From: Tricharina praecox
Taxonomy: Eukaryota
DNA: 64,000 nt
Direction of reading: 5' to 3'
Assembly (NCBI RefSeq): GCF_024521635.1
Contig: NW_026250423.1
Location: 124,001 to 188,000, forward strand
The notes beneath the pieces were generated by a model, which did no database searches, had not been told where the DNA came from, and saw only the letters and a list, made by a program, of their open reading frames with translations. Below are positions 1-64,000 of the stretch, in pieces (position 1 is the stretch's first letter; each line of letters opens with the position of its first letter). A program made the position numbers and the translations under genes.

Positions 1-228
1 GAGGGGTGAAGAAGCGGCGGATGTGGGCCTGTATTGGGATAGCCGTTATTTGTGAGGAGTTCGTGCTTTTTCCTTTAGACTAATCCCCCAACGGTGGTTA
101 ATTTCTTTTCTATTTTCTTTATTTTTGCTTCTCTCTCGCGACGCATCCTAAACGGCTGCGTGTGGTTGATTTGGTCCACAGGCGGATTGGCAAGAACACA
201 ATCCGTTTCCTGCCCCTCCAAGCTGCCG

Positions 229-290
229 GAGCGGCTGACCCGACAAGGCTCCCTCATTCCCCACTGTCCACTGTCAGAGCAGAAGTGACA
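229..290. repeat. Dispersed repeat X, copy 1 (copy 2 at 3443-3500)
   Basis: agcggctgacccgacaaggctccctcattccccactgtcca...cagagcagaagtgaca nearly identical to 3443-3500. Confidence 0.9.
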
Positions 291-520
291 GACACCGCTT
301 CTCGCCATGGACTGCACAGTGCACGCGGGTAATGGGCGGCGAAGCAAGCGGACAAGCGGACAAGCGGACAAGCGAGCATGCGCTCCCTTTTTGATGATCA
401 GCTAGTAACTGCTGCACGGTGGATGTTCGTTACGTCCAAGGTGGGCTACGAAGGAAGCCGCTGCTGCTGGCTTCATATTTCTTCTGCCCTAAGCGTAATA
501 AGTAATTCCTGCTGAGGGAG

Positions 521-580
521 GAGATCATTACTCCGTCATGGTAGCCTTCTAGAAAGTTTTGTGCAATCTATGGGAAGATC
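521..580. repeat. Dispersed repeat Y, copy 1 (copy 2 at 2669-2727)
   Basis: ttactccgtcatggtagccttctagaaagttttgtgcaatctatggga vs ttactccatcatggtagccttctagaaaattctgtgcaatctgtgggg. Confidence 0.9.
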
Positions 581-1121
581 TGCATCAGGAAAAAAGAGAG
601 TGCACGCCCGATACAACCGGGTGTCCGAGGTGTTTGACAGGCCTCGGACAGTAACTCCCTCTACCGTACGAGGCTAGTCGAGGGGTTTTGCTTGAACGCA
701 GCATGGCAGGCTGTTTGGTGTTCCCCACGGAGCGCTTGACTCTTTAAGCGCGATTTAACGCCCAGCGGCAGTATAAAACGTAGCACTCCCAGCGTGCCTC
801 TTTACAGGCACTAGACGGTAACGCCTCTATCCGGACGTGACGGTCGAGGCACTCGACAAGTTTGAACGTAGCAAGCGGGGCGTTTGGGGTTCCACGCTGG
901 GTCTTCGAATCTTCAGATACAGTATAACTCCTTGCCCTCTTCATCGGTTGAAGGGATGAACATTCACTGATCCAAACATATATTGCGTCTAGCCTTCGAG
1001 GCGCAATACATCTTCTCAACCTGAGGTTCCATTTTTTCTATCTAATCAATCCTACATATTTAAAGCGAGTCTGACGCGATACACCCGGCTAGCAGCCAGC
1101 AAAAAATGCGAGGGGAAGAAG

Positions 1122-1325
1122 GTGTTGTATCCACGGCGAGGAAATTGTGGTATCCGCGGGGGGACAGGCTAAATACTGTAGGAAGGCATATGAGGATGAT
1201 ACATAGCGGCTGTAGTTGGAAGATCAGAGGCTATCCGACAGCGAAGGACACCGAGGAAAGCGTGCTATCCACGGCGAAGAGAGTGTGGTATCTGCGGCGA
1301 GAAAGGGCTGATAGTACTACAGAGC
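1122..1325. repeat. Degenerate direct repeat, period about 138 bp
   Basis: tatccacggcgaggaaattgtggtatccgcgg vs tatccacggcgaagagagtgtggtatctgcgg. Confidence 0.7.
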
Positions 1326-1429
1326 GGCTTAGGGGGAGAATACGGCAGTCATATGAGGTCCGGACGGCGCGAGCGGTATAGCCGCTCGGTGAGGTTTAAT
1401 AGCCCCATGAGGTTATTACTAGTCCTGCC

Positions 1430-1565
1430 CTCACCATCTGCGATTGAATCTCGTCAGCCTCTGACAGGTATTGAAGCTTATCCTCAAGCCTGGATCACCA
1501 ACACCTATAAATCCCCACGTCCACCCACTTCTCTTCTTCTTCTCCTCTTCTCTTCATCACACACA
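1430..1565 (+). promoter_or_regulatory. Duplicated core promoter (TATA box + CT-rich tract), paralogous to 2818-2980
   Basis: Shared tcaccatctgYgattgaatctcgYcag...ttgaagctt...ctataaa...cacccacttctc...ttctcttcatc upstream of both ATG 1686 and ATG 3068. Confidence 0.7.
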
Positions 1566-1685
1566 CCGCACATTCACTCAACTCTCTGCGTAAACCAAAA
1601 CGCAAAATTTGAATATCCAAAGTAGATCCATCTTATCACACACACTCACTCGCAATAATGTATGCTGACATGATATCTACTAAAG

Positions 1686-2219
1686 ATGTCCGGACACAAT
1701 CACAACCTGCAGAAGCGCGCCACCAAGGCCGCTACCACCGTCAAGCCTGCCCGCAACTCCCCCAAGGTGAGCATGACCCGCACTCCTATCGCACTGCATC
1801 TGACACGGCGCTCGTAGATCCCCAAGGCCGCGAGCGGCATTTCCAAGTCCGCCCGCGCCAAGAAGTACATATACGCCCTCAAGCCCACCACCATGGCTCG
1901 GCTCGCGGACATCGAGTTCGACGAGCACACCACGCTGGTGGAGGGTGCGCGTTTCTACCTCCAGCCTGGAGGTAGGAAGCGCGCCCCCAGCGGCGTGGTG
2001 GCCATGGTGATCACCGTGCCCGCTGGTGTCGAAGGCCAGTGGCCGGTGTGGATGGACTTCAAGGAGGAGGTCTTGGGGGAGGCAGAGGAGAAGGAGGTGG
2101 AGCAGCAGCTCCAGCAACAGCCGGAAAACGAACAGCTGGAGGAGGAGCAGCAGGCGGAAGCAGAGGAAGAGGAGAGGCCAGCGGGCAACACCAGCCGCCT
2201 AAGTTGTATCGTTATGTAG
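1686..2219 (+). CDS. Hypothetical 160-aa protein: basic N-terminus, acidic/Gln-rich C-terminus, terminal CaaX (CIVM); exons 1686-1766, 1818-2219
   Basis: ATG downstream of TATA; 51-nt intron GTGAGC..CTGAC..TAG joins MSGHNHNLQKR..SPK in frame to IPKAASG..MARLADIEF..SRLSCIVM*; C/G-ending codon bias. Confidence 0.65.
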
Positions 2220-2798
2220 AAACGTTTAGTATTTCTCAACATTTCAAGAGCAGAGTTCGGCGTGGTTAGATATTCGCCGTTCATGGCTCCAATATTCCGT
2301 GTCTCGCATATCAGAATCGGTGATAACAACCGTAGTGATCAACGATATCGCTTCATCCGTGCTGGCTCTCTGTCTGGTAGAGTCGTCGACACGATCTCGG
2401 CTCATTCATGAACGAGCGGGCGTATCCAGAAAATATGGCTCTTTGTAAATGCAGTGGCTCTCCCTTTTACCAGAGTGAAGACTAAGAGTCCTCAATTGCG
2501 TTATCGAATGCATCTTTGTCTTTACGAACATCGGTCTACTGATCATGACGAAAGTCTTGTTTCATAGGCCTACCATTTTCAGTCATTCGACGCCTTTGCA
2601 ACCGCGCCGAAACAACATATCCGTAATATCTTCATTGCTCAAGAACCCACATAAGTGTAACGGGAAAGGAGATGTTTACTCCATCATGGTAGCCTTCTAG
2701 AAAATTCTGTGCAATCTGTGGGGATATCATTCACAGGTCCGGACAGTGTGGGCGGTATCGGTGCTCGGTGATATCCACTAACCTGTGAGGTGATGGCT

Positions 2799-2890
2799 AG
2801 ACCTAACCTCACTTCACTCACCATCTGTGATTGAATCTCGCCAGAGACCTAACCTCACTTCACTTACAATCTGTGATTGAATCTCGCCAG
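2799..2890. repeat. 46-bp tandem duplication within the second promoter copy
   Basis: agacctaacctcacttcactYacMatctgtgattgaatctcgccag x2. Confidence 0.9.
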
Positions 2891-3067
2891 CCTCAGATGT
2901 TGAAGCTTCACCAACCATCTATAAAACCCCACACCCACACCCACCACCCACTTCTCGTCTCTTCTTCTCTTCATCGCACAGATCTCGAGTTCAAAAAACT
3001 CCCTGCTCCAACCACAAAGCAAAGTTCGAATACCTATCGAACTTTCAAAACAAAAAAAAAACCAGAG

Positions 3068-3355
3068 ATGTCAGAACACTCCTACAACCTGCGCAAGCTG
3101 GATTTTGAGGAGATGGATTGGGAGGCGCAGGAGCAGGAGGACGAGAGGGAAGAAGACGGCGAGGAGATAGATGAAGACGAGGAGGAGAAGAAAGAAGATG
3201 AGCAGGAGCAGGAGCAAGAAGAAGACGAGGAGGATGAACAAGAGGAGGAGCAAGAAGAAGGCTGGGAGGATGATCAAGAGCGGAAGCAAGATCAAGAGCT
3301 GGGGATTGAAGCAGACTCCGGGGAAGATCGAAAGCAAAAGCAAAATAAACATTAA
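3068..3355 (+). pseudogene. Shortened or degenerate paralog of the 1686 gene, 95-aa highly acidic ORF (possible pseudogene)
   Basis: MSEHSYNLRK resembles MSGHNHNLQK; LDFEEMDWEAQEQE resembles MDFKEEVLGEAEEKE; Glu/Gln codon repeats continue past the stop with TAG/TAA interruptions to about 3443. Confidence 0.5.
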
Positions 3356-4016
3356 AGACTCCAAGAATGATCAAAAGCAGAAGCAAAATCAAAAGCAGAA
3401 GCAAAAGCAGGAGGAGCAGTAGGAGCAGCAGTAGGAGGAGTAAGCGGCTGACCCGACAGGGCTCCCTCATTCCCCACTGTCCATCAGAGTAGAAGTGACA
3501 CAGGAAATAGTGAAAGAAATGACAGAAGAGAAAATATGTGCTGGACAAGCGCCGCAAAACCTCCTGGGTGCTCGGGCATGGCGCATTATGACTATGTCTC
3601 TCCATTTTGCCTGCACACTGTTACCTCTCCACATAGTAAACCATAGCATAAGCCTTCCTACGGTTACGAACGGCGGTGGGATGGAAGTAGAGCACGTAAA
3701 AGCAACAGCGGCGACAGCTTGGGCATTAGAACTCGAGGGGTCTCTGTAGTGGTATAGACCAAACGCAGTTTTTCCCAGTACATGTATTTTGATACATATG
3801 AGCTCGAGGCACCTAGGTCTCGCCGGGCATGACCGCCCCATACGGTAGACCAAAAACTGGACACCTGACCTCCCATATACACTATGTCTCCCCCCCCATT
3901 CCTCCACCGCCGGCCCGCACACCGTGCAACAAGAGGCTTTCCGCTATCACCCGCCGCCGCACTTCGTCACCGCCAAACCACCCGGGCTTCTCTTTGTCCC
4001 ACATTTTGTACATGAG

Positions 4017-6007
4017 CTATGGTATTGGAGGAAATTGTTGGTTACAGTCACACGGTCCCGAAAACGCCACATCTTCCCCTGACAGGTGCGCACCACAATC
4101 GACACCATTTTTCCCCCACAGACTCAGGAGGATCCGGAAGTCCTTTATACTCTTCTCATGGCGCCACGACGTCTTCGCCCCGTATTTCAGCAGGACCTTT
4201 AGGAGTGAGAATATGGGACCGAGATCGCGCACCCAATTGGGCTGGTTGCATTCTTTCGGTTGATGGTCGTACCGATAGTAGCACAAGCTTGTTGTCTCTG
4301 ACCCCCCGCGGCGTTTGTACTGTTGGTGAATATTCTCCGTATGGCTGTATTCGTAAATCTCTATGGAGATCTGGTCGAGGAGAGTCAGAACTGGCGAATC
4401 CCCATCCCACATAGGGTCTCCCGAACGCCACAGCTTCCTTCGTGCGCTTGGATCGGCCCCGGCTTCGAGTAACATCGATGCGATTTCAACGTGGTTTGCG
4501 TGAGAAGACCATATCATGAGCAGCGGCGTGACTCCCAGCTCATCTGCCGCATTGACATCGGCACCGGCTTCAATCAGAGCCTTAGTCATTTCCAGATTGT
4601 GTGCGTGAGAGGTGCGGTGTAGCGGTGTCTCACCCTCTGCATTCCGCGCGTTGACATCAGCGCCGGCTTTGATCAAGAGCTTTGTAATTGCCAGGTTGTC
4701 CGCCTCGGAAGCATAGTGTGTGTCTGCCTTGGAAGCATAATGTAGTGGGGTCTCACCCCCTTCCATCGCCGCATTGATATCAGCGCCGGCCTCGATCAGG
4801 ACCTTCACGAGTACCAAATTGTGTGCATGAAAAGCATAGTGTAGCGGGGTGCTGTCTGATGACGAGCGCGCGTTTATGTTGGCGCCGTTCTTGATTAGGA
4901 ACCACACCATTCCCGGGGTATCGTAATAGCGGGGCCCGGGCCAGAGGGGATGGTTTTTCCAGGGCCCGTCATCGGCGCAGAGGTGGTGTAGGGCTGTCCA
5001 GCCATATAGATCGCGATAATCCACCGGGGCCCCGCATGCGAGTAGCTCTCTCACGATCCCCTTTCGCTTCTCTGTCAAGTTGTCCTTGGGGTAGTCGTGG
5101 CCGCTATGGGTAACCGCCACGTGGATCGGACATGACTCGGGTCTCAGGACGCCACCCTCGTCCTCCCGACCCTCCCACTCGGCACAGTCTTTGGGTAAGT
5201 CCATATCATCCAACAATGTGGCTCCGTGGTCCAGTAGAACTTTGAGTGAAGCCAGGTTGGCGTACTCAATGGCAAAGCGTAGCGGTGTTAAACAACCGCC
5301 TGGGGTGTCAACGTCGCACCATTCCGGATAAGGGCCGCTTATATCTCCTTCTTTAATGGGATTTCCGCGAAGCATTCCTTTGTTGATATTGGCTCCGCGG
5401 CCCAGGAGAAATTTCATTGTAGCGGTGTGGCCGCCAATGGTAGCATACAAAAGTGCTGTGCTTCGACGTCCAGGACAGCGTGAGTCGATGGGGATGCCAC
5501 ACATGTCGAGATATTTCCGCACTGCGCCGGTGCTGCCGGTGGCCGCAGCCAGATGAAAGGGTGTGATGTCTGACCAGACAGGAGGAAGGGGCAGATCAAA
5601 GTCCTCCCAACGGTACTTCACCCGGTATTGGTCGAGTTCGGGAATCTCGTGGCGTACGGTGAACTTTGAGTTGTAGACCCGGGTGAACAGTTCACGCTCC
5701 AGATTGCGATGCAACACGAAAGATGTTGCGTGTAGACGGTACATATCAAAGGGGGACAGGTAGCCGGCAATTTTCCACATGAGCTCTACCGGAAGGGTCG
5801 TGAGCGGGGGCCCAAGTGAGGGTTTCGGAGCCGTGGTGCTGGGGCTGGGGCGACCGTAAATAAGCGGCTGAATCCTCCATTCGGGCAACGTTGGTAACGG
5901 AACTGCGCTGATGGCGGACTCGAGTCGGTCCAAGCTTGGACTGGTAACTCGACGTCAGCACGCTGCTACTTCTGGGGTTTCACGGAGGGAGGAGCATACT
6001 CAGACAT
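4017..6007 (-). CDS. F-box-like plus ankyrin-repeat protein; exons 6007-6000, 5940-4017
   Basis: LTTLPVELMWKIAGYLSPFDMYRL F-box-like motif; many TPLH/GADVNA ankyrin repeats; intron GTATGC..GCTGAC..CAG supplies an in-frame ATG (MSDPSLDRL). Confidence 0.85.
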
Positions 6008-6722
6008 CGTGCAACGTTGATGATAGGTAAGTGAGGAGTGATCAAGACTGAACTGGACTAGACTAGACTGGGCCGGGCTGGGAGACTGGCGCAATGTCGC
6101 AGCCTGGGACGGGCTTGCGACGATGATGAGAGGAAGAACTGTGCAGATGTGTTGCTTTTAATACTGTTTCCCGGTGACTGGAAGAATGAGTACAAAGCTA
6201 TCGCCCCCTTGCGCTTTTCGGTATGTAGTCGCTGTTGTGCTTGTATTCTTCACCGGGGACTTTCCATCTCTAAAGTTGGCTTGAGTACGCGGCTCGACCG
6301 GTGACATGCGATGCTAAGCCCAACAGCTCCTCGACGATACATAGCACCGCCACAGTAGGATAAATACGATCTGAGGAAGTCTATGGAGGGAAATTGATAG
6401 ATTTTCAGGAAAAAATAATACGATTAAGGCGAGAATACCGCCGAAAGTAGAGCATATTTTAGTTAAATAGTGGCGGAGCGAAATGTGGTGACTCGAGCTC
6501 GTTTTTCAGCTCTCGCTGTACAGGCTTTTTGTGGATAGATTTCTCGCCATGACATAGGTAGGTAAGCAATTAGCACAGGTGGATCAAGAAGCAGGAATCG
6601 AGTGATATACTGTAATGACTCAACAGCACGTCAGAACCATCCAGAGCCCACCGGTCTACAGAATCCATATCATACACATAAACATACAACGTCCTTCTTA
6701 GACCAGAAACGGGTATCGCTAA

Positions 6723-7736
6723 TCACTCCTCCGCCTCCAGAATGATATTGTCAATGAGCCTAACCGGACCCTGTCCCTCCTCGACCGGTGACATCCGCAC
6801 AGCAGCACTCAACACCGCCCCCTTCTTTGGGTCTACCGTCCCTAGCTCCTCAAGCTCCTGCAGGTCCGCAAGGCTGAAATACTCGATTTCAAACGGCACA
6901 TCTTTCCCCGGTTGCAAAAGCTCCAGTCCCTTGGCCAACACAGCCTTTGCGTCCACCGTTCCCCCCTGCGCCGCAAGTCGGCGGTACTCATCCTCGCTTG
7001 CCCGCAAAGCTTGATACAGCACGGGCGCGATGGCCCTCCTGCGTTCGCCCAGGTAGACATTCCTACTGCTCATCGCCAATCCATCCACCTCCCTGCCGGT
7101 GGGGCAAACTCTGATCTGGACTGGAAAATGCAGATCTTTGACCATCCTCTTGAGTATAATACTCTGCTGGACATCCTTCTGACCGAAATATGCGATATCC
7201 GGCTGTACGATGTTAAACAGCTTCGCGACGACGGTCGCAACGCCACGGAAGAAGTGTGGTCTCGTAATCCCCTCCAGCTTCGCTGCCAGCGGCTGGACAG
7301 TCACGAACGCGCCGCGCTGCGCGTTCTCCTCCAGCGGGATACCATGCGGGTACATCTCCGCGACGGAGGGGAGGAACAGTGCCTCGATACGGCCGCGGGT
7401 CGTGCTGTCGGCGGAGAACTCGGCGTTCAGGGACTCGAGTAGGGCGACGTCGGTGTGAAGCGTGCGCGGGTATACCGCGAGATCTTCCGTGGGCGCGAAT
7501 TGAGCTGGGTTAACGAAGATGCTGACGGCTACTGAGTCGTTTTCTTTTGCTGCTGTGCGGATCAGGGAGAGGTGGCCGGCGTGTAAGGCGCCCATCGTCG
7601 GCACGAAGCCGAGCGATTTGGTGCTCAGGAGGGGATGTCGGTAGGAACGGAGGGAGGCTATGGTGGTGTAGATCTTTAGAGGATCGGTAGTTTCGGGAAG
7701 CGCTGTTATCACGGACGAAGCGGCGGGGGATGCCAT
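6723..7736 (-). CDS. PAN6: Pantoate--beta-alanine ligase (pantothenate synthetase)
   Basis: GFVPTMGALHAGH, SIFVNPAQF, RPHFFRGVATVV, FGQKD, DGLAMSSRN, RLIDN motifs; single exon. Confidence 0.97.
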   Translation of the reverse strand: MASPAASSVITALPETTDPLKIYTTIASLRSYRHPLLSTKSLGFVPTMGALHAGHLSLIRTAAKENDSVAVSIFVNPAQFAPTEDLAVYPRTLHTDVALLESLNAEFSADSTTRGRIEALFLPSVAEMYPHGIPLEENAQRGAFVTVQPLAAKLEGITRPHFFRGVATVVAKLFNIVQPDIAYFGQKDVQQSIILKRMVKDLHFPVQIRVCPTGREVDGLAMSSRNVYLGERRRAIAPVLYQALRASEDEYRRLAAQGGTVDAKAVLAKGLELLQPGKDVPFEIEYFSLADLQELEELGTVDPKKGAVLSAAVRMSPVEEGQGPVRLIDNIILEAEE

Positions 7737-8172
7737 TTTGACTGGTGATGCTCGGGGGTCAGTGTGGGTGGCATTAGGCGTTAGGAAATGGGATATGGCA
7801 TACAGGATTGCAATGATGTGAAGCTGCGCCAGAATAGGCGCATACTTGGATCGACGGGGTGGCTTTTATACCCCGTGCGCGTGGGAAGGGAGCTCTGCGT
7901 GATAGTTGAGTCAACCGTCACATGGAAGTTTTAGTTCCCCGTGGCGGGGATAATACAGATGTCAGGTTGGGACTAGCGTCAATGATTATTCACTCATACA
8001 TAACCCAAACTGAACCGAACGAAGACATCAAAATCAAAGAGACAACAAAAACGCCTCTATGTAACGGCTTTTCTTCCAACCCAATCTCCACCAAAGAACA
8101 ACCCCGTCCCCCCTAAATAGGGTTAACGCGATCTCAAAAAAAAAACGCCAAATCACGGTGTCCCTTGAAGTA

Positions 8173-9339
8173 CTATTCAAACCTCATTGCGACAACTTTG
8201 TCCGACACTTGTTGGGGGGTAAGAAGTCCGGCTTCAGTGATGAGCCCCTTGATGAGGTGTCTGGGAACATGGTCGACGAATTCTTGCTGATCTTGCGGTG
8301 TGGCACCCTCAACGCCTTGCGGTGGATCGAAGTCGATGATGTTTTGCTCCACGGGCATGTTGAACTGGTCCAATGGGAATATATCGACGAACTTGTGTGT
8401 CTCCGTAGCAACATATACCGGACGGTTGTAGGTCTTTGCAACGAGGGCAAGCTGGTATGATCCCAACTATTCGGCAAGTTAGTATAGGCGTACCCGCCAT
8501 CGAAGGAGGGGCGCTGCATACAATGTTGAGGACGCTGCCGTCTCCGAAAACACCCTCCGCTCCAATGATCACCATCGTCGATTTCTTGAGTGCATAACCC
8601 ATGGCATTATCGTCGACCACCGCAACAGGGATCCCTCGAGCGCGAAGCTCCTTCGCCGTCCTGAGACCGAGAAGGCTGGGCCGAGTCTCGGTGACGATAG
8701 CGTTGAATCTAATATTCTGTTCCGCCGCTTTCTGGAGCATTGCGATCACACATCGCGAGTGCCCGTGCAAGAATACCGTAATACCGTCCTTGATAGCTTT
8801 AACTCCACACTCGGCAACCTTGATTCGCGCCTCCCTTGCGCGCTGCGCAAACAGATGTCCATTCGCCTGAAGCTGCTGCTTAAACGCCTCGAAATCCTTA
8901 GGGTCATCATGAGCGTGCGCAATGATGAAGCGCTTGAACAGGTCGCAGCCAGCGGTGAGAGAGATCGCGTTTGGAATCGACTTCTTGAGCGCGTCGGCGC
9001 CGTCACCGATTGCCGACATCAACTCGTGGATGGTACCGGCTTTTGTGGCATCACAGAGCGCCGATAGTGATTCTATTGCGGCGATGGGCATAGATTTCGA
9101 CGGGTCTTGGGAGAGGAGCTTGAAATAGTGTTCTCGGATGTCAAATTCGCCTTTTGTCGAGTATACAACACCAGGCTTCGGGTGGGAGTGCGAGGATGCC
9201 GTCGACGGGGGCGAGATGTGCATTGAGGCTGTTCGGACGCATGTATGTCAGATCAACAGCCTATTCGCATCCTAGGGTTGTAGTGATGCTGGCAGCGAAT
9301 GGGTCGGGAGCGCGACTCACAGGATATTGTTTCCGACAT
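8173..9339 (-). CDS. GCN3: Translation initiation factor eIF2B subunit alpha, 3 exons
   Basis: MPIAAIESL, SLTAGCDLF, HGHSRCV, VTETRP, IGAEGV, GSYQLALVAK..PVYVATETHKF; first exon 9339-9321, intron 9320-9229, second intron about 8520-8468. Confidence 0.93.
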
Positions 9340-10351
9340 AATGGCGTTTTGTACGTTGTTGTCCGCGGTAGCGTCGGTCGGATATGAGGGAGTGAATGGA
9401 CGTATCAAGCGGTGTCTGGAGGTGGGTCGCGGCCTGAGCGGTCGTGGGGCAAGTTGAGTTGAGGTGTCGTTGAATGGCTGATGGTGATGGTGACTGGATG
9501 CTTTGTTTCACAAGGCATGATCGTACCCCACCAAAGCACGCTAGCTATTTTACGCTGTTAGTGCGGGGTTAAAGTAAGGTAAGGGTCAGGCACCGGTCTC
9601 ATCTCCAAGACTCCAACTCGTCTGCACGCTTGAGATAGCCGCATCCACCTTCAATTGAAGCCTCAAGATGACCACACCATTTGTGTTGGGTCTCCGTACA
9701 AGTATAAAACGAATGCTATTGGGTCGCGATTCGCCAATCGCGGGAGGACAAGACACTCTTGGCCCGTGGGAACCGAGTGGGTAGGAGGTACATTGGCTGA
9801 GTACTGGCCATGGCGTTGACCCATTGTATGAATACTTCTTACTTGCCTGGTGTTTTCCTCTTTCAACGACCCGTGTTCCGTATGTCGCCGGTTTCCCGCC
9901 GATTATATACAGTCGCTAAAGACATTTGATCTTCCGATAGCACAACTTGAACTGTCATCCCTACCTTCAGCATCACCATAATCCTCACCATCACCCTTCA
10001 GCTTCCAAAGTTCCCACCCACCCTACCCTTTACCGATGTATGTGTATTTGGTAGGTCCTCATTGGGGTCTCCTCCGATTCACCGCCTTTTCATCCATTGG
10101 TCGAGGCCGTTAAATTGCAGTGCAAGCAAGTCTGTGCGTTCACAGTCACTCGGCCAGTTAATCTGCGGTCCCAAAATTTCCAAAAACACAGTCATTTGCC
10201 TCCGTGAGTTCTACTTGTATCGCTAGGATAGGTCAGGTAGAGGGCGGAGGGCAGAGAAAGCCACATCGGGCCGCTCGATGAAAGCCAGGTTTGGCAGCGG
10301 CACGGAACTGGGTGTGTGTACAGTATACAGTAATCAAGAAAAAAAACATAA

Positions 10352-10663
10352 TCATTTGTTCCAGATCCTCTTGAACTCCATCATAATTTGATCCGGATCC
10401 ATAATGATATTCTTTGTCTGTTCAAACGCAGTTATCTGTTGTGCAAGAGCCGGCTCGCAATAAGATAGGATGTTCAGCCGGGCCTGCACAGCGCGGACCG
10501 ACTTAGGCAAATACAGTTTTATGGAACCAGGTACCGTTTCGTCAAAGTCGTGGCTGAAATGTTCCACCATCTTTATGAGGAAGGGCTCCCATGCATCGTA
10601 GTTGAGGGCATCGCGACGAAGGAGCTCGGAGGGGAGGGGGACGGGGACTTCGAGGATTGGCAT
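10352..10663 (-). CDS. Hypothetical 103-aa protein
   Basis: ATG-initiated ORF with globular-like composition and CAA-rich leader in an otherwise empty interval; no family recognised. Confidence 0.45.
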   Translation of the reverse strand: MPILEVPVPLPSELLRRDALNYDAWEPFLIKMVEHFSHDFDETVPGSIKLYLPKSVRAVQARLNILSYCEPALAQQITAFEQTKNIIMDPDQIMMEFKRIWNK

Positions 10664-11391
10664 GCTTGCAATTGTTGGTCGGTTAATTTGGTCGAGCTGT
10701 TTGGTTGAGTTGTTTTGACGGTCGAGTATAATCCGCTAAGACTGGCGACGGGTGTGGTGTATTTTCATCTGCTTTTGTTCATTAAGACGAATACTCATTC
10801 CCGTTTGTCGATCTCAACTTGAAGCTTGCCGTTTCATGTAAACATGAGCAGTTCAAGGCAAATACGTCCAGATGAGCTGTAAGGAGAAACGTTTCAGCTG
10901 CAGCCAAGCTTAAAGGGCGAAATAATGCAGTCTTCGTAGAGGAAAGGAACCGAGTGATGAGCTAGGTTTGACGTGTTTCTTACGGTACCTAGGTCAGGTG
11001 GCTGTGGAGTGTTAGGATTATGCGTTCTACAATATGATGTAGATGATAAAGCTTGAGTTCCTAGACTTTATACATTATGTGCTTTGCTACTCTGGATAGC
11101 AATAGCTTGCTCAAGGTACTCCAATCCGATGTTTACATAGGATAACTGTGAAGACGAGGACTAGTTCCGTTACGTAAAACACGTTCGGAAAGAAGGCTAC
11201 CCCAATCTGTTCAAATGTGGCGCAGGTCGACTATTTAGTGTCAGCCCGCTAGCACGAGCCACTCTTTCACCTTTACGCCACACCCACGTCATCGTCTCCT
11301 CACAACCTTCGCACCCGTTCACCCCCCAGCACACAAGATCACACGAACCCCGACTCGGAAAGCTCAATCTACTTTCACGCGGGCGCGAGAG

Positions 11392-14300
11392 ATGTCCTAC
11401 CTAGCATCTATACACCCAGCCTCAGCTGTCAGGCACGCGATCAAGGCGAACTTTCTTGCTCCGGATGAGTCGTCTCTGCTGGTTGCGTACGATAGACACC
11501 TGCCTGCTTGAAACCGCATGAGCTTTACGTTTGCTCGGCCAGCTAATACTCATATGATGGCCTAGTAAATCAAATCGAGTTGAAGTGTACGCGTTCGCCA
11601 TTGACGGGCTGTCACTACGAACCACATTCACAGTCTACGGTGTCGTCGTTGCGCTCCTCAAGTTGCGCCCCGAAACCAGTCCCACAGACCACATCTTCAT
11701 CTTGACGGACCGCCATGACTACTTCGTAATCTCGTGGGAACCCGAAAAAAAGACTATTCGCAACGAGAAATATGCCGAGGATGTTGCGGACCGCTTTTTA
11801 CGAGACTCCCCCGCGGGGATCAAGTACATTGCCGACCCGGCGGGCCGTATGCTGGGGATACACTCGTATGAAGGGACGTTCCTCGCATTGCCGTTGATAC
11901 AGCCTATTACCGACAAGAGGAAACGGAGAAAGACGGGGGCAGTGTGTGTCGCAGGAGAGCTCGAGGGCCACTATCCCATCAAGATGCAAGACCTGATGGT
12001 CATCGATATCGTCTTCCTCCACAGCACTGACCACCCGGCATTGGCGGTTCTCCACCAGGGCAATGGACCGGACTCTGCTATACTGTCGACATATAAAGTC
12101 GTCTTCGGAGGAGGGACTTGGGAACTTCAACCATGGGAGACTAGCGCTCCCCCTCTTGAGCAAGAGGGGAGGATGTTGATCCCCGTACCCGAGCCGCTGG
12201 GTGGAGTGATGGTAATAGGCGATAGTAAGATATCGTATTTCCCGGCACAGGAGGAAGGTCTCGGGGTCTTTCATCGGGTCGCCGAGCCAACCCGATTTGT
12301 GGCCTGGGGGAAGATCGACGCACAACGTTTCTTACTGAGTGACAACACCGGAAAGCTCCAGCTGTTATTCCTGGATGTGGATGCAAACGAGAAAGTTCTC
12401 GAGATCAAAATTGAGACGATTGGACAGGTAGGTTCAAGCACAACTGCATTATCCGGGCTACTTGACTGACCGAAATAGGCGTCGATAGCAAGCCAGTTGA
12501 TTTACCTGGATAACGGCCATGTGTTTATCGGATCGTCTAAAGGCGACTCACAGCTGATAAAACTGTCTGCAAAGGATCCGAGATGCGAGATCATCCAGAT
12601 CTCCCCCAGTCTCGCTCCGATCCTGGATTTCCAGGTGATCAGCACCGGCCATTCCAGTGGTGACGAGCAACAGAATCTTTATAGCTCTGGCCAAACTAGT
12701 ATCGTGACAGGCTGTGGAGGGTTTCATGCCGGGGGATTACGATCTGTGAAGAGTGGCGTGGGTCTGAAGGATCTAGCTATCTTGGGCGATATGATGGGCG
12801 TCAAGAAACTGATACCACTGGGGGTCACTCTCCAGAACCCGTATGTGACCTTTCTTGGGGCATTTCCGAGCAAGCTAACTTAGTCCCATAGGTTTCACGA
12901 CACTCTGCTGGTGTCATTTATTGACGAAACGAGGGCCTTCAGGTTTGATGACGAGGGTGAGGTGGAAGAGCTCGACAGTTTTAATGGATTCGCCATGGAG
13001 GAAGAGACCTTGGCCGCATGCCTTCTATCGGACGAGCGGTTACTCCAAGTCACGCCTTCCCGGATCAGAATTGTGGATGCAACAGGCGGAATGGTGCACT
13101 CGGAATACGTGTCTGACTCCAAGATTGTCGCAGCCGATGTCAATTGCGACCTCCTTGTTTGCAATTTCGGAAACACGACGCTCGCAGTATTTAATCTGGG
13201 TGGGAACGCGGATGAGATCGTGGAAGTCGGCCGTCGCACCTTTGAGAACGAGATTTCCTGCCTTTTCGCTCTCTCGAACTATCCGCTTGTCTGCGCTGTT
13301 GGCTTTTGGACATCGTCCGCGGTTGCATTGCTATCGCTCCCCGGTCTGAAGACGCTCGCCGAAGAGTCATTGGGTGGTGATGTCACGGTTCCACGCTCCA
13401 TAGCGATAGCCACCATCGTTGAAGGACAGTCCCCGACCTTGCTGGTTGCCATGGGAGATGGAACACTTGTTACTTTCTCAACCAACGACAATTGGACGCT
13501 GTCGCAAAAGAAGTCGATTTCCTTGAGCACTCAAGCCTTCTCCTTCCAGCTTATCCAGCGGGACGAGGGTCTCAGTGTGTTTGCCTCTTCTGCGAACCCC
13601 AGCCTGATCTATAGCGACGGGGGCCACATCATGTACTCGGCAGTCACGGCTGAGAATGTTTCGTATCTGGCGCCGTTCAACGCTCAAGGATTCCCCAACT
13701 CGGTGGTGCTCGTGGCGAATGGCGAGGTGAAGATTTCGACCATCGAGACGACGCGAAACAGCCACTACAAGACGCTGCGCATGGGCGATGTGGTTCGTAG
13801 GGTTGCCTACTCCAAGGAACGGCAACTGTACGGCATCGTTACGATTGCTGCCTGGCAGACCTTTCCGACTGTCAACGAGAGACATACCTGCTTTGTGAGG
13901 ATTGTCGACGACTACGAGTTTAGTGTGGTGAACTCGTACGAGCTGGAGCCAAACGAACTGGTTGAATCTATAATATGTGTTCAGCTTGGCGACTGGGATG
14001 GCAAGAAGACTGACAAGTTCTTGGTGGGCACCGGAAAGATTCCAGATTATGCGGATATGGAGGACGGAAACTCAGAGTGCAAGGAGGGGAGACTACTGAT
14101 TTTCGAGATCTCGGAAGCCCGCAAGCTGCTGCTCCTCGCCGAACTGAAGCTGAAGGGCGGTGTCAAGTGCATAGACATGGTGGGCGAGGACATCGTGATT
14201 GCCTTGAACAAGACTGTGCGAGATCCTCCACAGGCCGATCAACCATCATACCTCCTAGCTAACGGCTCCCAGATCGAAGTGTACTCCTACCAGTTTGCCA

Positions 14301-15052
14301 TGCACGGCAAGCAATTCCTCCAGAAGCTCGCCTCCTTCCGCTGCCACAGCGAGCCGCAAGACATTGGCGTGACCGGCAACCACATCTGCGTCGCAGACCT
14401 AATGAAAGGCCCCTCGCTGCTATCCTACAGCCGGACGCCCATGCCGACACTCACCGAGATCTCGCGCGCCTACGGCACACAGTGGAGCACCGCCATCGAC
14501 ATGATCGACGCCAACACGCTCGTTAACGCCGACGCAGAAGGCAACCTGTCTATCTGGTCACGGGACACCACGCTGCTCTCGGAGGACCAGCAGCAGCAGC
14601 AGCGGCTCTCCCGGACCGGCGAGCTGCACCTGGGGCAGATGATCAACCGGATCCGGCGGATCCCGGACGTATCCGAGCACCACGCGACGCCCAACGCCGT
14701 CCTGCAGCCGTGCGCGTACCTCGCCACCGTCGACGGCGGGCTGTTCCTCCTCGCAAAGATCGCGGAAGACAAGACGCAGTTGCTCCTGCAGCTGCAGGCG
14801 AACCTCGCACAGGTCGTCCGCGGCGTCGGCGGCCTCGCGTTCGATGAGTGGAGGGGCTTCGTCTCCCCCGCTAGAGTCATGGACGGCCCATTTAGGATTG
14901 CGGATGGTGACTTTGTCATGCGGTTTCTGGAACTGGATGATGACGCGGCGAAGGGCGTGGTGGAAGGCACTGGCGGTGGCGGCGCCATGCCCCTCAATAA
15001 GTCGGTCGAGGAGGTGCGCAGCTTGGTCGAGAGCTTGAAGACGTTCCATTAG
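11392..15052 (+). CDS. DDB1: DNA damage-binding protein 1 (CUL4 adaptor), multi-exon
   Basis: MSYLASIHPASAVRHA start, YLDNGHVFIGSSKGDSQL, APILDF, GGLRSVKSGVG, VADLMK, ADAEGNL, HLGQMINRI, DGDFVMRFLEL; introns near 11487, 12428, 12841, 14216. Confidence 0.93.
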
Positions 15053-15563
15053 GTGTGCGGGCGGATTGGGTAGTTTCTGGGGTTGGTGACATCTGATGGG
15101 GTTCTGCTGCTTTTTCTTGTGGTTATTGTTTTCTTCGGGTTTTAGGCGGTAGACACGATGGCTAGACAATGTTGATGGCAAATCAGTAGGACCTCAAAGT
15201 TTGTGTTGTTGATGATAATTCGTAGGGTTTCTCACGTGGCATTTCCACATTCCATCGTCAGAAGGCAGTCGTAGTAAAGCCTCCATGCCATTACACCGTT
15301 CCGCGAAGTGATCACTCGAAGCACATTGACGCAAAACATATGTTGACGTCTGCATAATCAAATTCCATAGTAAAAAGCAAGGAAAATAATAATAGATCAA
15401 ATAAAAAAGTCAACACCAACGCCAATTGCAATTCAGATAGAATCAGTGTCAAAGAAAAAGCTAGCCCCAGCACGGCCGATATCGCCATCGCCATCACCGC
15501 CATCACCGCCATCACTACCACCGCCACAATCCACACACCTGCCACACCCACAGCACGTCTCGA

Positions 15564-17028
15564 TTATTCGTACATCAAGCTCTGACCCATCCTCTCACTA
15601 GAGTCCAAAAGCGAGTACTGTTTGGTGAGCACGCACTCACCGCCGCGCTCCATGTCAACATTATAGACGTAAAAGTCACCGTCGCTGGTAACCACCATGA
15701 TCTGCGGGCTCGTGCTACTGAGCGCGACCACACTCTTGACGCCCGGTTTCTTGAGCTTGACGAACGCAAAGTCCCTAGCGGGCTCCCACATCTCCGTGAC
15801 GGCGTTGGGGAGGTATCCGCCAGCGGCGCCGGCGAGCGTGCGCCCAATGCTTTGCGACGAGCGGCGGATGATCGAGCCGAAGGTTCCTGCGCCGTTTCGA
15901 CGTCGCGCGTTCTCTTCGTATTGCTCGAAGCCGGCTGCTGCGGGGCCGCCGTGATTCGAGGGTGACGAGGACATGGAGTCGGTTGGCGAGTAGCCGCCGC
16001 TGGCGTCACCGCCGCCACCGTTGCCAGAGTTGTGCGAGTCGACGATCTGGGGCGCGCCGCCACCCAGACGGAAGATGTGGACTGTTTCGGTCGCCGAGGA
16101 TATGCACAGCAGAGATGACACTAGGTTGAACGACATGGAGAAGATGCGGGATGGGTATGTGCCCCTTCGGAACTGGTAGAGCTTCTGCGCGCCGGGCACG
16201 GAAAAGACGCGGATGATGGTGCCCTTGTCGGAAGCCGTGGCGAGAAGCGTGCCCTCGTTGTTGAGGGCCACGTGGGAGAGGGGTGACTTGTGAGCCTCAA
16301 CCACGTTTACAGCTTCGAGCTGAATGGCATCGAACAGCAGGACGTCTCCGGTCAACGGCGCGGGTTGCCCGGCGGCGGGTGGCGCGTGCGACGGCGGCGA
16401 AAACGGCGACGGGTTCGACGAGCTCGGACGCGGGTACGCGATGTAGCATCGATCGGAGGACGGGGATAGCGCGCAGATAGCTTTGTCGCGATCAACGCAG
16501 TCTTCAACAGGACACAGGGCGGAACATAGTTACCATTGGGATTTGGCGACGTCTCGATCGTGTGCAACAGCTTCATGTTGCTGATGTCGTAGACATAGAT
16601 CTGCTCCTCCAACACCACTATCAACCGCTTCCGGTTGAGCTTGACCGCCAGTATCGAAGTCGGAAACGTGAGCTCGCAGATTGTCGTCTGACGCTGTTCG
16701 GCCCGTCACGTCAGCTGGTGCCCCCACCATCTCTCCTCAACTCTAAGATGCGGGGGGGGATGCGGTGGGCAAGGAAGATTTGGATTGTGCACACAGATGA
16801 AACCTCCGAGCGAACCTTCGTATTTGTTATCACCAATCGCCGCGGCGAGAATATGAGAGCCACCAATGAGGTGCTGAAGAGCATCTCGATGATGGACACA
16901 TCCCCCTCCTTGTTCTCGTAGACCTTGCCGAACGGATCGCAGTTGTATATTCTGTAGCCGTTGTGAGTGCCGACGGCGAGACAGGAGTGATCCTGATTAA
17001 AGGTAACGAAGTTCATGGGGACAGCCAT
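15564..17028 (-). CDS. ATG18: Autophagy PROPPIN WD40 protein Atg18, 3 exons
   Basis: [48 protein letters not shown] phosphoinositide-binding motif. Confidence 0.96.
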
Positions 17029-18951
17029 GTTGGGAGTTGGCGAATGCTATCCTATGGCGTGCGTGCGCGCGGACTCCAGATAGGAAGCACGTATCTGTCG
17101 CCTAGAGCAAAGAACCGGTTATGACGACACCCCGCACCAAGCTTTGGGACGGCAAGAGGGGTTTTCGGTAGTGGGTGCCTCGAGAGAGCTTCGGCAGAGG
17201 CGGTGGGCGTTTGGTTGGCAGAGAGAAAAAGAGAAGTGCAGGTCTGGAAGCAAACCGGCGAGTTGGCGATTGAACAGGCGTACGATCGATGGCAGGCGGC
17301 TCGAGCAGCAGCAAGGTGGTGGACAGAGCGGTTGCGATGGCGGTGGGTAATTGGTGATTGGGCGGGCGGACGAATGGAGCTCGAGCAGTCCGCTTCACGA
17401 CTCGGTGTCGGTGTTGGCTGAGTTTGAAATCGGCGAGCCTGGAGGTTTGGAGGAGCACATCGGGGACATTCAGAATTCACGAGAGGAGAAGAGTGGCTCT
17501 AGTGGATGAGGAGGTCCAGTGCTGGCCAGGCCGGCCTAACTACTCTAGAGTAGGCCGTTGGTGTGGCTGGGCTGCTGGGTTAGACGAGTGGCTGATACCT
17601 TGGCGATTCCCATCCATCATACCGTAGCACTCGATTCTCCGAACTTTCTTTAATTGATCACGATGATCCCGAGCAGTACCGGTAATGGGTCTCGGAGTTG
17701 CCGAGCTTGCTTAGCCACTGACTTGTTCTACGCGGGCCGGGTGGTCCGGTTCCACCGCACACGGCACACCGAACGGAGAAAGCGGTACGGCTGCCGAAGG
17801 ACTGGCCCAGACTGCCACCAAACAGCTGCACGGGGCTCAGCAGTACTCTCTAACTTGCCGACGGCTGTCCCTACTTGTCTCGTCCGAATGAACGTGCACT
17901 TTCATTTCTCCAAGCAGTCCTGCGACTGCTTTTTCTCTCTTCTTTTTCTTCTTTTCTTTCGCGGTGGTCATGGCCCCCGACCATCTGCAAACGATCTTTT
18001 GGGCCGTCCCGTTCGTGGCCAGCTTAGGGCATAGCAGCCCGGCACCTGCATAGCAGCCAAGAGATGTCTCTCCTTCGGGCCACCGTCCCCAAAGGATGCT
18101 GCTAGCAAATACCTCCGAGGCCCGTATTACTCACCGCCAAAGCGTGGTGGGCCCCACCGGGGTTTTCCCAACTCCTGGCCGCTAGCGACTTGGCAGAACC
18201 CACTGGGAACTGTGTGGGGAAGTCCCTGGCGCCACGATCTTGTGCCCGTCCGGCCATATGTGACGGAGATATAGAGCACCTAGTTCACCGTGTGTAACCC
18301 CGTTCTCATGTCTTGGCCCGGAACACCGCTTCCCACGTGCGGTGCAAATCGATGGGCTCGCTCCCTCGTCAGTGGTCACCGCGCGATGCCGAGAGATTTT
18401 CCCTATGCTATCTACTACTACGTGCATCCCCGGCCTGATTGGCTCCGCCGCCAGTGGATCATGCTCCCAGGCTCCAGCTCCATACATACCCTGCATTCCG
18501 ATTCATCCATCTCGATAGCTGTGCTCCCTCCTGAAGATTCGTCTGCACCCGTCGGACGTATGCTCCGCGAGCTGGATCACCTCCTTGCCTCGCCTACCGC
18601 CTCCCCCGATCTACCGCCCCGCCACCGTAACCCTTCCCTGTACAATTTAAAGAGGCTATCCCAGCGTGTCTGTGCGTGGTGCGTCCATCTGCTCTAGAGT
18701 AAGTAGCCTCTAGCCCACCGGACAATTATATTCTCCATTGTTGCTCGCGAAATCCCATCCCATCCCATCCCCATGATCCATCTGTAATCTCTTCTGCTCC
18801 CCATTCCCATCCGTCCACTTTGCTACCCGCAACTTACTGCCTGTGTCGCTGTTTCATACTCGTGACGCCATTCTTCTTCTCTTCCCCGACGCCTTCCCCC
18901 CACCCTCCCGCTCAGAGATCTACTCGGCGCTGAAAGCCCCCTCTCCCCTTC

Positions 18952-21900
18952 ATGACGACGTCTCTCTCGCCAAATCCCACCGTGCCTTCCGATCCGCTCA
19001 CTATCGATCTCCTCCAGATGCCTTCCACCCCCCTCCTCGCTACAAATGCTGCCGCCGACGCAGCGAGAGCAGCAGTGTCCGCTTCAAAAGAGAGGGGAAG
19101 ACCCAGCGAGAAGACAAGGCTCGATGCCGCCGTCATCAATGTATGCTTGCTTGCTTAGCTGCCGCTGAATCGCATCATACGTATGTTGCCAACTGACATG
19201 GGCTTTGTGTCACCTTCTCTAGGTATACGGAAACCAGATAGTCTCCAAACGGAGCGTCGAAAGACTTTATGCGCGGGAAAACGAACACCGATTTCTCCGT
19301 CATTTTGTCAAGAAACCTCAGCGCCGGTCACCAACCGGCAAGTTCACCACCAGCTTAGCAGCGGGAATCCACATTTGAAACGGACGTGAGGCTTACGGTC
19401 GTTTGACGGGTAGTGAACCGGGGCTATTGGTTGCGAATGCAAGCGGTGGAATATGTAGTGGATTCGTTTCTCAATGAAGAGCTACCGCCCATAGCCGTGC
19501 CGAAGAGGAAGGTTGTGGTCAACCTGGGCTGTGGATAGTCTGTCGTCCTTTCCGTGTGCTGCTGCCAAGCGACCGGCGACTGGCGATCTCGATTCCTGAC
19601 GTTGTGCAGTGATCCATTACCTTTCCGCTGCCTATCGATGGATAAAGCGAATGCGGAGGTCCTGTATGTTGATATCGACTTCCCGGCCCTGATCACCGAC
19701 AAGGTCGCCGTCATAGCCCAGACTCCCGAGCTGCACGACTTCCTCTCGGAACGACAACATCACCCAACCCCGGTGGACCATGTGCACTACCAGAGCACAC
19801 AATATCTGGCGCTTGGGTGCGATCTGCGCGATCTCGACACCATCCGGAGGCTCTTCGAAGCTCACAGGCTGGTGGATGCCGCAGTATTCTTCACGGCGGA
19901 GGTCTCCCTCACGTTTATGGCCCGCGAGGCCGTCGACGCACTCATCCAGTGGGCCGCAACGCTACCCGACGGTAATCCGGAAGGTCCTCACCTATCTGTT
20001 TCCCTAACTAACACACCATCGTCTCAGCACGTTTTTCCGTCCTGGAGCAGATAATTCCAGCAGGACCACATCACCCGTTTGCACGGACCATGCTCAAATA
20101 CTTCGAAACACTCCAGACTCCGTTGAACTCGGTAATCGCGTACCCGCGATTGACGGACCAGATCCGCCGCTATTCGTCCCGAGGGTGGAATTCGGTTGAT
20201 GTTTGCGATCTTCTTGCGTTCTGGAGTAACCGCATCCGCCGCTCCGAATGGGAGCGCATCGAGTCGGTGGGTGACGGATTCGACGAGTGGGAAGAGCTGT
20301 ATTGCTTTGCCCAGCACTATTTCATCTTGTACGCACATAACGGCAGCAATCCACACACCCCCTTTCACGGCCCAGGGCACCACTGGAATGGCGGCGGAGA
20401 GTACCGGCGGTACCCTCCGAGGGGCCGGGGAATGGACGACATCAAGGGCCCAGAAGATCACCCTACGGGATTTACGGCGGAGTTTACGGCGGCCCGCGGT
20501 CTAAAACGGAGATTTGGTGCGGCGGCAGCGGTTGGTCCCGACAGTTTGGTCTTTCATGGCGGGCAAGGGCCCACCTCTAGGCTAGGGACATCAGTTTGTA
20601 TTACGCATTCCGACGACGACATTGGACTGCACGGGAAGGGTCCCGGTGTGAGAATGTGCCACACGATGACGACCCTGCCCAACGGCAAAGTATTACTGGT
20701 CGGAGGACGAACTTCGCCGGACAAGCCGATGAAGGATGCCTGGCTGTTCACTGGTGGAGTCTGGACGAGGGTGGATGATATTCCAGTAGCCAGATATCGG
20801 CATGTTGCTACTGCGGTCGATGGTGATAGGATATTGGTGTATGGAGGACGAGGGGAAGGAAGAAAAGTTCTGGCGGACTGGCTGCTGTGGTCCGAAGGCC
20901 AGGGCTGGAGAACAATACAGGCTGTCGGTTCCGCCTTACCCACACCACGATTCTCTTCTGGCATATGTTGGACGGATCGGAGATATGGTGCTCTTGGCGG
21001 TGGTTTGGATGCACACGGAGAAGTCTTGGACGACATGTGGAGATTAGAGCTCCACGAGACTGACGACGGAACGGAGACGATCAAGCCATATTGGAGCATG
21101 GTCAACATACTGTCGACACGGAATCTCTGGAAACGGTTCGGGGGGCAGATGTTATACACCGGTCATGGCCGCATATTGTATGTGGGCGGCATCAGCGGCT
21201 GCGGATTGATGAGAAGCGAAAACGAGATATTGGAGGTGGATTGCAACCGTGTCACAGTCTCCGCAATCTACGCACCGTTTCCAAAAGAGACCTCGCCGTT
21301 CCTCATAGGCCATTCGGTCGTTTGTCTCCGGGAACGGGTGGTTATATGTGGCGGAGGTGGCTCGTGCTTCAAGTTCGGTCCCTATACCAACGACGGAATA
21401 TGGACCCTGTCGGACAGCGAGAAGTACGATACATGGAAGTTCCTTGAAGAAGGCAGGGGGTTGGATATTCCACGAGACCTTGACACGCCGATGGTGGACT
21501 CATTCGAGGGGCCCGTCGAGGTTGATGGTCCACCGCCTCGGATCGTCGATGTCAAGAGGATCAGAATCGACTCGGACGAAGACTTCAAGAAGGTTGTAGC
21601 AGCAGGAGAGCCCGCGCTCCTCGAAGGAGTCGATATCGGTTCCTGCGTCACCTCTTGGTCACCAGACTACCTCAAGGCTGCGTTGGGGGCGGACCGCACA
21701 GTTGTGGTTCATGTGGCCGAGTCATATGTGTCGTTTCAACCCAAAAACTTCAAATACGAGAAAGCCCCATTTGGGGAGTTTATTGACGCCGCATTTACTC
21801 CCGTTCCCCACGCACGCCTGTACTTCCGCTCGTTATCTGTTGGCAATCCGACCTCGGCACCAGCCAGCTTCGTTGAGGACTTCCCGGAACTCGCACCTGA

Positions 21901-22441
21901 CTTCGTCCTCCCACCGTCGCTCGCGCTCGCCATGGAGCGACATTTCAGTTCCACACTCCGCATTTTCAGTGCCGATGTTGGAATGTGGTTGCACTACGAC
22001 GCGATGCCCAACCTGCTGTGCCACATATCGGGCCGCAAGGCGTTCAGACTATACCCACCGGGCGACGTGAGCAAGCTGTCGTTCTCGCACGGCTCCACCA
22101 CGTCCTCCATCTCAGACATCTTCGCCTACAAGTCGCCGCCAGGCACCACACAGTACGATGTCGAGCTGGCCCCCGGAGACGTCCTCTACATCCCCCCGTT
22201 CTGGATGCGCGCTGCGAAACCAATCACGCCCTGTGTCAGTATCGATCTCTTCTTTAGGGGATTTGATGGCGCTGCGTACACCCATGGCAGAGATGTGTAT
22301 CAAAATAGAGATGTGACGGTCTATGAGAAGGGCAGGAAGAAGATTCATGGCATCGTCGCTGATTTTAAGGATCTGCCGAGGGATATGCGGAAGTTCTATC
22401 TGAGCAGGTTGGTGGAGGAGTTGAAGGATAGCGATAGTTAG
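18952..22441 (+). CDS. PPM2: tRNA wybutosine-synthesizing protein 4 (LCM methyltransferase + Kelch) fused to a TYW5-like JmjC domain, 5 exons
   Basis: Spliced [57 protein letters not shown]; Kelch repeats; Jmj[17 protein letters not shown]; introns 19141-19221, 19338-19413, 19538-19609, about 19972-20027. Confidence 0.92.
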
Positions 22442-22560
22442 GGGGGGGGGGGGATGTATTGGTGGTATGGGTTTATGTAATTGGTGTATCTGGCTGGAGT
22501 TCTTTTTTTTTCTCTTTCGGACATGATATGTAATACTACATGATAGGGAAGATGTATTCC

Positions 22561-22646
22561 CTCACCCTCTCACCCTCTCACCCTCTCACCCTCTCACTCG
22601 AGCTCTCTCACTCGAGCTCTCTCACTCGAGCTCTCTCACTCGAGCT
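22561..22646. repeat. Compound tandem repeat (CTCACCCT)x4 then (CTCTCTCACTCGAG)x~4
   Basis: Directly visible; the last unit overlaps the stop codon of the minus-strand DUF3140 gene. Confidence 0.9.
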
Positions 22647-23245
22647 GTGCATCATGTCCCCAGTTCTTGAGCGACTTGTAGCTCTTGCTCTCGGTATTCT
22701 GCTTTGCGGCCTCTTCCTGCGCAAGGTGCCGCTTGCTGCCCATTCCCACCGGCCACCGAACCGACTGTCAGCCAGCACTCCGCCGCGAGAAACTTCAAAC
22801 CTGCTGCTGGTATGGAAGGGAGGGAGGGGAGGGAGGGGGGGAAGGGAGGGACAGACCAGTAGGACACTACCTTCCGCATATGCGCGATATCGTCTTCGCC
22901 ATATTTGCTGGGGTCTCTGGAGGGGTTGCGCTGAAGGATGTCGACGATGTGGCGGCCGCTGCGGAGGTCGACTGTGGTTAGTTTCTGGAAAGACTGAGGA
23001 GAAGGACCGACCACTTGGGGACTTGCCTCTCGTGCCCGACCGTCTCGCCGTCGCCGTCGCCGTCCTTATGCCAGCCTGCGCCCGTCGAGGCGGACGTGTG
23101 CAGCCACTGCTCCAGCGCGGCGGGGGTCATGTTGACTAGGTCGTTGAATTCGCTATTCGCAGTCAATTCTATGGTTTCCGGACAAGATTGGGAATGGGAA
23201 TGGGGGGAGACCGTACGAGATCACCGTGGATTTGTCTTTAACCAT
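22636..23245 (-). CDS. DUF3140-family small protein, 4 exons
   Basis: Spliced MVKDKSTVI-EFNDLVNMTPAALEQWL..GETVGHESGRHIVDIL..DDIAHMRKVVSYCKRHLAQE..KSLKNWGHD. Confidence 0.85.
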
Positions 23246-24276
23246 GCTGAAGAGGGTGTTGCTGAACGGGAGGTGCGGGTGCGTGCTGAAAAGGCGGCGG
23301 AGCATAATAGAGCTATATAAGAGAACGGTGGGCATTGCGGGCGGTTGGGCCGCGGGATATATACGCTCTAAGAATATGAACGTCATGCAATGGTAATAGA
23401 TAGTCGGTGCACGCCGCGGTCAAGCAAGGGAGCACGGTGATCTCATCGGTGTCGGCTTCGGGAAGGGTCCGCGGGATCGGCATGGAATTGTGAGTGCTGG
23501 GGGGTGACTCGCTTGTTAATGGGGGCGCCGGAGGGTGAAACGAGGTTTGGCGGACAGTCTTCTAGAGTAGTGAGAGACCTCCGCCGGGTATGTACGGGCA
23601 ACTGGTGAGACTGTTTGAATTGACTACATAGAAAGCAACAAGAAAAGAAAGCAGCCTGTGTTCTTCAGCCTTCAGCCTTCGGGCCGAACAACCTCAAAGT
23701 ACCTCTGCGGTGTTGATCATGATGTCTGCGGTGGTGATAATGTCTGATGTCTCGTGTGTTATGTCTCGTCTCTTCGACGAGCCACGACAGACTGACCGAC
23801 CAAACGAACATATGTAAAAGTAGCATCAGAGCACAGTTCAACATTGAGGTGACCGCATCGGGCCTGGCTCTCCCGAGCCCCACAGTACCGTATGTGACGA
23901 TTTCTACGCACCCCTGTGATGGGCATTTTCACGTGCGTGTAGAGTACGTAGTAGAGTACCGTACCGCCGCAGTGTGGCTTCGAGCCCAGAAGCTGGTGCG
24001 TGTATAGTATGCAGTGCACTCCCGAGCTAAACCCTGCAGAATGCCAACGCATCTACTGCAGCTCCCCCACCTCCGCACCCCTCCACGGTCAAAAGTGAGT
24101 TGAGTTGAACCGGGCCCCAAAGCATGGCCGCCCTACCACAGCACACCGCCACTCCCACTACCACTACCAGTACCAGTACCAGTACCAACGCTTAACCACT
24201 CCCCGTCCCCTCCCCCACCTCCCCCCTCCCCCCCCACCAACCAACCACCACCACCACAACTCCAGCACAGCCAGCA

Positions 24277-25212
24277 ATGACAGACTCAATCCAGCGCGTC
24301 CTCTTCGTCGCGCCCAAAGTCCACATCTACGCCGTGCCGCCGCTGGCCTCGAATCAAGGCTACAAGGCCGCGCAATGGAACGTCGACAACGAGCGCGCCC
24401 GCATCTTTACCGCGCGCATACGGGTGATGGAGACTGCCACTGTCGCCCCGGACGCCGAAGACGACGAGGAGACCGTGCGCACAGATGTCCGCCTCGAGGA
24501 TCCCAAGACGGGCGATCTGTTCGCGAATTGTCCCTACGAGGTGCGCCACCCCTCCCCGCCCCTCCCCCGCCCCGTCCCCCGCCGCCCGAGCTCAACCGCC
24601 GAAGAGCGTCACTAACAATGATGTGTGTGTGGCAGGGCTCATTCTGCGTCGAGCAAGTCGTGGACTCCTCACGGTTCTTTGCGATCCGGGTCGTCGACAG
24701 AGCGCGGAAGGCGATTCTGGGCATTGGTTTTGAGGACCGCAGCGATGCGTTCGACTTTGGCGTTGCGCTGCAGGAGGTGCGCAGACATATGGATGCCGCG
24801 GCGGCCGCGGCGAGTAATGGCAAGGGAAAGGGAATGGGTGCAAATGGCGCGGATAATGGGGCGCGGGACAAGCCCGCGGAGAAGGTTGATTATAGCCTCA
24901 AGGAGGGGGAGACTATTAGTATTACTATCGGGGTACTTATTCATTCTTTGGGTGGTGAGAGGGGGGTGAGGCGGAGGTGGACTACGGATTGACGGATTGA
25001 CGGACGGACTGGCTGACTGACCGCGTGCGTAGAATAAGGGCCGCCGCAGAGCTCCCTCTGCGAATAATACTAGCAATCAAGGCCTGCCGCTACCGTTCCT
25101 ACCACCCCCGCCGAGCGCCGAAGATATCAAGCGGCGGCAGAGCAGGAACTTGACAGAGGAGCCGCCAACAGCAATGGGCTTCGACGACGATGCGTTTGGC
25201 GATTTCGTGTAG
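24277..25212 (+). CDS. Adaptin ear-binding coat-associated protein (NECAP/DUF1681), 3 exons
   Basis: VHIYAVPPLASNQGYKAAQW, GDLFANCPY, VEQVVDSSRFFAIRV, GIGFEDRSDAFDF, DYSLKEGETISI, C-terminal FDDDAFGDFV*. Confidence 0.93.
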
Positions 25213-28200
25213 GAGAGCACGTATGGCTACTGCTGTTTCTTTCCTGCATATATATAAACAGCTCATTCTCTCTCACTCTCTCTTAGAAATCGGTCGTCAA
25301 ATGCGGTATGTACCTACGTTATGTTTTTCTTTTCTTTTCTTTTTCATTGCACACCATGGACTGGAATTCTCGACACGAAGAAAACCGGTCAACCGGAGAG
25401 CAGAAATGGTGGGGGGAAGGGTTCCTTGAGGATTTGGTTGGGGCGTTTCGCGTTTTTGCTGCTTTTGCTGCTTTTTGTGCTTTTGTGCTTTTTGCGCCGT
25501 TGGTCGCTGTCATGATGGTACGGCTTCTTTGAAATATTCCTTCACATGCTACCATGTATGTATGCAGCTGCCTTTCAGTGTATTGGTTGGAATTCCACTA
25601 CCTACTCGGAATGAGAACTGCACAGTTTACATTACATATGGAGATGCTGCATTGCTGCATAGGAGGTATGGGGCATCGGATTCCCTGGTCCTGGTGACCG
25701 TGGTTCGTGGTTCACGGAGAACCAGGCTCGAGGCTCGAGTCATCTGCCCGTCCATGTCTGAAAGACCGCCCGCCAGAAATGTCGAAGAACATCAAACCTC
25801 TACTACTACAGCCTATTCCTTCAGTTCAAGTATGCTTGTCTGGCTGACTGGAGAATCCGCGGGCCTGGGGCCATCAATGATCAAGCCTCTTTCGTTGGGC
25901 ATGCAAGGCTCAAGCCGCTTTGCACATGCAGCTTACAAGCCACCTGCCGTCACTCATCAACCGGATCCGCTGCGACGGCGAAGGTATTTGCACATCGTCT
26001 CGGCGGTTGGGGATGGCATGTTCGAGTGATCCGTTATGAAGCGATCCCACCGTTAAAGCAGAAGTGTGAGCCCTTGGTTAGGTATGCCAATGATCTTGCC
26101 AGGTAACAATGCAGCTATTGCAGAAAACGCACTGCCTATGATCATACCGAGGTCTGGTTTCTACGTCGTCCCGCTGACGCTTTGGTCAGCCCAGAAATCC
26201 ACCGCCTTTTACGGCATACGGTATTGGCCTCAGATTCCTTACTATACCTAGGTCTACATGTTCCCCATCCATCATCCATCTAGGTCCTCAATCTTCGAGA
26301 AATCCTTCTCCTACTAGTACCAGTAGCCCTGCTAAGGGCCCACTGCACTTGCAACCAAGGTTCAAACCACGTGTGTACCCACGGCGAGGGTTGATACGGC
26401 GAGTGGGGCATCTTCTAAAGTGCTGGGATGAATGTACTCTATCCAACTTATGGGTAGTCGAGCAGACTTTTGGGCGGATCTTTGGTCGAAGCGGACGGAA
26501 TACCTATAGCAAACTTATAGATACAACTTAACTGACTCCTTGTCTGTGGAACGGTTGTGGTATGGTTATGGCATATCAATCATGATATCCTTCAATCAAG
26601 TCCCCTCGTTTCGGCAGCGGTAGGTAGTAGTCACCCACCTCTCTTGTACATAGTGATATTTCAGATAGTTGTACAGCACTCCATTCTCGCAATACACTTG
26701 TAGCTACCGGTATAGTAAACCCTCAATTCAGTACATATCAAGATTTCCATAGTCCCGGATGAAGATCCAGGACGTCTTACATACCGCGCTTTTTCGATCG
26801 GCTGGAATTTTCCGTGCAAGCAGGTACTCAGGTATCGTCCGAGAGAATGGAAATGTCAGCTGACGGATACCTACCGTCCTGACATGACAAGCCCTCTTTC
26901 CAACCGCCAGTGTGAGCAGTTAAACAGTTAAACTACTTACCTGATACCTAACTGGTACCTAGGCTACAAATCACACGCAAACTGCACCGCTTGAAGATCT
27001 GACGCCTGAGAACCCAACTGAACTGCCTACATAGCACATACAATCTACCCGCGAACTGAACCAGTTCGTTGGCTCCACCCAGTTAAACTAGGTACCAGGT
27101 ACCAAGTACATACTTATGTAACTGCTGGAGGATCTGGAGAGGATACCCAACCTCGAAGCCAAGGCGCTAGCGTTTACGTGATGCACCGCAGAGGTTGCGT
27201 ATGTGTGTATGGATGAAGAATCCAGGCTCCAGCGGGGCGTGAAGAACGATGATCATGTTCATTTGCGGGCATGTACTTTTCCTAGGTACTCGTATGCATG
27301 TATGAGTATTTCTTCGCCCCTCCTCCTCCTCGTCCTTCATCCGTTTCTTCATCCGCTCCATCCCACCGTGGGACCCTTCGAGTACCCAACCATCTCCGGA
27401 GTCTACATAGAAGGAATTTCTGATATATCAGATGTGTATTCCTTCATCTGTAGGTTTCCCCAGCCCAACGCTCGCGATCAGAACGTATCCGTACCCAAAA
27501 CCCTGCGTCCCACACATCACCACCTGCCCCGCTACCGATGGAAAATTTATACGCAGAGAGAATGGCGCATAAACCTGTTCTCTAGTTATTCACCATTTAA
27601 TCTGCGTCCTTCGATCCTTCGGAATCCGAATCCCTCGACCGACACAGCCCGATTCCCCCGGATCGGTCGGCCGGCCAGTCGTTCGCTGACTGTCTCGGCG
27701 TCAAGCCTGGTCTTTCTCACATTTTTCTCCTCATTTTTGTGGGGGTTATTAATAACACGGATGACATGTCGATTCTCCGGTGTCCAGTGTCCACCCCCAC
27801 CCCCACCCCGCCCAGCGCCCGCCCCGCCCGCCCCAAGCGAAAAAGCTTATTGTACGAACTCATCACGTTCTTCCGCAGTTGTCCGCATCGGGATAAAATG
27901 CCCGTGAGATCTGGACGCTCCGCCGCACATCTCGGGTCGCGCCGATTGGGTCGGCGACCTGAAGATCTAGATTCCGCGAAGCCTGACTGGCGGGTGTGAG
28001 GGGTGGAGTCGGTGGGGGCTGGAAGTTGAGAGATCAGACGAACCGTTCGCAAAGAAGAGAGATCCGGCGACGGCGGAGTCGTGATTGGTTTGATGTGATG
28101 ATTGAGACACCTAAACACCTAAAAGCACAGAAGCACAACGACGGTCGTACGAGATTGCGATTGAGATGACTGACCCATGACAGCTTCTAGAAGTTTTGGG

Positions 28201-28753
28201 CTGCATCCAATCCAATCCAAAAGCTTTAGCTTTAGCGGAAGAAGCTTCCTCAACTTTCAGGGCTGAGGGAAACGGAAACGGTGCTAACCTCATGGAGCAA
28301 TGGCTCGTGAGACCACTGACCAGACCTGGCACCGCTGATCGCCCCAACGATACGTTGCGTCTCACTGAAGGAAGGAATCTAGATTCGACGCACACGTCAG
28401 ACATAGAACGTTTTCCGTCAAATCGATGAGGGAGAGACATGTCGACCACCGATTTCTCTGTTCTCGTCTCCATGGATCCCAGATACGAAAGTTCCGGTCC
28501 TTCAAACAGGCTTCCAGCGGGTCCTCTCCCTGCCCTGCCAAGGCCCGCTTGTGGCCAGGTCGCTGATTTGAAGGGGAGCTGCCGAGCTATGTATGCTAAC
28601 TAGTACCGGGCTTGATAAGCATGGAGTCATAGCAAGCTGTCGAGACCCGGGAACCCAACCTCCACCTCAGCACATCTCTTCAACCTTTCCGCCACAGCAG
28701 CAGCAACAACAATACCTACACCAACACTAACACTCACACTACCAACAACCACA

Positions 28754-29730
28754 ATGTCCCGGCAACTCAGCATCGCGATAATCGAAGCGGACGTGCCTTT
28801 GGCAGGCACCGCCCAGCGTCACGGCAGCTACGGGGGGGTATTCAGTTCAGTGCTCAACCAAGCAGCGCACACCCTGATCCCGCCTGTCTCCCTCTCTCTC
28901 TCATACCACGCCATTTCCGTGGGGGGCACCTTCCCCAGCACATCCGCGCTCGCCCAGCTCGACGGCATAATCATCACCGGCTCGCGAGCGAGCGCCTTCG
29001 ACGACACGCCGTGGATCGTGGAACTGGTGGCGTTCGTCCGCGACGTGCTGCACCACCACAAAAAAGTCAAGGTCGTCGGCGTCTGCTTCGGCCACCAGAT
29101 CATTGCGCGCGCCCTTGGCGTGCAGGTCCGCCGCGGCGATGGGTGGGAGGCCAGTGTGTCAAACGTGCATATGACGCACGCTGGGAGGGAGATCTTTGGG
29201 CGGGATGTGTTGGTGCGCTACCCCCTCCGCCCCCGCCCCCGCTCTTACTGTCTACGACCACAACTGCTAACAGCCAGCGGTCCCAGAGCATCAACCAAAT
29301 GCACCGCGACATTGTCACCGCGCTTCCCAGGGGCGCCGTGAACCTGGGCAGCAGCTCGCGCTGCGCGATCCAGGGGATGTTCGACGAAGCGCGGGGACGG
29401 TACATCAGCGTGCAGGGGCACCCGGAGTTCACGCCCGAGATCGTGGCGGAGATATTGACGGTGCGGCGGGACGCGGGTATATTCTCCATGGCGGAGTGGC
29501 AGGAGATGATGGCGCGGCTGAAGAATGGACATCACGGCACTGAAATTGCCGCCGTTTTCCTCATGTTCCTGTTGGGAGAGTTGAAGGGGATGGTTAAGGA
29601 CGGGAACGCGGTCAAGGCGGCCGTGAGGGAGGCTAGTGCGGTGAAGACGATGGTCGAGGAGTGTAATGCCGTGAAGACGATGGAGGAGGAGTGCACTGGG
29701 GGGAAGTTGGTGAATGGGACGAAGGCGTAG
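28754..29730 (+). CDS. Stand-alone class I glutamine amidotransferase-like protein (gamma-glutamyl peptidase-like), 2 exons
   Basis: IIITGS oxyanion strand, GVCFGHQ nucleophile elbow, QMHRD, QGHPEF catalytic His-Glu; intron about 29213-29286. Confidence 0.9.
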
Positions 29731-30216
29731 ACGCTGGCGAGGACTGATACAGAGTGCATATACCATTAGAAGGCGACGATAGAGTCCATAAAAATGTTGG
29801 GTTAATATGCAATAGAAAATATAGGAGGTTATTTATCTTGCTCGTGCCAGTGAAACGATCAATTGCGTGTTTCGCCACTGCCATTGCCATTTCGTCCCAA
29901 AAATCCGTATCCCGCGAAACACCATGAACCTTTCCCACTTGCACGGCATTACAAAGATCCGTATCCGTTCCGTCTCATCTGGGTACTCTACATACAATCC
30001 CCAATCACTTCCACTATCATACTTTCGAGGCTCCACCCCCCCCTTCGCAACTTACACCATCCCATCCCGTCTCCCCCAGAGCACATGGCAAGTGAGTGGG
30101 CCAGGCCTCACACCCAGCGGATGATATCATAAAAACAAAATCCCGAACCCCTATAATGAAATCCACAGCACAAGCCGCAGGCACAAGCCACAAGAGGCGA
30201 TAAACAAGAATGCCCC

Positions 30217-30254
<38 letters not shown>
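30217..30254. repeat. (GACA)n microsatellite
   Basis: About 9 tandem GACA units. Confidence 0.9.
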
Positions 30255-30255
<1 letters not shown>

Positions 30256-30473
30256 AGAGAAGAAAACGAAAACGCCCTGATAAAAAAAAGGTAAACCGCA
30301 TCATCTAACATTGCTCCCGGAACCCCTGAAGAAAAAGAAACACACACACACACACAGAGAAGAAAACAACCAGGAAAAAATGCATTTTAACTCTCCGAAA
30401 ACCGGGCGAGCATCAACATTGTATAGCACGTGCTCGCTGTTCTCGATCCTCCATCCATCCAGCAATTAACTGA

Positions 30474-32757
30474 CTAGAGGCCGCCATAAAAGTCGCCGTC
30501 GTTGTTAAGGAAGCTAGCCGCATCCTCACCCATGCGCTTCATGAACTCTTCGTCGACGGAGTCGTGGTCGGCCAGGAACTCCATGCCCTCGTTATCGTCG
30601 CCGGTGAGGTCGATGATGGGGGAGGCGGGGTTGATCGAGTGGGCGTGCATATTCTGCACAGCCGGATTCGGCAGCTGCTCAGCGGAAGCCAGACCGAGCG
30701 ACTGCATATTATTCTCGATAGCCATGCTTTCCTGAAGGAGCGGCGTGAACACGACAGCACTGGGGATAGCCTTGTGAAACGCCTGGTGGCGGTGCTCATA
30801 GCGGCGATATCCGAGCAGCGAGCCACTGCCTCCCGTGCCCATCTCGTTCATCTTCGAACCGGTCTCGTCCCACTCCTGGAGCGAGAGGCCGCGGGTCTCG
30901 ACCAGCTTCTGGAACCGCTCGTGGCCCTGCATGATCCGGAACAGACTCGAGCCGGGGTACCAGCGGCCCTTGATGTCTTCGAGCTTGACGGTGAGGTGCC
31001 GCGCAACGAGCGTGTACGTCCAGTACGGCGCTTCCGGACTGGCGATGACGAATCTGCTCCGAGCAGAAAGGTCGGCGCCGACGGCGGCGGGGAGCTCCGC
31101 CGGTGGCGGCATCAGCTGGCTGTGGCTCTCGAGCCGGTACACGTCTCCGGTCACTATCACGCCCGTCTGGCGAGTGCGCACGCCGGCCGGGGCGGTGGGC
31201 GTCGTGTCTTGGATCGAGACCACGACCATGATCTCGCGGCCGGAGACGACCTCGAGATTGCTAGTTCTACTAGCCTTGAGACGGACGGCATCGCCGATCC
31301 AGAAGCGTTCGGCGCCGTAGTACGTACCCGCGTAGTGGTTCTGGTTGGTAAGTTTATCAATCAGTGAAAACGAGATATCGACATCTCGGGACTTGATGAT
31401 ACTAGCATCAACCTCGACCGAGCCGGAATGGGCCTCCTGCTGCCAAGGTAGATTCTCGTAGTCCACTTTTCCGCCGCGATCCAAGTTCGGGTTCGTAATT
31501 GGCGGGGTGCTCCAGGCGACCCAGGGACGGAGTCTAATCGACGAAATATCGGTATGTGGCTGGGTTTGCTCGCACAGCAGTGCTGAATGCAGCGGCTGGA
31601 TTTTGTAATGGCTGTCGGCTAAGGCCGGCACCTCCACGACAACTCCGATAGCCCAGTGCGGGTGCATCTGGAACCACACCATCTCGCCGAAACGGTAGAT
31701 GTCAAGCCCGGGGAAATGCAGGTCGTGCTCCCTCTCCAAGCGAGTCGGGCTCGTCATAAGGCTATTCACTAGCATCATCGGCCGAACGGGCGGATGTGGT
31801 GCGGCATACGGCATTGCCGCGGGGGGTCCGGGCCCTGGCACTGGCGCCTGGACAGGCATGGGCGACTGCACAGGCATGGGCGACTGCACAAGCACTGGCG
31901 ACTGGACGGCCGCAGCGGAAGCCGCAGCGGCAGCCGCGGCGGCGGCTGCGGCCCGGCGTGTGGTCGGGACAGCTTGCTTGCGAAGCACCGGAGAGGGGAC
32001 GGCCGGAGGAATCGCCGGGGGCACAAAAGCTGGCGGCGACGGTCCCTGGAGAAGTGCCTGTGGCGGCGGCAGCGGCGGCGGTCCACCCTTGCAGGCGCCG
32101 CATGAGCAATTGGCGGGATTGAGCGTTGTATCGAGCGCCAGCCACTTGACGTGCGGGAGGAAATCCGCGGGCGACCGGTACCGTTTGCGCGGACCCTTGG
32201 GGTGGCCGTAGAGGTAGGTGTCGCGCCTCGTCTTTGCGTTCTCGCCAACCTAAATCCGTCAGCACCGATCACTGGTTGCAGCAGTGGACAGGCAGATAGC
32301 ATACCGTGATCTTCACCTGCTCGTAGAGCCTGTACCCCTTCGGCAACGCCACGAAGAAGAACTTTGTCCCCTCCCTAAATGCTTTCTTGTGGGCCTCATC
32401 CGTCGATGCCTCCATCAGCACGCCCTCGGCCAGGAACTTGAGCCACTCCAGGCTCTTCCTCTCGTTCTGCCCAATGGGCCGCATGTAGCATTGGCCGCCC
32501 TTCTCGTCCGGCGCGTCATCGAACATATCCGGCGTCGGCCCATTGTCCCCCTCCTGCCAAACCTCCGTACCATCCGAACGGTTGATTTGGAGCATCTGCA
32601 CCCGGGGAGTCGCTCCCGTACCACCGCCGTTGCTGATAGCGCCGGCAGCTCGTTTCGGGGGCTGGGAACTGACGACCGTGGTCGTCTTGCGTTTGGGCAT
32701 GTCGGGTGTTGATATTGCGGGTGGTGGTTGTGCGAGGAGTCCAGAAGGTGAAGTCAT
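30474..32757 (-). CDS. clr2: Cryptic loci regulator 2 (Clr2)-like silencing protein, 2 exons
   Basis: FVALPKGYRLYE then, after an intron (about 32304-32250), DTYLYGHPKG..YRSPADFLPHVKWL..CSCGAC; IYRFGEMVW, YYGAERFWIGDAVRL, IKGRWY. Confidence 0.85.
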
Positions 32758-33596
32758 GTTTGCTAAAGCGGCCGTTTGAGGCGCTGAACCTAAGTGGTTG
32801 AGTCGGTGGGGGTTATTTGCGAAGATGTGATGTCGACGGATGAGACGTCGTAAATGGATTTGCGATCGACGGGGGCGCACCGTGAAGGTATGATGTCGCC
32901 GCGTGAGTCGTCGTGAATGGATTCGCGATGGACGGATACGGCACGGTGGCTAGTTACCTGTTCAGCGACGCGTCGCCAAACCGTGGCAAGCTAGTAATTA
33001 CTACACAGAGCACAATTAGAAGCTTGGCGAGCCGTGCACAAGAAGCACTAGTACCTCTTGTTAGAAGTGTTGACAAGATATCGTGAAATGCGTCAATCAC
33101 AGTCAGTGAGGCGTGGGATCAGGTCGGTGATGCCATCCATAATCAACACGAAAAGTGTCAAGACTTCTCGGGTGCTTAGCGTGCATGACAGGGTTCTCGC
33201 GAGGTTCACTGATTATCACCATGAATCTCGGCTTCGGAGGCGCCACGGAGAACTTTCGACCGTCTATCTCGTTCATTCTTGCTGCTGTGGAGCATATTGA
33301 ATGCCCAAACTCGTAGCGATAGGAAAGCCTTTGAAGTGTAAACCGAGGTCTGATGCCACCAGATACTTGTGAGGAATTAAGCTTCTGGGCAAATGTCAAG
33401 GCTCCTGTGCGGTGATTGCACCTCTGAGGTGTACCATATGCGCAGTATGGCTGATCTCTAAAAAAGGACTTAGATATTGAGCCATATCCATCTCGTATCG
33501 CTCCCTATCTGCAAGCCAAACCGGCAACCCCATTGTCCAGCCCGGCCACAACGTGAGCAAACTGGTATCTCCATTCCTCTACACATACAAACCTCA

Positions 33597-34618
33597 TCAC
33601 TTCGCCTCCTTCAACCACTTATACACCACGGAAAAGTCCTTCACCCCCTCCTTCTCCACGACCTGTTGATACACCCCTTCCGCCCTCTCCGCCATCTCCA
33701 GTCTTGCGCCACTCTCCTGCGCCGCCTTCACCGCCAACCTGAGATCCTTCAGCATAAGCGGTGTCCCAAATCCCCCCGCAAATCCCTTCGCCTCATTATC
33801 GACCGGATTATTAACCTCGCTCGCCCAGCACCTGCCACTGGACGAGTTAATAACCTGCTTGAGCACTTTACTGTCCAGCCCCAGCTTCAGGCCGAGATTC
33901 ATCGCCTCCGCAACCGCAATATTGCTAATCGCCAGGACGTAATTATTCGCGAGCTTCCCCGCGAGCCCGGCACCGGGCTTGCCACAGTGCAGTATGCGGC
34001 TGCCCATGTGCGCCAGCACCCCCTCGACCCTTTCCAGCAGCTCGGGCGGGCAGCCGACGAGGAAGGCGAGTGTACCCGCCGACGCACCGACTACGCCCCC
34101 GGAAACGGGGGCATCGACGAATGCGCCCGCGATGGCGGGGGAGGCGACGAGCCGCGAAGTCGACAACGACGTGCGGATGTCGATGGTTGAGGAGTCGACG
34201 AAGAGGCGTTGGGCGCCGGAGGGGGGAGGGGGCGGGTTCGATGCGGCGATCGCAGAGAATACCGAAGCGACGTGCGAGGGCTCTGGAAGCATCGTGATCA
34301 CGGTTTCCTAGGGGGTGTCAGCTATCTTCCTCTTCCTCCTCGAGGCCGGCGAATGGAATGGCGGGGACCAACGCTGCAAGCTACCGCTTCCGCTACACTC
34401 TCGGCCACCTCGACGCCGCTCGTGAATTCGCCCGCGAACGCGGCGGTGGCGGACGTGTTCACGTCGTAGACGTAGACGGTGTCGTCCTTTGGCAGCTTCT
34501 GCCGCAGGTTCCGCGCCATCGGCAGGCCCATCTTCCCCAAGCCGATGAAGCCGTACGTAGCTTCTCTACGCACCGTGGATGAAAACGTGCGGCGGAAGAG
34601 GAGGTGGTGGATTGGCAT
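33597..34618 (-). CDS. Mitochondrial 3-hydroxyisobutyrate dehydrogenase, 2 exons
   Basis: Presequence-like RRTFSST; GFIGLGKMGLPMARNL, ITMLP, DSSTID, FVDAPVSGG, KLANNY, SSGRCW, LMLKDL. Confidence 0.93.
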
Positions 34619-36149
34619 TGTGACGAGTAACCAACAGGAGGATGGCGAGCTGACTTGACTGCAGCAGCAGCTATGGCAATGGCAGTGGGAATGCACCTTC
34701 AAACGCCGCATGTGGCCGAGCACAACCGAAGTAGTGTGTTACATCCCCGGACTCCGGAGGATGGAGCTTCCCCGCGAACGAGCAGTTCGGGAGTAGCCGA
34801 GCAGAGTAGTCAGATTGTGGAGGATATAGATCCCTGACCCGAAGGCCGGATTAGAGGGCTTTAGTCCCATTTTCGTGGGGACATCCAATGGCTCCTTCAT
34901 GTGAATCAAGTTGCCTCAAACTTTGCCCATCACCGAGAGCGGTGGTGTTGTGGCCGTATACCCCCGCCTCTCCCGCCCCTCCGTTCCCCCGCCCATGGCT
35001 CCCTTCCTCCCGTCCATCCTCACTCCCTCTGAACACAACATATGCCGCAACCCATCTCCGCTTACATACATCATACCGGTACATAGATGAGAACTTCCCA
35101 TCGGCCATCAGCCATCGGGAATCCCCACTCTATATAGATACCGTATGTACCTTGCCTTCACACCTCCAGAGGCGAGCGAATCGGCCTTCTCGCCTTCTCG
35201 CCTCCTCACAGAGTCGCAGCTGCATGGCGTATAAACAACTCTATGATGTACGGTGGTACATACCTCATACCTGGGATGAGAGCGGGTCTGGAGTCTGGAG
35301 CTGTGGGGTACAGTACTCTACAGTATCTACAGGGTTTGTTTACATACCTACGTCACGGGACTGGAGAACGAGATGGCTGTGACATGTGTTTGTGACATGT
35401 GTGGAGCATCTATGATAACTCGCTTGATGCCCCAGAAATCTTGACAACCTATGTGGGTATGGAGAGTAGTCGATCGCGCTTGAATCTTGATCAACCACAT
35501 TCATGACGCCACCCCCACACTTCCGGTATGTATGGTAGGTACATAGCTCCCATTCCCTTCAGCGATAGATTGCTCCTCCAAGCCATCATAGCTAATCCAT
35601 GCAGCTATGTAACCGGCCACAATTCGTCCATCACTTCGAACGTCTCCCTACGGTACCGGTATCAGGCATTCGAGACTTCATTGCCATTGCCATTGCCATT
35701 GCCAACGTAGAACCATACAGCATACAGCATACAGCCGGAGCAGGAGCAGAAGTAGAGATATATGTAGTGCCTATAATGAGAACCGAGAGGATCATACAAC
35801 AAACCAAAACCAATAGAACCAAAAAAAAACAGCACAATAAATCTGCCACCAGAAACGACCGAAAAGAGTCTTCCCCATCACCGAAAAAAAAGAGACGCAC
35901 ATCCAATCACCCCCCTCTGACGCCTTCAGAAAGAGTCACAAAAACAAGTTAAAAGGAATATAAAAGATTCGCAAAAACAACTAACCGTAGCAAAGCACGA
36001 CGAGGTCCAAGGGAAAAAAGGAAAACAATCTGCCATCCACATGCTCACTTGATACAGGCATCGCGTGGCCCAACGGATGGATGTTCAGGTGTGCTTGAAC
36101 ACCCCCGTGGGCTCTACGCTTTTCGATTCCCCTCGTTCTCGGTGCACCC

Positions 36150-38023
36150 TTACAGCACATAAGGGAGTAGAGCCCTGTACGGGATTAGTCATTTTCCGTG
36201 CCAGGCGGAGATATGCGGAGACGTACCCAATGGCCAGGGTGGCCGACAGTCCAAGCAGCGCCCTGTTCTTGACCTTCTCTCGCCTGAGCTGGTCCTCGAG
36301 CACCTTTGTGCGCTTGGCTTTCCGCTCCTTGGATTCCTCATCGTCCTCCTCGGACTGGTCCTGCTCCTCGGCATCCTCGATGTCCTCCATCTTCCGCTTG
36401 ATGACCGGCGTGAATTCGCCGTCAACAATCCGCGCCTCGGCAACCATGGCCCGCGCCTTCTCGATCATGTCCTCGGTGGACTCGAAGGACGGGGGCTCGC
36501 CGGCCGGAAGTTCCACTTTGACGTGGGTAATCTTCGTTTCACCATCGTCGGTCGTCTGGACCTCCTCGTCCACTTCCACCTTGAACGTGGCTACCTCCCT
36601 CTTGACCGGCGTCGTTACGCTCGGCCCGTTTTCGACGGCGTCCGCGAGGGCTGTGGAAGCAAGAATAATGGGCGCTGTAGAAGCGAGAACAGTGGACTCG
36701 GTGGTGACCGTCTTGGTCTCTTCCGTCTCCAAAATCGCACCCATCTCTTTCTTCAACGGGCTGTCCTTAGAAGATGCCACCTTCGACGCGCGGGACTTGC
36801 GTGGGGTCATGATTCGCTTTCCGGGAGACATTGATCGCGTGGATCGTCTGCGCGTGCCGGCGGATGGAGGTGCGGTCGATGAGGCAACTGATCCGGCGTC
36901 GGATTCGGCCTGTCGGAAGAAAGGCGGCGGTGGGGTGATGGTGCGCTTGCGGTGGTCGGATGGGACAACGGGTTCGTTATCAAGGAGAGCTTCGATCCAA
37001 GGCTTGACTCCGTATCTGCAGGATTCTATTAGTGCTCCGCTTTTTCTTATTCTATTTTCACCTCTTCGGTGTTGCTTTCGGGTGTAAGGCGATTGCGTAC
37101 TCTTCGGCCAAAATCAATGCTGTCGAAAAGTTATTAGTCGAAAGTTCATGGAGTGTTCACAAGATGAAGGATGAGGGAAGAAAGAAGGGGGTGTAGCGGT
37201 GGTAGCGGTGGTGGTAGTGGGGAATGACGCATGCGACTCACCATCAACGGGATCTACCCAAAGGTTCCCTGCGGTTTCGATCTTGGAAGTGTTAGGAAAG
37301 TGGGCCTTGACGAACTGCTTCTCGGCCTCCTCTTCAGCCTTTTTAGCCCACGGGAACGATGCTTTGAACCTAAATTTCAACACAGGGTGTCAATTTCTCC
37401 TTTCTTCTTTGCCAAAATATCGACCCCAAACGACCCCAGTCCAGATCCAGAAATCATCGGGAAGGGTTGGCCGGAAATTTGTTTTTCTGCGACGCCGCGA
37501 GGCCGAGAACCCGAGCCACAAATTGGACGGACTGGGGGAGAGGAGGGAGAGAGCGGAAGAGACTGACATTCCAGTTGAACTGATGAAGCCGTCCTTGCTC
37601 CTGCGCATCAAAAAGTACGACTCGGGAGCGCCAGCCCCAAAGAGCTCTTGACCCTCCAGGTTCTGAGGAAGCGACACGCGCAGGTGCACATAGCTGAACG
37701 GGCCACTGTTGCTGGTAGCCTTCTCTCCGAGGTTCGTCTGGCCGAGGCGACGATTCTCAACGAGTTCATTGACTGCGCGCGCGACGGAACATTCATCGTC
37801 AGCAAGGAAGCGCCACGAGTCGAAGCGAGTGATGACGCCATGTCGTCACGAATGTTCACAGATGCGCGCGCACGCGCTGTGTCTCCTCGGTCGCCAAACC
37901 GGGTAGCGGACCAGGGGGGTTGTAGGTGAGGGAGGAGAAGGGCCACGTACACGATGGAGGGCTCTTCAGCACTGGGTTCGGGCGCGCCGGTAGGACGCGG
38001 GCGGCGGTGGATGCTAAACGCAT
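36150..38023 (-). CDS. Bqt4-like APSES/KilA-N domain protein with C-terminal membrane anchor, multi-exon
   Basis: Spliced [52 protein letters not shown]; tail KVKNRALLGLSATLAIG-ALLPYVL*; start codon uncertain. Confidence 0.8.
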
Positions 38024-39643
38024 AGTTCTGTCGACAGATGATCGGGGTAGGGGAGAGTGAGCGATGCGCGTCTGGTCGGGTTCGGGCGCTTTTTTTTTCT
38101 TCGCGATGGGCGATGATGGGTCAGAGCGGACGGGTTATGTTGGGACCGAAGCGGCGGGAATATAGAGGGTAGGATGTGGATGGGGCGAGAAGCAAGAAGT
38201 AAAGAAGAGAGGGAAGTATTCCAGTGATGATAGTGGGTAAATGGTAGCGGATAATGTGGAATGGATGGAGAGTGTGGAGTAGTCAGGGTAGCGTGAGTCC
38301 TGGGACCTGGAAACGTCGGGAGTTCAGCTTTGGGGTTAGGATTGTGCGCTTTCTGGCAGTGGGGAGAGGGGGGGTTGAGGATGTAGCTCGATGTAGGTTG
38401 GTTGGCAGCTGGTTGGGGTTGGGAGAAAAGGTTTATGCAGACCGGAGGAGTTGCAGAGGGTTTGGGGGACGGGCAATGGGGGACGGGTCTAGCCAGATAG
38501 ACAGGGTCCTTGAGCAGTGGAACGTGTGCGTGCGTGAGTGCTGTGTTGTTCCGTTCTATTCACCTTCCCTCCGCTGCGTTGTATGCTTCGGGAGCGATTG
38601 CCTATTGGTCTCTGCGCGGACAAGTGGGGGTGGGAGCGGTGAGTGAGAAGTGGAGGATATCGTGGGCAGCGGAGAGATTCTTCACAGCGGTCTGTTGACG
38701 GGTTCTGCTGGAGTGCTGCTGTCCAGTTTCTCCCGCCAATTTCCGCACTCTACTTGCGGGGCGGGCGGGAAAGTAAGGGCGTAGTTTCGGTCACGGGGTC
38801 CAAGAACAACAACAATGACCGTTGCCGGGGCAACCACTGCATCTCGAGCACCATACACACAGCGAGGTACCCGTGCTCTGGACTCCGGCTGGGATAGGCA
38901 CTCCCATGCAGCTAGACCCATTGCTGGGTACATGTTATCCAATGCAACCCCTCGTTCCCCGCTTCTCGCTCGTCACGACAACGGCCGCTCTGGATTGCTG
39001 AGAACCCTTAGGCCTGACGACTGACGACCCGCCCAGCCCGAATCGTGCTATCTCCTCGATCGTCGACCAAAGTAAGCAGGTACACACAGAGCGACAGGTC
39101 GGAGGGCACATGCCCACGCACCAGAGGCTTCTGCGATCGCGATGAAAGCGGAGTGCCTTGCCCGCAACGCGGATGGCACCGCTGTCTAAGCAGGCGGGCG
39201 TTTGAGTTGTAGATAGTAGAGATACTAGAGATACTGCTATTATCACTAGAGCGCTCTGTAGATGCAGCTACCACCAGGTGCTCACCAGCCACTGCTGCTG
39301 CTGCTGGTAAGAACCCCCAGCATAAAGAAGCGACCCCCAAGCTGGCTTCTGCCGCAGAAATACAGATGTAGTTAGAGTCAATGCGTGGGAGAGAGCGTTG
39401 AGTGATAGAAGGGGAGAGAAGGGGGAGAGCGTGCTGCGTGAGGTGAGAGCGAGAGGTGCAAGACACCGCGGTCTGACATTTTAATCCTTCTCCCCTCTTG
39501 TCCTCGACCCATCACAACAACACCGCTGAGCCCCATCCATCACCGCAACCAACAACCCTCCCCTCCCTCCCTCCTTCATCCTTCTTCCTTCCCATCGACA
39601 CAGATCCTCATTACTCCTCACTGCTTCATCTCAACACATCGCC

Positions 39644-40735
39644 ATGTCTGCCCACGCCGACGACGAACTCAAGCCTTCCGTCACCGAAGGGTAAGCATAG
39701 CTCTACTGACCGCTGCTTTGTCTATTGACATCTCCCCATCATCGCCGCAATCAACTTCATCTTCTTATTGATCTTCGACTGATTGAGGAACATTCAGATA
39801 CAAGGTTGGCGAGAAGAAGTCTGTCGCCGAGTATGCAAACCTAGGTCCGTCATCTCCTCGAGCTTCCGAACAAACCTACCGCACCTCCGCCCCGCTCTCC
39901 GAGTCTCCAACGAGATGACGAGATACCGTTCGTTTGCCGAGCCCGCCGCTGACTCAATTCCTGCCGGATTATAGATGCCCACGATGAATCCCTCGCCCGC
40001 TGGAAGGAGTCTCTCGGTGTCGGAGCAGCTGCAGCTCAAGGCTCCATCGGAGAACCTGGTGACAAGCGCACAGTAAGATCCTCCACCCCCCGCACTCATC
40101 CTCGATGGTACCGGCGCCTGCATCCGATATGCAGATACCCGTTGATGTGCACTGTGCGTTTTCATCTACCGTGTTTTGCTGACTGTGGCTTTGTAGGTTG
40201 TCATTCTCGAGCTCGCTCTCCTCATCAACGGACGTCCCGATGTCGTGATCAACCTTGACGAGACGAGCGCCGTCGAGAAGCTCGGAGAGAACCCGTTCAC
40301 CATCAAGGAGGGCTCCGAGTACCGGATGAGGGTCAAGTTCAGAGTTCAGCACGAGGTCATCTCGGGCTTGAGATACCTCCAGCTCGTCAAGAGGAAGAAG
40401 ATCCCCGTCGACAAGTCGGACCAGATGATGGTGGGTTGTCCGATATACCTTGACATCTGCAGGAGTGATGCTAACTGTTCAACAGGGAAGCTACGGTCCC
40501 AACACCAAGGAGAACCCGTTCTACGAGAAGACCTGTAAGTTCGCGTCATCTCCAAGGCGTTTCGTTGTTTGGAATGAGAGCTGATCCTGTGCTCCTAATA
40601 GTTGCCGAGGAGGAGGCCCCCGCCGGAATGCTCTACCGCGGAACCTACGACGCGCTCAGCAAGTTCATGGACGACGACCACAAGGAGCACCTGTCCTTCA
40701 AGTGGACTTTCGAGATCAAGAGGTCGTGGGACTGA
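39644..40735 (+). CDS. RDI1: Rho GDP-dissociation inhibitor, multi-exon
   Basis: YKVGEKKSVAEY, DESLARWKESLG, FTIKEGSEY, EVISGLRY, GSYGPN, EEAPAGMLYRGTY, W.FEIKRSWD*. Confidence 0.95.
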
Positions 40736-42182
40736 TTTGCGCGCGCGGATGATTTCTTGTGTCATGTCGTTCGATCCCTCATACCTCTGTTTGAAGTAAC
40801 CCGGTTTCGTTTCGAGGCGGTGCGTTGCGTCTCTTACATATCACTTTTCATTTTCACCTTTTAGTTCTTGGGGGAGAGGGCGGGCCAGATGTACTCGGCT
40901 GGTGCAGCTTGGAAATCAATAGCGATTTCTCATGTGCTTTGCCGTGGGCGAGTGAACCAACCAGAGCGACGTATGTCGTGTGCCGGCGGCAGTTTACAGT
41001 GCAGCGAGCCCGACGTTGGCCTGATTCCGAGTGAACCCATCACGACGTTCACAGATTGAACGAGTATACGCGTACCTAGCTCTTTGCCCTTTACAATCCA
41101 GGAGCTCCAGGATAGCAGCGCGAGTCCACCCCGTATCACTCGCTGTATATCTCGATGGGACAGTAGGAATGCCTGAGATGCAGCCAACTGCGAATCGAAT
41201 CGGCGCTCTGATTAAAAGGATCGTGACCGTACCCGCCGATCACCATCCTTCGATGTGTACATGATACGAGTTGTTACCTCAGCCAATTCTCCCATGGGTT
41301 CTCTGCAGCATGCAGTGTGGTGGGTACATGATACATCTAGCCCTCCAGCCCCCGCACTGGTATTGGTCCCAAATGCACAAATGTAGCCTCGTCATCAATA
41401 ACTGTCTGACCTGTTGTCCACTCAATCCCTCTTCCATCGCCAGCGGTGCAGGCTGCCAATCCGAGCGAGAGATAGAACATCATTTTATTGTCGCATACAG
41501 ACTACCAATCTGCCGATATCGATGCCAATGCTGAAGCCAAGCGCTCGAGTGACACGCCATGGTCTCAACCATCGCGTACATAGCATTGATTGATGATCGA
41601 CGTTAAGGGTCAGGGTGTGAATATACTCAAAAACAAATCGCATGTCGACCAATATGCGAAGCGAAGTTCAGGCGGATGGACTACTGTAGATTTATATATT
41701 AGCCGTCTGCCTACATGAGGGGGTGGAGCACTGGAGCTTCACATGTTTGCGGGCTTGTTTCGGCACCGTGCCGGAAGCATTGACCTAACCCTTAGAGCTC
41801 CAGGTTGGCAGGCTTCGGTGGAAGAGGAAGCTGCCTGCACTCGGCCAGCGGACGTGGGGAAGCTGACGAGTTGTGGGCTTGGAGGGAGGAGGTACAGTCC
41901 GTTCGCCCTTCCTCGGTCGTACCCCCGGGAGCGGCTGTCGCCGGCAATCGTGGGTGGCCGTAACTACAGGGACGTGGAGGCAGTGGTGGTTACAGCCAAC
42001 GAACGTTCGGGTCGAGCGCACATATCCTTTCTCCGCCCTCTCCCCCCGCCTTGCCCTCCCCGCCATCCCGTCCCCACCTCCCCCACTCCCCACCCAAAAA
42101 GCATCACTATAAAAGAAAACGGATCGGACTCACTCCAGTCAGGCTTCCAGCTCAGAGTATATTGTCCCACAAACACTACATC

Positions 42183-43965
42183 ATGCTCGCTCGTTCTCTT
42201 ACACGGTCCGCTATTGCTCGCAGCGTCGTCGTCCCTCGTGCCAGCCCCGCTCCTGCATTGCTCCGGATAGCTACCGGTGCTCGGCAACCTGCTTCCACCA
42301 GCACTTCCACTCCGCTCGCAAAACTCGCGCCTGCCTTCAGCAGTGTACGCAGCTTCTCGTCGACAATGAGTGCCCACGCCATCCCCGCTCCCACCGCGGA
42401 CAACACTAGGCCTGCCGTCGACAAGGTCGTGCAGGACATCGCCGACTATGTTCACGACTACGAGATCAAGTCCGATTTGGCTGTAAGATGCTCAATCCTT
42501 TGTGGGGATGCGCAGGAGGATCGCAATTGACATGTCTACTGTGATAGTGGGAGACCGCCCGTCTGTGTTTGATCGATACCCTTGGGTGCGGACTGGAGGC
42601 ATTGAACTTTGAGCAGTGCACCAAGCTTTTAGGCCCGGTTGTTGAGGGTACGCTGTCTTGTCTCCAAGTTTTGGTGGATGGCAGAATACTCACAGCGACA
42701 CAGGAACCGTCGTCCCCAACGGCACCAAAGTCCCCGGCACCCCCTACCAGCTAGACCCGATCCGAGGCGCCTTCAACATCGGCACGGCTATCCGCTGGCT
42801 AGACTACAACGACTGCTGGCTGGCGGCCGAGTGGGGCCACCCCAGCGACAACCTTGGCGGCATCCTCGCAGTCGCGGACTGGCTTGCCCGCACCAACAAG
42901 GCCAACGGCGGGCCGGTCCCGACCATCAAGGACGTTCTCGAGGCGATGATCAAGGCGCACGAGATCCAGGGCGGCCTCGCGCTTGAGAACTCGTTCAACC
43001 GCGTCGGCCTCGACCACGTCGTCCTCGTCAAGGTCGCTACCACCGCCGTGGTGTCCAAGCTCCTCGGCCTGACCAAGGAGCAGACGATTGATGCCGTGTC
43101 CCAGGCGTGGGTCGACGGCCAGTCCTTGCGGACCTACCGTCACGCACCCAACACCATGTCCCGCAAGTCGTGGGCGGCCGGCGATGCCTGCTCCCGTGCG
43201 GTCAACCTGGCACTCATGGTCAAGAACGGCGGTGTGCAGGGGATCCCGTCGGTGCTCACCGCCAAGATCTGGGGCTTCTACGACGTACTTTTCAACGGCA
43301 ACGAGTTCAAGTTCCAGCGGCCATACGGCAGCTACGTGATGGAGAACGTTCTGTTCAAGATCTCGTTCCCGGCCGAGTTCCACAGCCAGACGGCGTGCGA
43401 AGCCGCCATGACGCTGCACGGCCAGCTCAAGAAGCTTGGCAAGTCCTCAGACGACATCGCATCGATCCGCATCCGCACGCAGGAGGCCGCCGTCCGCATC
43501 ATCGACAAGAAGGGCCCGCTCAACAACTACGCCGACCGCGACCACTGCATCCAGTACATGGTCGCCGTCCCGCTGATTTACGGCCGCCTCACCGCCACCG
43601 ACTACAACGACGACATCGCGGCGGACCCGCGCATCGACGAGCTCCGCGCAAAGATGGAGTGCGTCGAGGATAAGACTTACTCCCTCGAGTACCACAACCC
43701 CGATAAGCGCTCCATCGGAAACGCCCTCCTTGTCACCCTTAAGGACGGCACCGAGCTGCCAGAGGTCGCCGTCGAGTACCCCGTCGGCCACAAGTTCCGC
43801 CGCGCGGAGGGAATCCCCCTGCTCGTGGAGAAGTTCAAGCGTCACGTCGCTGGAAGACTCGGGCAGCAGCAGACGGATAGAATTTACGCCGCCAGCGAGA
43901 ACCTGGAGGCGCTGCAGAAGATGAGTGTCGATGAGTACGTCGACATGTACGTTACCAAGGCGTAG
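42183..43965 (+). CDS. PDH1: Mitochondrial 2-methylcitrate dehydratase (PrpD/MmgE family), 3 exons
   Basis: Presequence; [66 protein letters not shown]. Confidence 0.97.
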
Positions 43966-44230
43966 AGAGGCGGTTTTGGAAGGGTGAGTGGGTTTCTTTT
44001 GGTGGGTGGGTATGCGGAGTTTGTTGTTAGATCACATTGCTGCGAACACAAAATTTGGAAATTTGGGCGCGGTCGAAAGAATGCGTGTTGTGAAGTGTAT
44101 CAAGTGGTCCCATTTGTTCACACCAGGAGTGACTTTCAAGTAAGGTACAAAAAACATATACGCTCGATTCAACACCTGCTACCAGTCCTAAGCTATTTTT
44201 GTATACGGAGGCCATTCAGCGGGTACTCGT

Positions 44231-45334
44231 CTACGGGCCGTGGGGGTTCTGAATCAATGCATTGTTCTTCGGTGCAGCAGTTGGCGGGCCTTCGGGGGTG
44301 ACATATGCCTATAGTACCGAGTACCAACCATGATTAGCCACTGCCTACCCACACATCTCCATCCCCATTTCCTTTTCGGGGGGGAGGGGGGGGGGGAACC
44401 AACCTTGCTCATCCCACCATCCACGACTAATTCCTGTCCAGTAACAAAGCTCGCATCATCACTCGCCAAGAAGACGACCATATGCGCCTGCTCAATGGCC
44501 TCACCAAACCTTCCCGTGGGGAAATGGACCTCGCGGCGCTGCCTCTTCGCGGCATCGTCACCGAGCCAGTCCTGAAGCAGCGGCGTGTTCAGCGGCGCCG
44601 GACACAGGTTGTTGAATCGGAACCCCTCGCGCGCGTGCACGATCGCCAGCTCCCGCGTCAGTGCTAGGACTGCGCCTTTCGACGCGGTGTACGCCAGCTG
44701 CGGGGTTGCGGACCCGACGAGTGCGACGACGGAGGCCGTGTTGATCACTGATGCTTTACGCTTGCTGTGCCGTCGGAAGGACAAAACCGCGTGCTTGCAC
44801 CCGAACCACACCCCCTTCACGTTGATGTTGTGCGTGAGATCCCAGATCGCCTCGGGCGTGTTGATGGCGTCGTCGTCCTACGTACCTATGTATCAGCGAG
44901 TGCAGCGAGCGAGCGAGCGGAACGGAGGGGGAGGGAAGAGACCTGTGCGTGCATAATCCCGGCATTGTTGAAGATGACGTCCAGACCGCCCCACTCGTCG
45001 ACAGACTCGACCATGGCCTTGACCTGGTCCTCTTTGGAAACATCGCAGACCTGCACTCCCACACTGCCATCAACCCCACCCTCCATTATCCCACCCCACC
45101 CCCTCACCCCTTCCCCCATCATCCACCCCTCGAGGGAGTACTTACGTAACCCACGACCTTCGCCCCAGCGGTGTTAAACTTCCCCACCGTGGCGACGGCC
45201 TTGTCAAGCTGCTCCTTGTTCACGTCGGCCATGACAATGTTCGCGCCGTTCTGTACGAACAGGATCGATGTCTCCAGGCCGATTCCGCCTGCCGCGCCCG
45301 TGATGATGCAGTTTTTGGATTGGAGGCGGGTCAT
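44231..45334 (-). CDS. Short-chain dehydrogenase/reductase resembling those in actinobacterial glnA4 operons, 4 exons
   Basis: TGAAGGIG, NNAG, NTAS..GSATPQLAYTASKG (YxxxK), LCPAPLNTPLLQ, RR.VH.P.GRF; last exon AYVTPEGPP..HGP*. Confidence 0.92.
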
Positions 45335-46551
45335 TGCTGCTTGCGATGAGGATGGGGGGGGTGGGGATGGCGGGGGATGAGGGGGATGGGGAGGATGGTG
45401 GTGATGGGGGACACGGTGATGGTGAGGTGGGGTATGGGAGTAGGTGCAGTGAGAGACAGGTCGGCGAGGTGAGCTCCGGCGAGGACATTAACTACTGTAG
45501 GGTGCTGCAGAGTACGGTAAGGTGGGGTTAAGAGCGGCGAGAGCTGTTGATAGGCTAGTATAGGTAGTACTCTACAGTACATATGGCTGGTGTCCGTAGA
45601 GGTATGTACCACTGGGAACAGTGATAAGAGCTCTATCGTCCTCAGCTGTGCATTTCTTTGCGAAACCTGTATAGGTATATGGCCCCTCCATACCGGTATT
45701 CTCATCTCGACGGGTATCGCCACATAAGGAGATTAGTCCCAGCGCCCTCGACCACTTCAGCAGGCTTCGGACACTGTCGAGATTTATGCTGATGAGGACA
45801 ATTTCAGAGGCATCTTCCTTTGCCGTCAAGATGGAGACCAAATGGTAGCAGCACGTTTACTTGATTCGTACTGAGACACGACGTTGGGGGCGGATGACGA
45901 GGAGGAGGTGGCCAGCTCGCTGTCTGAAACGGATGACGAGAGGGATATGATATATCGATGAGTTCCTGGGCTGGTTGGAGGTGAAGCGGAGACTCCATGG
46001 CTTGCGGCCGAGTACAGGCGGATCCCATCGACTCGGTCATCTTCGTGAACTTTCCCTAGCAGACTCCACATCTTCTCGGCGGCTCGGCGGGAGCCCTCAG
46101 GAAAGGGAAACAAGGTGCTGCATCGAGCCAGCTATCTGGACTGCAGACAGGCTCGGGAAGAGAGTGTCCATCGCAGTCATCTACGGTACTCTATGATAGT
46201 AGATAAACAGAAGCGGATATCGATTCCTCATGCAGCGCCTAGATACCTCCCCCATGTCCCTGCCTTGAGCCTCACGCCGATAAGCACTAACTAGAGTAGA
46301 GCGGGGCCTGGACGAGGGGCATCCCTACGGACATGTGAGGAAGGGGAGGAACGTCATCACTCATCTGAGCAGTGTCCATCATTTCCTTGATCATACATAA
46401 CTCTACTCGAGTACTTCCCCAGTACCTACCGTAGTAACTCTACCTCCCCATAGTCCCTTTCAACAAGGACTCCTCCAGAATACCGTATCTATTACCACCG
46501 CTACCGACCCTCAACACGGAAAAACAACATAAACGAACAGAAAAAGCAACC
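45335..46551. promoter_or_regulatory. Divergent promoter between SDR and GS-like genes with multiple HGATAR sites
   Basis: TGATAG 45548, TGATAA 45622, CTATCG 45633, TGATAG 46194, AGATAA 46201, CGATAA 46278. Confidence 0.5.
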
Positions 46552-48082
46552 ATGACAGAGTATACTCTCGACACGATCACGACCGAGCTCGCAGATGACG
46601 ACAAGGTGAAGCTTGCGGGCGTAGATGCCGACGGCATCCTCCGTGGTGAGTAACCACCGCACTCCGTACACCCCACCACCCTCACATTCCCTCCAGGCAA
46701 GCTGGTCTCGAAAAAAAAGTTCCTCTCGGTAGCCTCCGCGGGCTTCGGCTTCTGCTCGGTGGTGTTCGGGTGGGACATGCACGACAAGACGTACTTCCGG
46801 GAGCTCTCGGTATCGAACGCGGCGAACGGGTACCGCGACATACTAGCGAAGGTGGATCTCACCTCGTTCCGGCGGATCCCCTGGGAGACCGACGTCGGCA
46901 CCGGCCGCGGCATCCCGTTCTTCCTCGTGTCGTTCCACGATCCCGAGACCGAGGAGCCGATCGCGCCCTGCCCCCGTGGCCTGCTGGCACAGGTCGTTGC
47001 GAAGATGCAGCCGAGGCTGTGGAAGGCGATGGCGGGAACTGAGTATGAGTTCTATAACTTTAAGGCGACCCCGAAGAGTCTCAGCGAGAATATGGGACAG
47101 GCCTTGGAACACATCACGCCCGGCATGTTTGGGTACTCGGTCACCAGGCCGGTGCAGAACCGGGAGTTCTACTACGGGGTGTTTGACGCATGTGGGGGCC
47201 TCTCTCTCTTCCGGGGCGCACCCTTCCGGCCGCTGACGCACTCCTCCCGCAGGCAAGAAATTCGACGTCCCGATCGAAGGCTGGCACACCGAGTCCGGAC
47301 CGGGGGTGTACGAAGCGGCGCTCGAATTCGGCGAGATCAGCGGAATGGCGGACCGGGCCTCGCTGTTCAAGTACGCCGTGAAAGCGCTGGGCGCCATGCA
47401 CGGGATCACGCCGTGCTTCATGGCGAAGCCGATCGAGGGGCTTCCGGGCAACAGCGGGCACGTGCACGTGTCGCTCGCCTCCGCCACCACGGGCGAGAAC
47501 CTTTTCGCCCGCGCGGAAAAGAACCCGAGCCCAACCTTCCCAGACCTCGCGTACGTCTCCGACATCGGCGAGTACTTCCTGGCGGGAGTGCTCGACGCCC
47601 TGCCCGCTATCATGCCCATCCTCGCACCAACTATCAACTCGTACAAGCGCCTCGTCGAGAACTTTTGGGCGCCCGTGACGGTCAGCTGGGGGCTCGAGCA
47701 CCGCTCGGCGAGTATACGGCTCATCTCGCCGCCGACTGCATCGCCGAAGGCGACTAGGTTCGAGATCCGCACGTGCGGTGCCGATACAAATCCGCATTAC
47801 GTCCTTGCGGCCATCTTGGCGAGCGGCCTGCGCGGCGTCGAGAAGAAGATGAAGCTTACCATCCCCCCGCTGGGAAAGGGCGAGGAAACGGGCGGTGGTG
47901 AACGCTTGGCTAAGACGCTGGGCGAGGCGGTGCAGAAGATGGTGCAGAAGGATAGTGTGGCTAGGGAACTGTTTGGCGACGTCTTCGTCGATCATTTTGC
48001 GGGCACTAGGCTGCATGAGCTCCAGCTGTGGGAGCAGGCGGTTACGGATTGGGAGGTGAAGAGATATATGGAGACGGTGTAG
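46552..48082 (+). CDS. GSI-like gamma-glutamyl-amide ligase (not canonical glutamine synthetase), 3 exons
   Basis: DADGILRG-K, FGWDMHD, EYEF, WHTESGPGVYE, FMAKP, GNSGHVHVS, NSYKRLVENFWAP, HRSASIR, RFEIR; introns about 46645-46696 and 47192-47252. Confidence 0.93.
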
Positions 48083-48307
48083 ACAGAGAGATGGGGCACG
48101 GCTTTTTGTTTGCGTTTGCTGTGTCATGGCATGGCTTTGGAGTGCTGGAAGTATGGATCATGGGTGATGAATCAGGCTTTGGATTACACTGGTGGACACG
48201 ATGGAATTGATAGATTCGGACACGAGATCAACGAATGCAATGGACAGTTCAATTTTGCTCTCATTCCTTCCGCTGTGGCACGCAACTACGGTAGCTCTTC
48301 CCCCAGC

Positions 48308-48844
48308 CTAAGCAACACCCATAGCCCTCTGCCCAGTGTAAAACGCCAGCCCATAATCCGGCGTCGTAAACGTGATTGTCGCACCCTTCTCTACACAGCA
48401 CAGCGTCAGCCATCCACCCATCCATCCCCTCCTGCACCTCTACCACAGAGCAACCTGTGCACAGAGCAACATACCAAAATAGAACACATCCCCCGGCCTC
48501 GCGGTAACACTGAGCCCGGTCTCATCGGTGATCTGGTACTCGCCCTCGAGAATAATCTATCCTTTCCCATCAGCCCCCTCTCATCCCCGCAGGGCCTCCC
48601 TCCATCCCCCCATCCCCCCGGACCCCCTTCCCCCGCAGGACTATAGGTGACTAACCTTCATCTCATGATACCCATACGTATAAACCAGCTGCTCCCCCTT
48701 CTCCAGCCGGTAGAACCCGGCAGAGATCGGCTTGTCGGCGTCCAGCTTGTCGCTGCTGTAGATGTCCTGCAGGAACACGTTGTCGCCGGCCAAAAGTGCG
48801 GGCTTGAAGTGGGTCTGCGCAAGGGGGTGGTGGTGCATTGGCAT
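48308..48844 (-). CDS. EutQ-like cupin (ethanolamine utilisation protein-like); exons 48844-48656, 48556-48475, last exon ending 48308
   Basis: Spliced ISAGFYRLEKGEQLVYTYGYHEMK-IILEGEYQITDETG..ARPGDVFYF-EKGATITFTT..AFYTGQR; only the first exon appears in the ORF track. Confidence 0.88.
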
Positions 48845-50228
48845 CTTTGGTTTCTTTGGTTTCGAGGGGTGAAGGATAGGGTATGAGGGGGAGGGGGGAT
48901 GATGAAGGCGGGGATGGGTGGATGGGAGGAGACGAGAGAGGAGGAGGGGGATGGGGAGGGGGAGATGAGGGCGGGGAGGAGGGGGGGTTATATGTGATTT
49001 CTGGGAGCAGTACAGATGCACAGATTGTCCTGTTCTAGTTCTTGAGTCCTCAAGTCCTCGACTGCATCCGCATCCGAATCTGGTGAACGAGCTGCGACGC
49101 TGGCTTTCCGCTTCCTTTCCCCGCACGGTGTAGTTACACATACCAGATTAGAGCTGGTTGGAGCTGGTTGTGAGATGGTTGACTCTGGTTCCGAGGTGGT
49201 GATACGGCCACTTCTATACTGCAGTGCACTGTGGGTAAGAGCTGTACGGCAGGTTGGAGTAGTTGGAGCTGGGTGATACACGGCCACTTCTGCGGCCACT
49301 TCTGCGGCCACTTCTGCAGCGAGGCCGATGCGACGGGCACTTTCCGATGTCCGCGCTGCTATCTGATGTGCATGTCTGCTCCGCGAGAGCGACTGGCGAT
49401 AGGTGATGGCGCTGCGCGGCGGCCGTGGCACTGGCGATAAGTATAGTACTATCTATATAGTCGGTACCTACCTCATACCTCATACCTCGTACCCGTGTGC
49501 TGCGGACTGACTGCGTCATGTACTATCACTCGAGGCATATGGGAATACCTATGGGAATCCCACTTTTTTCTGGATACGGCGAAGAACTCCATGTTTCTGT
49601 TTTTCTTTCCTTCTTTTCTGTGGAAGCACTGTGTACTGTGTAAAAAACAAGAATCATGCGACCTGCGGTTGGATCATGATGATGACTGGAACATGAACTT
49701 GGAAGTGGATGAAGATGTGAGGATGTGAGGAAGTGGATGTGAGATCGCTTCAAACCCGAAAACGAGAGACATCTCGAGCAACATCAAGATTCAAGACATC
49801 AAGACATCACGACCACCACCATAATCATCGTCATCATCATCACAAATCCCATCGATCCCTCCGGAATCCCATCGATGCCATCGATGGCCAAGAATGTCTC
49901 TGATAGGGCCACAATCACGATCATATCACGATCATATCACACAGGCCTGTGGACCTGAAACACCTACATATGTAACCGATCGATCTCCACGGAACAGAGT
50001 GAGCACGAGCAAGTACTTGTGTATGTAGTAAAACAGTAATTGAATTGCGCCACGCGAGCAACTGCCAAGTAGTAGGTATCCCAAGTATCCAAACCAAAGT
50101 ACATGTCCGCGCGAGAAACGGTAAACCACAACGCCAGAATCCACAGAAAAGCAAAGGAAAGAAATAGCCAATAAGTAAAACACCAGTGACCAACCCCCTG
50201 AAACAAGACAAGACCCACAACAGCCAAC

Positions 50229-52887
50229 TTACCCCAACAGAACTGTCGATCTGTACGTTAGTTGTTGTTGCTCGAGATTCATGAGGAGGAGGAGGAGGAG
50301 GAAAGTACGCACCCTCCCAGCCCCAGTGTTTCATCACTCCGAGCCAGTGGAGACTCCCTCTGATCGACACCTCGTAATCCCACTCGCCCTTCCGATGCTC
50401 GCGTAGTATATCGTCAGTACTGCACCTCTTCGCCCGCTGGGGCTCCGGGCGTCGGTTGTCCGGCTCGAACGCCGCGTCCCACGCAACCATAGCATCTGTC
50501 ATCGGCGTCGTCGTCGGAGATGCATACTTTGAGCGCGGTGATGAAGAGGGCGACAGCGTAGGCGACGGGGTTATGGCGGCATGGCGTGCCTGGAACGCAT
50601 CGCGGCGATACCACACCTCCTTGACGACCTGCCAGGCCTTGTCGATGTTCCCGATCCACATGCGATTCATCATGCCCTCCCATCGGTCCCTGACCCAGAT
50701 CCGCTCCTCGTCGCCGACGGCTTCGCAGCCGGCCGCGAGCAGCGGGTAGATGTGTACGATGCAGCAGCGGGAGCCCGGGGGGATGGAGGCGATCAGTCGC
50801 ATCACCTTGTCCGCGAGCTCGTGTGCATCCGGTGACGGCAGTTCCGGGACCGCCTGGTGGAGGTACAGGAGTGTTGCCCAGCGGTAGGCCTCGGCTGTGG
50901 TGATGCAATGTACCACGTCGCTAGACGGATCTTCGATCGGTTCGTAGTACTCCTGTACCTGCCACGATTCGAGTAGAAGCTTGAGATCCATGGCGGCAGC
51001 GATGATCCCCACCGAGTTCTTTTCGAGTTTTCGTACGCGCTGGACGAGACGGGCGGCTTGGCCGATCAGCGGGAAGAGGGTAGCCGCGCAACCGAGCAGT
51101 GGATCGATCGAGAAGGAGGAGATCAGGGGGGCGTAGGACATCTTTGGGTTCATGTTGTTGCTGTCTTCCTCGGCGTCGGATGTGAGCCCGGCGAGGACGT
51201 CCAGATACACCCACACGTTGTACAGGAACTGCAGCCGCTGGAATCCCTCGGAATTGACGCTCAGCGGAGAGATCCTGGCCAGGGCCTGATTGATCAAAAC
51301 CCTTGCACCGCGTAGGTGCTCGATTCCCGTCGAGATGTGAGTATCGAATGCCTCCGAGAAGGCCAGAACCAACGTAGTCCCCAATGCGGCATCTTCCCGG
51401 ATGTTTCCGTGGGAGAGACCCTGTGCCAGGAAGCGGATCGATCGGCGCATGTGTTCCATTCCTTCCACCCGCAGCTGTGGTCGCTGCCTCGACATATGGA
51501 ACGCGGTCATCGATGATATGGCGTGGTATAGGGCCTGCGAGTCGCGAGCCAGTGGCCAGATGAGGGTTCTCCATGGATTCTCCGTTGGACCGTCTTTGAT
51601 AGACATGATGCCGCATGTGTTTTTGTCGAAATAAGAGAGCAGCAGTTCGGGTGACTCCACCATCACTGCTGGCCGTCTGAAGACGTCCTGGAGGTGGACG
51701 AAATTCTCCCCCAGCGACGAGCGGGAGTCGGAGGAACACGACGACGCCATGGAAGGGGTCGGCGACGAAACCAATCGAGTCTGACTCGCGCCGCCTCGTA
51801 TCATCTCTTCGATTGCGTCGCCATCGACCTCGTTGACGCTTCCTCCTACCGAATATCGAGTCCCCGGAAGGTACAGTTCCGTCTCGTTCCCCACAAAGTC
51901 CAGCAACTCCTCGATGTGACCGACGGGTGATCTGCTCGCGATTTCCATCCCCATTTGATGGACATCAGCCTCCAGCGGTGCCCCAGGGGCGCCGATGCAC
52001 GTATCGCCGTAGAGCTCTTCTAGAAGGTCAACGTTAGTCGGCAGAGCCGTAGTTGGGGGCGGAGTCGGTAATCGATCCAGAGCGGTATCGGGGGTGATGT
52101 AAATCCGATCAACGTGGAAAACATCGTCCGTTGCGGTACTCGGACACTGCATTGGCCGCACTTGAGCGAACGGATTCTGTGACAGATCCAACTGCCCACC
52201 TCCACCCATTCGCACTGTTGCTGCTGCCGAGGACTTCTTGGACCTTTGAATCCCTCCTACACCGTCGTTTCAGCCAACTTTCGGAACAAACGATCCACAC
52301 GGAGGAGACACGAGGCCGGTACCTTTTCGTATGGTCTTGAGACTTTTCCCGGCTATTGCCGATTCCTCAAAGGGCCTCCATTTGAAATCCTTCTTGTAGC
52401 CTCCACAAGGCACGCTTCTCTTGTGACCTGACGACAACAATGAGCAAGACCGAATCTTGGATTCACGTATGTACTTGAGTGAGAAGTATGTACCGCTACT
52501 TACATTGGAGACATGTTGGTTTCGTTTCATCGCATTTTAACCGTTTAGCCTTGCATGTGACACATCCTACCAGTCATCGTCAGCGAGGAGCTGGAGGAAA
52601 AATCATCGTGACCATTGAGACTGGAATCGGAGCTGGAGGGCATCTTTTTCTTTTTTCTTCTATATTTTTTTCTTTTTTATGTGTATATGCACGATAAGAT
52701 CCGCAGTCAACATACCATTCCTACTCTTTGACTGCTTCGGTTTGGTGGCAGGACTGTCGGTGCCATCAATGGCGGATCTACCATTCTTCGATGGTATGTC
52801 GGAGACGATGCTGCTGCCAACGAGTGCATAAGAAGTGTTTGAGCTGGGAGGAGGAGGAGATTGTGACATGGTTTCCATTGACTGCAT
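50229..52887 (-). CDS. Zn(II)2Cys6 transcription factor with Fungal_trans_2-type domain, multi-exon
   Basis: Spliced KSRNG-CVTCKAKRLKCDETKPTCLQC-..RSVPCGGY; ENPWRTLIWPLA, YLDVLAGLT, IDPLLGC, YPLLAAGCE; final exon VLLG*. Confidence 0.92.
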
Positions 52888-55800
52888 CGGTTGACGGCCG
52901 ATGATGATAATGTTGTGAGCTAAGAAGCTGCAGCTAGCTCTCTCGCTTGAGGCGTATCTTGATTGAGACGGCGGCACAACGGGTGGAGACGATGTATGTA
53001 GGCAAGTACTTTGGTACGTTAAGGCAAAGCGAGGGGATTAATATAACGTCAAAGCAGCCGCCGTTGAAGGTGGTGAAGGTTGTGGTGGTAGTGGTGGTAG
53101 CAGTGGTGGTGGAGTATGAGTGATGGATCAAGGCGTGCGCGACGGCGATGCGAAAGCACCGGGTGGGCCGGCTATCAGTGGGTGGGTAAGTACTCTAGGT
53201 ACTTAATTTGGGTACTTACTCAGTCAGTCAGTTAGAGGTATGTACCTCTTGTATCTGGTATCTCTCTCGCAGTCTTGAGCCCGAGCAAACGGGCAAGTGG
53301 TGGTGGGGCGCGCGTGACGCTAGTCTGCAACTATTTCCGTGGGCATGTAGAGTACTGGGTTTCCCCAAGATGGCGATAACGTTACAGCGAGACCGTGAAG
53401 AATCGCGCCCTGTGCTTGTGCTGCCTCTCCTCCCCCGATCTTGGATCACCCGATGGACGATGTTTTTTTTTTTTTTTTTTTTTTTTGATTCTTGATTCTC
53501 TTTTTTGATTGTGTAAGTGAGAAATAAACAAGTATGAATGGTGTCCGGGAGAGAAATGTTGAGTGCAAATCACGGATGTCCGGTTGTCGAGTCCGAACGG
53601 TGTGCTGCTGCTCGTCTCGTGCTGTGCTTGTACTCGAACAGGAGGAGAAGAAGAAGGAGGCGGATGAGGACGAAGACGAGGAAGGGGTAGCGACGGCTCC
53701 GGACGTTGCAGGATACCGGTAGGTACGAGCGGGCAAGCGAGCAAGCGAGCGAATTGATGGATGCGAGAAGCCGATGCTGAACGGCCGTTCGAAGAGGGCA
53801 GAGCGTACATGCGTCGAGCAAGCAAGTACTTACCTGGGTATGTATCCTCCCGATCCAACTGCGAGATTATCTGCAGCAAACGTATGTAGAGTACCGGTAT
53901 GTAGGAAGGTATCGCTGTAGGGATGCTTCAACGGTTTCGAGCTTGACGATGGGTAGCTTCCTCGGATAAGTAGGAATCGTATGAGGTCCGGGTTCGACAT
54001 TACCGTAGGTGAGTAAGTAAATTCCTTGGGTATGCACCTCCTAGTAGTGTACCAACTGCAATTAATCGACTTCTTCTCTATCTCTCTCCGGGGCCTGGAA
54101 GGTTTGAGAGTTGAGACACGGGGGGGAGTGGGGGGAGCTCCCTACTTAGAGTGTGCACATACCACTATCCAACTACGGGGTGGGAGATTGTGGGGGGGAG
54201 GTTTCTTCAGATCCCAGTCGGCTAGTTGGATATGATATGTGCGAATGTTGGTTGCTGTTCGCTATGTATTGGGTGTTGGCCAAGATGTTGACGTGCGGCA
54301 AATGCCTGGAGACAAAAAAGTGTGGATCGAGACGTTCGGAGCCGGCGAGAAGATTGAAGGTTTTCGTTTCGAAGGATGGCGGCAGCGCGCGGTAGGTCTG
54401 TTCGAAGGTCAACAGCCGCTCTGGCGAGTACTCCACTCTACTTACCGAGTAAGTAGGACCTAGTAGATGTGAGGGGACCTGGGACCCCCACCGAGGTATA
54501 CGATAGTATTGCTTCTTCTTCTTCGGCTTCTCCCGCGTCTGGGCCTTTCTCTGCAGTTGTCCTGGCAGCGTCTCGATGTGTAGTTACGACCTGTCTATCT
54601 GCTAGGTGACTGGGCAGCAGGTGATAGCCAAGGAAAGCGAGGCCACGAACACGCAGAGAGCTGAAGAAATCAAGATGGCGAGGCCACGAGTAGCTTTACC
54701 AAGAGAGAGCGGGAGAAATCAAAGATCGCGAGTTGTCCTAACACACTTATTGCCCAACACTCGTTGCATTCAACAGGCACAACGGCGGCGCTTCCAGGAG
54801 ACTTATATCCACGACCGGCGGCCGGCCCATGGCTGATGTGATACTGCCAGTTATGTACCTACGGTGGTTAGCGAAGAAGACTTAAGAGATCGAGCGGTTT
54901 CCCTACTCACAGATGCCATCCATCCATCCTTCTCCCCGCCGCCGCTGTCTGTTTGAGTTTGGCCCCCAGTGAGGCCCAATCCATCAGCCACTGGTGGTGG
55001 AGATGCAGTCGGGGGTCCTCACAGCCTCAGAAGCTGCAGTCGAGCAGTGTGACGGTTGCAGGTATGCAAATAACTGGAAATAAACGCCGGGCTGGCGTGA
55101 TTGATTGGTTGGTGGGCACTGATTGAATATCATTATCGATTGGAATAATATGTAGTAGGTATGAAGGCAAGGTACTCAGTTAAGTGCAGCATGTGAGATG
55201 CCTCTCCTCTCGATGGGTTGGGTGGGAATCCGTGGGATCTCCGTGTTTCACTGCATTGCGCTGCCACGATAGGTACTGAAGCAGTGGGACCGGGGGGCCC
55301 TTTGGCAACTTTAAAAACAAAATACCTAGAGAGAACCGATTGTATTTCACGAGGGAGGAATCGACAAGTAAGAAAAGAGCCTCCTGTGTTCTTCAGGCGA
55401 TCCTAGGTAGAACCTCGCGAGTTGAATAGTCAGATCAAGACAAACAATAACGAGAAAGCACACTGATGAGATTGATGAAAGCGATAATGAGAGTGATGAA
55501 AGCAATGATAGACAGATGAAAACAGACAGACGAGCCGACAAAGTATATCATACAAGAGCTCTCTCTAAACGTTTAACCCCACCGAATCTGGTCTAGCCAG
55601 GTCGGCGAAATTTCACCGCTCGTGCATCTGCCATGCCCGCCGTTTCCGCTGTGTCCCATAGTCCTAGACAACACTCAACCATACGGGAACTCGGTGGTTC
55701 TTGCACACATGTATTGTACATACGGTAGAGCACCGTACCATAACCACCCATTTACTGCTCTATACCACAGGATATATCTCCTGTATACTTACATCCTGAA

Positions 55801-56418
55801 CGGCCAGTTCACCTCCAAATTAGCTGGTATGTACTAACAGGTACCTAGTACTACTCCCCACACCAACAGCCAGTGGACACACGCTTGTGCAAAGTGTGGA
55901 TCGCCATCATCCTTAACTAGTCACAAAGTTAGCCCATCTCGTCAGTCGTCTCCAAGACGCTGGGGACGTAACGTGTGCGATTATGCTAACTAACGCGTTC
56001 GGCGTTCGGTGGCGTCAAACAAAGCTGGCAAGTGCAGCCTCCAGCCTCAGGGACAACTCGACGCGTTCCGATGGATGGATGGATGGCGGCAATGCTGGTG
56101 AACGGCGGCAACTGAATTCCGGCCACCAGGGCAGGAATGATACTTACAGGTACCTACTGCCGACATACTTCGGTACCTAGTAGGTATGTCGGTAGGTACT
56201 CTAATATAATACTCCGATTGCTTGTTTCCACGCCGCCGCACGGCATGCTCCAGCCTCCAGTCCTCATACATATGCGGCCGGATATATAAATAACACAATG
56301 GGATTCATAACTACCGGTACACCGTACCGCATTAACCAGAAGCTCACGGAACGTCCGTGCAGAGTCCAGGCGAGGCAGAAATTCCCATCCGGAATCCGGA
56401 ATCTGCAGCTGGCGCAGT

Positions 56419-56472
56419 CCCACGTTCTCGGCCCACGTTTTCGGCCCACGTTTTCGGCCCACGTTCTCGGCC
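56419..56472. repeat. 13-bp tandem repeat x4 (CCCACGTTYTCGG)
   Basis: Directly visible. Confidence 0.9.
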
Positions 56473-58065
56473 ATCACAAACACAAACTTTGGAAGATGTG
56501 CGCCTCGAGTGAGCATTGGGGGGATTCTTGATCTTGCGTATAGGTATAGGTCTGACGGGCTATACTATAGGTAGTACCGGTATGTACCTACACTACACAC
56601 ATAGGCCTGACGGCGCTCGCCATTACTCTATTCGCGATCCCCGGTCATGGCGGGTGCTCTATACTGCGGACTATATACCGAACTCTGGTTGGAACCTTTC
56701 GAACCTCTGGAACCTTTTGCGCGGAAGATACTCTGCATACTCTACTCTAGACGAACACCAACAGACAATCTTTTTTTTCTACTGCGTCGTCCCAAATACT
56801 GGTACCTACTGGCCTGACTGCATGGGCTCAGTGCTCACCGAACAGGGCCAAGCGCCGGCATCAGGAGTCAGCAAGTCACAACTCGATCTTCCTCAAACCT
56901 ATTTTCATCTCGCACTACCACAGCGGCGCTGGCACAGCCGGGCTCGTTAAACACAACGTGATTTGTGCCCACTTCTTCCGATAATTGCAAAGATAGTTGC
57001 TCGGCGCCATGCTCCTCTGGCTTGTATCGAGATTCGAACCCCCCACCCCCGAAGTGGAGTGGAGTGTATGTCGACCGTCACCGCAGGCACAGGGAATACG
57101 AATGCCCCCTCCCCCCAGTGACATCACGTCCACCGGATTCGGCCAGCCAGCCGGGAGATTCACATATCACATCACATCTCCACTCTTCCACAGCCTGTAG
57201 TCTACGTACTGCAACATCGTCTTCGAGCGCTGTCCACTGTCCAGTGCCCAGTGACTGATGTGGGTGTGCGTGTGTGCGGCAACTGCAAGGCCCAAAGGAG
57301 TCGGTATCGTAACTGTCGTTGCCAGGCCTACCCGCGCCCAGACGCTCGAGAGACTTCCCGCCGTGCATACATCTATGCTAGCAGCGCTTGCCCTTGCATA
57401 GCGGGCTGCCTTCCGCCGACTAACTACATGGTTGATGGTGCATACCCGCTTGACCGCCGTATGTAGCTGTCACGCTTTCCCACATTCACATCCGCCTCCC
57501 GCCATCCGCCTTCCTCAGCGCGCACCGTTTGTTTCCCTTCCCTTCGACTCGACTCGACTCCTTCGAAATCGAATGACCACGTGGGACCCTGCAGCATTAT
57601 CACCACGCCGCCGTAACGCATTCGCTGCCCTGCCCTGCCATGCCCTTCCAAAACGTGAGTCGACCCGGTTTGGGCCGCCACGTTGCGGATAGCCGTGGAT
57701 ACATACCGGTACCTTGTACGCAGACGTGTGCATGTGCATTGTGCATTTGTGCTTCAGTCTCCAGTGCGGAACCGTTGCAGGGGGTTTGGGGAATTAGGAA
57801 TGAGTGGTCTCGAACGTATAGTGGTTCCGTGAGCCATGGAGAGAGAGAGGGAGATATTGGAGGAAATGACATCCACATACCAAAATCCTGCCGCCATCTT
57901 GAAATGTTTCATAATCGATCGATTAAGCAAGCAAGCCGTGCGCGGGATGATCGTTCCTTCACTCCTTCGCTCCTTCGCTCCTTCGGTCGTCTAGTCGGTC
58001 GTCAGTCGTCGGCGCACCGATAGGTACTCGAGCTTCTATTTCTCCGAATCACCCACTCCCCCATC

Positions 58066-58115
58066 CCCCACACCCCACACCCCACACCCCACACCCCACA
58101 CCCCATACCCCACCC
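58066..58115. repeat. (CCCCACA)n heptamer repeat
   Basis: About 7 units; G4-competent on the minus strand. Confidence 0.9.
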
Positions 58116-59667
58116 CCGTTGCCGACCAGTTAGTTGCATGTTATCCGTGTTATCTACAGTACATAACGCAACATGCGATCCGATCGATCTCGCATTGGAA
58201 GGAAAGACTTATCAATGCAATGCATCTAACCTCCTCGCAACCGTTATGTGTTCTGCCCCCCGCCCGGGAAAGCCGCAGCAGACGTGACTCGGTCAACCGC
58301 CACTTGCATGCATTAGATACACCTAGATACACGCAAAGAGCTGCGGAAGCTGGGGCCAGCCATACCATACCATACCATGCCATGGTTTTGCTTTCGCATC
58401 GCATCCGTCACTGTCACTGTCAGACCTACAGCCGTTAGCCGGGTTTCGATTCGACTCGTTTGCGGATTTCACGGCCTGTTGCACATGATGGTCGATGGAT
58501 TGGATTGGATTGGATTGATCCTGGTCCTGGTCCTGGGAGAAATCCAATACCACATATGCATACACACGAGAGGACTACACACGAGAGGACTCAACGAAGA
58601 CTATCACTTCTTGGCGAGCTGGTTGCCTATCACTCAATCAAATCACTCCCGAGCACGGTACGGTACCTCAACGGTGATTTGGACTTCCATCTACCTAGCT
58701 CAGGGCTGGCTGGCGGGAAATTGACAAATTGTCGTCCTTGGCTATGCTGTTGGGTCCCCGAGTCTGAATCTGAATGCAGCACTGCTGGGCGTGGATATAG
58801 CCGCTTAGCTCACGCTGATTGATACTTACTCATCCGAGTCGCCGATGGGGCGGGCGGGGGGGAGGGGACTGGGAGTACGAGATCGTGATATAGCTAGATA
58901 CTATGTCTTGTAGCTAGTCTCACGAGAGGGCGGCTTGGTGGGACGTATGTAGGTGATGGTGATAGTGATCAACACGAGGGTGGTCTTGACATGTTGGGGG
59001 AGTGCGGGAATGGCTGGATATTGATTACCTATCAATCTTAATTTCATCGAAGGAGTCAGTGGTGGGAAAAGTCGAACCACACGAGTGCATTGCAGCACTG
59101 GCTCAATCACTGCAGATATTTCTGATCCGCTGTATAGTAGGCGGGCATCTCGTAATTGTCCGTTATTTGCTGATGGTTGCTGGTTGGTGATTGCTGGTTG
59201 CTGGTTGGTGATCGCTGGTTGCTGGTTGGTGGTGCTGCTAGTACACTGCAACATAGGAAGTCACTCGATGGATGACTTGCTATGCAGTGAATGTGTATTC
59301 TGAATTTCCGCATTCATCGCTATGGCCAATCTTTGCGTGCATCTATGGTGAACAGCGATACCGACAGCGAACGATAACAAAGGACATACCTCACACTTCC
59401 GATTGACACCCGCGAGTGAGAACCCCATGGACACTTATCATCGTGTTCACGTGCCCCACTAGCCAGCCAACCAGCCAACCAAACAAAGAGCCATGCACAG
59501 CGTGCCCCTCACCCCCGACCCCGGCCTCGGCCGGGGGGCCAAAAAGCAATCCGCGATCCGCCACCAGCGACCACTACATATTTATTCCCATCCACGCGTC
59601 CCGCAAAACATCCCTTCCACCAGATCCAGACCCAGATTCAGATCGATCCACCAGCAATTAACCAACC

Positions 59668-60629
59668 ATGACGTCCGTCTCCGCCGTCGTCGTCCCCGCC
59701 GCAAAGCGGCTCACTTCTACGTGCGACCTCACTACCGACGGCAGAAACGGATGTAAAGCTAATGGTCGCGCAGCTTGATCTTCATGCACGGCCTTGGTGA
59801 TACCGGGCACGGATGGTACGCACGCGCACCTGGCGAGTGAGATGGCGGGGCGGGGGGATAGAGCTGATGCGATGCGTGCGATAGGGTCTCGGTCTCCGAG
59901 AACTTCCGCCTGCGGCGGAAATTCGACGAGTGCGCGTTCATCTTCCCGCACGCGCCGAGCATTCCGATTACCGTGAACATGGGGATGCGGATGCCGGGAT
60001 GGTTCGACGTCGTAAGCTCCCCCCTCTTCCCCCCGTAAACAGTGTGAATGGACGTGGGTGTTTAGCTGAACAGTTGATGCGCCGGAAGACGTCGTTCGGC
60101 GATATCTCGCACAAGGAGGACGAGGCGGGGATCATGAAGAGTGTGGAGCTCCTGCATAAGATCATCGATGAGCAGATCGCGAAGGGAGTCGCGAGCGAGC
60201 GCATCGTTGTCGGAGGGTTCTCGCAGGGCGGCGCTATTGCGCTCTTGGTACACTGCTCCCCTACCCTCACCCCACGTTCCTTTGTTTATCCACATCCCGC
60301 TAACGATGGACGAGCGATAGGGCGGCATCTCCTGCCCGCACAAGCTGGGCGGAATAGTGGCGATGTCGACGTGGCTCGCGTGCCACGACAAAGTCAGCAC
60401 TCTGGTGCAGGACGCGAACAAGGACACGCCCATTTTTATGGCGCACGGAGAGATCGATCCGCTCATTCGTATCGAGTGGGCGGAGCAGTCGAGGGATATC
60501 CTAATCAAGGATTACGGGAAAAAAATCGAGTGGCACTCGTACCCCAACCTTGAGCACTCCGCCGACCCCCAGGAGATCAATCACCTCCAGATGTGGCTCG
60601 AGAAGAGGATTCCGCCGCTTGGTATGTGA
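59668..60629 (+). CDS. Acyl-protein thioesterase 1 / lysophospholipase, multi-exon
   Basis: LIFMHGLGDTGHGW, FIFPHAP.IPITVNMGMRMPGWFD, GGFSQGG, FMAHGEIDP, LEHS. Confidence 0.95.
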
Positions 60630-60976
60630 TCTGTGAGAGTGAGAGTGGGGGAGTGGGGAAGCTAATGTTGGAGTACAGACACGTAGATGGGCAGTGATAC
60701 CGCAGCTGGTTGGCGGTGGAGGAGGAGGAGGAGGATACAAAGACCCGGAAGTGGACCGATACCTAGATGATTATCTACTATATACCGGACATACGCATCA
60801 CGTGCACGGATTCCCAGTCAAGTATTCAAGCCAAGTGCAATCTTCAAACTTCAACTTCGCAGCCGTGTAGTACAATTCATATCTCGTATCAAGCCATCAA
60901 ACAAACCCATCCCATCCCTATGCCATCCCACCCCATCCCACAAAACAGAAGAAAAGAAACCCTGAATCCATCCCCT

Positions 60977-61201
60977 TTACGACTCGTTCAAAGTCTTGAC
61001 CTTCTCCTCCCTCTCCTCCCTAGTTCCGAGCTCGCTCTCGAACGGCTTAGTATCCTTGGGCAGGACGGGGCCGGGGTTGGCCTGGAGATCCTGCACCTGC
61101 GCCTTCTCGTCCTTGCCGCCGGGGACCGACGCCTGCTGCTTCGGGTCCGTCTCGCCGTGCTTCGCAGGCTGCTGCATGATGCCTGGGACGATGAGGGGCA
61201 T
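60977..61201 (-). CDS. Small hydrophilic 74-aa protein
   Basis: CACC-ATG context, upstream TATAA (plus-strand ttata about 61350), biased codons; MPLIVPGI..ANPGPVLP..GTREER resembles small conserved fungal proteins. Confidence 0.7.
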   Translation of the reverse strand: MPLIVPGIMQQPAKHGETDPKQQASVPGGKDEKAQVQDLQANPGPVLPKDTKPFESELGTREEREEKVKTLNES

Positions 61202-61903
61202 GGTGAGTGTTTGTGTGTGTGGTTTGTGGTTTTGTATAGATGTGGGGTTTGTGTAGTTCGTGCAGTGATATTGGTTGTGGTAGTTGTGAGGATGGTATCG
61301 ATGAGATGGAGCTGGAAATGGAGCTGCTGGAGGGGCGGATGGTGCGTGCTTATAAGGTGACGTGGGATACAGGGGGGGAGTTAACTACCTCCCTCCGCCC
61401 CCCACCGCGCCCCACCAGGCTATGACGCAGTTTGTTACACGAGCGCTCAAAGCTCCGAGCTTGCAGCTTGCAGCTTGGAGCTGTGGTAGGGATTCCACTC
61501 CAACCTCCAGCTTCCGATCATGGCAGGAAAATAAAGTCACCGGACGACGATGATGATGCTGATGATGTCTCAACCTATCCAAGTTCCGGAACTCCGGTTC
61601 TATGTATCCCAGCATTCTAGTAAAATCGAGAAAAATGGCCGTATGTAGAAAACAGAAAAGAAAAAATAATAACGATGAAAGAATGAAAAATGAAAGAAAA
61701 AAATGGCAAGGAAACAAAAACAAACCCTTCACTCAACACTTCTCCCCCATATAATCAATGAAATATTGCTCTTAGAAATGCCAGCAGTCAAAAAAAAATA
61801 ACAGCAGTGTACCCCCATCCCATCTCTCGTATCCATAGCATCCATCGCATCGCATCCGTCCCATCCCATCGTAACGTAAACAAATCCGTCCCGAAAGAAC
61901 CTA

Positions 61904-64000
61904 TCAATCGATAACGACATGCGCGAACCCCTTCCTCATGACTGCAGTGTCCTCCTCACTATCGGTGATATGATCATCGACCGTGACAACAACCTTCGCC
62001 CTCTTCCTCTGCCGCGCCGGCTCACGACTGTCCGGCTGGAATCCGGACGGAAACGCCGAGGAGGAGGGCGTGTCGCCTGCAAACTGTAGCTCTCTGGCGT
62101 CGAGCGAGGTCAGTACGCGGCGCTTTCTGCATGGGGGGTCCGGTTGCAGCGGAAGCGATGCGGACCGGTCACCGATACTGGTAGCACCAATATCACCCGT
62201 TGCGGAACGCGAGTTCGGCTGAGACGACGGAAGGCGTGTGCGGAAGCCAGACGGTGAAGATGGAGGCGGCGGCTCCGAGTGTGGATTGTGGCGTTGTGGG
62301 GACGATTGCTGCGATGGTCGGGGTGATGTAGGGGCCGGCGAGCTCCCCGGGGTGTCTAAGTCCACCACATTTCGCAAGTGTCCTGGTGACGGCGATGAAG
62401 ATGAGGTGCATGAATACGGGGTCCGGAAAGAGCGCGAAGACTGTTGTAGCGGCTTCTCGGCGGGTCGCTCGCCCGTAACCTCAACATCCGAATCAACCCA
62501 TTCGTCTATGTCGATAAACTGCGGTGGCGGTGGTACACTTTCGCGTGAAGGGGTTTTAGCAGGCGTTCTACCGGTAATCGGAAGCTCCGAGTCTGAAGAA
62601 TCCCATTCGTCTATATCAATGAATTGGGGCGCTGCCGTCTCAAATAGAGGGTTTTCAGTACCCCACATATCCATAAAAGAATCCGTATCCGAGTCATCCA
62701 GTTCGTCGATATCGATAAACTGAGACAGTGGAGGGGTTTCACTGCTCTCCTCGGCATCCTTCCTATCCGATTCCTCCAGTACCCTCAAAACCTCACGCAT
62801 CAGGATCTTCCCCATGCGCGGTGGCACAGCATTCCCAATCTGTCGCTTCACGTTGGTCGTCCCGCCAACGAAATCGTAATTCTCCGGGAAAGTCTGGATG
62901 CATGCAATCTCGCGCAACGTAAATCGGCGGAGACCAGAGGGGTGGACTCCATTGTGGTTCCCGCCAGCCATGATCGTGCGCATGAATGGTAGATTCATTA
63001 CATTCTTGGTGTCTAGTCGCATGTTGTCGGGAAACCGCAAGGCCGGGTCGTTTGGGTTGTGAGCACTGATGCCAGGTTGAAGATTGCCTATGGCATCCCC
63101 AAGTGTGCGAGCGGGCTTCAGTCGGGTAGGCTCTGGTGGCGGCTTTGGGTACCAATGTGTCGGTTCGGGAAATTTGGGCGGTTGTTCCCCTGGACTGCGA
63201 GTTTGTTAGAATTGTAACAGCAGAAATCGAATACAAAAACTTACCAAGAAGCCATGATAATCAGCCGCTGCCTGGTCTGGGGGACGCCATATTTTACACA
63301 TGGCAAAATACTCCACCGGACGGAATATCCTGCCGACGTGAACTGATTGATTACAGCCCTGAACCACACCGGCCTGTGTGTCAATCCGAAGGTCTGCTCC
63401 AGTGTTGCAAACCGAGGCTTGACCTTCTTCAAGCAGTCACAGATGCAGAGCGAAGATGCTTCATTATCTTCATCGAACTGTCCAGGTGTCGTGTGGGCTG
63501 GTGAATGTGGCTGGCAAGGAGGGGACAGGTGCATGACATCCACATGGTAGTCCCCGGGTAGAGCGATGAACTGATCCGCCGAGAGATGGAATGCCTGAGC
63601 TTCGGGATATCGCTTTCTAAATGTCGCGATTGCATCCGTATCATGGTCGAACCCCCACGAATTGATGAATTTCGCCTGACTGGCGCCGCAAGACATGCCA
63701 CCGGCTCCGCAAAAGGCGTCCCCGAATGTGTACTTGTAATCCTTTTGTTGCTCTTCGGAATCGTTCGACGAACACTCCCTGGTAGTAACGTAAGGTTTCT
63801 TCAAGATACGTTCCCGAACCCGGAACATGGCGTCCGCCTCATCTTCCCTCAGCCGGCGGATTAGGCCAGTACCCCCGGGTTTCCGATTCTCGGGGCGTAC
63901 GTGGAGCGAGGTCGTGCCGTTAGTTTCCATATACCATCTGCAAACCAATCTACCAAGCTGCTCGGTCAAGCGGTCGCTACCCACGCGAAGTCTGTGGTTC
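61904..64000 (-). CDS. rid: RID/Masc1-family C5 cytosine methyltransferase (5' end outside the window); intron 63195-63244
   Basis: Motif I DAFCGAGG, IV SPPCQ, VI EQT (RID/Masc1-type instead of ENV), VIII QTRQR, IX RRFTLRE..QTFP, X IGNAVPP; splice gives ASCPGEQPPKFPEPTH. Confidence 0.93.

Follow-up and report, generated by a model that had tools for sequence, protein, structure and literature searches.

Two genes in the 64-kb stretch of Tricharina praecox DNA analyzed here (the window), one for a dehydrogenase of the SDR kind and one for a glutamine synthetase (GS)-like ligase, form a divergent pair that is kept over five fungal classes. On balance we think it probable, if not strongly so, that they make up a two-gene gamma-glutamylation module with a shared divergent promoter, its substrate being an amino alcohol, for instance ethanolamine.

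The pair belongs to a run of four adjacent genes (Table 1), and our gene models agree with the original prediction in their order and orientation: the SDR and ligase genes diverge from a presumed promoter region of about 1.2 kb (1217 bp), a small cupin gene converges on the ligase, with 225 bp between the two stop codons, and the gene for a Zn2Cys6 transcription factor follows. The outer limits of the region, 44231 and 52887, are exact, coinciding with the SDR stop codon (44233-44231) and the ATG of the transcription factor, respectively; the 3' end of the latter gene is placed only to the range 49921-50313. All 10 predicted introns (GT..AG), among them three in the SDR gene, two in the ligase gene and three in the 5' part of the transcription factor gene, are skipped by spliced contigs from two public runs belonging to two studies. 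Such contigs cover all four genes, although the runs are guessed to be RNA and, being assembled contigs, cannot rank expression.

Table 1. Features of the four-gene region, in window coordinates.
Feature	Position	Strand	Details
SDR gene	44231..45334	(-)	283 aa, 4 exons: 45334-45146, 45050-44943, 44877-44404, 44308-44231
SDR/ligase intergenic region	45335..46551	(.)	1217 bp between divergent start codons
GS-like ligase gene	46552..48082	(+)	472 aa, 3 exons: 46552-46645, 46697-47191, 47253-48082
Cupin gene, small EutQ/Cupin_3-type	48308..48844	(-)	117 aa, 3 exons: 48844-48656, 48556-48475, 48390-48308
Zn2Cys6 transcription factor gene	49921..52887	(-)	Exons 52887-52716, 52566-52504, 52427-52323, 52256 to ~50313

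Judged by its sequence, the SDR is of the kind found alongside GS-like ligases in Actinomycetota. Its third exon matches adh_short_C2 in Pfam (E 3.9e-35) and is 79-93% identical among fungal loci and 46-61% identical to GS-linked bacterial SDRs. The top NCBIfam family of the orthologues P0271 and P0366 is NF004713 (PRK06057), with 269.1 and 272.9 bits, about 57-61 bits ahead of the next family (212 bits); the fungal SDR falls short of the curated cut-off of 404 bits, whereas the bacterial member at locus L125 scores 510 bits. The subfamily motifs named in the original prediction are indeed common to the actinobacterial GS-linked SDRs: INTAS..A..G.AT.Q..YTASKG.V.A..REL, LCP.P.NTPLLQ and RR.VH.P.GRF occur in the window SDR and in the SDRs of the PRK06057 clusters L121, L125 and L138 (alignment A4). 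They recur with small substitutions in L153, while NTPLLQ is degenerate in L143 and L142 and RR.VH is altered in L142. The non-family SDR L090 is without RR.VH.P.GRF, NTPLLQ and G.AT.Q, keeping only INTAS and LCP-like stretches. Phylogeny, proposed as a check on this assignment, places the fungal SDRs with the GS-linked bacterial ones, a single branch parting both from the 25 other sampled SDRs, a small outgroup (SH-aLRT 89). Comparison of fungal SDRs nested within the bacterial group versus sister to it gave a p-AU of 0.575.

At E <= 1e-55 the fungal SDR finds matches in 79 of 301 Actinomycetota genomes and in 1 of 401 Pseudomonadota genomes. The SDR gene has a GS-like gene within 8 kb in 20/20 fetched loci, 16/18 further loci and the one Pseudomonadota locus, giving a bacterial total of 37 of 39. 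At L125 the order is SDR, aldehyde dehydrogenase, GS-like gene and a divergent Peptidase_C26 gene, the layout published for the Streptomyces coelicolor glnA4 cluster SCO1611-1615 (SCO1611, SDR; SCO1612, aldehyde dehydrogenase; SCO1613, GlnA4; SCO1615, hydrolase). In the available portions of the reports on that cluster, GlnA4 is a demonstrated gamma-glutamylethanolamide synthetase (PMC6529630, PMC9397018) and the SDR reaction is a prediction only (PMC9397018). The fungal pair resembles the glnA4 clusters in joining a GS-like ligase that has lost its ammonia site to an SDR of the same family with the same motifs. It differs from them in that its ligase comes from another GS-like clade, its SDR scores below the NCBIfam cut-off, no Peptidase_C26 hydrolase or permease adjoins it, and its genes are divergent, eukaryotic and interrupted by introns instead of forming an operon. 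The window holds no aldehyde dehydrogenase gene, as had been noted at the outset, yet one directly follows the ligase gene in four other fungal loci (L021, L026, L027 and L037), a further likeness to the bacterial clusters. Nor did the 64 kb yield an amidohydrolase, a permease or any eut gene.

The ligase gene model agrees with 18 orthologues (64-84% identity), and its third exon matches Gln-synt_C (E 8.3e-70). With the 84%-identical orthologue P0002 standing in for the window protein, the metal, ATP and glutamate residues (E129, E131, E212, E220, H269, H271, R321, R339, R344, E357 and R359) are kept in five of five Pezizomycotina orthologues. The acidic ammonia-site residues (E327 of the flap and D50) and Y179, in what we take to be the GS numbering, are gone: E327 is replaced by W, Y179 by F, and D50 is not kept in an N-terminal-domain alignment that is uncertain around that position. 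By its residues this is probably no ordinary GS, in line with the original prediction, and we regard it as a predicted ATP-dependent gamma-glutamyl-amine ligase. An earlier account, in its accessible part, describes this pattern, loss of the ammonia site with the rest intact, for gamma-glutamyl ligases (PMC6478659).

The best solved relatives of the ligase, PDB 11zs and 5dm3 (~1e-41), both belong to the GlnA4 clade; the match to PA5508 (PDB 4hpp, E 8.8e-21) is much weaker. We built trees by FastTree (148 rows) and IQ-TREE (quick tree, 51 rows), with the GlnA4 clade defined by SDR linkage and by 11zs and 5dm3, without the named SCO1613 or Rv2860c sequences. In these the ligase falls in a separate, pan-fungal clade, a lineage present also in chytrids, Glomeromycota, Kickxellomycotina and budding yeasts. 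Orthology of the ligase to GlnA4 was rejected: joining both clades costs 298 log-likelihood units (p-AU 1e-4, for a constrained group that was named after seeing the tree). The nearest bacterial relatives of the ligase (42-50% identity) adjoin a GSII-like gene, a GGACT gene and a HAD hydrolase gene, with no SDR gene near them. That the same dehydrogenase family stands beside different GS-like lineages shows partner swapping. Stand-alone fungal GS-like proteins as a group are highly conserved, and databases give them generic names only.

The conserved unit is the SDR and the ligase only, not four genes. Among fungal metagenome loci having at least 2 kb upstream, the SDR gene adjoins the ligase gene in 24 of 30 and does not in the other six. 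Four further pairs at loci with shorter flanks bring the total to 28, of which 27 are divergent and one is tandem. The paired loci resemble Pezizo-, Dothideo-, Lecanoro-, Eurotio- and Sordariomycetes, with class assigned by best named match, and the next commonest gene families, which serve as an internal control, reach at most 8-10 of 30 clustered loci. The 1217-bp intergenic region is presumably a bidirectional promoter; in the fungal loci having the pair, 360-1743 bp separate the SDR and ligase matches, and a 15-nt block at 46168-46182 of the region is common to L009 and L011. Synteny across Ascomycota therefore holds for the pair and fails for its neighbors, the cupin and transcription factor genes being adjacent solely in the three closest relatives, L009, L010 and L011, among the 33 fungal loci whose downstream flank reaches 1.5 kb or more (L010 begins inside the ligase gene, and the SDR position is not visible there). 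A four-gene unit syntenic across distant taxa was rejected on this count.

We propose a model where the GS-like enzyme, using ATP, would couple the gamma-carboxyl of glutamate to an organic amine and not to ammonia, as its residues suggest. The SDR, to judge from its family and linkage, would then oxidize a hydroxyl of the gamma-glutamylated amine. Small amino alcohols are the most likely substrate class, with ethanolamine, the substrate we infer, first among them; here the SDR would turn gamma-glutamyl-ethanolamide into gamma-glutamyl-aminoacetaldehyde. The later steps, an aldehyde dehydrogenase reaction and then release of glutamate or 5-oxoproline, would be encoded elsewhere in this fungus. 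The outcome would be B12-independent use or detoxification of small amino alcohols.

The same pair could act on another amine, for which 1-amino-2-propanol, a hydroxylated polyamine or an aromatic amine are candidates, or it could make rather than degrade a gamma-glutamyl compound, much like the signaling role proposed for FluG. We consider this rather unlikely, but the position of the ligase outside the GlnA4 clade speaks for it, as do the other gene context of its closest bacterial relatives, which includes a gamma-glutamyl cyclotransferase-like gene, and the absence of catabolic partner genes beside the pair in the window. FluG of Aspergillus nidulans also offers a precedent: it is, in the available part of the report, a fungal GS-like ligase that lacks GS activity, works on an unknown amine and serves an unidentified gamma-glutamylated metabolite (PMC6478659). 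FluG is a fusion of an amidohydrolase with a GS-like gamma-glutamyl ligase, which the same portion relates to SCO6962 and PA5508 (PMC6478659). The window ligase, unlike this fusion, is a stand-alone protein of 472 aa and far closer to 11zs and 5dm3 than to PA5508; FluG was not included in our ligase trees. Two things speak against this reading: GlnA4 clusters of the ethanolamine type contain this specific kind of SDR, and four fungal loci have an aldehyde dehydrogenase gene after that of the ligase, like the catabolic bacterial clusters. The Puu pathway of E. coli follows the same logic by annotation, an amine being gamma-glutamylated and oxidized before glutamate is released, but it uses the FAD oxidase PuuB in place of an SDR, and PuuA branches far from the fungal ligase clade. 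Were the ligase instead an ordinary GS isoenzyme and the SDR an old neighbor with no shared pathway, the database names, which say 'glutamine synthetase', would be apt, and so would the treatment of Magnaporthe MoGLN1-3 as glutamine synthetases in the accessible text (PMC8229676), MoGln3 being a putative orthologue at most. This is highly improbable given the replaced ammonia-site residues, the recurrence of the same SDR kind with GS-like genes in bacteria and the retention of this adjacency, and not of other neighbors, over five classes; within that same text, moreover, glutamine ran short in the MoGLN2 mutant alone (PMC8229676).

The original prediction had gone further than a pair, to a full ethanolamine cluster of four genes, in which the cupin would be an enzyme of the pathway and the Zn2Cys6 factor would regulate it. 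All four genes have spliced contigs, and they adjoin one another here and, with the SDR out of view at L010, in L009, L010 and L011. The longest listed contig value is the same (134810) for the Sphaerosporella ligase P0003, SDR P0273 and cupin P0397; the SDR and cupin of Tricharina likewise agree in this value (696801), as do the ligase and cupin of Wilcoxina and of Geopyxis. The window cupin is letter-identical over the full protein to P0396 (Tricharina praecox), which exceeds both Pfam thresholds, that of Cupin_3 with 37.1 bits (cut-off 23.5) and that of EutQ (PF06249) with 33.3 bits (cut-off 21). The EutQ match, however, is confined to profile positions 71-143 of 152, a generic cupin core, and small cupins of this type are common throughout Ascomycota and bacteria, so that EutQ is a weak independent pointer to ethanolamine. 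The top solved relative is 3lwc (E 7.6e-8), an uncharacterized 119-aa protein, followed by EutQ 2pyt (E 6.9e-6) and 4axo (E 7.8e-5). With these EutQ proteins of Salmonella and Clostridioides the window cupin has its core in common, but it is without their eut operon or microcompartment context; full-length EutQ architecture in a eut-operon setting was rejected, the profile match being partial, the gene eukaryotic and the window free of eut genes. No cupin gene occurs in the 39 SDR-linked bacterial loci or the other bacterial loci examined. The neighboring protein is a Zn2Cys6 transcription factor, with both the Cys6 cluster (C-X2-C-X6-C-X6-C-X2-C-X6-C, legible across spliced exons 2 and 3) and the fungal-specific domain (Fungal_trans_2, E 4.9e-60); it is 60-74% identical to its counterparts at L009, L010 and L011, and its link to the pair is one of position alone. 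With adjacency limited to 3 of 33 fungal loci, we find the four-gene cluster improbable. The cupin and transcription factor genes are lineage-specific neighbors of the pair, confined to that position in Pyronemataceae-like genomes, the cupin being a putative pathway member at most; the module may have recruited the two genes or may simply lie beside them.

Large amounts of ethanolamine come from phospholipids, and its breakdown in bacteria is well described, both for the B12-dependent eut system and for the gamma-glutamylation route of actinomycetes. For fungi we found no characterization of such a gamma-glutamylation route in print. The conserved pair of SDR and ligase, tied by its dehydrogenase to bacterial GlnA4 clusters, provides a concrete hypothesis that is testable in Neurospora or Aspergillus by existing methods, and by analogy fungi may use an amino-alcohol route similar to that of the bacterial ethanolamine-breakdown clusters. 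More tentatively, and with rather more doubt than conviction, we suggest that Pezizomycotina have a B12-independent gamma-glutamylation route dedicated to amino alcohols of the ethanolamine type. It would reside in a bidirectional pair kept in at least five classes, a hybrid of an ancient pan-fungal ligase and a dehydrogenase of the glnA4-cluster kind that was perhaps acquired from bacteria. If true, this would provide the first function for the eukaryotic 'type-1 glutamine synthetase-like' orphans.

The unit conserved among fungi is a pair of genes, the SDR and the GS-like ligase, and not the four-gene cluster of the original prediction, because the cupin and the Zn2Cys6 transcription factor adjoin the ligase only in L009, L010 and L011, the nearest relatives of the window, among the 33 fungal loci whose downstream flank is 1.5 kb or longer. 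Metagenome contigs were scanned with an alignment of fungal ligase orthologues, yielding 80 loci that sorted by identity and intron structure into 48 fungal and 32 bacterial. Among fungal loci whose flank upstream of the ligase measures 2 kb or more, 24 of 30 carry the SDR (23 divergent, one tandem), although near-duplicates (L009/L011, L051/L052, L035/L036) mean that there are fewer independent lineages than loci counted. The SDR is absent beside the ligase in the other six (L007, L017, L034, L035, L036, L038) and was also seen in four additional fungal loci with shorter flanks. By best named match, the pair-bearing loci resemble Pezizo-, Dothideo-, Lecanoro-, Eurotio- and Sordariomycetes. 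The synteny proposed as a check across Ascomycota holds for the pair, in loci resembling five classes, and for the cupin and factor extends to close relatives only. When all open frames from 30 fungal loci were clustered together with those of the window, no third family of comparable spread emerged. Locus L012, unlike the divergent ones, has both genes in tandem on the same strand, with the SDR upstream.

In the window, Pfam agrees with the families claimed for all four genes. The start codons of the SDR and ligase are divergent and separated by 1217 bp, while the ligase and cupin are convergent with 225 bp between them. All ten predicted introns are spliced out, with canonical ends, in contigs from two public runs, one in each of two studies; we presume, as a guess, that these are RNA runs, and the contigs are evidence of splicing but cannot rank expression. 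The last intron and stop codon of the transcription factor were left off the model because a CCT repeat near the end of its gene, encoding a proline run, cut the contigs. The window is fungal DNA. The closest named relative of the ligase is from Wilcoxina mikolae (84%) and that of the SDR from Tricharina praecox (96%), and the cupin protein matches a T. praecox entry letter for letter. No aldehyde dehydrogenase, amidase or permease was found in the window, where the remaining genes are of housekeeping type. At the window edge, two open frames with C-5 cytosine DNA methylase domains are probably one gene running off the window.

Positions of the features discussed, in window coordinates except for the last two rows, which use those of the loci; the first four gene models were built from sequence
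Feature	Position	Strand	Details
SDR	stop codon 44233-44231	minus	4 exons, 283 aa
GS-like ligase	46552-48082	plus	3 exons, 472 aa
Cupin	48844-48308	minus	3 exons, 117 aa
Zn2Cys6 factor	ATG at 52887	minus	3' end left off
MmgE/PrpD-family gene	42646-43965	plus	further exon sequence upstream
Conserved promoter block	46168-46182		15 nt
CCT repeat	50275-50309		
C-5 cytosine DNA methylase frames	61907-63999	minus	
Tandem SDR and ligase, L012	5790-8657		
Recurring bacterial set	~8000-13500		L049, L050, L054, L059, L068, L076, L063

The SDR belongs with a bacterial family that keeps company with GS-like genes. Its exon 3 has NF004713 (PRK06057) as top NCBIfam match, at 185 bits where the runner-up reaches 136. 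Full-length orthologues reach 269-273 bits, with 212 for the runner-up, but stay under the 404-bit cut-off. The fungal SDR matches 79 of 301 sampled Actinomycetota genomes (E <= 1e-55, 43-53% identity), 46 of which 301 have a protein passing the NF004713 cut-off, compared to 1 of 401 Pseudomonadota; excluding three matching genomes flagged as unpublished (G092, G124, G178), the figures are 76 and 46 of 298. When contigs were scanned using the alignment of fungal SDRs, with patterns specific to fungi, only eight distant SDRs came back (27-39% identity). When 39 flanks were fetched, a GS-like gene lay near the SDR in 20 of 20 loci, then in 16 of 18, both misses being on contigs cut off no more than about 2 kb from the SDR, and then in the one Pseudomonadota locus. 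The motifs originally named for this subfamily are common to the window SDR and the bacterial GS-linked SDRs, are fullest in members of the PRK06057 cluster and are partly missing in a non-family SDR; identity of the window SDR is 46-61% to family members versus 36% to the latter. The predicted grouping with glnA4-linked SDRs is likewise borne out, as a branch places the fungal and GS-linked proteins together and apart from 25 other sampled SDRs (SH-aLRT 89). In one such bacterial locus, L125, the order is SDR, aldehyde dehydrogenase, GS-like gene and divergent Peptidase_C26, which is the published SCO1611-SCO1615 layout. In that cluster GlnA4 has been demonstrated to act as a gamma-glutamylethanolamide synthetase, whereas the steps after it are predicted (PMC6529630; PMC9397018).

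The tree places the fungal SDR group next to those of bacterial loci L143 and L144, within the actinobacterial SDRs (SH-aLRT 98). Such nesting might be read as gene transfer from Actinomycetota, which is unsupported because the AU test leaves a simple sister relation standing (p 0.575), the constrained tree being slightly better.

The ligase does not share this affinity to the glnA4 loci. The nearest solved structures are 11zs and 5dm3, the latter presumably a Chromohalobacter salexigens protein, at about 1e-41 versus about 1e-33 for true GS; both are members of the GlnA4 clade, their matches to the ligase of L125 reaching 1e-120 and 1e-117. The fungal ligase falls outside that clade in both trees (FastTree, 148 rows; IQ-TREE quick, 51 rows), and a forced union of fungal and GlnA4-like rows was rejected (p-AU 1e-4, for a group chosen once the tree was known). 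Instead, fungal ligases form their own clade (SH-aLRT 96) within a 27-row group (99) holding bacterial GS-like proteins, and E. coli PuuA and GlnA branch further out. Every metal, ATP and glutamate residue checked is intact. In what we take to be E. coli numbering, the flap glutamate E327 is replaced by W and Y179 by F, and D50 is lost, the N-terminal alignment near D50 being uncertain. This is the pattern described for gamma-glutamyl ligases making no glutamine (PMC6478659). Identity is 64-84% over 18 orthologues spanning Pezizomycotina, and the lineage is old in fungi, since related 50%-identity clusters have representatives assigned by name to Glomeromycota, Kickxellomycotina, chytrids, budding yeasts and Basidiobolus.

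No SDR was found near bacterial GS-like genes of the 27-row group in the scanned loci, where these mostly adjoin genes for GSII-like, GGACT, unknown and HAD hydrolase proteins. A set recurs in seven loci holding the fungal ligase's closest bacterial relatives: a 336-aa GSII-like gene, GGACT on the opposite strand, a 452-aa GS-like gene, a gene of about 345 aa without a Pfam match, and a 289-aa HAD hydrolase, with families verified by Pfam in L049, L050, L054 and L068 and judged on open frame sizes and order in L059, L076 and L063. This set looks like an undescribed gamma-glutamyl-amine system.

EutQ had been taken as an independent pointer to ethanolamine. The cupin is over the Pfam thresholds of both Cupin_3 and EutQ, the latter an acetate kinase. 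The EutQ name lends little independent weight, however, because the match covers only the generic cupin core and similar cupins of 115-130 aa are widespread, forming several clusters across Ascomycota and bacteria in a protein atlas. The nearest solved structure, 3lwc, is an uncharacterised 119-aa protein, and no cupin of this kind occurs in the bacterial loci fetched. The transcription factor is tied to the pair by position alone.

In four fungal loci (L021, L026, L027, L037), the gene immediately after the ligase, and convergent with it, encodes an aldehyde dehydrogenase, making a three-gene set with SDR and ligase in Dothideomycetes-like contigs. The enzymes of fungal L026 and bacterial L125 are not evidently orthologous, because their best NCBIfam families differ. 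In eight fungal loci (L008, L021, L023, L025, L032, L036, L038, L040), a dienelactone-hydrolase-family gene is found downstream of the ligase, and could be a candidate hydrolase or simple lineage synteny. On the other side, an MmgE/PrpD-family gene (2-methylcitrate dehydratase type) adjoins the SDR in the window, L009 and L011, whereas in L025 and L037 its distance to the pair ranges from a few kb to about 8 kb; it may reflect ancient synteny or a weak connection with propionate metabolism. Aligning the window promoter with Wilcoxina-like L009 and L011, in stretches that also contained ligase exon 1, gave a single block identical at 14 of 15 positions, around which the sequence aligns poorly.

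We consider a gamma-glutamylation pathway opening in two steps the likeliest mechanism. The ligase would mask an amino alcohol, giving a gamma-glutamyl amide, whose hydroxyl group the SDR would next oxidise. Ethanolamine is the best substrate candidate because of the bacterial company of the SDR; the SDR reaction, like the substrate and the steps beyond it, is inferred. Our literature search found no fungal description of the ligase or the SDR, and 'glutamylethanolamide' returned only actinomycete papers. Magnaporthe MoGln3 (MGG_02538) may be an orthologue of the ligase, and deletion of MoGLN3 left growth and virulence without defect (PMC8229676). Compared to the bacterial Puu and GlnA4 pathways, the fungal pair would represent a eukaryotic variant of gamma-glutamylation, built on a different ligase lineage.
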